NCBI GenBank assembly: GCA_041687695.1
Contig: JAWLBL010000010.1
Span: forward strand, 1 to 34,575
DNA length: 34,575 bases
Direction: 5' to 3'
From: Myxococcota bacterium
Lineage (GTDB): Bacteria > Myxococcota_A > UBA9042 > PHBI01 > JAWLBL01
Position numbers and translations under genes: made by a program. The notes beneath the pieces are model-generated. The model was given only the letters and a program-made list of their open reading frames with translations. It was not told the DNA's origin and searched no databases. Shown piece after piece: positions 1 to 34,575 of the stretch (position 1 is the stretch's first letter; every line of letters starts with the position of its first letter).

Positions 1-2
1 TA

Positions 3-86
3 GGCCGGGGTCAAGGGCTTTGTCGTCCGCGAGGAATTGGCCGACCGCCAGGTCGGCCAAGGGGGACAAAGCCCTTGAGGCCGGCC
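3..86. repeat. Nested inverted repeat (REP/MITE-like hairpin), possibly cut by the window edge
   Basis: TCAAGGGCTTTGTC (11-24) pairs with GACAAAGCCCTTGA (65-78), enclosing an inner TTGGCCGACC-GCCA-GGTCGGCCAA hairpin (37-60). Confidence 0.75.
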
Positions 87-171
87 GAAGCGGAGGCTAA
101 CCAGCCAACGACTCCCGCAACTCCCCTAGCGCCCCTCCGTCTCGCCCCCCGCTCGGCCCGCGCCTCTCCCT

Positions 172-222
172 GGAGTGCCCGCGCTCGCGCGGGCTCGTCG
201 GATCGCGCCGCTCGCGGCGCCC
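172..222. repeat. Dispersed 51-bp double-hairpin repeat, copy 1
   Basis: Matches 12086-12136 with 3 mismatches; contains hairpins GCCCGCGC-TC-GCGCGGGC and GCGCCGC-TC-GCGGCGC. Confidence 0.85.
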
Positions 223-313
223 ACCGTCCGCACCCGCAACACCTCTCGCCTCCATCCACGCGCCCCCCCGCCTCGCCTGGCCACCGCCGCCGCCGCTCGC
301 TAGACTGCCGCCC

Positions 314-2806
314 ATGGCCCTCTTCTTCAGCGACAAGCAGGCGCCCGCGTTGCGGCTCAAACGCGGGGACTACAAGGACTCCGAGGAGCTCCAGCAGCTC
401 TTCCGCGCCCTGAGCGAGGACCCGGCGCTCCAGATCGGCGACCTCCTGTGGGCCCTGTCCGATCCCAAGCCCGAGGTCCGCCGCCTCGCCTCGCAGCTCG
501 TCGTCCACCGGCAGCTGTCCGGCGCCTTCGCGGCCGTCTTCAACGAGGCGACCACCCTCTCGGGCCCGCAGCAGCGCGCGCTCCTCGCCCTGCTCCCCCA
601 GCTCGTCGACGGCGCCGCCCTGGGCCTGCTCGAGCGCGCCATCCAGGAAGGCAAGGGCGAGACCCAGCGCCTCGGCACCGAGGTCCTCTTCCAGCTCCCG
701 CCCCAGCGCGCCTACACCGTCCTGGTCAACCTGGTCCGCTCGACCAACACCGACTTGCGCCTGCGCGCCCTCGGCCGCATCGCCGAGGGCCTCACCGACG
801 GCCAGCCCCTCGACCCGCGCCTGCGCGCCCTCTTCGCCGCCGCCGCCTCCGACGCCGACGAGCGCGTCCGCATCCAGGCCTTCGAGGTCCTCGCCCGCTT
901 CCCCGACGCCCAGTTCGTCGACTTCGTCCTCCAGCGCCTGCGCACCGAGCGCGCCGCCGTCAAAAAGCGCCTCGTCGAGATCCTGGAGCGCAGCGCCCTC
1001 CAGCGCGACCCGCGCGTCCTCGACCGCCTCATCCCGCTCCTCGGCGAGCACGACGCCTTCCTGCGCCTCGCCGGCCTCCGCCTCGCCGCCCGCGCCGGCG
1101 ACCCCGCCCAGGTCGCCGAGCGCCTCGTCGCCTTCTCGCGCTCGGTCACCGGCTGGATGCGCGAGCGCATCCACGACACCGTCGCCCAGCTGGGCGAGGC
1201 CCTGGTCGACCCGCTGCTCGATCTGGCCGGCCGCCCCGACCAGCCCCAGCCGGTCCGCGCCAGCGCCCTCGTCTTCGCCACCCACTCCAAGAGCCCGCGC
1301 CTCGTCGAGCGCTGCGCCGCCCTCCTGAGCGACCCCGACCCCTGGCTGCGCCTCGTCGCCATCGACGTCCTGCGCCGCCTCGGCAACACCCACGCCGTCG
1401 AGCCGCTCCTGCGCTGCGTCCAGCACCCCGAGCTCAAATGGCCCGCCATCTCGGCCCTGACCGCCCTCCGCGCGCCGCAGGTCCTCCCCGCCGTCGCCCC
1501 CCTGCTGACCGAGCCCGCCCCCGAGTCGCGCCTGCAGGCCCTCGAGGTCCTCGGCACCTTCGCCGACCCGCGCACCCTCCCGCTCCTCAAGAAGGTCCAC
1601 GGCGCCGAGCGCGACCCCCGCGTCCGCCAGCAGGCCCTCGCGACCCTCCGCCTCATCGCCGAGCGCAACGGCCAGGGCGACGACCCCGCCCTCGCCGCCA
1701 CCGACGTCGCCGCCTCGACCTCCGACCGCGCCCTCGACGCCCTGCTGGTCGAGGCCCGCCGCCTGGGCGCCTCCGATCTGCACCTCATCCCCGGCGAGCG
1801 CCCGGCCCTGCGCAAGGACGGCGATCTCGCCCGCTGGGGCGACCGCCCCATGGAGCCCGCCCGCGCGCGCGCCATGGTCCTCGAGCTGCTGCGCCCCGAG
1901 CAGCGCGCCGCCCTCGAGCAGCGCCGCCAGCTCGACTTCGGCCACGAGATCCCCGGCGCCGGCCGCTTCCGCGTCTCGGCCTTCGAGCAGCGCGAGGGCT
2001 TGGGCGCCGTGTTCCGCCACATCCCCGAGGAGGTCCCCCGCGCCGACGCCCTGGGCCTGCCCGAGCAGCTGACCGCCCTGACGCACCTGCACCAGGGCCT
2101 CATCCTGGTCACCGGCCCGGCCACCTCCGGCAAGACCACCTCGATGGCCGCCTTCGTCGACCGCTTCAACACCGAGCGCTCGGGCCACATCGTCACCCTC
2201 GAGGACCCCATCGAGTACCAGCACCCGACCCGCGGCTGCCTGGCCACCCAGCGCCAGATCGGCTGGCACACCCCGACCTTCGCCGCCGGCCTGGGCGCCG
2301 CCAGCCGCCAGGACGCCGACCTCGTCATGGTCGGCGATCTCCGCGACACCGAGACGATGCGCGCGGCCCTCAACGCCGTCGACTCGGGCCAGCTCGTCGT
2401 CGCCAGCGTCTCGACCACCAGCGCCACGCGCGCCATCGGCCGCGTCATCGACAGCTTCCCGCCGCGCGAGCAGCCGCAGGTGCGCGCCATGCTCGCCGAC
2501 GCGCTCAAGCTGGTCCTGCACCAGCGCCTCCTCCGCCGCGCCGACGGCCAGGGGCGCGTCGCCTGCTTCGAGGTCCTGGTGGTCACGCCGGCCATCGGCA
2601 ACCTCATCCGCGAGAACAAGATCCCCATGATCCCCTCGGCGATGGCGCTCGGCCGCAACTTCGGCATGCGCCAGCTCGACGAAGCCCTGCTGGCGCTGGT
2701 CGAGGCGCGCACCGTCCCCCCCGAGGAGGCCTACCTGAACGCCCGCGACAAGGAGGCCTTCGCGCCCCTCGTGGGCGCCAGCTTCCTGGAGGCCCAACGT
2801 GTCTGA
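314..2806 (+). CDS. pilT: PilT/PilU-family ATPase fused to an N-terminal HEAT-repeat region
   Basis: About 450 aa of HEAT-like repeats (LSDPKPEVRRLA, SDADERVRIQA, LSDPDPWLRLVA), then a PilT domain: ASDLHL, GRFRVSAF, Walker A GPATSGKT, TLEDPIE, AIGNLIRENK. GC3-rich codons. Confidence 0.9.
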   Translation: MALFFSDKQAPALRLKRGDYKDSEELQQLFRALSEDPALQIGDLLWALSDPKPEVRRLASQLVVHRQLSGAFAAVFNEATTLSGPQQRALLALLPQLVDGAALGLLERAIQEGKGETQRLGTEVLFQLPPQRAYTVLVNLVRSTNTDLRLRALGRIAEGLTDGQPLDPRLRALFAAAASDADERVRIQAFEVLARFPDAQFVDFVLQRLRTERAAVKKRLVEILERSALQRDPRVLDRLIPLLGEHDAFLRLAGLRLAARAGDPAQVAERLVAFSRSVTGWMRERIHDTVAQLGEALVDPLLDLAGRPDQPQPVRASALVFATHSKSPRLVERCAALLSDPDPWLRLVAIDVLRRLGNTHAVEPLLRCVQHPELKWPAISALTALRAPQVLPAVAPLLTEPAPESRLQALEVLGTFADPRTLPLLKKVHGAERDPRVRQQALATLRLIAERNGQGDDPALAATDVAASTSDRALDALLVEARRLGASDLHLIPGERPALRKDGDLARWGDRPMEPARARAMVLELLRPEQRAALEQRRQLDFGHEIPGAGRFRVSAFEQREGLGAVFRHIPEEVPRADALGLPEQLTALTHLHQGLILVTGPATSGKTTSMAAFVDRFNTERSGHIVTLEDPIEYQHPTRGCLATQRQIGWHTPTFAAGLGAASRQDADLVMVGDLRDTETMRAALNAVDSGQLVVASVSTTSATRAIGRVIDSFPPREQPQVRAMLADALKLVLHQRLLRRADGQGRVACFEVLVVTPAIGNLIRENKIPMIPSAMALGRNFGMRQLDEALLALVEARTVPPEEAYLNARDKEAFAPLVGASFLEAQRV

Positions 2807-3983
2807 GCGCCTCGCGACGTCGACCCCGGCCGGCCCCGGCGCCGCCGCCCGCCCCGCCACCAGCCGCCTGCTCGAGCAGCTCCTGCAGATGATGGCCGAC
2901 CGCGGCGCCAGCGACCTCCACCTCAGCGTCGGCCACGTCCCGCGCATGCGCCTGTCGGGCCGCATGGAGCCGATGCCCTACCGGGCGCTGACCGAGGCCG
3001 ACTTCGAGGCCGCCGTCCGCGACGTCACGCCGCCGGCGCAGTGGAAGCGCTTCCAGGACACGGGCGACGCGCTCTACGCCTGGGACAGCCCCACCGTCGC
3101 GCGCTTTCGCGTCAGCCTGTTCCGCCACGAGCGCGGCTCGGCCGCCGTCTTCCGCATCATCTCCAAGAAGGTCCCGGCCCTCGAGCAGCTCGGCCTGCCC
3201 GACGTCGTGCACCGCCTGACGCGCTTCCGCGACGGCCTGGTCCTGGTCACCGGCCCGCGCGGCTCCGGCAAGACCACCACCCTGGCCGCCCTGACCCAAG
3301 AGGTCCGCGAGGCTCGGGCCCTGCACGTCATCTCCCTCGAGCAGCCGACCGAGTTCATCCACCGCAGCCAGACCTCGGTCGTCACCCAGCGCGAGGTCGG
3401 CGTCCACGCCCCGACCTTCTCCGACGCCCTCGCCGCCGCCATGCGCGAGGACCCGGACGTCCTGGTCATCGGCGAGCTGACCGACACCGAGACCATGCGC
3501 GGCGCCCTGGCCGCCGCCGAGATGGGCCTGCTGGTCTTCGCCAGCCTCGACACGGTCAGCGCCAAGAAGGCCATCGAGCGCATCTTCAACCTCTTCCCGC
3601 CCGAGGAGCAGGACGGCGTCCGCGGCATGGTCGCCGACGTGCTGCGTGGCGTCCTCTCCCAGCAGCTCGTGCCCGCCATCGGCGGCGGCCGCGTCGCCGC
3701 GGTCGAGGTCCTCTTCGGCTCGTCGGCCCTGGCCCAGCTGCTGCGCGACCGCAAGACCCAGCAGATCCCGAACCTCATCCAGATGGGCAAGGCCCACGGC
3801 ATGATCGAGATGGACGACGCCCTGCTGCAGCTCCTGCGCGACGACAAGGCCGAGGCCGAGGTCCTCTACCAGCGCGCCGTCGACAAGAAGGAGATGCGCA
3901 AGCGCCTGCGCCGCGAGTTCAACGTCGTCATCGCCGGCCCGGACGACGACGACGACGAGGCCCTCGCCAAGCTCGGCGGCTGA
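2799..3983 (+). CDS. pilT: PilT/PilU-family ATPase paralogue
   Basis: ASDLHL, RFRVSLF, Walker A GPRGSGKTT, QREVG, REDPDVLVIGE. The GTG start overlaps the end of the upstream gene. Confidence 0.9.
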   Translation: MSERLATSTPAGPGAAARPATSRLLEQLLQMMADRGASDLHLSVGHVPRMRLSGRMEPMPYRALTEADFEAAVRDVTPPAQWKRFQDTGDALYAWDSPTVARFRVSLFRHERGSAAVFRIISKKVPALEQLGLPDVVHRLTRFRDGLVLVTGPRGSGKTTTLAALTQEVREARALHVISLEQPTEFIHRSQTSVVTQREVGVHAPTFSDALAAAMREDPDVLVIGELTDTETMRGALAAAEMGLLVFASLDTVSAKKAIERIFNLFPPEEQDGVRGMVADVLRGVLSQQLVPAIGGGRVAAVEVLFGSSALAQLLRDRKTQQIPNLIQMGKAHGMIEMDDALLQLLRDDKAEAEVLYQRAVDKKEMRKRLRREFNVVIAGPDDDDDEALAKLGG

Positions 3984-4229
3984 ACCGCCCGAGAGCGCGC
4001 CGACCCGCTGGCGCCCGCCGCATCCCTGGCGCCGGCTCGACGCGACTCGCCGGCCATGGCGCCCCGAGCGTGGTGCGACGCGCGTTCCCCCGCTGGCTCC
4101 AACCGTGAACTCGCCCCGGAGCCTGACGACCGGACTGCACGAGCTCGCTCGTGCTCAGGCGTAGCGCGGCTCGCCGCGCTGATTGCCAGGCGTGGCGATC
4201 CCGCCCGAGACGCTACGGTCGCCCCGGCC

Positions 4230-6986
4230 TCAGCCCTTGCCGCGCGCCGGCAGCCACACGTGCATCGTCGTGCCGCGCCCGGGCGCCGTGTCCACGTCCA
4301 GGTGTCCCCCGTGCGCCTCGACGATGCCCAGCGCGATGGGCAACCCCAGCCCGACGCCGTGCCGCCCCGGCTGCGCCTGCCAGAAGCGCTCGAACAGGTG
4401 CGGCACGTCCTCGGGCGCGATCCCCGGGCCGTCGTCGGCCACCCACAGGTGCAGCCGATCGCGCTCGATCGCGGCCCCCACGGTGACCTCGCCCTCGGGC
4501 GGCGTGAACTTGATGGCGTTCGACAGCAGGTTCCCCAGCACCTGGTGGATGCGATCGGCGTCGATCTCGACCCTGGGCATGTCCGGCGACACGTCGGACC
4601 GGACGCGGATCGAGCGCTCCGCGGCGGCGGGCCGCGCCGTGCGGACGACCTCGTCGACCAGGAGCCCGACGTCCTGGGGCCGCGGCACCATGTTGAGCTG
4701 ACCGGCCTCGATGGCCGTGACGTCCAGCAGATCCGCGATCATGCGCGTCGCCCGCTCCACCGACCGCCCCAGCCGCGAAGCGATCTCCTTTTCGCCCTCG
4801 CGACCCGGCTGGCGCGAGAGCAGCCGCGCCAGGTACTGCACGTCCAACGCCATCGCGTTGATGGGGTTGCGGAGATCGTGCGAGACCATCGCCATGACGT
4901 CGTCGCGCAGCTGGGCCGCCGCGATCTGGTCCGCATAGAGCCGCGCGTTCTCCATCGCCAGCGCCGTTCGGCCGGCTAGCTCCATCGCGAGCTGCTCGTC
5001 CTGCGCGTCGAACGGGCCCGCCCGCGACCGCCGCAGCAGGGCCAGCGCCCCGACGGTCTGCCCTCGGGCGACCAGCGGCACGACCAGCAGCGCGCACAGA
5101 TCCAGCGAGGCCAGCACACCCCGCTGCTCGTCGTCACACACCTCCTCCTCGCGCACCGCCGCCGGCCTGGTCGCGTCGTCGAGCTGGAACGGCGGGCCCC
5201 CGGCCAGAACGCCGAGGACGCCGAAGTCGCGCCCACGCACCAGCTCACTTCCGATGAGGTGCTCGAGCCCCTCTGGGCAGCGCCCCCCTGCCAGCTTGCA
5301 CGGCCCCGACTCGATGTCGCCGTTCATCAAGAACACCAGCGCGGCCTCGGCGAGCCTGGGGACGACGATGTTCAGCAGGCCCTCGACCACCGACCGCTCG
5401 TCCAACCCGGCCGCCAGCAGCTGCCCGCTGGCGGCCAGGACCTCGGCGGTCGTCTGCGCCCGCTTGCGAACGGTGACGTCGCGGACGAACAGCGCCGTCT
5501 TGCCGACCCCCGTCTCGTCGAAGTAAGTGCCGGTCGAGAACTCGATCGGGATGCGCCGGCCGTCCTTCCGGATGATCTCGACCTCGCCTCGGTATTGCGG
5601 ATTGCGGTCGCGCTCGGCCACGACCCGCCGCGTCGCGGGGTCGTCGAGGTCCAGGATCCCGGCGCGCCCCATGCGGATCAGCTCCTCCTCCGTGTAGCCG
5701 AACAGCTCGCAGGCCGCCGGGTTGGCCGCGAAGATCCGCCCGCCGGGCAGGGTCAGGAACATGGCCTCGAGGCTGTTCTCGAACAGGGTGCGATAGCGCA
5801 GCTCACTGCGCCTCAGGGCCGCCAGGGTCTCGCGCTCGTGGGTCACGTCGCGGGCGAAGACGCTCAACCCGTAGGGGGAGGGGTAGACCTGGAAGGCGAG
5901 CCAGCGATGGCTGATGGGCGACAGGTACTCGAAGGCGACCGGCTCCTGGGTCTCGATCGCCCGGTGGTACGCGTGCCAGGCCTCGGTCTCTACCGTCTCC
6001 GGGAAACGATCCCAGATGCGCTGGCCGAGCAGCTCGTCGCGCCGCAGCCCCATCAGGCGCTCGGCGCTGCGGTTGATGTAGGTGAAGCGGAACTCGCGGT
6101 CGAAGGCCACGAACACGTCGGTGATGCGCTCGAGGGTCTGCTCCAGCTCCTGCTGCGCCCGCTGGAGCGCCTCCTCGTTCTGGCGCCGCTCGGTCGTCTC
6201 GCGCTGGATCGACGCGAAGTGCCGCACGTGCCCGTCCTCGCTCGCGACGGGCGCGATGTTCAGCTCGACGGCGAAGGGCGTGCCGTCCTTGCGATAGTTG
6301 ATCAGCTCCGCGCGCACCTGCTCGCGTCGCTCGATGGCCTCGCCCAGGCGCGCGACCTCGGCGCGGTCGGTGTCGGGCCCCTGCAGAAAGCGTGGACTCT
6401 GACCGAGGACCTCGGCCGACGTATAGCCGGTCACGGCGGTGAAGGCCGGGTTCACGTACTCGATGCGCGGTCCCTCGGCCCGCACGTCCTCGGCGTCCGT
6501 GACGATGACCACGTCCTTGGCCAACTCGACGACCGCCTCGAACAGGGCCCGCTGGCGCTCCGCTGCGACCCGGTCGCTCACGTCCTGGAACAACACGACG
6601 GCCCCGACCAGGCGCCCTTCATCCACGATCGGCGTGCTGACGTACTCGACGTCGAAGAAGCTCCCGTCCTTGCGCCAGAAGACCTCGCCCGTGACCCGTC
6701 GCTCTCGCCCGTCCCTGAACGCCGCGTAGATGGGGCAGCACTCGGCCTCGTACGGCGTCCCGTCGCGGCGCGTGTGGTGGATGACGTCGTGCTGCGGCCG
6801 CCCCAGCAGCTCGTCCGGATCCCACCCCAGCATCCTCGCCGCCGCCGGGTTCACGAACGTCGTCAGCCCCTGCGCGTCGAGGCCGTAGATGCCCTCGCCG
6901 GCGGCCTCGAGGATCAGCTCGCTCAACGAGGCCGCCGCGTGGAGCGCGCCGCCCCGATGGCGTTTGGGTTCCTTCGACTTCGTCAT
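4230..6986 (-). CDS. Cytoplasmic sensor histidine kinase (4 PAS, GAF, HisKA, HATPase)
   Basis: Four PAS repeats (NPAA/NPAF/NRSA/NPAA), GAF (VVPLVARGQTVGAL), H-box SHDLRNP, N-box NLLSNAIKFT, G-boxes DDGPGI and GLGL. Confidence 0.93.
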   Translation of the reverse strand: MTKSKEPKRHRGGALHAAASLSELILEAAGEGIYGLDAQGLTTFVNPAAARMLGWDPDELLGRPQHDVIHHTRRDGTPYEAECCPIYAAFRDGRERRVTGEVFWRKDGSFFDVEYVSTPIVDEGRLVGAVVLFQDVSDRVAAERQRALFEAVVELAKDVVIVTDAEDVRAEGPRIEYVNPAFTAVTGYTSAEVLGQSPRFLQGPDTDRAEVARLGEAIERREQVRAELINYRKDGTPFAVELNIAPVASEDGHVRHFASIQRETTERRQNEEALQRAQQELEQTLERITDVFVAFDREFRFTYINRSAERLMGLRRDELLGQRIWDRFPETVETEAWHAYHRAIETQEPVAFEYLSPISHRWLAFQVYPSPYGLSVFARDVTHERETLAALRRSELRYRTLFENSLEAMFLTLPGGRIFAANPAACELFGYTEEELIRMGRAGILDLDDPATRRVVAERDRNPQYRGEVEIIRKDGRRIPIEFSTGTYFDETGVGKTALFVRDVTVRKRAQTTAEVLAASGQLLAAGLDERSVVEGLLNIVVPRLAEAALVFLMNGDIESGPCKLAGGRCPEGLEHLIGSELVRGRDFGVLGVLAGGPPFQLDDATRPAAVREEEVCDDEQRGVLASLDLCALLVVPLVARGQTVGALALLRRSRAGPFDAQDEQLAMELAGRTALAMENARLYADQIAAAQLRDDVMAMVSHDLRNPINAMALDVQYLARLLSRQPGREGEKEIASRLGRSVERATRMIADLLDVTAIEAGQLNMVPRPQDVGLLVDEVVRTARPAAAERSIRVRSDVSPDMPRVEIDADRIHQVLGNLLSNAIKFTPPEGEVTVGAAIERDRLHLWVADDGPGIAPEDVPHLFERFWQAQPGRHGVGLGLPIALGIVEAHGGHLDVDTAPGRGTTMHVWLPARGKG

Positions 6987-7143
6987 GTGCGTGGCCGCAA
7001 GGTACCACGATCGCAGCGCGACGTCGGCCCCGGCGCATCATTCTCACAGGCGTCTTCCCGATGCTGGAGCGGCCCGCGCGACGCGCCTCCCGCGACGGCC
7101 TGCAGACCGGGACGGCCCCTGTTTCGCCGCACCCCGGACCGGC

Positions 7144-8232
7144 CTACCGCTCGGCGCCCGCCGCCACGACCTCGACGGCCAGCTCGCCCTCGACCCCGGC
7201 CACGCTCAGGGCCAGCGTCCCGCCCCCGGGCGCCACGCCCTCGAGGTACAGCACGCGCGCCCGGGCCAGCGTCGCCTCGTCCTCCTCCGACAGCGTCACG
7301 TCCCCGTCCGGCGCCGCCCACGGCGGCCCTCTCAGCCGCGCCACGTCCCCCACCGTCGCGGCCAGCGCCTCCCCGTCGTCCCCGAACAGCAGCCGCCCGT
7401 CGCTCCCGTAGACCAGCGCCACCACGGTCACCGCCTCGCCGACCTCCAGCGTCAGCGTCCCCAGCTCCTCCCCGGTCCCCGCCCGCTCGGGCACCCACAC
7501 GCCCAGCCGCTCGGCCGCCCCGCTCGGCACGACCGACAGCCCCAGCGCCCCGCCCCCCGCGACCGCGATCACCGTCTCGCCCAGCTCCCCCGCCCTGGCC
7601 CCGACGATCACATCGTCCCGCCGCGGGTCACTCGCTCCCAACGCCACGATCCCCGGCGTCGCCGTCGCCCCGGCCGCCCCATACCCCAGCAACTCCGCCC
7701 CCTCCGCATCTCGCAGCGTCACGACCAACCGCACCTCGCCGTCCTCGAACAGCCCGAACCCGTCCGGCGCCAGCCGCTGCGCCAGCCCGCCCACCGGCAC
7801 CTGCAGCGCGACGTCGAACGGCCACAGCGACAGCTCCGAGACCCGCACCCCCGACGCCGCGATCGCCGCGACCTCCAACGCCACCGCGACCCGCTCCCCC
7901 CGCGCGCTCTCGACCGTCACCTCCGAGGCCCCCTCGGCCCGCGCCTCGACCGTCACGACCTCGCTCACCCCCACCACCGCCAGCACCCCCGGCGCGCTCG
8001 ACTCGGCCGCCCCCGGCGCCACCTCCTCGCCCCCGCGCCTCAGCGCCAGGTCCAGCCGCGCCCCCAGCGCCACCGGCCGCGACAGCCCCCCGTCGTCCCC
8101 CGCGCACCCCTGCGACGCGTCCACGACCCGCAGCGGCTGCGTGGCCCCCTCGTCTCCGCACGCGCCAGCAGCGCTGGTCGCGAAGGGCAGGGCGAGGAGC
8201 GCGCTCAGCAGCAGTCGGAGGCGGCGGTTCAT
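7144..8232 (-). CDS. Secreted probable lipoprotein, beta-rich, function unknown
   Basis: Start reassigned to MNRRLRLLLSALLALPFATSAAGAC (signal peptide with lipobox-like AGAC); Val/Gly/Glu-rich body. Confidence 0.7.
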   Translation of the reverse strand: MNRRLRLLLSALLALPFATSAAGACGDEGATQPLRVVDASQGCAGDDGGLSRPVALGARLDLALRRGGEEVAPGAAESSAPGVLAVVGVSEVVTVEARAEGASEVTVESARGERVAVALEVAAIAASGVRVSELSLWPFDVALQVPVGGLAQRLAPDGFGLFEDGEVRLVVTLRDAEGAELLGYGAAGATATPGIVALGASDPRRDDVIVGARAGELGETVIAVAGGGALGLSVVPSGAAERLGVWVPERAGTGEELGTLTLEVGEAVTVVALVYGSDGRLLFGDDGEALAATVGDVARLRGPPWAAPDGDVTLSEEDEATLARARVLYLEGVAPGGGTLALSVAGVEGELAVEVVAAGAER

Positions 8233-8270
8233 GGCCCCAGCATGCCGCGAACCACCCCAGCGCGCCACCG

Positions 8271-8348
8271 GCCCCCTCCCGGGTCAGCCTTCCCGCCCCC
8301 TCCCGGGTCAGCCTTCCCGCCCCCTCCCGGGTCAGCCTTCCCGCCCCC
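8271..8348. repeat. 24-bp tandem repeat, three full copies plus a partial
   Basis: GCCCCCTCCCGGGTCAGCCTTCCC at 8271, 8295 and 8319, in the intergenic region between divergent genes. Confidence 0.95.
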
Positions 8349-8398
8349 GGCCATCTGAGCTAAGACGGGGACACCCCACCGACCCAAGGAGCGATGCG

Positions 8399-9397
8399 AT
8401 GGACGTGTCGAGACCCCAGCCTGCCCACGCACGCGCCCTCGGCGTCTCGCTGAGCCTGCTCTTCGCGCTCGCCGGGCCCCCGCTCGCCTGCGACGCCCCG
8501 GGGCAGGGGGCCGCGACCTTCCAGCCGACGCCCGACACCGTCGCCCCGACCCCGGACGCCGCGGGCGAGGTCGCGGCCTCACCGGACGCCAGCCAAACTC
8601 ACGACGCCCCAGCGTCCCCCGACCCGACCGCCGACGCGTCACCTCCCGACGCCATCACCGACACCTCGCCCCCCGACGCGACCGCCGACGCTTCACCCCC
8701 CGACGCGACCGCCGACATCGCGCCCCCCGACGCCGCCTGCGTCCCCGACTGCGCCGGCCGCGTCTGCGGCGACGACGGCTGCGGCGGCCACTGCGGCGTC
8801 TGCCCCGACATGACGGCCTGCCAGCAGGGCAAGTGCGCCTCGACCCTGAAGGTCTGCACCCCCGGCTGCGCCACGGTCGCCGACTGCGTACCGGCCGACC
8901 CGCCGCCCGGCTACGGCCCGGCCAACTACGCCTGCGACCAGGGCGTCTGCCGTTACACCGGCTGTCACTCCGACGCCGACTGCGCCAGCGCGACGGCCTC
9001 CGTCTACGGCGTCGCCGTGTGCGAGGACGTGGGGGCGCCCATCTCGGTCTGCCTCAGCGCCTGCGCCGTCCCGGCCGACTGCGCCCTGCAGAGCGGCGCC
9101 GAGGCCTACTCGGCCGACAACTACGCCTGCGACGCCGGCGTCTGCGTCTACCTGGGCTGCCTCTCCGACGCCGAGTGCGCCGAGTCCTTCCTGAGCGACG
9201 ACTACGCTTGCGACGCGACCCAGCCCATCCCCAGCTGCATGCGAAAGTGCTCCGCCGCCGAAGACTGCGCCATCGCGTCCCCGGCCTACGACGGCGACAA
9301 CTGGCAGTGCAAGGCCGGCTTCTGCGTCTACCAGGGCTGCAACACCCAGGCCGAATGCGACGCCATGGCCCCTGGCTTCGTCTGCACGGCCCCGTGA
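8399..9397 (+). CDS. Cys-rich repeat lipoprotein (myxobacterial type)
   Basis: AAGGAG upstream of the ATG; signal peptide ending PLAC; DATADASPP-type linker repeats; CVPDCAGRVCGDDGCGGHCG motif; three C-x-DC...NY/W-C...GxCxYxGC modules. Confidence 0.85.
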   Translation: MDVSRPQPAHARALGVSLSLLFALAGPPLACDAPGQGAATFQPTPDTVAPTPDAAGEVAASPDASQTHDAPASPDPTADASPPDAITDTSPPDATADASPPDATADIAPPDAACVPDCAGRVCGDDGCGGHCGVCPDMTACQQGKCASTLKVCTPGCATVADCVPADPPPGYGPANYACDQGVCRYTGCHSDADCASATASVYGVAVCEDVGAPISVCLSACAVPADCALQSGAEAYSADNYACDAGVCVYLGCLSDAECAESFLSDDYACDATQPIPSCMRKCSAAEDCAIASPAYDGDNWQCKAGFCVYQGCNTQAECDAMAPGFVCTAP

Positions 9398-9630
9398 CGC
9401 ACGCGCGCTCGTGTCTTCCGCCGCCACTCTCGGCGCTCTGGACCGCGCAGCCATGCCGGCGCCTTGCTCCACGAGCGCCCAAACCAAGCCGTCGGCATCT
9501 CACCGGCGCGCCCCGCCCCGGCGCCCCTTCCCGGCCTCAGCCGCCTGGGCTACGCTGCCCTCCGTCCCAGGCGCCACGCCCCGGCCCCGCCGCCCTCACC
9601 CCGCCCCGCGCCGCCGCCAGAGGTCCCCGC

Positions 9631-10041
9631 ATGAAGAAGCTGATCGGTGGAATCTTCATGGTGATCATGGGCCTCGCCGGCATCGGCGCCGGCCTCCGCA
9701 AGGACGACCCCTCGCGCCTCACCGACTTCTTGCTCGGCCCGGCCTTCCTGCTCATCGGCCTGCTGCTCATCGCCAGTTCGCAGGGCTACTCCCTCGCCCG
9801 CCTCGTCCGCCTCGCCACCGGCGCCGAGCGCCGCGACCGCCAGACCGCCCTCCAGCGTCGCGTCATCACCGCCGCCGCGGCCCACGGCGGCCTCATCACC
9901 GTGTCCCAGCTGGTCCTGAAGACCGGCCTGTCCATCGACGAAGCCGAGGCCATCCTCACCTCCCTGTCCGCCCGCGGCCTGTGCGTCATGGATCTGGACG
10001 ACGAAGCCGTCGTCCGCTACCGCTTCCCCGAGCTGCGCTGA
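9631..10041 (+). CDS. Small membrane protein, two TM helices plus a winged-helix-like C-terminus
   Basis: GAGG RBS and MKKLIGGIFMVIMG start; two hydrophobic segments; GGLITVSQLVLKTGLSIDEAEAIL...YRFP tail. Confidence 0.8.
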   Translation: MKKLIGGIFMVIMGLAGIGAGLRKDDPSRLTDFLLGPAFLLIGLLLIASSQGYSLARLVRLATGAERRDRQTALQRRVITAAAAHGGLITVSQLVLKTGLSIDEAEAILTSLSARGLCVMDLDDEAVVRYRFPELR

Positions 10042-10054
10042 GCTCCGGCGCGCC

Positions 10055-11128
10055 TCACAGCAGCTCGTACAGCTCGGGGTACAGCGCCGCCCGACCCGCC
10101 ACGGCCAGCAGCTCGTCCATCCGCTCCAGTCGATACCCAGCCTTGGCGTTCACCTCGGGCGCCATCGCCCGCAGTGCCGCGAACGCCTCGCGCCCCGCCG
10201 GCGTGACCCGCACCGTCCCCTTGCGCACGTCCAACAGCCCCGCGTCCCCCAGCGCGGGCACCAGGAAGGTCTCGAACGCCTCCTGCCAGACCGGCTCGAC
10301 CCGATAGGTCAGCGTCTCTTTCCGCCCGCCCCACAGCGCCTCGACCGCCAGCCACCACCGCTCCAGCGCCGGCCGCGCCCGGAACCCCTCGGCCTCGGCC
10401 GTGAGCGTGGCCGTCCCCTTCGGCTCGGCCGGCGTCACCAGCCCCAACGCCCGCGCCACGGCCACCAGCACCCGAATCCGCGGCATCCGATGCTCCACCG
10501 GCCGCGCGCTCAGCGGGTCCGGCGTCCTCAGCCGCCCATTGAGCGCCCCCAGGTCGGCCCGCCCCAGCATCCCCCGGTCGCTCAGCTTGCGCGGCGCCTC
10601 GCCAAAGAACGCCAGCGTCGCGTCGAGATCCCGCACGAACGCGCTCGCCCCGAACCGCTCCGCCGCCCCCTCGGACAGCCCCGGCACGCCCCCCGCCGCC
10701 TCCCGACACAGCCGCGCCGGCCCCGCGAACGGCCCCTCGTCGACCTCCGGCTCGCTGCCATACGAGCTGCCGGCCTCGAAGGCGCCGTAATCCCACAGGA
10801 AGAAGTCCGCCGCCACCGAGAACAGCTCCCCCGCGCTCCCCAGCGTCCGCGGGAACTCGCCCTCCTCGTCGAACCGGTCCTTCGACGGCCTCCAGATCTC
10901 CATCACCCAGGGCTCCTCGGCCCCCCGGTACTTCAGCCGCGCGAGCGGGAACACCACCTTCCCCCGCGCCGTCCTCACCTCCGCGCTGACCACCGCCGCG
11001 CGCCCGGCCCACTCGACCATCACTCGCTCGGCGTCCCCCGAGGCCACATACCGTCGCGCCTCCCGCGCCACCTCGGCCTCGAACGCCTCCCGAACCCCCG
11101 CCGGCACCCTCACCGCCGCCTTCGCCAC
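10055..11128 (-). CDS. Hypothetical protein, DUF3024-like N-terminus and helical C-terminus
   Basis: GGAG RBS; FPLARLKY...WVMEIWRP resembles DUF3024 (from recall, not searched); converges on the upstream gene. Confidence 0.7.
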   Translation of the reverse strand: MAKAAVRVPAGVREAFEAEVAREARRYVASGDAERVMVEWAGRAAVVSAEVRTARGKVVFPLARLKYRGAEEPWVMEIWRPSKDRFDEEGEFPRTLGSAGELFSVAADFFLWDYGAFEAGSSYGSEPEVDEGPFAGPARLCREAAGGVPGLSEGAAERFGASAFVRDLDATLAFFGEAPRKLSDRGMLGRADLGALNGRLRTPDPLSARPVEHRMPRIRVLVAVARALGLVTPAEPKGTATLTAEAEGFRARPALERWWLAVEALWGGRKETLTYRVEPVWQEAFETFLVPALGDAGLLDVRKGTVRVTPAGREAFAALRAMAPEVNAKAGYRLERMDELLAVAGRAALYPELYELL

Positions 11129-11210
11129 GCTCCACCTCCCGTGCAGACCGCCGCTCTCCTACCGGCTCGGCGCCTCCCTTGTCACCACCCCACCCCCGCC
11201 GCCCCGAAAC

Positions 11211-11333
11211 ACGTTACCGCGGTAACGTCCTCGCCCCCTCCGCCGTCCTTCCCGCTCCGAAACGTTACCGCGGTAACGTCCTCGCCCGCTCCGCCGTCCT
11301 CCTGTCCGCTCCGAAACGTTTCCGCGGTAACGT
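11211..11333. repeat. Cluster of three parS-like palindromes
   Basis: ACGTTACCGCGGTAACGT at 11211 and 11262 and ACGTTTCCGCGGTAACGT at 11316, within 51-54-bp tandem units. Confidence 0.9.
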
Positions 11334-11374
11334 TCTCCCCCCGTCGCGCTCCTGCCTCCTCGTGTCCCCTCGGA

Positions 11375-11403
11375 TTGATTGAGTCCACCGCCGTCGATAG
11401 CTT
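11375..11403 (+). promoter_or_regulatory. Sigma70-type promoter of the TA operon
   Basis: TTGATT-N17-TAGCTT ending 8 nt before the antitoxin ATG; overlapped by a GAGTC...GACTC inverted repeat that could be the autoregulatory operator. Confidence 0.6.
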
Positions 11404-11411
11404 GACTCCCC

Positions 11412-11654
11412 ATGAGGGAAGTGACGACTCACGAAGCGAAGACTCATCTGTCGCGGCTTCTGGCCGAGGTCGAGGCCGGTGAGGAGATCGTCATCCTGCG
11501 CGGCCAGACGCCCATCGCGCGCCTCGTCACGCTCGAGCCGAAAGACGAGCGAGCGCGACCCCGGGTCGGCACGGTGACCTCGGCGCCCGTCCGCTGGACC
11601 GAGGACGCCTTCGCGCCGCTGACGGATGACGAGCTGCGGGAGTGGGGGCTCTGA
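11412..11654 (+). CDS. Phd/YefM-family antitoxin
   Basis: MREVTTHEAKTHLSRLLAEVEAGEEIVILRGQTPIARL is a typical Phd N-terminus; directly upstream of a PIN toxin. Confidence 0.93.
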   Translation: MREVTTHEAKTHLSRLLAEVEAGEEIVILRGQTPIARLVTLEPKDERARPRVGTVTSAPVRWTEDAFAPLTDDELREWGL

Positions 11655-11657
11655 AGC

Positions 11658-12029
11658 GTGGCCCTCCTGCTCGACACCTGCACGTTCCTCTGGCTCGTCG
11701 GCGAGCCCGACCAGCTCGGCCCCGAGGCCGCGCGACGCCTCGATGACGAGCCCCGGTTGGTCCTCAGCGACGTCTCCATCTGGGAGGTCACGCAGAAGTG
11801 GGCCGCCGACAAGCTCTCCCTCAGCGCGCCGCCGCGCGCCTGGTGCGAGGAGCAGGCTGCCCGGTGGCGCCTCGACCGGCTCGCCATCTCGCGAGAGCAC
11901 CTGTATCGCGCCTCCGAGCTGCCGGATCCCTTCGACCGCCTGCTCGTCGCCCAGGCCCTCGCCTCGGGCCTCGGCATCGTCACGCCCGACCCGCACATCG
12001 CGCGCTGTCCGGTGCCCGTCGTCTGGTAG
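11658..12029 (+). CDS. vapC: VapC-family PIN toxin
   Basis: LLDTCTFLW, SIWE, DPFDRLLVAQA and VTPD acidic PIN motifs. Confidence 0.92.
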   Translation: MALLLDTCTFLWLVGEPDQLGPEAARRLDDEPRLVLSDVSIWEVTQKWAADKLSLSAPPRAWCEEQAARWRLDRLAISREHLYRASELPDPFDRLLVAQALASGLGIVTPDPHIARCPVPVVW

Positions 12030-12085
12030 CCCCTGGCCCGCGCCGACCCTACCACCGTCGCATCGGCGCCAAGCAGAACCGCCTC

Positions 12086-12136
12086 GGAGTGCCCGAGCTC
12101 GCGCGGGCTCGCTGGATCGCGCCGCTCGCGGCGCCC
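12086..12136. repeat. Dispersed 51-bp double-hairpin repeat, copy 2
   Basis: 48 of 51 bases identical to 172-222; lies just downstream of vapC. Confidence 0.85.
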
Positions 12137-12201
12137 TCCCTGCAAACCTGCGCTAAACCCTCGCCCCCAAGCTCCCTCACCGTCCTCGAGCCCCCTCCAA
12201 C

Positions 12202-12350
12202 CCCGGTTGCAACCTCCGCCGACCGTGCCATCATCGCCCCCGACCCCGGCTGGAGACCGATGCACCGCCCCGACGCGCTCACCCTCGCCAACACCCTCGA
12301 CGAGGCCTGGCACGACCAGCCCCGCTCCTTCGAGCGCGAGGCCCTGACCC
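12202..12350 (+). repeat. Promoter-RBS-leader direct repeat, copy 1
   Basis: Near-identical to 12926-13082 and 14249-14397; carries TTGCAA-N16-CATCAT (with TG extension), GGAGA and ATG. Confidence 0.97.
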
Positions 12351-12397
12351 AGTCGTCACCGCTCCATTCCCCAGCCAAGCGCCGCGCTGACCCATGA
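12260..12397 (+). CDS. 45-aa leader ORF (MHRPDALTL...), coupled to the RDD gene
   Basis: ATG after GGAGA; its TGA overlaps the RDD gene ATG (ATGA, 12394-12397). Confidence 0.5.
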   Translation: MHRPDALTLANTLDEAWHDQPRSFEREALTQSSPLHSPAKRRADP

Positions 12398-12840
12398 ACC
12401 GACACGAGTTCGCCCTCATCCCGGCCCTCCCGCGCCGCCTCGAGGCCGCCGCGCTCGACCTCGCCATCGGCTTCGGTTTGATGTTCAGCGCGATCTTCGG
12501 CCTGCGAGGCCTGGGTCCCGTGGGCCTCATCTTCGCCCTGTTCATCCCCGTCATCTATGAGCCCACCCTGACGGCCCTCCACGGCCGAACCCTGGGCCAC
12601 CGCCTGCTCGGCCTGCGCGTCGTCAACCAAACGACTGGCGCCCACCCCGGCCCGGGCCAGTCCATCCTGCGCTTCCTCGTCAAGCTGTACCTCGGCTGGA
12701 TCACCTTCCTGACCGTCTTCGGCGACACCCGCCAGCGGGCCATCCACGACCTCGCCTCCAGCACCCTCGTCGTCGAAGACGACATCACCCCAGACGAGCT
12801 CGAGGCCCTCACCTCGGCGCCCGCACGAGCCGCTCGATAG
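12394..12840 (+). CDS. RDD-family membrane protein
   Basis: RRLEAAALD, GRTLGHRLLGLRVV and RQRAIHDLASSTLVV motifs. Confidence 0.88.
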   Translation: MNRHEFALIPALPRRLEAAALDLAIGFGLMFSAIFGLRGLGPVGLIFALFIPVIYEPTLTALHGRTLGHRLLGLRVVNQTTGAHPGPGQSILRFLVKLYLGWITFLTVFGDTRQRAIHDLASSTLVVEDDITPDELEALTSAPARAAR

Positions 12841-12925
12841 CTGGGCATTCGCCGTCGGCCCTGCAGCGCCCCTAGTCCACGCGCCTCCCCCGTCCGCCCG
12901 CCGTCCCGAGCACCGCCCCCCGGGA

Positions 12926-13082
12926 CCCGGTTGCATCCTCCGCCGACCGTGCCATCATCGCCCCCGACCCCGGCTGGAGACCGATGCACCGCCCCGACGC
13001 GCTCACCCTCGCCAACACCCTCGACGAGGCCTGGCACGACCAGCCCCGCTCCTTCGAGCGCGAGGCCGCCGCCTTCCTGACC
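12926..13082 (+). repeat. Promoter-RBS-leader direct repeat, copy 2
   Basis: 142 bp shared with copies 1 and 3, then 9 extra bases (GCCGCCTTC) before the shared CTGACC. Confidence 0.97.
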
Positions 13083-13169
13083 TCACGCACCCCCGATCGC
13101 CGCCTGTCTCACCAGGGCGGCGATGTCATCCTCCGCCTGCTGCGCACCGAAGGTGAGGCCACCCCGTGA
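12984..13169 (+). CDS. 61-aa small protein, the longest version of the repeated leader ORF
   Basis: GGAGA RBS; host-like GC3 codons throughout; the stop overlaps a downstream GTG (GTGA). Confidence 0.55.
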   Translation: MHRPDALTLANTLDEAWHDQPRSFEREAAAFLTSRTPDRRLSHQGGDVILRLLRTEGEATP

Positions 13170-13289
13170 AGCCGCCCAAGAAGGTCGCGTTGGTTACCGG
13201 GTTCAAATGTGCAGATTGCGCACGCCTGACCTCTTTCCCCAGAGCCCTTAGGCAGCGATCGGCGTAACCAAGCGCCAAGGAATCGACCC

Positions 13290-13949
13290 ATGGGTGCCAA
13301 GACCTGGATGCTCGTATACGCCGAAGGCAGCGCCGCCGAGATACTCAAGGCGAAGCCGCCGCTCGACCGCGGCCGGACGGTCGAGCTCGCCGGCAAGCTG
13401 TTCCCCGGGGAAACACTCCATCCGCTGGAGGACGGCGACCTCTCGTACACTTGCCCGCCCGACGACGAGCTCCACGCCGGCTGCTTTGCGGGCGTCACCG
13501 TCGTCGCCGCGAAGGAATTCGCCCCCGAACATCCGTCGACGCTGTCCCGGGACTTCATCGCCGCCGGGCTCGGAAACGATGTCTACCTGCACGCGATGCA
13601 CAGCGTCGTCGACTGGTTCGCGTATGCGCACTGGCACGACGGCAAGCTCGTCCGCGCGCTCAGCCTGTCGCCCGACAGCGGCGTACTCGAGGACGTCGGC
13701 GAGCGCAAAGCTTTCGAGACTCCATACTGGGCCGGCCAGCACCCGGCGTTCGAGCCGGAGGATGCGGACGAAGAAGATGAGCCGTACCCGTTCGACTTCC
13801 ATCCACTGGAACTGGGCGAGGCCGCTCTGGGCGCGTTGTTCGGGTTCCAGCTCGAGGGTCCCTTCGATCCGACCCTGCTCGACCCCGAGTCGATTCCCCT
13901 GATGCGCTTCAAGCGGTCGAAGGCTCGGCCGAGGTGGAGGTTCTGGTGA
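13290..13949 (+). CDS. Hypothetical protein (DUF6928-like, immunity-protein-like)
   Basis: AAGGA RBS; MGAKTWMLVY...PYWAGQHP...FHPLELGE; aromatic/basic RWRFW tail. Family assignment is from recall. Confidence 0.8.
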   Translation: MGAKTWMLVYAEGSAAEILKAKPPLDRGRTVELAGKLFPGETLHPLEDGDLSYTCPPDDELHAGCFAGVTVVAAKEFAPEHPSTLSRDFIAAGLGNDVYLHAMHSVVDWFAYAHWHDGKLVRALSLSPDSGVLEDVGERKAFETPYWAGQHPAFEPEDADEEDEPYPFDFHPLELGEAALGALFGFQLEGPFDPTLLDPESIPLMRFKRSKARPRWRFW

Positions 13950-14021
13950 TCCAATGCTTCCGCCGGACGCTCTCGCCCAATCGTCCGTTGCCCCCTCCAG
14001 CACATCGCGCATCTTGGGTGA

Positions 14022-14105
14022 GGGTCAGACTTGGCCGCTTCCCACTTTTCGGTATGGAAAGTGGAAAATGGCCAGACCTGACCCCGAACGCCCGGACCTG
14101 ACACC
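14022..14105. repeat. GGGTCAG...CTGACCC REP-like hairpin plus a duplicated right end
   Basis: GGGTCAG..TGGCC..CCACTTT pairs with AAAGTGG..GGCCA..CTGACCC (14022-14084), followed by a second GACCTGACACC. Confidence 0.75.
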
Positions 14106-14248
14106 GTGGCTGCGTGGCGCGCCCCCTGGGATCGCCAGCTTCCAGCCGGCCGCGCCTCCTCGCTCCTCCGCGTCCCGGCCCGCTGCGACCACCTGCCATC
14201 CCGTCGCCTGCTCCCATTAGCCTCTCCCCGCGATCGTCCCGCCCCCGA

Positions 14249-14397
14249 CCCGGTTGCATCCTCCGCCGACCGTGCCATCATCGCCCCCGACCCCGACTGG
14301 AGACCGATGCACCGCCCCGACGCGCTCACCCTCGCCAACACCCTCGACGAGGCCTGGCACGACCAGCCCCGCTCCTTCGAGCGCGAGGCCCTGACCC
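14249..14397 (+). repeat. Promoter-RBS-leader direct repeat, copy 3
   Basis: 147 of 149 bases identical to copy 1. Confidence 0.97.
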
Positions 14398-14432
14398 GGC
14401 CTGCTCACTTGCCGTTCGCGTCGCTGAGCTAG
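14307..14432 (+). CDS. 41-aa leader ORF upstream of the TPR-like gene
   Basis: Same first 30 aa as copy 1; the stop lies 4 nt before the ATG at 14437. Confidence 0.5.
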   Translation: MHRPDALTLANTLDEAWHDQPRSFEREALTRPAHLPFASLS

Positions 14433-14436
14433 CACC

Positions 14437-15504
14437 ATGAACGCTACCGAACTTCACGATAGGGCCATGGAGCTGGCTTCCGAGGCCGACGCCTTGCGCC
14501 GAGAGCGACGGCACGAGCCAGCCCGCGACCGTTACGCGCAGGCGCTGGAGCTCGACCGTCAGGCGGCCATGCTCGTCTCGACCGAGCCCTCGCGCGGCAT
14601 TCTGTTCCGAAGCGCCGCCTGGCTGGCGCTCGAAGCAGAGCAGGCGAGGGAGGCCGAGCGCCTTGCAGCCGCAGGGCTCGCCTCCGCGGACGTTCCAGAA
14701 AAGGTCGCCAACGAGCTGCGACACGTCATGGAGCAGGCACGGGTACAGCTCGTCGCCGCTTCGCCTCCCCCCTCCGGAGTCTCCAGCATCGGACTGCACC
14801 TCGAAGGCCCGGGCATCGGTTGGGGCGAAGCCGAAGAGGCGGACATCACCATCCGCGCCGAAGCGCTGCGCAAGCTCGTCTACCGCACGGCCGAGCGCCG
14901 CGCCGGTTACCCCTTCCGAACCAAACCCACGGTCCCGCCCGAGATCAGAAAGCAGACCAGCCCCAGGCTCCAGATCTCGCCCGGCAGCGTCTCCATCCGC
15001 CTGGTCCTGGGAGGCGCAGGCGGGGACCTGCTCGACCGAAACGCGGACCTCGTCGAGGACCTCGTCGAACGGCTCTCCGTGTTCGCGCAGGGCGACGACC
15101 GCAAGCTCTCGGAGATCATCTCCGACCCCAGCTACAACGAGAACTTCCGCGCCCTCGCGCTCAGTATCGGCCCCGACGACAGGCGAATCAGCGCAGTCGC
15201 CGTCTCAGGGGCTTCGAGTCTGCGAAAGCTCACCCCCTTCAGGCTGCCCAAGCCGCCGAAGCCCGAACGACGCCCAAACTCGACCGAGGAAGCGACCTTC
15301 GAAGGCGAACTTCGAGCCGTCGACGAGACCCGCAAGACCAGCAGCATCCGCCTCGTGGACGACGAAGGCACCGTGAGGCAACTGGTCGTCTCCGACGTCC
15401 TGATGGACGACATCGTGCGCCCCTTCTACGGCTACCGCGTCAGGGTCACCGCCCTCCGCAAAGGCCATGCCTGGCATCTGTCCGGCATGCCGGACCTCGT
15501 ATGA
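14437..15504 (+). CDS. Hypothetical protein, TPR-like helical N-terminus and possible OB-like C-terminus
   Basis: LHDRAMELA...EPSRGILFRSAAWLAL...EAERL helical repeats; beta-rich FEGELRAVD...RVRVTA tail. Confidence 0.8.
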   Translation: MNATELHDRAMELASEADALRRERRHEPARDRYAQALELDRQAAMLVSTEPSRGILFRSAAWLALEAEQAREAERLAAAGLASADVPEKVANELRHVMEQARVQLVAASPPPSGVSSIGLHLEGPGIGWGEAEEADITIRAEALRKLVYRTAERRAGYPFRTKPTVPPEIRKQTSPRLQISPGSVSIRLVLGGAGGDLLDRNADLVEDLVERLSVFAQGDDRKLSEIISDPSYNENFRALALSIGPDDRRISAVAVSGASSLRKLTPFRLPKPPKPERRPNSTEEATFEGELRAVDETRKTSSIRLVDDEGTVRQLVVSDVLMDDIVRPFYGYRVRVTALRKGHAWHLSGMPDLV

Positions 15505-15744
15505 CCACGGTCTAGCCAGCCAGGGCTTCCGGGACGAGGGTTCGCCATTTGCTCTCTCACAGCTTCGAGATTGGAGACCTTGTAGTCCTGGCCCTACCTG
15601 CTCCGCAAGGCCGCAACCTTGGCCGCGATGGCTGAGATTGCACAAACCCGACCCCCAATCGTTCATCAGGACCGATCTCGCATCAACGAAGGCAAAGGTG
15701 CGCAAACCCGACGGGATTGCGCTTCACTCGAGTGGAAGGTCGTA

Positions 15745-16800
15745 ATGCCGAAAAGAGAAGAAGTTGAGATAGCGGCAGCTCAGATCGACGAGGAGCAACG
15801 GATCGTGTCCTTTGACGTGAAGGAGTACACGGTAGAGTTGCTCGTGGCGAAGTTCGATGCCGAGGAGATCTACGCTCCGGAGTATCAGCGAAAGTTTGTG
15901 TGGCCGCCGGAACGGCAGTGCAAGTTTGTCGAGTCCGTCATCATAGGGCTTCCAATACCCTTCTTGTTCTTCGCAGACATGCCGGACGGACGCTACGAAG
16001 TTGTGGATGGCGTTCAGAGGCTATCCACTCTCAGCCAATTCGTAGGCAACAAGTTGCAGTTGAACGACCTAGCGAAGCTCGACTCACTCGGAGGATTCAA
16101 ATTCGAGGACTTGCCACTCGCTCAACGCCGACGTTTTCTCAACCGTTCGATTCGGTCCATCGTGCTTGCCAGCAGCGCCGACGAAAGCACGAAGCTGGAC
16201 ATGTTTGAGCGCATCAACACCGGCAGCCTCGCGGCGAACCCAGCAGAGATTCGCAAGGGAGCGCTGCAAGGCCCCTTCTATGACGTCGTGCTACAGGCAG
16301 CGTCCAATCGTCTTTTTCATGAGTTGTGCCCGGTATCTGAAGACCGGGCGCGCCGCGGGGAGCGTGAAGAATTAGTTGCTCGGTTCTTCGCCTATCTCAA
16401 TCGTACAGACGAGTTTCGGCACGATGTGAGCAGGTTTGTCGACAAATACATCCGCGAAGAAAATGCTGCGATTGCTGATTCTGGCGATCTGGATGCCGAA
16501 GCGAAGGCTCACGCTGACGAGTTTCGTCGCATGTTGCGATTCGTCAAGAAGCACTTTCCGTTCGGGTTCGCGAAGGCGGAGAATTCCAAGGGCACGCCAC
16601 GAGTGCGCTTCGAAGCAATTTCAGTCGGAGTGGCGAAGGCTCTGAGACGTCAACCGGATCTCGTCCCCTCTCAGCCTCCGGAGAAGTGGTTGAGAAGCTC
16701 CACTTTTGCTTCCTTGACCACCACCAACGCGAGTAATTCAGCTCCCAAGTTGAACGCTCGCATCGATTTCGTAGTGAACAAGCTCCTGGAAGCCGTGTGA
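15745..16800 (+). CDS. DUF262 (ParB/Srx-like) domain protein
   Basis: PEYQRKFVW, VVDGVQRL and FERINTG motifs; start set at MPKREE after GGAAGG; AT-richer codons than the flanks. Confidence 0.92.
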   Translation: MPKREEVEIAAAQIDEEQRIVSFDVKEYTVELLVAKFDAEEIYAPEYQRKFVWPPERQCKFVESVIIGLPIPFLFFADMPDGRYEVVDGVQRLSTLSQFVGNKLQLNDLAKLDSLGGFKFEDLPLAQRRRFLNRSIRSIVLASSADESTKLDMFERINTGSLAANPAEIRKGALQGPFYDVVLQAASNRLFHELCPVSEDRARRGEREELVARFFAYLNRTDEFRHDVSRFVDKYIREENAAIADSGDLDAEAKAHADEFRRMLRFVKKHFPFGFAKAENSKGTPRVRFEAISVGVAKALRRQPDLVPSQPPEKWLRSSTFASLTTTNASNSAPKLNARIDFVVNKLLEAV

Positions 16801-17450
16801 ATACCCTTAAGGTTCTAGACGATCGCATTCATGAGATCGATGCGTGGTTGGCCTGGCTGAAGTCCGAGGAGTCACTTGGACGTGGTCACGAGAAGCCCGA
16901 ACTCATGAAGTGCCTCAAGGGAACGTTGTTCTTGCTGCTCTACAACATAGTCGAGTCCACCATGAACAACATCGTCCTCGATCTAAACGATGCCATTGCG
17001 ACAGAGAAAATCACCTTCAGTGATCTAAGTGTAGACATGCAGAGGGAGTGTGTTCGCGGCCGAATACATCAATGGCGGGGAGACGTTGTAGCCCACAGTG
17101 AAAAGATACGCAAACTTGTGGTTGACTCGTTCCAGGGAACTCCCGCGCAGATAAGGATTGGCAGCGGCGGTAACTTCGATGCTCCGCGAATTCGCGAGGT
17201 TCTGTCCGCCTTTGGGATGTCGAAGCAGTTGGATGGTGAGTTTGAGGCTGCCAGCCGTGGCGGACATTGCCTAGCCATGGTGAAGACCCGTAGAAATCAG
17301 CTCGCTCACGGCACATTTGGGTTTGGTGAGGTCGGGAAGGATTACACAATGAGTGAACTGCAGCAACATCGCGATGAAGTGGTGGCCTTCATGCGCGGAG
17401 TCGTGAGGGTCGCATCGGATTTCATCGCAACCCGGAAGTATCGTCGCTGA
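16797..17450 (+). CDS. HEPN nuclease, MAE_28990/MAE_18760-like
   Basis: LLLYNIVES, SGGNFD and RRNQLAHG (RxxxxH); GTGA coupling to the DUF262 gene. Confidence 0.88.
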   Translation: MNTLKVLDDRIHEIDAWLAWLKSEESLGRGHEKPELMKCLKGTLFLLLYNIVESTMNNIVLDLNDAIATEKITFSDLSVDMQRECVRGRIHQWRGDVVAHSEKIRKLVVDSFQGTPAQIRIGSGGNFDAPRIREVLSAFGMSKQLDGEFEAASRGGHCLAMVKTRRNQLAHGTFGFGEVGKDYTMSELQQHRDEVVAFMRGVVRVASDFIATRKYRR

Positions 17451-17889
17451 GACTTGCGATGCGCTCGCCGACCGCACGCGAACTTAGGGTCTCGCATTCC
17501 CAAATGACAACGACGCGCCATCCCGCACTTTTCAAAGCCCGCTGGGTGCGCTCATCACGTGCGACGTTGGCCTCGAACTTGGCTACCCAGAAATCCCGGT
17601 TGCGCTTCGGGGTAGTGGCTCGGCGGCAGCCGTCGTGTCGGTGCCAGAAACAGCCGTGCACGAAAACGGCCCAGCGACGGCGGCGATTGGCCAGGTCGGG
17701 TGAGCCGGGCAGGTCGCGGTTGTTGAGACGGTAGTGCAGGCCAAGCTCGCGGGCGGCTTTGCGCACGCGAAGCTCGGCGTCCGTGCCCTTCTGGCGGACG
17801 CGGCCGAGGCGCTCGGAGGTCTCTGGATCGGTTTCGAGTTCGGCGAGGTCGCGGCGTCGGCGCTTGCTGAACTCGGGCTCAGTCGGCAT
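17422..17889 (-). CDS. vsr: Very short patch repair endonuclease
   Basis: LPGSPD, FVHGCFWHRH, FWVAKFEANVARD and GWRVVVIWEC; TGATG coupling to the methylase. Confidence 0.95.
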   Translation of the reverse strand: MPTEPEFSKRRRRDLAELETDPETSERLGRVRQKGTDAELRVRKAARELGLHYRLNNRDLPGSPDLANRRRRWAVFVHGCFWHRHDGCRRATTPKRNRDFWVAKFEANVARDERTQRALKSAGWRVVVIWECETLSSRAVGERIASLSDDTSGLR

Positions 17890-19145
17890 CAGGCGGCGGC
17901 GAAGTCGGACGACAGGCCGTTCTCTTTCGAGACGCTCTCGAGGTGAGCTCGAACGGCATCGAGGAAACCGGCCGGGAACCGAAGCTGGCCTCGAGCTGCG
18001 CGGGTAAGGAAGCCGGCGGTTGCGCGGACGGAGAGAGGGGCCGTCGGGAACTCGAGGAACTGACTCAGGGCCGGCCGGTCCACGTGCAAGGGCCAGCGGG
18101 AGAGGCTAGCCGAGTAGCGACCGTCTCCGACGTTCCAGGCTGCATCGGGCCAACGACCCGGACCGGAGATGAGGTGCGACTCGAACGGGACCGGCTCGCC
18201 TGGTTCACGCAATCGGCGGCCAATCCACTCGGCTACGTTGACGGTCACGGCGTTGCCGACGAGCTTCCAGCGGCGCCCGCGACGGGCGATTGTCTCGACT
18301 GGGAGCGTCCAGTCGGCAGGGAAGCCCTGCATGCGCTCGGCATCGCGGATGTCGGGCGTGACGACGCTGCCGTCGGACCAGACGATGGCCGGAGGTGACG
18401 GGATGCCGAGACCGGAGCCGCCCTTCAATGTGGGTACGGCGTCCTCGGCCCAGCCGAGCCCCTTCACGCCTTCCGTCCAGTAGAAGCCGCAAGGTCCCTT
18501 TGGCCAGGTGCGTCGCGGCGCCGGCTCACCCGCCTCGTCGGCGAAGAGCACGCCGCGGGGATCCCCCACTGTGCTCGCGACCAAGAACACTCTTTCGCGT
18601 CTCTGCGGAACTCCGAAGGCTCGCGAATCCACGACGCGATAGGCCCAGGAGTAGCCGAGGCGCTCGAGCTCGTCGACGATGACGGCTAGTGCGCGCCCAC
18701 CATGAAGCGAGAGCATGAACGACACGTTCTCGAGGATCAGCCAGGGGACACGACGGGCGCGGAGAAGTCGAAAGACTTCGGCCACCAACCCCGAGCGTAA
18801 GCCCTCGATCCCTGCGGTCTGGCCGGCTTGGCTGAGATCCTGGCAGGGGAAGCCACCGGTAAGGAGTTCGACTTCGCTCGGAAGCCCCTCGAGCTTGGTC
18901 ACATCGTCAGCGAGCTTCGCGTCCGGGAATCGATGCCTCAGCACCTCCTGTGCGAGTTCGTCGATCTCGCACAGGAGCGATGTATTGTGGCCCGACCGAG
19001 CGAGCCCGAGTTCGATGCCGCCGATGCCAGCGAACAGCCCAGCGGCCATCAGCGGAGGCCGCTTCGTAACCTGCGGACTCGGTACGGCGGACTCGACGGG
19101 CAGGGCCAGTTGGGTCGGGGCGGGGTTGCGCGGGACTGTGCTCAC
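17889..19145 (-). CDS. dcm: DNA (cytosine-5)-methyltransferase
   Basis: Motif I FAGIGG, IV GFPCQD, VI ENV, VIII QRRERVF, X GNAV. GTG start chosen because GGAGGA lies 5 nt upstream. Confidence 0.93.
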   Translation of the reverse strand: MSTVPRNPAPTQLALPVESAVPSPQVTKRPPLMAAGLFAGIGGIELGLARSGHNTSLLCEIDELAQEVLRHRFPDAKLADDVTKLEGLPSEVELLTGGFPCQDLSQAGQTAGIEGLRSGLVAEVFRLLRARRVPWLILENVSFMLSLHGGRALAVIVDELERLGYSWAYRVVDSRAFGVPQRRERVFLVASTVGDPRGVLFADEAGEPAPRRTWPKGPCGFYWTEGVKGLGWAEDAVPTLKGGSGLGIPSPPAIVWSDGSVVTPDIRDAERMQGFPADWTLPVETIARRGRRWKLVGNAVTVNVAEWIGRRLREPGEPVPFESHLISGPGRWPDAAWNVGDGRYSASLSRWPLHVDRPALSQFLEFPTAPLSVRATAGFLTRAARGQLRFPAGFLDAVRAHLESVSKENGLSSDFAAA

Positions 19146-19209
19146 GAGGCTCCTCCAAGTGCGTGCGTGCTGAACATACGAGCAGGTGCTCGATGACGCA
19201 AGCTCGAGT

Positions 19210-19977
19210 TCAGGAATCCGCGAACTCGAAGGGGGGATTGTTCCGTTGGTCGAACGCACCGGCGATGTGTACGAAGAATTCCTTCCAGCCGAAGACTTCT
19301 CCGGCCTCTGGGCTCGGGCGGCGGGCCTTGGGCGGCCTCGGGCGCATGACGTCATAGAACCAGACGGTGTCCGGATCGCTTCTGTCGTACAGCCCGATGA
19401 AGAACGCCTCGAAGAGTTCGGGCTCGTCGCGAGGTGTCTCGCGCCCGGCTCGGAGGCGGAAGTACTTGACCGCAGCCCCGAACGACGAGGCCCCTGCTTC
19501 CCCTGCCTTGTCGGGATTGCCGTCGTCACAGGACTCGATGGGCAGGAACAGGACACCCACCAGGACCGCGTATGGTTGCCGGGTGTGGTAGTCTAGGGCT
19601 TCGGCCCTCAACTCGTTGTCGTTCCTCGAGTAGTTCTTCGTGAAGCGCTTCTCGGGGAAGTTGATGGACTTGATCGAGACACCGAGCCCAAGACCGATGT
19701 CGGGCTTCGAGTAGTTGACGTCCAGCTTCTTGGGCCCTCGAGCAGCCCGGGATCGGGACTCGGTTCCGCTCCCGTCCTCAGAAGGAAGGATCCCCGGAAA
19801 CCGCCTGCGGAGCCCGCGCGCGATCAGCATGGCCATCGCATCCGAGAAGCCTTGGGACCAGTTCTTCTTGTCGGCTTGGGTCACGACATCGCCGTGCTCG
19901 CCCGCGAAACCCAGCACGTCCGCGAAGTTCTTGATCCCTGCCAGGCGCGCGCGCCGGTCGTCGTCCTTGGCCGCCAT
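19210..19977 (-). CDS. Probable type II restriction endonuclease (PD-(D/E)XK variant)
   Basis: GGAGG RBS; KLDV...VSIK...RAEALD resembles the D...SxK...E arrangement; directly upstream of dcm-vsr. Confidence 0.7.
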   Translation of the reverse strand: MAAKDDDRRARLAGIKNFADVLGFAGEHGDVVTQADKKNWSQGFSDAMAMLIARGLRRRFPGILPSEDGSGTESRSRAARGPKKLDVNYSKPDIGLGLGVSIKSINFPEKRFTKNYSRNDNELRAEALDYHTRQPYAVLVGVLFLPIESCDDGNPDKAGEAGASSFGAAVKYFRLRAGRETPRDEPELFEAFFIGLYDRSDPDTVWFYDVMRPRPPKARRPSPEAGEVFGWKEFFVHIAGAFDQRNNPPFEFADS

Positions 19978-20113
19978 CGGCTCGCCTCCCTCGTCCGAGC
20001 GGGACGCTAACAGCGTGTCTGCGGCCGAACAAGCCCGACGGGAGGCATGTGCCCGTGTCGAGCCCAACGGTGCGCCCGACGTCTCAGGCCCCGAATGGAC
20101 CTCGTCGCTCCCA

Positions 20114-21277
20114 TCAGCACGTTCTTCTGGGACCAGAAGGACCTGAACTGCAATCCGCCTCGAGGGCTGCAAACGGGATCAGAAGTCCCTTCTCGAAGAC
20201 CTCTGAGAGGCTGTAGTCCTCGAGCCAGTCCTGCAGGGCCGACGCGTCGGGGCGGACGAGGCGCGAGGAGCCGGCCTCGCGCTCGACGACGACCACCTCG
20301 TCGGGCACGAAGTGGTCGAGGAAGGCCGTGGATTGGGTCGCGAAGAGGACCTGGGTGTGCGAGGAGACCGAGCGAGCCAGCTCGGCGATGATGCGGATGG
20401 CGGCTGGATGGAGGCCCAGCTCGGGCTCGTCGATGGAGATGAAGCGGGGCAGCCGGGCGGTGGGCTGTGCGAGCGCGGTGACGAGCGCGATGGCGCGCAG
20501 GGTGCCGTCCGAGAGCTGGTGGACGCCGAAGCGCTCGTCGCGGTCGTCGATCCAGTCCAGGCGGACCGAAGCGCTGCCGTTCGATATTGAAGTCGGACAC
20601 AGGGCCTTCACCGACGGCGCGATGCGGCTCACGAAGTGGTTGATGCGGCGCCACGCCTTCTGGTCGGCGTCGTCCTCGCTGCGCTCGAGCCGGCCCAGGT
20701 AGGACGCCAGGTTGCTGCCGTCCGAGCGCAGGAAGCGGTCGTCCTCGGCGCGGGCGTTGGTGCGAAGCGAGGACGTCAGAGAGGTGTCGTGGAAGTGGAA
20801 GAAGTTCAGCTGCGAGAGCCAGTAGTCCACCGTCCGGGCCGTGGTGTCGGACGTGCGGGCGTCGCGCAGCTTGGACTCCCAATGGCCGGCCCCCAGGGAG
20901 GTCATCCGCATCGGGCCGGCCTCGTCGGCCGCGAAGCCCACCACCTCGTCGAGGTACATGAGTTGGTCACCGGCGGCGAAGCCGAGCCTCGCCAGGTAAC
21001 GATTTCGGTGCCCGTTCTGGACGAAGTCCAGCTCGACTCCGATGGCCTGCGTGCGCTTGGGGCCGTAGTGCAGCAGCGACGAGGCCCCGCCCGACTCGCC
21101 GACGAAGCGCTGGAGCGAGCCGGTGCGCATCAGCGGCACCATCTGCAAGGCCCGCAGCAGGTTCGACTTGCCGGACCCGTTCGCGCCGACGAGCACCGTG
21201 AGGCGCCCGGGCGCGAGCGTGACGTCGGACAACGACCCGAAGCCGGTGATGTGGACCCGTTCGAGACCTTCGGTCAT
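20114..21277 (-). CDS. ABC-type AAA_21-like ATPase with a disrupted C-terminus
   Basis: Walker A GANGSGKS, signature LSDGT, Walker B IDEPELGLHP, ATQS; start at MTEGLERVHI. Confidence 0.9.
   Translation of the reverse strand: MTEGLERVHITGFGSLSDVTLAPGRLTVLVGANGSGKSNLLRALQMVPLMRTGSLQRFVGESGGASSLLHYGPKRTQAIGVELDFVQNGHRNRYLARLGFAAGDQLMYLDEVVGFAADEAGPMRMTSLGAGHWESKLRDARTSDTTARTVDYWLSQLNFFHFHDTSLTSSLRTNARAEDDRFLRSDGSNLASYLGRLERSEDDADQKAWRRINHFVSRIAPSVKALCPTSISNGSASVRLDWIDDRDERFGVHQLSDGTLRAIALVTALAQPTARLPRFISIDEPELGLHPAAIRIIAELARSVSSHTQVLFATQSTAFLDHFVPDEVVVVEREAGSSRLVRPDASALQDWLEDYSLSEVFEKGLLIPFAALEADCSSGPSGPRRTC
20129..20189. mobile_element. 61-bp insertion (MITE or IS scar) in the ATPase 3' end
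   Basis: Flanked by TTCT direct repeats (20125-20128, 20190-20193) with GGGAC/GTCCC termini; removing it rejoins VFEK to NVL. Confidence 0.55.
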
Positions 21278-21436
21278 GCGCAACCTCGACGAGGGCGTCC
21301 GGTGCCGGAGCGGTCGCGCTCCGAAGCGCCCCTCGGCCCGAATCTTCGCACACCCTGAGGTCGAAGCAATCGCCACGCAGGCGGGCGTAGGGCGAAGGGC
21401 GGGCCTGCGAGGAGGACGCAGGCCCGCCGCGGGGGC

Positions 21437-22312
21437 TCAGGCGGGGGCCGGCTCGGCGGGGATGGCCGGGGCCTCGGCCGGGGCGCTGGACTTCGGATTG
21501 GAGGGCTTGGAGGTCGGGACGTACAGGGAGGGGAAGCGGGCGAGCCGGGTGGGCTCGTTGCGGAAGAGGAAGGTCGCCGCGGCGAGGACCTCGGCGTGCG
21601 AGCGCTTGAGCAGGGTGAAGATGCGCGCGCGGGCCTCGATCCACTGCTTGACCGAGGCGGAGGCGCCGAGGTGGGTGAAGATGGCGTCGGAGAGGCGGCG
21701 GGCCTCGGAGGCGTGCTTGGGATCGTAGCGGCGCCCGTCGAGGGCGAGCAGGGCGTGGTGGGCCGCGTAGAGGTCGGCCAGCTCGGCGAGGTCGTCGGCG
21801 AGGTCGACGTGGCCGGTGCCGGCGCGGATGCCGGTCAACTCGCTGGCGATGGCCGGGTCGTCGCCCAGGTTGTAGTCGAGCACCTTCAGCATCCCGGCGC
21901 GCAGGGAGCGGGCCGCTGCGATGACCTCGGGCGGGACCTGGGCCCGGGTCGCGTTGGCGGACTCGCGGTTGGACTTGCGCTGCACATAGAGCGCAGCCCA
22001 GGAGTAGGTCTTCATCCGGTCGATGTGGCCAGCGTCGAACTCGTCCGGCGCGAGCTTCTGCATGCGCGCCCGGGTGGGCGGCTCGCTGGCGGCCTCGTGG
22101 GTCTTCATGGCCTGGAAGGCCGCAGACGCCAGGTTGGTGTTCACCGGCTCGAGGGCGTCGTCGGCCAGCGCGCGCGCCTCGTCCGCCGAGCTGCTCCAGG
22201 CCTTCTCGGCCTTCGCCTCGTCGTAGGGCGCGCCCATCTCGGCGGCGATCACCGCATCGGACACCTCCTGCTCGTCACTCACGGGGGTCGATTCGTTCAC
22301 GGGCCCGCTCAT
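21437..22312 (-). CDS. Hypothetical all-helical protein (291 aa)
   Basis: GGAGGA RBS; host-like codons; IRAGTGHVDLADDL and FPSLY motifs; Pro/Ala-rich tail. Confidence 0.85.
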   Translation of the reverse strand: MSGPVNESTPVSDEQEVSDAVIAAEMGAPYDEAKAEKAWSSSADEARALADDALEPVNTNLASAAFQAMKTHEAASEPPTRARMQKLAPDEFDAGHIDRMKTYSWAALYVQRKSNRESANATRAQVPPEVIAAARSLRAGMLKVLDYNLGDDPAIASELTGIRAGTGHVDLADDLAELADLYAAHHALLALDGRRYDPKHASEARRLSDAIFTHLGASASVKQWIEARARIFTLLKRSHAEVLAAATFLFRNEPTRLARFPSLYVPTSKPSNPKSSAPAEAPAIPAEPAPA

Positions 22313-22410
22313 GGTGCTCCTCCGTTTCCGTGGGTCATGGGTGGTGGGCTGACGTGCCGCATGTCCATCCTGCACCGCAGAGCGGGAGCGTCAAGTCGAC
22401 CTGGCCAACT

Positions 22411-22910
22411 CCTGGTGACCCTAGGCCCCCGTCGCGAGGTCTGGACCTACTGCACGACGGTCCAACGTCCTTGCGAGAGGTGCCGACCTCTCCGCACGAG
22501 GCCGGGGCACCCGTCGGAAGGGGATCACCTTCCTGCACGAGGCCTGGGCACCCGTCGGGAGGGGATCACCTTCCTACACGAGGCCTGGGCACCGTTCGGG
22601 AGGGGATCACCTTCCTGCACGAAGGGCTGGGCACCCGTTGGAAGGGGATCACCTTGCCGCACGAGGGCCTGGGCACCCGATTGGAAGGGGATCACCTTTC
22701 CGCACGATGCTCGGGCCACCTGGAATCGAGGTCAGGACCTTCGCGCGCGGTGCCCGGGCCACCGCGTATCGAGGTAGAGACCTTCGTGCACGGTGCCCAG
22801 GCCTCTCGTACAGGAGGTCCCCACCTTCTCGCGCGCGCTCGTATGCCGGGGGACGAGGTCGAGACCTTCTGCGCGGTGCCCGGCCCGCGCGTCCCGAGAT
22901 CGGCCTTCGC
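22411..22910. repeat. Degenerate tandem array, 41-43-bp period, about 12 units with an AGGK-N4-ACCT core
   Basis: Cores start at 22437, 22478, 22519, 22560, 22601, 22643, 22686, 22729, 22772, 22815 and 22856, plus a decayed one at 22897. Confidence 0.92.
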
Positions 22911-22984
22911 CAGGCTCGACGCCGGATGGCTCGACAGGAAAAAAGGGCTGGGCTCGGCGCCTGCCCTTCGCCCAGACTGGGGCC

Positions 22985-24004
22985 ATGAACAACCGCATCT
23001 ACATCGTCCGGGCTGGCCGAGAGGCCGTTCATGTCGACACGTTCGTCTCCCGCGGCCTGATGGCCATGGGCTTCTGCGACGACATCGGCGCCGAGGCCCT
23101 GTCGATGGACAGGGCGCAGCTGCAGGAACGCATGGCCGCCGTGTACCCCGAGTGGAACAAGCACCGCACCGCCAACCACAGCGGCCAGTTCCACCGCTTC
23201 AAGTCCGAGATCCAGGTCGGCGACACCGTCGGGACCTACGACCCCAACCTGCGCCTGTACTTCATCGGCCGGGTCACGTCCGAGGCGCGCTACGACGGCC
23301 GCCCCATCCCCGAGTATCCCTACGTCCGCAGCGTCGAGTGGACCCACCGGGTCGACCGCGACAGCCTGTCGGTGCGGGCCCGCAACAGCTTGGGCGCCAT
23401 CCAGACCGTCTTCCAGCTCGACGAAGAGGTCACCGCCGAGCTCTTCGAGCGCGCCGTCCCGCGCAACGCCCCGGTCGCCGAGACGCCGCCGCCGCCCCAG
23501 CCCGACGCGGCCGACACCACCATCGACGACCTCAAAGCCGAGACCCTGGAGAAGGCCGAGAAGTTCATCGAGGACGCCATCGCCAAGCTCCACTGGGACC
23601 AGGTCCAGGAGCTCGTCGCGGGCATCCTCCGCGCCATGGGCTACAAGACCCGCGTCTACCGCTCCAAAGACCGCGGCGTCGACGTCTTCGCCTCCCCAGA
23701 CGGCCTCGGCCTCGAGGAGCCGCGCATCTTCGTCGAGGTCAAGCACCGCAGCGCCCCCATGGGCGCCCCCGACATCCGCTCCTTCCTGGGCGGCCGCAAG
23801 CCGGGCGACCGGTGCCTGTACGTCAGCACCAAGGGCTTCACCACCGAGGCGCGCTACGAGGCCGACCGCGCCAACGTCCCCTTGAGCCTGCTCTCGGTCT
23901 CCGACCTCCGCGAGCTCCTCACCGAGTACTACGAGGCGCTCGACCCCGACACCCGCCGCCTGGTCCCCCTGACCCGCCTGTACTGGCCGCTGGCCGATGG
24001 GTGA
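22985..24004 (+). CDS. mrr: Mrr-like restriction endonuclease
   Basis: N-terminal IVRAG...GF..IG domain; catalytic region LRAMGY...DRGVDV...VEVKHR...YVSTKGFT. Confidence 0.88.
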   Translation: MNNRIYIVRAGREAVHVDTFVSRGLMAMGFCDDIGAEALSMDRAQLQERMAAVYPEWNKHRTANHSGQFHRFKSEIQVGDTVGTYDPNLRLYFIGRVTSEARYDGRPIPEYPYVRSVEWTHRVDRDSLSVRARNSLGAIQTVFQLDEEVTAELFERAVPRNAPVAETPPPPQPDAADTTIDDLKAETLEKAEKFIEDAIAKLHWDQVQELVAGILRAMGYKTRVYRSKDRGVDVFASPDGLGLEEPRIFVEVKHRSAPMGAPDIRSFLGGRKPGDRCLYVSTKGFTTEARYEADRANVPLSLLSVSDLRELLTEYYEALDPDTRRLVPLTRLYWPLADG

Positions 24005-24130
24005 GGGTTCCTGGGCGAATCGTCGCGCCGGCACGGGCTGTGCGGCCGAATCGGAACCGGCTACGCCAGTGAAACGCCGTACAGGCGCCTGCCAGGCTGG
24101 CGTAAGCCGCTCCACTCGAGGGTCCGCGGC

Positions 24131-24454
24131 ATGAGAGTCAGACTTCCAAATGTCCTGAGGGAGATGGGAGCCGCGCTCGTCATCGTCTGCGCGCTCGTCC
24201 TCGCCACGGGCCTCTTCGGGCTTTGGTTCGGCGATCACACGCGCCTGCGCTGGGCGGGGATTGGGATCCACTTCGTCTATGCGATCATGATCTGGCCGGC
24301 CCTCTACCTCGTCGTCTCAGGGGCAATATGCCTCGCGGTGCGGCGGTGGGGCCATGTCGTCGGCGAGGCCCAGCGCCGGCTCGAGCTACAGCGCGGCCTC
24401 ATCCTCCTGGCCTCAGGGCTCGTCGGGATCGCCGGGATGCGGTGGCTCTTCTGA
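24131..24454 (+). CDS. Small membrane protein (about 3 TM)
   Basis: Three hydrophobic segments; the start may instead be the Met at 24164. Confidence 0.6.
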   Translation: MRVRLPNVLREMGAALVIVCALVLATGLFGLWFGDHTRLRWAGIGIHFVYAIMIWPALYLVVSGAICLAVRRWGHVVGEAQRRLELQRGLILLASGLVGIAGMRWLF

Positions 24455-24518
24455 CGGATGGGAGTGCTCGGACGCTGGCGGGCCTTCGAGCGATGGGATG
24501 CGGCGCTCGGGCGTGATC

Positions 24519-25100
24519 TCAGACCGTGTCGCCGATGGGCACCGGCGGTCGGAAGCTGACCGGCAGCGAGCGCCGGCTGCAGGCGGCGCTCATCGCCTCC
24601 ACGAACGCGGCCGCCGCCAGCGTGTCGGGGGAATGGAAGAGCCAGAAGTCGCAGCCTGTGGACTGGGTGAGCCCGAGGCGCACCTGCCCGAAGAAGCCGG
24701 CTTCGTCGGTGAACGGGTCGTGGAGGGCCCCGAGCTCGGTCTCTAGCCGGAACAGCACGAAGTCCGAGAGCCAGAGCGCATCGCCTTCGAGCAGGTCCTC
24801 GAGCCGCGACTCCGGCCGCAACAGGCCGCATCCGCTACGATGTGCACTTCCGAAGGTGGTCGCGGGGCGTTCCTTGGGCTCGCTACCCCACGCGATGAAG
24901 TCCGCGCTGCACGATTGCAGTCGATGGAGGACGGTAGCCGGGTCGAGGAACGGGCGGATGGCGAGGGCCAATCGCCCGCTGGAGCGCAGGTGGTCCGCGA
25001 CGAAGTCGAGCAGCTCGACAGCTCGCGACCGTTCTGCTTCCCGCCAGCACTTGATGAGGGGCGACTCGATGTAGGTCACGCATCTGGCGCCGTCGGTCAT
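24519..25100 (-). CDS. Hypothetical protein
   Basis: Start taken at MTDGARCV; globular composition; no motif recognised. Confidence 0.55.
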   Translation of the reverse strand: MTDGARCVTYIESPLIKCWREAERSRAVELLDFVADHLRSSGRLALAIRPFLDPATVLHRLQSCSADFIAWGSEPKERPATTFGSAHRSGCGLLRPESRLEDLLEGDALWLSDFVLFRLETELGALHDPFTDEAGFFGQVRLGLTQSTGCDFWLFHSPDTLAAAAFVEAMSAACSRRSLPVSFRPPVPIGDTV

Positions 25101-25272
25101 GGTCCACCCGACCTGCGGCAGCGAGCGCGCGGTGGGGCCAGACTTCGCGTGGTGGGCGGGGAGTCGGCGGGGGTGGAGCGTTCGTCGGCCGTGGTCTGGA
25201 GGAGGCCGGCCTCGGCCCGCCCCTTTGTGGGTCCCGACAACGTTTTCCGCTGGCCCGACCCCTGGAATCCCA

Positions 25273-25440
25273 TCAATTCCGTCCGTGGAGAACGCCAAGC
25301 ACGACGGAAAGCACCAGGATGATGCCAGCGCCGATGGGGTACATGGCGGGATGAATCAGTGCACCACCCAAGAGGGTCGCTGGGAACACGGCCATGGTCG
25401 AGGCGAGCAGGCGGCGCATTCGGCGCTCATGGGGGCTCAT
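25273..25440 (-). CDS. 55-aa two-TM small protein
   Basis: GGAGG RBS before MSPHERRMRRLL; two hydrophobic segments. Confidence 0.65.
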   Translation of the reverse strand: MSPHERRMRRLLASTMAVFPATLLGGALIHPAMYPIGAGIILVLSVVLGVLHGRN

Positions 25441-25486
25441 GTCGAACACCTCCGTGGGTGGAGTCGTGGCGCCCAAGAGGCGGGGG

Positions 25487-27730
25487 TCAGAGGGTGGCGG
25501 CCAGCTCGAGCCAGAGGGCGGCGGCGAGGCCGTCGGGGCTGGCGTGGAGGGCGGGGGTGAGGGCGAAGTGGAGGTGGCCGAAGCTACGGGTGAGGCGGGC
25601 GGCGAGCTCGCCGGAGAGGGCGGGGGCGGGGTAGGGGAGCAGGTAGAGGTTGGCCATGGGCGCCAACTCGAGGCCGCCTCGGACGGGGAGGCGGAAGCGG
25701 GTGTCGGCCGAGAGGCGGTGGAGGCCGGGGGCGCCGGCTTCTCGTAGGAGGCGGGCCGCGACGACGTCGAGGGGGCCGAGGGTGCCGAGGACGTCGCCGT
25801 GGGGGGCGAGGAAGGCGGTGGAGGTGCCCTGGTAGGGCGTGGGGTCGCCGCTCCAGAAGGTGTAGCGCAGGGTGAGCGGGTCGCGGCGGCGGGTGAGGGC
25901 GAAGCCCCAGGCCACCGAGGCGCGGGCGGCGAAGATGGGGAGGGCGCCGGTGTCGCCGAACTGGAGGTCGAGCGTCGCGCGGCCGCCGAGGGCGTTGGGG
26001 GACCAGGTGGAGTCGAGGCCCAGGGTGTGGCGGGTGAGGCCGGGCGCCACCTCGGTGAGCCAGGTGAGGCCGTGGCTGCCGCGGTACGAGGGGGCGTACC
26101 AGAGCGTCGCGCCGGCGAGCCAGTCGCCGCCCGCGCGGTCGAGGGCGCCCAGCTCGGGCACGCCACCCGCGAGGAGCTTCAAGGCCCACGGCGCCCGATA
26201 GGCGTCGAGCGTGACGCCGTCGACGAAGGCGCCCCCGGTCTCGCGGACGCGGCCGCCCAATAGGCGCTCGGGGAAGCGCAGCGGGTGGACGCGCGCGCCG
26301 GCCGGCGACAGGTCGAGGCGGCCGGCGGTCAACCGGACGTAGGAGCCGGCCTCGCCCCGCAGGTCGAAGCCGAACCCCAGCGACTGGACGCGCGCGTCAG
26401 TGGGCGCGCCGCGGGCCGAGCCGCCCTCGGCGGCGCCGTGAGACGCAAGGCCCAGCGCGCTGGCGAACACGCGGCTATGTGCCCATCCCCGCTGAAAGCC
26501 CATGGCAGCTCGTTCGGAAGCGAACAGGCCAGCGTCCTGCGGCGCGAGCGCGCCACCCCAGGCGCCGCCGGCGGACGCGTCGAGCTGGACCCAGAGCGCC
26601 TTCGCTGGGGGACTCTGCGCGGCGGGCGCGCGGCCGGGACCTGCGCCCGATGGCGCCGGCGCGGCCACCTTGGAGAGCTGCAGCGTCGTGACCATGGGGA
26701 TGAAGCCGGTCGAGCGGCCCCGCTGGTCCAGACAGGCCAGCTGGCCGGGGGCGTCGCCGATGCCGAGGACGCAAGGCATCCCGTTGCTCCCAGTCAGACG
26801 TCGGGTCTTGGCCGCGACCTGGCGCGGGGCGAACGGCTCGCCCTTCTTGGACCAGAACGCCCCGTGGCAGTGGACGTCGCCGGCCGCCGTCCGCGCGCAG
26901 GTGACCTTCTGGCCCAGGGCGACCTCGACCACCGGGGGCAGCCCCGACACGCGCGTGGGCGTGGCCACGCACCGGCTCTGGGGGCCCGGCCCGACCATCC
27001 CCGAGCCGTTGTGACCCCAGCACCACAGCTCGCCCTGCTCGGTGACGGCGCACATGGTCCCTTGGTACGTCTCGATCGCCACCGCCCCGGGCAGGCCGAC
27101 CACCGGGCCGACCTCGCGGCTGGGGTCGAAGTGGCCCCGCCCGAGCCCGCCGCATCTATTGCTGCCCCAGCAGACCACCTGGCGTTCGGCGGTCACCGCG
27201 CAGGACGTGGCGCCGATCGCGACGTCGACGACCGGGCCGCCGACGTCCAGCGGCGCCGGGGCCCGCTGCTTCCTGCGGGCCCAGCCCTCGAGGTCGGGGT
27301 CGAAGCGGTCGGCCCGGCCCCAGCAGACCAGCGCGCCCCCCTCTCGCAGCGCGCAGGTCAACGATTCGTCACTCGCGACCGAGCGCGCGCCCGTCACCCC
27401 GGCGACGGGCACGAGGCTGGTCTCCGCCCCCTTGGCGGCGCACAGCTTCGGCGCGCTCCAGACCGCGCCGTCCGAGGTGACGAGCCACACGGTCGCCTGG
27501 CTCGGCTCGAGGTCGACGAAGCGCTCGCCCTGGGGGGGCGCGACCTGTCGCCACTCCGAGCGGTTCACGCGGCACCGGACCCCGGCCTCGTCGAGCAAGC
27601 ACAGGCAATGGGGGGAGAGCTCGGCGTCGAGGATCGGAGGGCCCGGAACAGGCGGCTCGGCGGCCCAGCCGGCGGGTGCCGCGAGCGACAGGAGCAAGGC
27701 CCCAAGGAGCCGGCGCAGGGAGGCCGCCAT
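25487..27730 (-). CDS. Secreted RCC1-repeat protein fused to a C-terminal alginate-export-like outer-membrane barrel
   Basis: Signal peptide MAASLRRLLGALLL; RCC1 motifs VCWGSNRCGGLG and WCWGHNGSG; C-terminal amphipathic strands with SGD...F..PHG; TGATG coupling to the upstream gene. Confidence 0.8.
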   Translation of the reverse strand: MAASLRRLLGALLLSLAAPAGWAAEPPVPGPPILDAELSPHCLCLLDEAGVRCRVNRSEWRQVAPPQGERFVDLEPSQATVWLVTSDGAVWSAPKLCAAKGAETSLVPVAGVTGARSVASDESLTCALREGGALVCWGRADRFDPDLEGWARRKQRAPAPLDVGGPVVDVAIGATSCAVTAERQVVCWGSNRCGGLGRGHFDPSREVGPVVGLPGAVAIETYQGTMCAVTEQGELWCWGHNGSGMVGPGPQSRCVATPTRVSGLPPVVEVALGQKVTCARTAAGDVHCHGAFWSKKGEPFAPRQVAAKTRRLTGSNGMPCVLGIGDAPGQLACLDQRGRSTGFIPMVTTLQLSKVAAPAPSGAGPGRAPAAQSPPAKALWVQLDASAGGAWGGALAPQDAGLFASERAAMGFQRGWAHSRVFASALGLASHGAAEGGSARGAPTDARVQSLGFGFDLRGEAGSYVRLTAGRLDLSPAGARVHPLRFPERLLGGRVRETGGAFVDGVTLDAYRAPWALKLLAGGVPELGALDRAGGDWLAGATLWYAPSYRGSHGLTWLTEVAPGLTRHTLGLDSTWSPNALGGRATLDLQFGDTGALPIFAARASVAWGFALTRRRDPLTLRYTFWSGDPTPYQGTSTAFLAPHGDVLGTLGPLDVVAARLLREAGAPGLHRLSADTRFRLPVRGGLELAPMANLYLLPYPAPALSGELAARLTRSFGHLHFALTPALHASPDGLAAALWLELAATL

Positions 27731-29955
27731 CAGAACACCACCGGGTGACGGGCCGCGAGGACCAGCCAGGCTCGCCACTCGGGCGCCGACTCGGAGAGCA
27801 GGGTCCCGCCGCCGAGCTGCAGGGCGAGCGAGCCGGGGAGCGCGAGCGACGCCCAGCCCGACAGCTCGTGGCCGAGCAGCGGTCCGCCGCCCGGCAGGGA
27901 GCCGAGGCCGAGACGATGGGCCTCGAGCCGGGCCAGGAAGGTCTCGGACCCCTCGTAACTCAGGGCCAGGCGCAGGTCTTCGAGGCCATGGCCGGCCTCG
28001 TCGCTTCGGGCCACCCAGGCGAGATCGAGCAGCCCGAAGCGGCCGTGGCGCTGGCCGAAGGGCGCGAGGAAGCGGGTCGACGGGCCGCGATCGGGTGCGT
28101 CGTCGCCGGTCAGGTGGTCCCAGCCCAGCTCGACCGTCAGCGGAAGCCGCGCGGTGGGCACCCAGCGCAGGTTGGCCTCGCCCATCGCGGCGAGCGCGAC
28201 CTGATCGCCGGACGGCCCGGACTGCAGCGACAGGGCGAGGTGGAGGCCGAGGTCGCTGCGGAACGGCAGGGCCACGGCGCCTCGCAGGGTGTGCAGGCGT
28301 TGGTCGCCGTGCGACCCAGTGTAGAGGTAGGTCAGGGTGGGCGACACCAGCGTCGGGGCGAGGCTGGTGGCCGTCAGGGCGACGAGGCCCCCCTGCGAGG
28401 CGACGCGCTCTAGGTCGCGCGCGACGACGGCGCCTGTGAGGAGATCGAAGCGCCAGCCGGGGGTGACCAGCTGGGCTGCCAGGCCGTCGACCCGCTGGCC
28501 GCCCTCCCACTGGCGGTCGTCCAGCAGGACCGCGGGGTGCGCGGTCGACGGGCGCAGGCGGCCCACCTCGGCCACGAGGGGGCGGTCGGACGGCCATGAG
28601 CGCTTGATGTGGTAGGCGACGCTCGCCTCGCGCAGCCAGGCCGAGCGCCACAGCGGTGGGTAGCTGGGCTCACCTTGGGGAGACAGCGGCGAGGCGAGGG
28701 TGGCCTCGACCGACAGGTCGAGCGCGAGCAGGTCGTAGGCGCGCCGGGCGGTGAGCGCGACCCGGTGATCCTGCAGCAGCCGCCCTTCGAGATCGGCGCC
28801 GAGCCGGCTCCAGATCTCGAGCGGCATCATGTGGGGCGAGGCGACCGTGGGGAGCGAGCTCGCCGGCTCGGGAAGGGTGAGATAGCGCGGCTGGACGTTC
28901 GGCAACGGCTTGCGGTCACGATCGGCCAGCGGCCAGCAGGCGACCCGGCCGTCCTCGGTGAGCGCGCAGCCTTCGTTGCCCAGGACGACGACGGTCCGCG
29001 CCGGGGGGACCCGCGGCACCGGGACGAGCTCCGGCGGGGACCCCTGGACGTGGATGCGGCAGGCCGGGGAGCGGCCGTGGAAGGCGACGCACTTGGCCAG
29101 CTCGATGTCGCCGCCGCGGATGGAGCGCCCCTGGGGGACCGGGGTGAGGGTGAAGCCGGCGAAGCCGAACGGCTCGGGGGTGCCGGGGAGCGGCGGCGCC
29201 CCGAGGCCGGGGGAGCAGGACAGGCCGCCGCCCCGGTGTCGGATGCAGTACAGCCGCGGTCGCACGGAGATGTCGACGGCGTCGTCGAAGCCGTCGAGGC
29301 GGCGCGGTCGGTGACGGGGCGGCGCCCCGGGGGCGGGCTCGTCGTGGCTGAGCGAGCCCCACCACCAGACCTCGCCGGAGGCGGTGCGGGCCAGGGTCAG
29401 CCCGTTGGCGCAGGCGACCTGGACGAAGGGCGGCGCGTCGAGGACAGGCAAGGCCCCCGTCGACTCGTAGATGCCGCGGCGGCCCAGCTGCCCGCGGGAG
29501 TTGGAGCCCCAGCACAGGGCGCGGCCGCCGGCGTCGACCGCGCAGGCGTGGCCGCCGCCGGTGGACACGTCGACCGCGCCGCGGACCCCGGGGACCCGGC
29601 GCACGGGCGAGGTCGGCGTTCTGGGCAACCAGGCGCTGACGTCGCCCCACTGGAACACCTCGCCGCTGCGCGAGCGAGCGACGGTGAGGGACCCTCCGGC
29701 GGCGATCTGGGCGATGGACGGCAGGCCGGCGACCCGGTGGAGCCGTCCCACGCGGGTGGCGTCGTTGTCGGGCGCGCGGCCGAGCTGACCGCGGGTGTTG
29801 TGGCCGCGGCACCAGACGGCGCCCGAGTCGAGCAGGACGCACAGGTGCGAGTCTCCGCGGACCAGCTGGACGACGCCGGTGAGGGCGGGGGCCGCGTGGG
29901 CGGACGGCGCGGCGAGGGAGAGGAGCGTGGCCAGGGCGGCCAGTGAGGCGTTCAT
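27730..29955 (-). CDS. Secreted RCC1-repeat protein fused to a C-terminal alginate-export-like barrel (paralogue)
   Basis: Signal peptide; WCRGHNTRGQLG and CWGSNSRGQLG; LREASV, EVGR, TGDD...FLAPFGQRHGRFGLLD and GHELS; terminal Phe. Confidence 0.82.
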   Translation of the reverse strand: MNASLAALATLLSLAAPSAHAAPALTGVVQLVRGDSHLCVLLDSGAVWCRGHNTRGQLGRAPDNDATRVGRLHRVAGLPSIAQIAAGGSLTVARSRSGEVFQWGDVSAWLPRTPTSPVRRVPGVRGAVDVSTGGGHACAVDAGGRALCWGSNSRGQLGRRGIYESTGALPVLDAPPFVQVACANGLTLARTASGEVWWWGSLSHDEPAPGAPPRHRPRRLDGFDDAVDISVRPRLYCIRHRGGGLSCSPGLGAPPLPGTPEPFGFAGFTLTPVPQGRSIRGGDIELAKCVAFHGRSPACRIHVQGSPPELVPVPRVPPARTVVVLGNEGCALTEDGRVACWPLADRDRKPLPNVQPRYLTLPEPASSLPTVASPHMMPLEIWSRLGADLEGRLLQDHRVALTARRAYDLLALDLSVEATLASPLSPQGEPSYPPLWRSAWLREASVAYHIKRSWPSDRPLVAEVGRLRPSTAHPAVLLDDRQWEGGQRVDGLAAQLVTPGWRFDLLTGAVVARDLERVASQGGLVALTATSLAPTLVSPTLTYLYTGSHGDQRLHTLRGAVALPFRSDLGLHLALSLQSGPSGDQVALAAMGEANLRWVPTARLPLTVELGWDHLTGDDAPDRGPSTRFLAPFGQRHGRFGLLDLAWVARSDEAGHGLEDLRLALSYEGSETFLARLEAHRLGLGSLPGGGPLLGHELSGWASLALPGSLALQLGGGTLLSESAPEWRAWLVLAARHPVVF

Positions 29956-32288
29956 GGCGCGGGCGCTCGTGGCGGGGGGGACGGCGGGATGACCTCGAGC
30001 GCGTGCTCGAGCGCGCGGGCGGTGCCGGGGAAGAGCTTGCGGTGCACGCCCTTGCAGTGCTCGCGGCACAGGCGCTCGAGATCGGGGCGGGCGGGCGCGG
30101 CTTCGGGGCCGAAGGCGGCGAGGGCGTCGGCCACGTGCTCGAGCAGCGGGATCCAGGGCTGGGGGCGAGCCACGTAGGCCATGAGATCAGGGAGCGCGGC
30201 GCGCCCGGCGGTGCCGATGTGGACCAGCGCGGCGCCCGCCTTCAGCGCGACGCGCCCGTCCCGGTCGACGAGCTTGGCGCGAAGGCCGGCGACCGGGTCG
30301 GCGTGTCCTGCGACCAGCTCGCGGATCGCCTCGGCGCGGGCGGCGAGGGCGCGGCGGGCTTCGGGGGAGCGGCTGGCCAGGACGTCGGCCATGACGGCGC
30401 GCTGGGGCGAGCGCGGGGAGAGCAGGCCGAACACGAGCAGGCCGTCCGACGCCTGCTGGTCGTGGGTGACCTCGGCGAGCAGCAGCGCGACGCCCGCGGC
30501 GTGTCGGGGGGTGTGGACAGGGACGGCCCGCAGGGCATCGACGAGGGCGGCGGGGGCCTTGGCGTGCAGGTAGGGCAGCACCTGCAGCACGGTCTTCAGG
30601 TGGCGATCGGAGTCCGTCGCCCGGCCCAACGACTCGACCCACTCGGCGCGGGTCTCGGCCGGAGGGTCGAGCGCGAGCAGCAGCGCGGCGGCGGCCGGCG
30701 AGGCGGGGTCGCGGGCGCGGGCGAGGCGCGCGAGGGCCTCGGCAGTGCGCGGGTCGGCGGCCGAGGTCGCGGCTGCGACGCGGAGGGCGTGGACGTTGGA
30801 GTGAGCCTGCCAGGCGTGGGGGGCGGGGCGAAGCAGCGCCGGAAGCAGCGGCACGGCCGGGGCCGCCGCGGGCCCGAACCGGGCGAGCGCATCGAGGAGG
30901 AGACCGCGGTCGGGGTTGGGGGTGACGTATTGGAGCCTGGCGCTGTGTTCGAGGGGGGTGCTGACGGTGGCGGCGAGGGCGTCGAGCAAGGCGGGCAGGG
31001 CGGCCGGGTCGGTGGTCTCGGTGGCGGCGAGGGCCTGGCGGGCGAGATGGCGGGCCGCGGGATCGCGACAGGCTTCGAGCAACTCGGGCAAGGCGGGGCG
31101 GGCCTCGTCGCGCAAGCGGAGCAGGCCGGCGGCGGCGGCCTTGCGGACCTCGGGGGCGGGGTCGGAGAGCGCGCTGGCGAGGAGGCGGGCGGCCGGGCGT
31201 CCCGGGAGCGACGAGAGCACCAGGACGGCGTGGCGGCGCGTGGCGCTGCGGTCGGCCTCGAGGAGTCGACTCACCGGGGTGATGACCGTAGGGCCGATGG
31301 CGCCCAGGGCCTTGGCGGCGGCGTCGGCGGCGCGCGCGTCGGGGGGCTGCTCGAGCAGCGCGATGAGCGAGGGGGTGGCGGCGCGCGCCTCGGCGCGGAA
31401 GGTCGCGAGCACCCCGGCCACGACGGCCGCGGTCTCGGAGCTGCGTTGGTCGAGCTCGGCGATCAGGTGCGGGACGGCGGCCTCACCAATGGCTCGTAGG
31501 GCGGTCTGCGCGTTCTGCGTGATGCTGGCCTCGAGCTCGCGGCGACGGCGGTCGTCTTCGAACGGCGATACGGCGGAGCCGCCGCTGGCGCGGCGCGGGG
31601 GCTGTGCGCGCTCGACGGCCGGCTCGGCCCGCGCGAGCAGCGCCTCGATGAGGCAGGGCGCGGCGGGGGCGGCGGCGGGACCCAGGCGCCCCAGCGCGTA
31701 GGCGGCGTCGCGACGGGTCTCGAGGCGCTCGGCGGAGAGGCCGGCCACGAGCCAGGGGAGGGCGGCGGGGCCCATGTTGGTGGCGAGGTAGCCGTGTCCC
31801 ATCGAGGCGAGGGTCAGCGCGTCGGGCGCGGCACCGGGGCCGAGGCGGCCAAGGGCCTGGGTGACCTTGCGGCGAACGTCGGCGTCGGGATGGGGCAGCC
31901 GGGCCATCAGCTCCGAGCGGATGAGCGCCGCTGGGGGGCCGAGCCGAGCGAGCCGAGCCAGCTCGTCGATGGTGAGCGAGTCGGCCGGCCGCGCGGCGAG
32001 GTAGGCGCAGGCGGCGGCGAGGCGCGTGTCGGCGGGGAAGTCGTGCAGGACGGCGGCGGCCTTGGGGTCGTTGGTCTCGAGGGCGCGGAGGACGTAGCGG
32101 AGCTCGTGCTTGGGGACCCGTTGGAGGGCCGGGTCCTGGCAGGCCTGTTCGGCTGGCGGCTCCGGCGGGGGCGGGGTGCGGGGACAGCCGGCGGGCGCGG
32201 GCGCGGTGGCGCAGGCGCCGAGCAGCGTCGCGAGGGTGAGCGCGACCAGGGCGCCGAACGCCGGAGGTCGTGATTCGTGAAGCGGCAT
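29952..32288 (-). CDS. HEAT-repeat lipoprotein
   Basis: Lipobox LLGAC; repeated HPDADVRRKVTQALGRLG, RRDAAYALGRLG and SDPAPEVRKAAA; ATGA coupling to the next gene. Confidence 0.85.
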   Translation of the reverse strand: MPLHESRPPAFGALVALTLATLLGACATAPAPAGCPRTPPPPEPPAEQACQDPALQRVPKHELRYVLRALETNDPKAAAVLHDFPADTRLAAACAYLAARPADSLTIDELARLARLGPPAALIRSELMARLPHPDADVRRKVTQALGRLGPGAAPDALTLASMGHGYLATNMGPAALPWLVAGLSAERLETRRDAAYALGRLGPAAAPAAPCLIEALLARAEPAVERAQPPRRASGGSAVSPFEDDRRRRELEASITQNAQTALRAIGEAAVPHLIAELDQRSSETAAVVAGVLATFRAEARAATPSLIALLEQPPDARAADAAAKALGAIGPTVITPVSRLLEADRSATRRHAVLVLSSLPGRPAARLLASALSDPAPEVRKAAAAGLLRLRDEARPALPELLEACRDPAARHLARQALAATETTDPAALPALLDALAATVSTPLEHSARLQYVTPNPDRGLLLDALARFGPAAAPAVPLLPALLRPAPHAWQAHSNVHALRVAAATSAADPRTAEALARLARARDPASPAAAALLLALDPPAETRAEWVESLGRATDSDRHLKTVLQVLPYLHAKAPAALVDALRAVPVHTPRHAAGVALLLAEVTHDQQASDGLLVFGLLSPRSPQRAVMADVLASRSPEARRALAARAEAIRELVAGHADPVAGLRAKLVDRDGRVALKAGAALVHIGTAGRAALPDLMAYVARPQPWIPLLEHVADALAAFGPEAAPARPDLERLCREHCKGVHRKLFPGTARALEHALEVIPPSPPPRAPAP

Positions 32289-32597
32289 CCGACTCCCGAA
32301 GGGACGAGGGCCGGGCGACTGTAGCCCGGCGGGCCGGGTTCGACCAGCGGTCCCGGAAGGGCCTCCTTCACCTGCGACGCGGCGCCGTCCCGTCGGCAAT
32401 GAGTGGGCACTTGCGGGTCGTCACTGCGGGGCCGGGAATTGCGAGGCAGAACCGATGGCGCAGCTGTCTTTTCGATGCTGGGATGAGCGGGGTCGGAGGA
32501 GGCGATTGGGGTGGGCACGGTGCGGGGGCGGGGATGGGGCCCGGGTATGGGGTCGGCGGGGCGGGTGTGCGATGACTCGTGGAAAAGGAGATTCGCC

Positions 32598-32783
32598 ATG
32601 CCCCATCCCGTTGGTGAGCGGCTCTGCTGTGACTCGTGCGGAGCCGAGATCGTGTTCACGAAGCCCTGTCCCTGCCCCGAGCGCGAGCCCAAGCAGCACT
32701 CGGACATGTGCTGCGGCAAGGAGATGCGCTCGCTGGGGGTCGACAAGAAGTTCGACCCGTCGCGTCCTCAGGCGCGGCCCTGA
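32598..32783 (+). CDS. Desulforedoxin-like small metal-binding protein (61 aa)
   Basis: AAGGAG RBS; CDSCG...CCGKEM pattern with additional Cys residues. Confidence 0.75.
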   Translation: MPHPVGERLCCDSCGAEIVFTKPCPCPEREPKQHSDMCCGKEMRSLGVDKKFDPSRPQARP

Positions 32784-32789
32784 ACGAAG

Positions 32790-32831
32790 CGCCCTTGGCC
32801 ACCCCCGGTCGACGGGTGGTGGCCAAGGGCG
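32790..32831 (+). terminator. Stem-loop downstream of the small metalloprotein gene
   Basis: Perfect 14-bp stem CGCCCTTGGCCACC / GGTGGCCAAGGGCG; weak U-tract. Confidence 0.6.
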
Positions 32832-32893
32832 TCGTTCGCTGAGGCTTGACGAGGGCTGGGTTGAGCGGAGGGCGGGGCGTGCCGGGGATTGCA

Positions 32894-33034
32894 GGCGTTA
32901 CCGCGGAAACGTCGTCGGAGCGGCGGCGGGAGTCGATGCGGCGGGGGGCGCCGGGGAGTTCGGGCGTTACCGCGGAAACGTCCTGGGGGGCGATCGGGGG
33001 GCGTCGTCGATGGAGGCGTTACCGCGGAAACGTC
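32894..33034. repeat. Second cluster of three parS-like palindromes
   Basis: Identical GGCGTTACCGCGGAAACGTC at 32894, 32963 and 33015. Confidence 0.92.
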
Positions 33035-33198
33035 AGGGGGGCGGCGGCCGGAATCGATGGGGGCTGGGTCGGGTCGAGCGGCGGGGGCGTCGGGCCGAAA
33101 AGGCGCTTGCGACGAGTGGGCCGGGACGGTAGAGCGGGGGCCGCCCGTCGTGGCCGCTGGCGGCGGCGGGCGGTGACGTTGCCGTTCGTGGAGCTGTC

Positions 33199-34575
33199 AT
33201 GCGACTCAGCCGGATCTCGTGCGTTGGCCTGTTGGTTTTGGCGATGGCGGCGTGTGGGGACGAGCCCAGCGGGACCTCGAAGACGCCCGACACCATCACC
33301 GAGCCGGATGGCGAGGGCGACGCGACGCCGGACGCGGGCGGCGACGTCGAGGGTGACGCGGGGCCGGACGTCGAGGGCGACGGCGGGGGAGACGCCGGGC
33401 CGGACGTGGAGCCGGACGTCGAGACGGATGTCGACCAGGACGTCGGGCCGGACGTGCCGGACGCGCCCGAGGTGGATGTGATCGTCGACCCGTGCGCCGA
33501 GGTGGTGTGCGACCAGCCGCCGGCGCCGTCGTGCGCCGGGGACGTGCTGGTCGAGCCGGCCGAGGTCGGGGCGTGCGTGGTGGTGGACGACGAGGCCACG
33601 TGCGACTACGGGGTCGGGTCGACCAAGACGGTGTGCTCGGCGAGCGGGCTGGTGTGCGTCGAGGGCGCCTGCGTCGAGCCCACCTCGCCTTGCGACGAGG
33701 TGGTCTGCGACGCACCGCCCGAGGCCGGCTGCGAAGGCGACGTGCTGACGACCTATGGGGCCGAGGGGACCTGCGAGGTGGTGGACGGCGAGCCGACCTG
33801 CCAGTACGCGCCCACGGTGACCGACTGCGCCGACGACGGGCAGGTGTGCGACGCCGAGGCGCTGGCCTGCGTGACGCCGGTCGACCCCTGCGCCGAGGTG
33901 GTCTGCGACGCGCCGCCGGGGCCCAGCTGCTCGGGCAACGTGCTGACCAAGTACCCGGCCATCGGCAAGTGCCTGCCCGGCGACGGCACGCCGGTCTGCC
34001 ACTACGGCCCCATCCAGAACAACTGCACGAGCACCAACCGGGTGTGCGACGTCAAGGCCGTCGCCTGCGTCGACCCGTGCGTCGGCGTGGTGTGCGAGGA
34101 GCCGCCCGCCGCCAGCTGCGACGGCCACGTGCTGACGACCTGGGCGCCCGCCGGGACCTGCAGCAACGTCGGCGCCGAGGTCACCTGCAACTACGTCAAG
34201 ACGGTCACCAACTGCGCCGCCAGCGGCGACACCTGCGACCCCGCGACGCTGGCCTGCGTCGACCCCTGCATCGGCGTCGCCTGCGACGCGCCGCCGGCCG
34301 ACGGGTGCGAGGGGCATGTCCTGAGCGTGTACCCGGCGCAGGGCGTCTGTGTGGCCACGGCCGGCGAGGCGGCCTGTGAGTACGCCGCGACGGTGACCGA
34401 CTGCGCGGCCAGCGACGACGCCTGCGACCCGGACGCGCTGGCCTGCGTGGATCCGTGCCTGGACGTGGTGTGCGACGCGCCGCCGGCGGACGGGTGCGAG
34501 GGGCACGTCTTGAGCGTGTACCCGGCGCAGGGCGTCTGTGTGGCCACGGCCGGCGAGTCGGCCTGTGAGTATACG
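33199..34575 (+). CDS. Cys-rich tandem-repeat lipoprotein, 3'-partial (absent from the ORF track)
   Basis: MRLSRISCVGLLVLAMAAC lipobox; acidic PDVE linker; ~63-aa DPCxxVxCDxPP..C.G..L repeats with 8 Cys each; frame open to the window end. Confidence 0.88.
   Translation, partial: MRLSRISCVGLLVLAMAACGDEPSGTSKTPDTITEPDGEGDATPDAGGDVEGDAGPDVEGDGGGDAGPDVEPDVETDVDQDVGPDVPDAPEVDVIVDPCAEVVCDQPPAPSCAGDVLVEPAEVGACVVVDDEATCDYGVGSTKTVCSASGLVCVEGACVEPTSPCDEVVCDAPPEAGCEGDVLTTYGAEGTCEVVDGEPTCQYAPTVTDCADDGQVCDAEALACVTPVDPCAEVVCDAPPGPSCSGNVLTKYPAIGKCLPGDGTPVCHYGPIQNNCTSTNRVCDVKAVACVDPCVGVVCEEPPAASCDGHVLTTWAPAGTCSNVGAEVTCNYVKTVTNCAASGDTCDPATLACVDPCIGVACDAPPADGCEGHVLSVYPAQGVCVATAGEAACEYAATVTDCAASDDACDPDALACVDPCLDVVCDAPPADGCEGHVLSVYPAQGVCVATAGESACEYT

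Follow-up and report, generated by a model that had tools for sequence, protein, structure and literature searches.

An integron cassette array has a single promoter, Pc, an integrase, IntI, and attC sites. The locus described here, on contig C10 of a Myxococcota bacterium and within a window of 34,575 nucleotides (the whole stretch of DNA that was analysed), shares with such arrays a one-way row of single foreign genes, repeats between them and adjacent defence genes. It differs in having no IntI over cut-off, no attC-like palindrome, and a likely promoter in each repeat rather than one Pc. PMC5361080, which sets integron arrays in comparison, attributes the orphan arrays of Vibrio T6SS effector-immunity loci and Rhs/CDI loci to homology-facilitated illegitimate recombination. 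For the T6SS arrays it puts forward, as a proposal only, one-sided homology combined with an illegitimate join, and terms such recombination rare. These arrays resemble our locus in lacking an integrase and in combining a conserved anchor, successive unrelated modules and a row of remnants. In those arrays, however, the anchor stands at the upstream side, and what is stranded, on its downstream side, is immunity genes or 3′ ends. Here a promoter and 5′ end are stranded, the intact gene comes last at two comparable loci of the host genome (HIT-HNH and nnrS), and there is no in-frame fusion of cargo to anchor.

Three further systems bear comparison. In the PeSL cassettes of T4-type phages (PMC2839356), variable genes stand behind a repeated sigma-70-type promoter with its SD, as they may here, and the repeats can support shuffling through homologous recombination that needs no recombinase of its own. 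A PeSL stops at the start codon and contains a terminator stem-loop, and a phage genome has about 50 of them, whereas our unit includes 28-31 codons of a parent gene, lacks a terminator and occurs as three chromosomal copies; according to that paper, evidence for plasticity of this kind was then lacking in cellular organisms. Promoter capture via microhomology deletion or tandem duplication (PMC6614815; PMC11111574), demonstrated in E. coli at 3-12-bp microhomologies (PMC6614815), likewise brings foreign genes under a resident promoter through short-microhomology joins. The events in these papers are single laboratory events, whereas here at least two at one gene head would have left a stack. 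Finally, when SXT/R391 integrates in the 5′ end of prfC (PMC2791158), the displaced gene head may remain at one border; our locus differs in that no integrase lies in or near the blocks, the blocks measure 0.6-1.3 kb, and the duplicate of 142-149 bp is nearly identical throughout. A literature search that left most subscription journals outside its reach returned papers on PeSL, promoter capture and displacement, and none on stacks of promoter-plus-5′-end stubs in chromosomal defence islands.

The repeated unit consists of the likely promoter and first 28-31 codons of a broken, unnamed two-gene operon, A-B. Its three copies (Table 1), 142-149 bp long and 98.7-99.3% identical, differ across 142 common bases by exactly two substitutions, at 12212 (copy 1 only) and 14296 (copy 3 only). 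A preliminary description had correctly recorded these substitutions and the TTGCAW-N16-CATCAT, GGAGA and common ORF start found in 3/3 copies. What it took for a 9-bp indel is instead the deletion junction of gene A in copy 2, where homology ends not at CTGACC but after GAGGCC; CTGACC at 13077 sits in the 3′ piece of gene A. Residual similarity 5′ of the copies is not significant (p 0.06-0.88). A scan of the repeats with the general sigma-70 consensus returned no promoter, whereas the host genome has its own enriched pattern: TTG-N19-21-[TC]AxxxT stands upstream of 11.3% of genes, compared with 2.8% for the opposite strand and 0.4% within coding sequence (crude gene calls), with a spacer peak of 16-18, and all three copies match it.

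Table 1. Features of the array and its surroundings (positions are those of the window).
Feature	Positions	Strand	Details
REP-like repeat, GGAG-tagged, genome-wide	12086..12136	+	66 nt 5′ of copy 1; 158 blastn matches in host genome
Copy 1	12202..12350	+	Likely promoter: -35 TTGCAA 12207-12212, -10 CATCAT 12229-12234; GGAGA 12252-12256
Copy 1, coding part	within 12202..12350	+	Gene A codons 1-30 and first base of codon 31; family-A HMM positions 2-32, iE 1.2e-11
Stub frame 1 (45 aa)	12260..12397	+	ATG 12260; A N-terminus and 15 foreign codons; stop overlaps RDD start (ATGA)
Cargo 1, RDD-family membrane protein, 148 aa	12394..12840	+	PF06271, E 2.4e-14
Copy 2	12926..13067	+	Likely promoter: -35 12931-12936, -10 12953-12958; GGAGA; gene A codons 1-28
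Internally deleted gene A (61 aa)	12984..13169	+	ATG 12984; codons 1-28 joined in frame to last ~33 codons (13068-13169)
Gene B start	13166..13190	+	First 8 codons; GTG start overlaps A stop; frame continues into foreign DNA, stop 13267
Cargo 2, DUF6928 protein, 219 aa	13290..13949	+	PF21997, E 1.3e-74; own SD-like AAGGA
GGGTCAG...CTGACCC hairpin	14022..14084		TIR type flanking a Y1 transposase gene on contig C59; fold z -3.1, -3.4
Second genome-wide REP-like repeat	14120..14175	+	74 nt 5′ of copy 3; 139 blastn matches
Copy 3	14249..14397	+	Likely promoter: -35 14254-14259, -10 14276-14281; GGAGA; gene A codons 1-31
Stub frame 3 (41 aa)	14307..14432	+	ATG 14307; stop 4 nt ahead of next ATG
Cargo 3, 355 aa, no named family	14437..15504	+	No Pfam, PADLOC or NCBIfam match
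Defence island adjoining array	15742..24004		GmrSD_N/DUF262, HEPN, Vsr, C5 methylase, unnamed ORF, AAA_21 ATPase, unnamed ORF, Mrr-like

Beyond these copies, the next best match to the unit in the 7.97-Mb host genome is 23 bp. A MITE or REP identity was rejected (a scattered generic MITE had been named in the preliminary description as fatal to its own model): there are just three copies, all inside 2.2 kb, and no terminal inverted repeats among the inverted repeats listed. As single-stranded DNA the unit folds with a z of -1.45. No terminator-like site was found on the plus strand between 11000 and 16000, and a tRNA and Rfam family scan of the window returned no match.

The encoded peptide, previously read as a dedicated leader, is the cut-off N-terminus of a conserved, unannotated protein of ~305 aa with no Pfam match. 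The family came to light in a profile-free HMMER search, two of whose nine rows (P0005 and P0008) look unrelated, and numbers 58 proteins at E <= 0.001 with 48-79% identity to the query, at least 50 of them near full length; a word search of longer proteins with the 61-aa frame gave no match. Nor is the peptide conserved as a short ORF. Gene A is present as a single copy in each of 13 other genomes and whole in 10 of them, and a search for relatives of 24-79 aa gave three candidates, all from this window; the short forms P0004 and P0007 among the HMMER rows come without gene context. D87, E109, E111 and K113 are invariant in 56/56 aligned sequences and fit a D...(D/E)-x-K catalytic motif, which we take to be that of the PD-(D/E)XK superfamily, making gene A a candidate nuclease gene. 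In a comparison for a restriction-endonuclease-like fold, its structure model (pLDDT 89.9) draws Foldseek rows that include AF1548, Card1, MspJI and Can2 (best E 0.024), and VIA-align gives Z 7.1 for Can2 and Z 7-8.4 for MarR-type winged helices. The modelled product is likely a nuclease with a winged helix; an atlas look-up (best 0.84) gives a lead only. Gene B lies after A in 15/15 loci examined. Its C-terminal domain weakly resembles SeqA; atlas scores for B are 0.86 for a SeqA row and 0.92 for unnamed clusters (leads only), and its Foldseek match to SeqA is not significant (E 0.89).

No intact A or B is present in the host genome, and no array of A stubs occurs in any other genome or contig searched. 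Among 61 genomes in the DNA search set, the nearest of which share only the order of the host, 16 match at E <= 0.001, but translation yields the peptide in G010 only, and the others look like GC-rich chance matches. A search pattern for gene A that recovered 8 of 9 known whole loci found nothing in the viral contigs scanned and four metagenomic loci, each with one whole single copy. Genome G010 carries a lone A stub (HMM positions 2-46) between hsdS and a cargo gene; it breaks near codon 40-46 and ends in an ATGA overlap. Repeats near A in L064 and L065 were considered as A heads and rejected, being by eye a REP-like repeat and an hsdM fragment.

In copy 2 the parent operon survives in decayed form, as the A 5′ end, the A 3′ end and the start of B. 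Within one frame, the deleted gene A matches HMM positions 2-30 (iE 4.5e-11) and 275-303 (iE 0.0014), with about 245 codons gone. Similarly, a DNA profile of the A-end/B-start region from 15 loci finds its best match in the host genome at 13090-13190 (E 7.2e-8). Because copy 2 runs into the gene A 3′ end, the remainder of the parent operon comes first and the DUF6928 gene only 220 bp later. The earlier statement that a different cargo gene follows each copy is thus right in that unrelated genes lie behind the units, and wrong for what adjoins copy 2. Codons 29-31 (L-T-R, family-like) are kept in copies 1 and 3 and gone from copy 2, which indicates that copies 1 and 3 derive from an undeleted template.

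The RDD and DUF6928 assignments of the first two cargo genes agree with the preliminary description, whereas its TPR-like label for the third finds no support in the databases listed in Table 1. Homologues of cargo 3 are preceded in 3/3 loci by a gene for a ~180-aa partner that is absent from the host genome. Linker 3 was considered as the 3′ end of this missing partner gene, gave no tblastn match, and was rejected as unproven. The stops of stub frames 1 and 3 lie where they had been placed, in the ATGA overlap and 4 nt before the ATG. Four of eight stub frames (copy 1, copy 3, G010 and one HIT stub) end on or just before a downstream gene. The chance per case is 0.135 if entry is intergenic (p about 0.015), but 0.36 if entry is into the end of a coupled gene (p about 0.32); one HIT stub and the nnrS stub also end in ATGA overlaps, but the frames opened there have only 17 and 57 codons, and both were scored as uncoupled. 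In the host, an SD precedes 41% of the genes that come first in a unit and 59% of those that are coupled (crude starts), so genes without one are common. The coupled translation proposed earlier fits half of the stub frames and is suggestive only. In the reading favoured below, new cargo likely inherits the stranded promoter. What survives of the expression-module reading is a likely promoter, RBS and gene start before unrelated genes, rather than a dedicated portable leader.

The array adjoins a defence island at whose start GC drops to 53-56% (15.8-17.4 kb). As had been noted, neither an integron nor a recombinase accompanies it: contig C10 has no match to PF00589, PF07508, PF00239 or PF01797, and attC-type palindromic spacers are absent, the unit being gene A coding sequence. 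The integron integrase model TIGR02249 reaches at best 79 bits against a cut-off of 265, on other contigs (0/14 control genomes pass, leaving this search with no positive control). All recombinase matches, comprising 10 Y1 transposases over cut-off, 3 tyrosine and 3 large serine recombinases, also lie on other contigs, contrary to what duplication of an integrase att site would predict. The host genome includes a ComEC-type gene.

Two unrelated loci in the same genome show similar stacks. The HIT-HNH pair (contig C5) has five 5′ stubs of about 115-431 bp and 84-99% identity with a different gene behind each, and the intact pair is last. Three of these stubs begin, like the intact copy, at the TTG of TTGCCC-N17-CATCCT. 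One stub resembles copy 2 in being an internal deletion of HIT-HNH. The breakpoints are scattered and the stubs end at unrelated sequences. At nnrS (contig C15), a 340-bp identical head begins 7 nt before TTGCCT-N17-CATCAT, with the truncated copy first and the intact gene last; a TIR-type repeat begins 7 nt past the junction, next to a Y1 gene. The duplicates at both loci thus comprise a promoter and gene start with a 5′ edge 0-7 nt ahead of the -35 box. Terminal microhomology above 3 bp is missing at both, and was rejected as a general rule. Of 37 local repeats, three, the array locus included, begin at a -35 box (p 0.001-0.009 versus any position; p 0.13 versus a rough intergenic null).

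We favour, with moderate confidence, the view that the three copies are scars of serial insertion of foreign genes at the operon front by one-sided homologous recombination. Remnants of A and the B stub alternate with unrelated cargo on a contig without a match to the integrase families searched, as serial displacement predicts. Incoming DNA would carry cargo ahead of its own A-B copy; one of its ends would recombine through A-B homology, and the other would enter by a non-homologous join within A or B. With each event, the existing promoter and gene head would be left in front of the new cargo, and a fresh promoter-A-B would follow it. We infer that a first join at A codon 31 admitted the RDD gene and a second at B codon 8 the DUF6928 gene, that the stranded A, now without B, later lost its middle in frame, and that a second join at A codon 31 brought in the defence block together with the third gene. 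Loss or replacement of the last whole A-B would have followed. The common 5′ edge at the -35 box would mark the limit of long-term conservation among donor alleles rather than an enzyme cut site. Unlike HIT and nnrS, the array has no intact A-B anchor at its downstream end, so further loss must be assumed. A hot spot must also be assumed because all three breakpoints lie inside 9 nt (codons 28-31) and those at HIT are spread; homology-facilitated illegitimate recombination has hot spots. A cargo 3 without its upstream partner is as expected from a join into a foreign operon. Once formed, near-identical direct repeats would permit the array to expand or lose members, as previously suggested.

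An unlikely alternative that still deserves weight is local templated copying. Copy 2 would be the original, from which a 146-bp piece bounded by short direct repeats was copied twice, by template switching or a small circle, into intergenic DNA ~40 nt ahead of two genes already resident, where its use as a promoter would have preserved it. The equal length of copies 1 and 3 (146 bp), their position 66-74 nt 3′ of REP-like repeats, and terminal microhomologies of CCC (P about 0.08) and GACCCGG (P about 0.001) are consistent with this proposal. The latter, a 7-bp direct repeat at both ends of copy 3, is predicted by templated copying and not by serial insertion (the P value is for random pairs); with CGG TTC at codons 31-32 in G010 and L066, the ancestral repeat may have been 9 bp. 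However, copying leaves unexplained why the copy 2 deletion starts 7 nt from the unit end, why B breaks at codon 8, and how cargo 3 lost its partner. The modelled empty sites contain no recognisable gene end or promoter, and the HIT and nnrS duplicates have no terminal microhomology above 3 bp.

Decidedly improbable is a site-specific enzyme in trans (a Y1/HUH TIR-associated transposase, or a tyrosine or serine recombinase) that acts at CTGACCC, A codons 29-31, and inserts cargo while replacing the gene 5′ end. It would account for three breaks inside 9 nt. Moreover, CTGACCC is the end motif of TIR hairpins in the host genome, one of them within the array (TIR consensus GGGGWSAS in PMC3733652), candidate enzymes are encoded elsewhere in the genome, and the nnrS junction has its TIR-type repeat and Y1 neighbour. 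No such gene is on the array contig, however; TGACC is not enriched upstream of TIR ends (7/143 versus a 5.6% background), no inverted repeats are visible at cargo ends, HIT stubs end at unrelated sequences, and the G010 stub breaks near codon 40-46 rather than 31.

An assembly chimera, in which strain alleles of one variable locus were chained via the 142-149-bp repeat, is very improbable. The assembly has 63 contigs with N-gaps, the repeat is about one short read long, and the copy-1 stub, RDD and VapC proteins are recorded on two contigs (those of copy 2, copy 3 and DUF6928 on one). Against this, the window contains no N, contamination is 2.3%, flanks are unique at each copy and two copies have private substitutions; the RDD and deleted-A/DUF6928 blocks are each unique from repeat to repeat and should thus be repeat-flanked whatever their order. 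Least probable of all is the module first proposed, a portable promoter-RBS-leader that drives and couples captured genes and is copied with each capture, since the coupling count favours it under the intergenic null alone, the peptide represents part of a full-length gene product, and other stubs in the genome come from unrelated genes.

The locus bears on how defence islands acquire and express single foreign genes without a nearby integrase. The pair A-B, unnamed and found beside restriction-modification genes, is a candidate defence system in its own right. Stacks of stranded gene heads would record insertion order and predict expression of cargo from the first day, and may serve as an inexpensive marker by which genomes could be searched for hot spots and new defence genes. 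More speculatively, and in our estimate quite unlikely, this lineage may possess a recombinase-free, promoter-anchored form of gene capture, in which any transcribed gene head at a defence hot spot can be duplicated from its -35 box whenever DNA inserts, with bound RNA polymerase determining where the edge falls. If so, A-B, HIT-HNH and nnrS would be three unrelated footprints of the process in one genome, and each newcomer would arrive with a working promoter, often with coupled translation.

The triplicated module of the preliminary description is real as a feature; however, the sequence comparisons below suggest that it is not portable, and that its units are instead the stranded heads (promoter plus gene start) of a decayed two-gene operon, A-B. 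All three direct repeats were confirmed in a search of the whole genome (G000; 7.97 Mb, about 73% GC, 63 contigs, the window being C10:1-34575), which found no further copy of the unit, the longest other match being 23 exact bases. Copies 1 to 3 differ at two positions among the 142 bases common to them. The RDD and DUF6928 identities of the first two cargo genes likewise hold, and a family search gave no match for cargo 3, a 355-aa protein. A VapBC pair lies upstream of the array, and a defence island with DUF262, HEPN, Vsr, C5 methylase, AAA_21 and Mrr-like genes lies downstream.

Locations of the repeats, comparable loci and other features (plain coordinates are those of the window)
Feature	Location	Strand	ATG	Description
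Copy 1	12202-12350		12260	45-codon frame
Copy 2	12926-13067		12984	61-codon frame
Copy 3	14249-14397		14307	41-codon frame
HIT-HNH array (L126)	G000:C5:35800-47300	minus		five upstream stubs, intact pair last
nnrS duplicate (L125)	G000:C15:147811-152039	minus		head repeated, truncated copy first
Cargo 3 pair	L088:959-2577			
Cargo 3 pair	L089:896-2613			
Cargo 3 pair	L090:1417-3113			
Palindrome clusters	11190-11340 and 32890-33071			GTTACCGCGG(T/A)AAC; dispersed family, 10-mer with 46 copies in the genome
41-43-bp repeats	22474-22723			five or six, GGGGATCACCTT core, between divergent unnamed ORF and Mrr-like gene; no Rfam match
ORF	19210-20172	minus		between AAA_21 ATPase and C5 methylase; no family match; contains an E-x-K-like stretch; probable restriction endonuclease belonging with the Vsr and methylase genes
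Unnamed ORF	21437-22375	minus		paralogues on C40 (75% DNA identity) and C48
Y1 transposase element (L108)	G000:C29:106633-108995			96-bp head-to-tail repeats of left end plus promoter; truncated copies of the element

Copy 2 is, judging by its sequence, a remnant of the parent A-B operon. Specifically, its 61-aa frame matches gene A family positions 2-30 and 275-303, and is followed by gene B, whose GTG start overlaps the stop codon of A and which breaks off after about 8 codons. A DNA profile of the junction between the end of A and the start of B has its best match in the genome at 13090-13190 (E 7.2e-8; the next has E 0.0056). Because the remnant carries both ends of A as well as the start of B, the supposed 9-bp indel is a deletion junction, from which about 245 codons of gene A are missing. 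Codons 29-31 of gene A are present in copies 1 and 3 and absent from copy 2, which suggests that copies 1 and 3 stem from an undeleted gene A template. No whole A or B is left in G000.

When 1.84 billion proteins were searched by HMMER with the 61-aa frame as the query, a 311-aa protein that starts with the identical peptide was recovered. The gene A family comprises 58 proteins at E <= 0.001 and, like gene B, has no match in Pfam, PADLOC or NCBIfam. Residues D87, E109, E111 and K113 are invariant in 56/56 aligned sequences, and the structural model (pLDDT 89.9) matches restriction-like nucleases and MarR-type winged helices, all weakly; the protein of about 305 aa is likely a nuclease with a winged helix. 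Gene B, of about 240 aa, directly follows gene A in 15/15 loci examined; the N-terminus of its product is helical, and the C-terminal domain bears a weak resemblance to SeqA. An N6 methylase gene immediately precedes gene A at L065 and L066, and the upstream ends of L068 and L069 are similar to these when judged by eye; at the other gene A loci this region differs from locus to locus. The operon is often found right behind a type I methylase gene, and A-B (L063-L075 and L080) is a candidate defence system. At L064, a two-gene block a short way upstream of intact gene A is flanked by the two copies of a REP-like direct repeat of 147 bp (98.6%; 7373-7519 and 9683-9829). The L065 and L069 records are titled Enterobacteriaceae and Klebsiella, and these titles look mislabelled: their sequences are GC-rich and recur in G239 and G443, genomes of this phylum.

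Five overlapping profile searches (107, 401, 154, 113 and 182 genomes), in which the nearest comparison genomes share only the taxonomic order of G000, found gene A in 13 other genomes with a single match each: 10 are whole, two are 3′ parts (G423, G485) and one is a 5′ stub (G010). This stub has hsdS on one side and a cargo gene followed by hsdR on the other, and ends in an ATGA overlap. Whole loci were also found in a collection scan (9) and in metagenomes (4), and none in the viral sequences searched. No second array of gene A heads was seen in any of these sources. Cargo 3 belongs to an unnamed pair, formed by genes for proteins of about 180 and 360 aa, neither of which has a family match; two of its loci, L088 and L089, seem to be part of restriction-modification regions. 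A close variant of cargo 3, P0073, is encoded on a contig of 15,347 bp.

The same layout is observed at two other loci in G000. The HIT-HNH stubs, about 115-431 bp long and with 84-99% identity, are each followed by a different gene; divergence is greatest in the stub farthest upstream, and one stub shows an internal deletion running from HIT to HNH. In three of the stubs, as in the intact copy, the 5′ edge falls at the TTG of TTGCCC-N17-CATCCT, and 5/6 pairs have 0 identical bases upstream of it. Similarly, a scan of G000 for local repeats revealed a 340-bp identical head of nnrS that starts 7 nt before TTGCCT-N17-CATCAT, with 2.6 kb of other DNA between the truncated copy and the intact gene. 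A TIR-type repeat lies 7 nt past the break. Next to the truncated copy is a divergent Y1 transposase gene, and upstream of the intact copy there is a trace of another such gene. Such a -35 box begins 3/37 low-copy local repeat loci, the window array included (p 0.001-0.009 against an any-position null, 0.13 against a rough intergenic null). The repeated occurrence of this layout at three unrelated G000 genes, where the edges fall at the -35 box, leaves room for a more novel, though improbable, reading. On contig C29, three GGGGTCAG...CTGACCCC hairpins part single genes at 110441, 112691 and 114339.

A consensus promoter scan found nothing at the unit, but the unit fits the pattern TTG-N19-21-[TC]AxxxT that is enriched upstream of G000 genes (spacer peak 16-18). 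The RDD gene and cargo 3 indeed have no SD, but this is not very informative because about half of crudely called G000 genes have none. In 4 of 8 stub frames (three at the window array, that of B counted, one in G010, three HIT and one nnrS), the end coincides with a real gene start or lies no more than 4 nt from it. With a chance of 0.135 or 0.36 per frame, depending on what is entered, p is about 0.015 or 0.32, a pattern no more than suggestive of translational coupling to the cargo.

This arrangement is probably the result of serial insertion. A donor carrying cargo, promoter and gene would enter by one-sided homologous insertion with a crossover inside the gene, and its other end would be joined non-homologously within the resident gene, such that each event would leave the old head, then cargo, then a new whole gene. 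In PMC5361080, one-sided insertion is put forward to explain T6SS orphan arrays, of which the G000 layout is the mirror image. A ComEC-type gene is present in G000. For the window array, serial insertion requires three joins (A31, B8 and A31 again); in addition, the stranded A must have undergone an in-frame deletion and the last A-B must have been lost. The weak points of this explanation are the missing intact A-B and three breaks within 9 nt, which may reflect a local hot spot.

Alternatively, a 146-bp piece might have been copied from the copy 2 site to positions before two resident genes, as the identical 146-bp length of copies 1 and 3 and their terminal microhomology (CCC and GACCCGG) would favor. 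The action of a Y1 enzyme could account for the CTGACCC common to the unit breaks and the ends of TIR hairpins in G000 Y1 transposase elements (for such hairpins, see PMC3733652 and PMC6006769), but the motif is not enriched in TIR flanks (7/143 versus 5.6%) and the HIT joins are without it. An assembly chimera is opposed by the 0 N bases in the window and by the unique flanks and private substitutions of copies 1 to 3; as each inter-repeat block is unique sequence, the repeat-flanked blocks should be real even were their order wrong.

By membership tests, the array does not qualify as an integron, and the unit qualifies neither as a MITE nor as a dedicated leader peptide, its peptide being the gene A N-terminus. 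Read as serial insertion, the array would work like displacement arrays and PeSLs, and its sequence identifies it as the probable stranded heads of an unnamed defence-island operon that has decayed.
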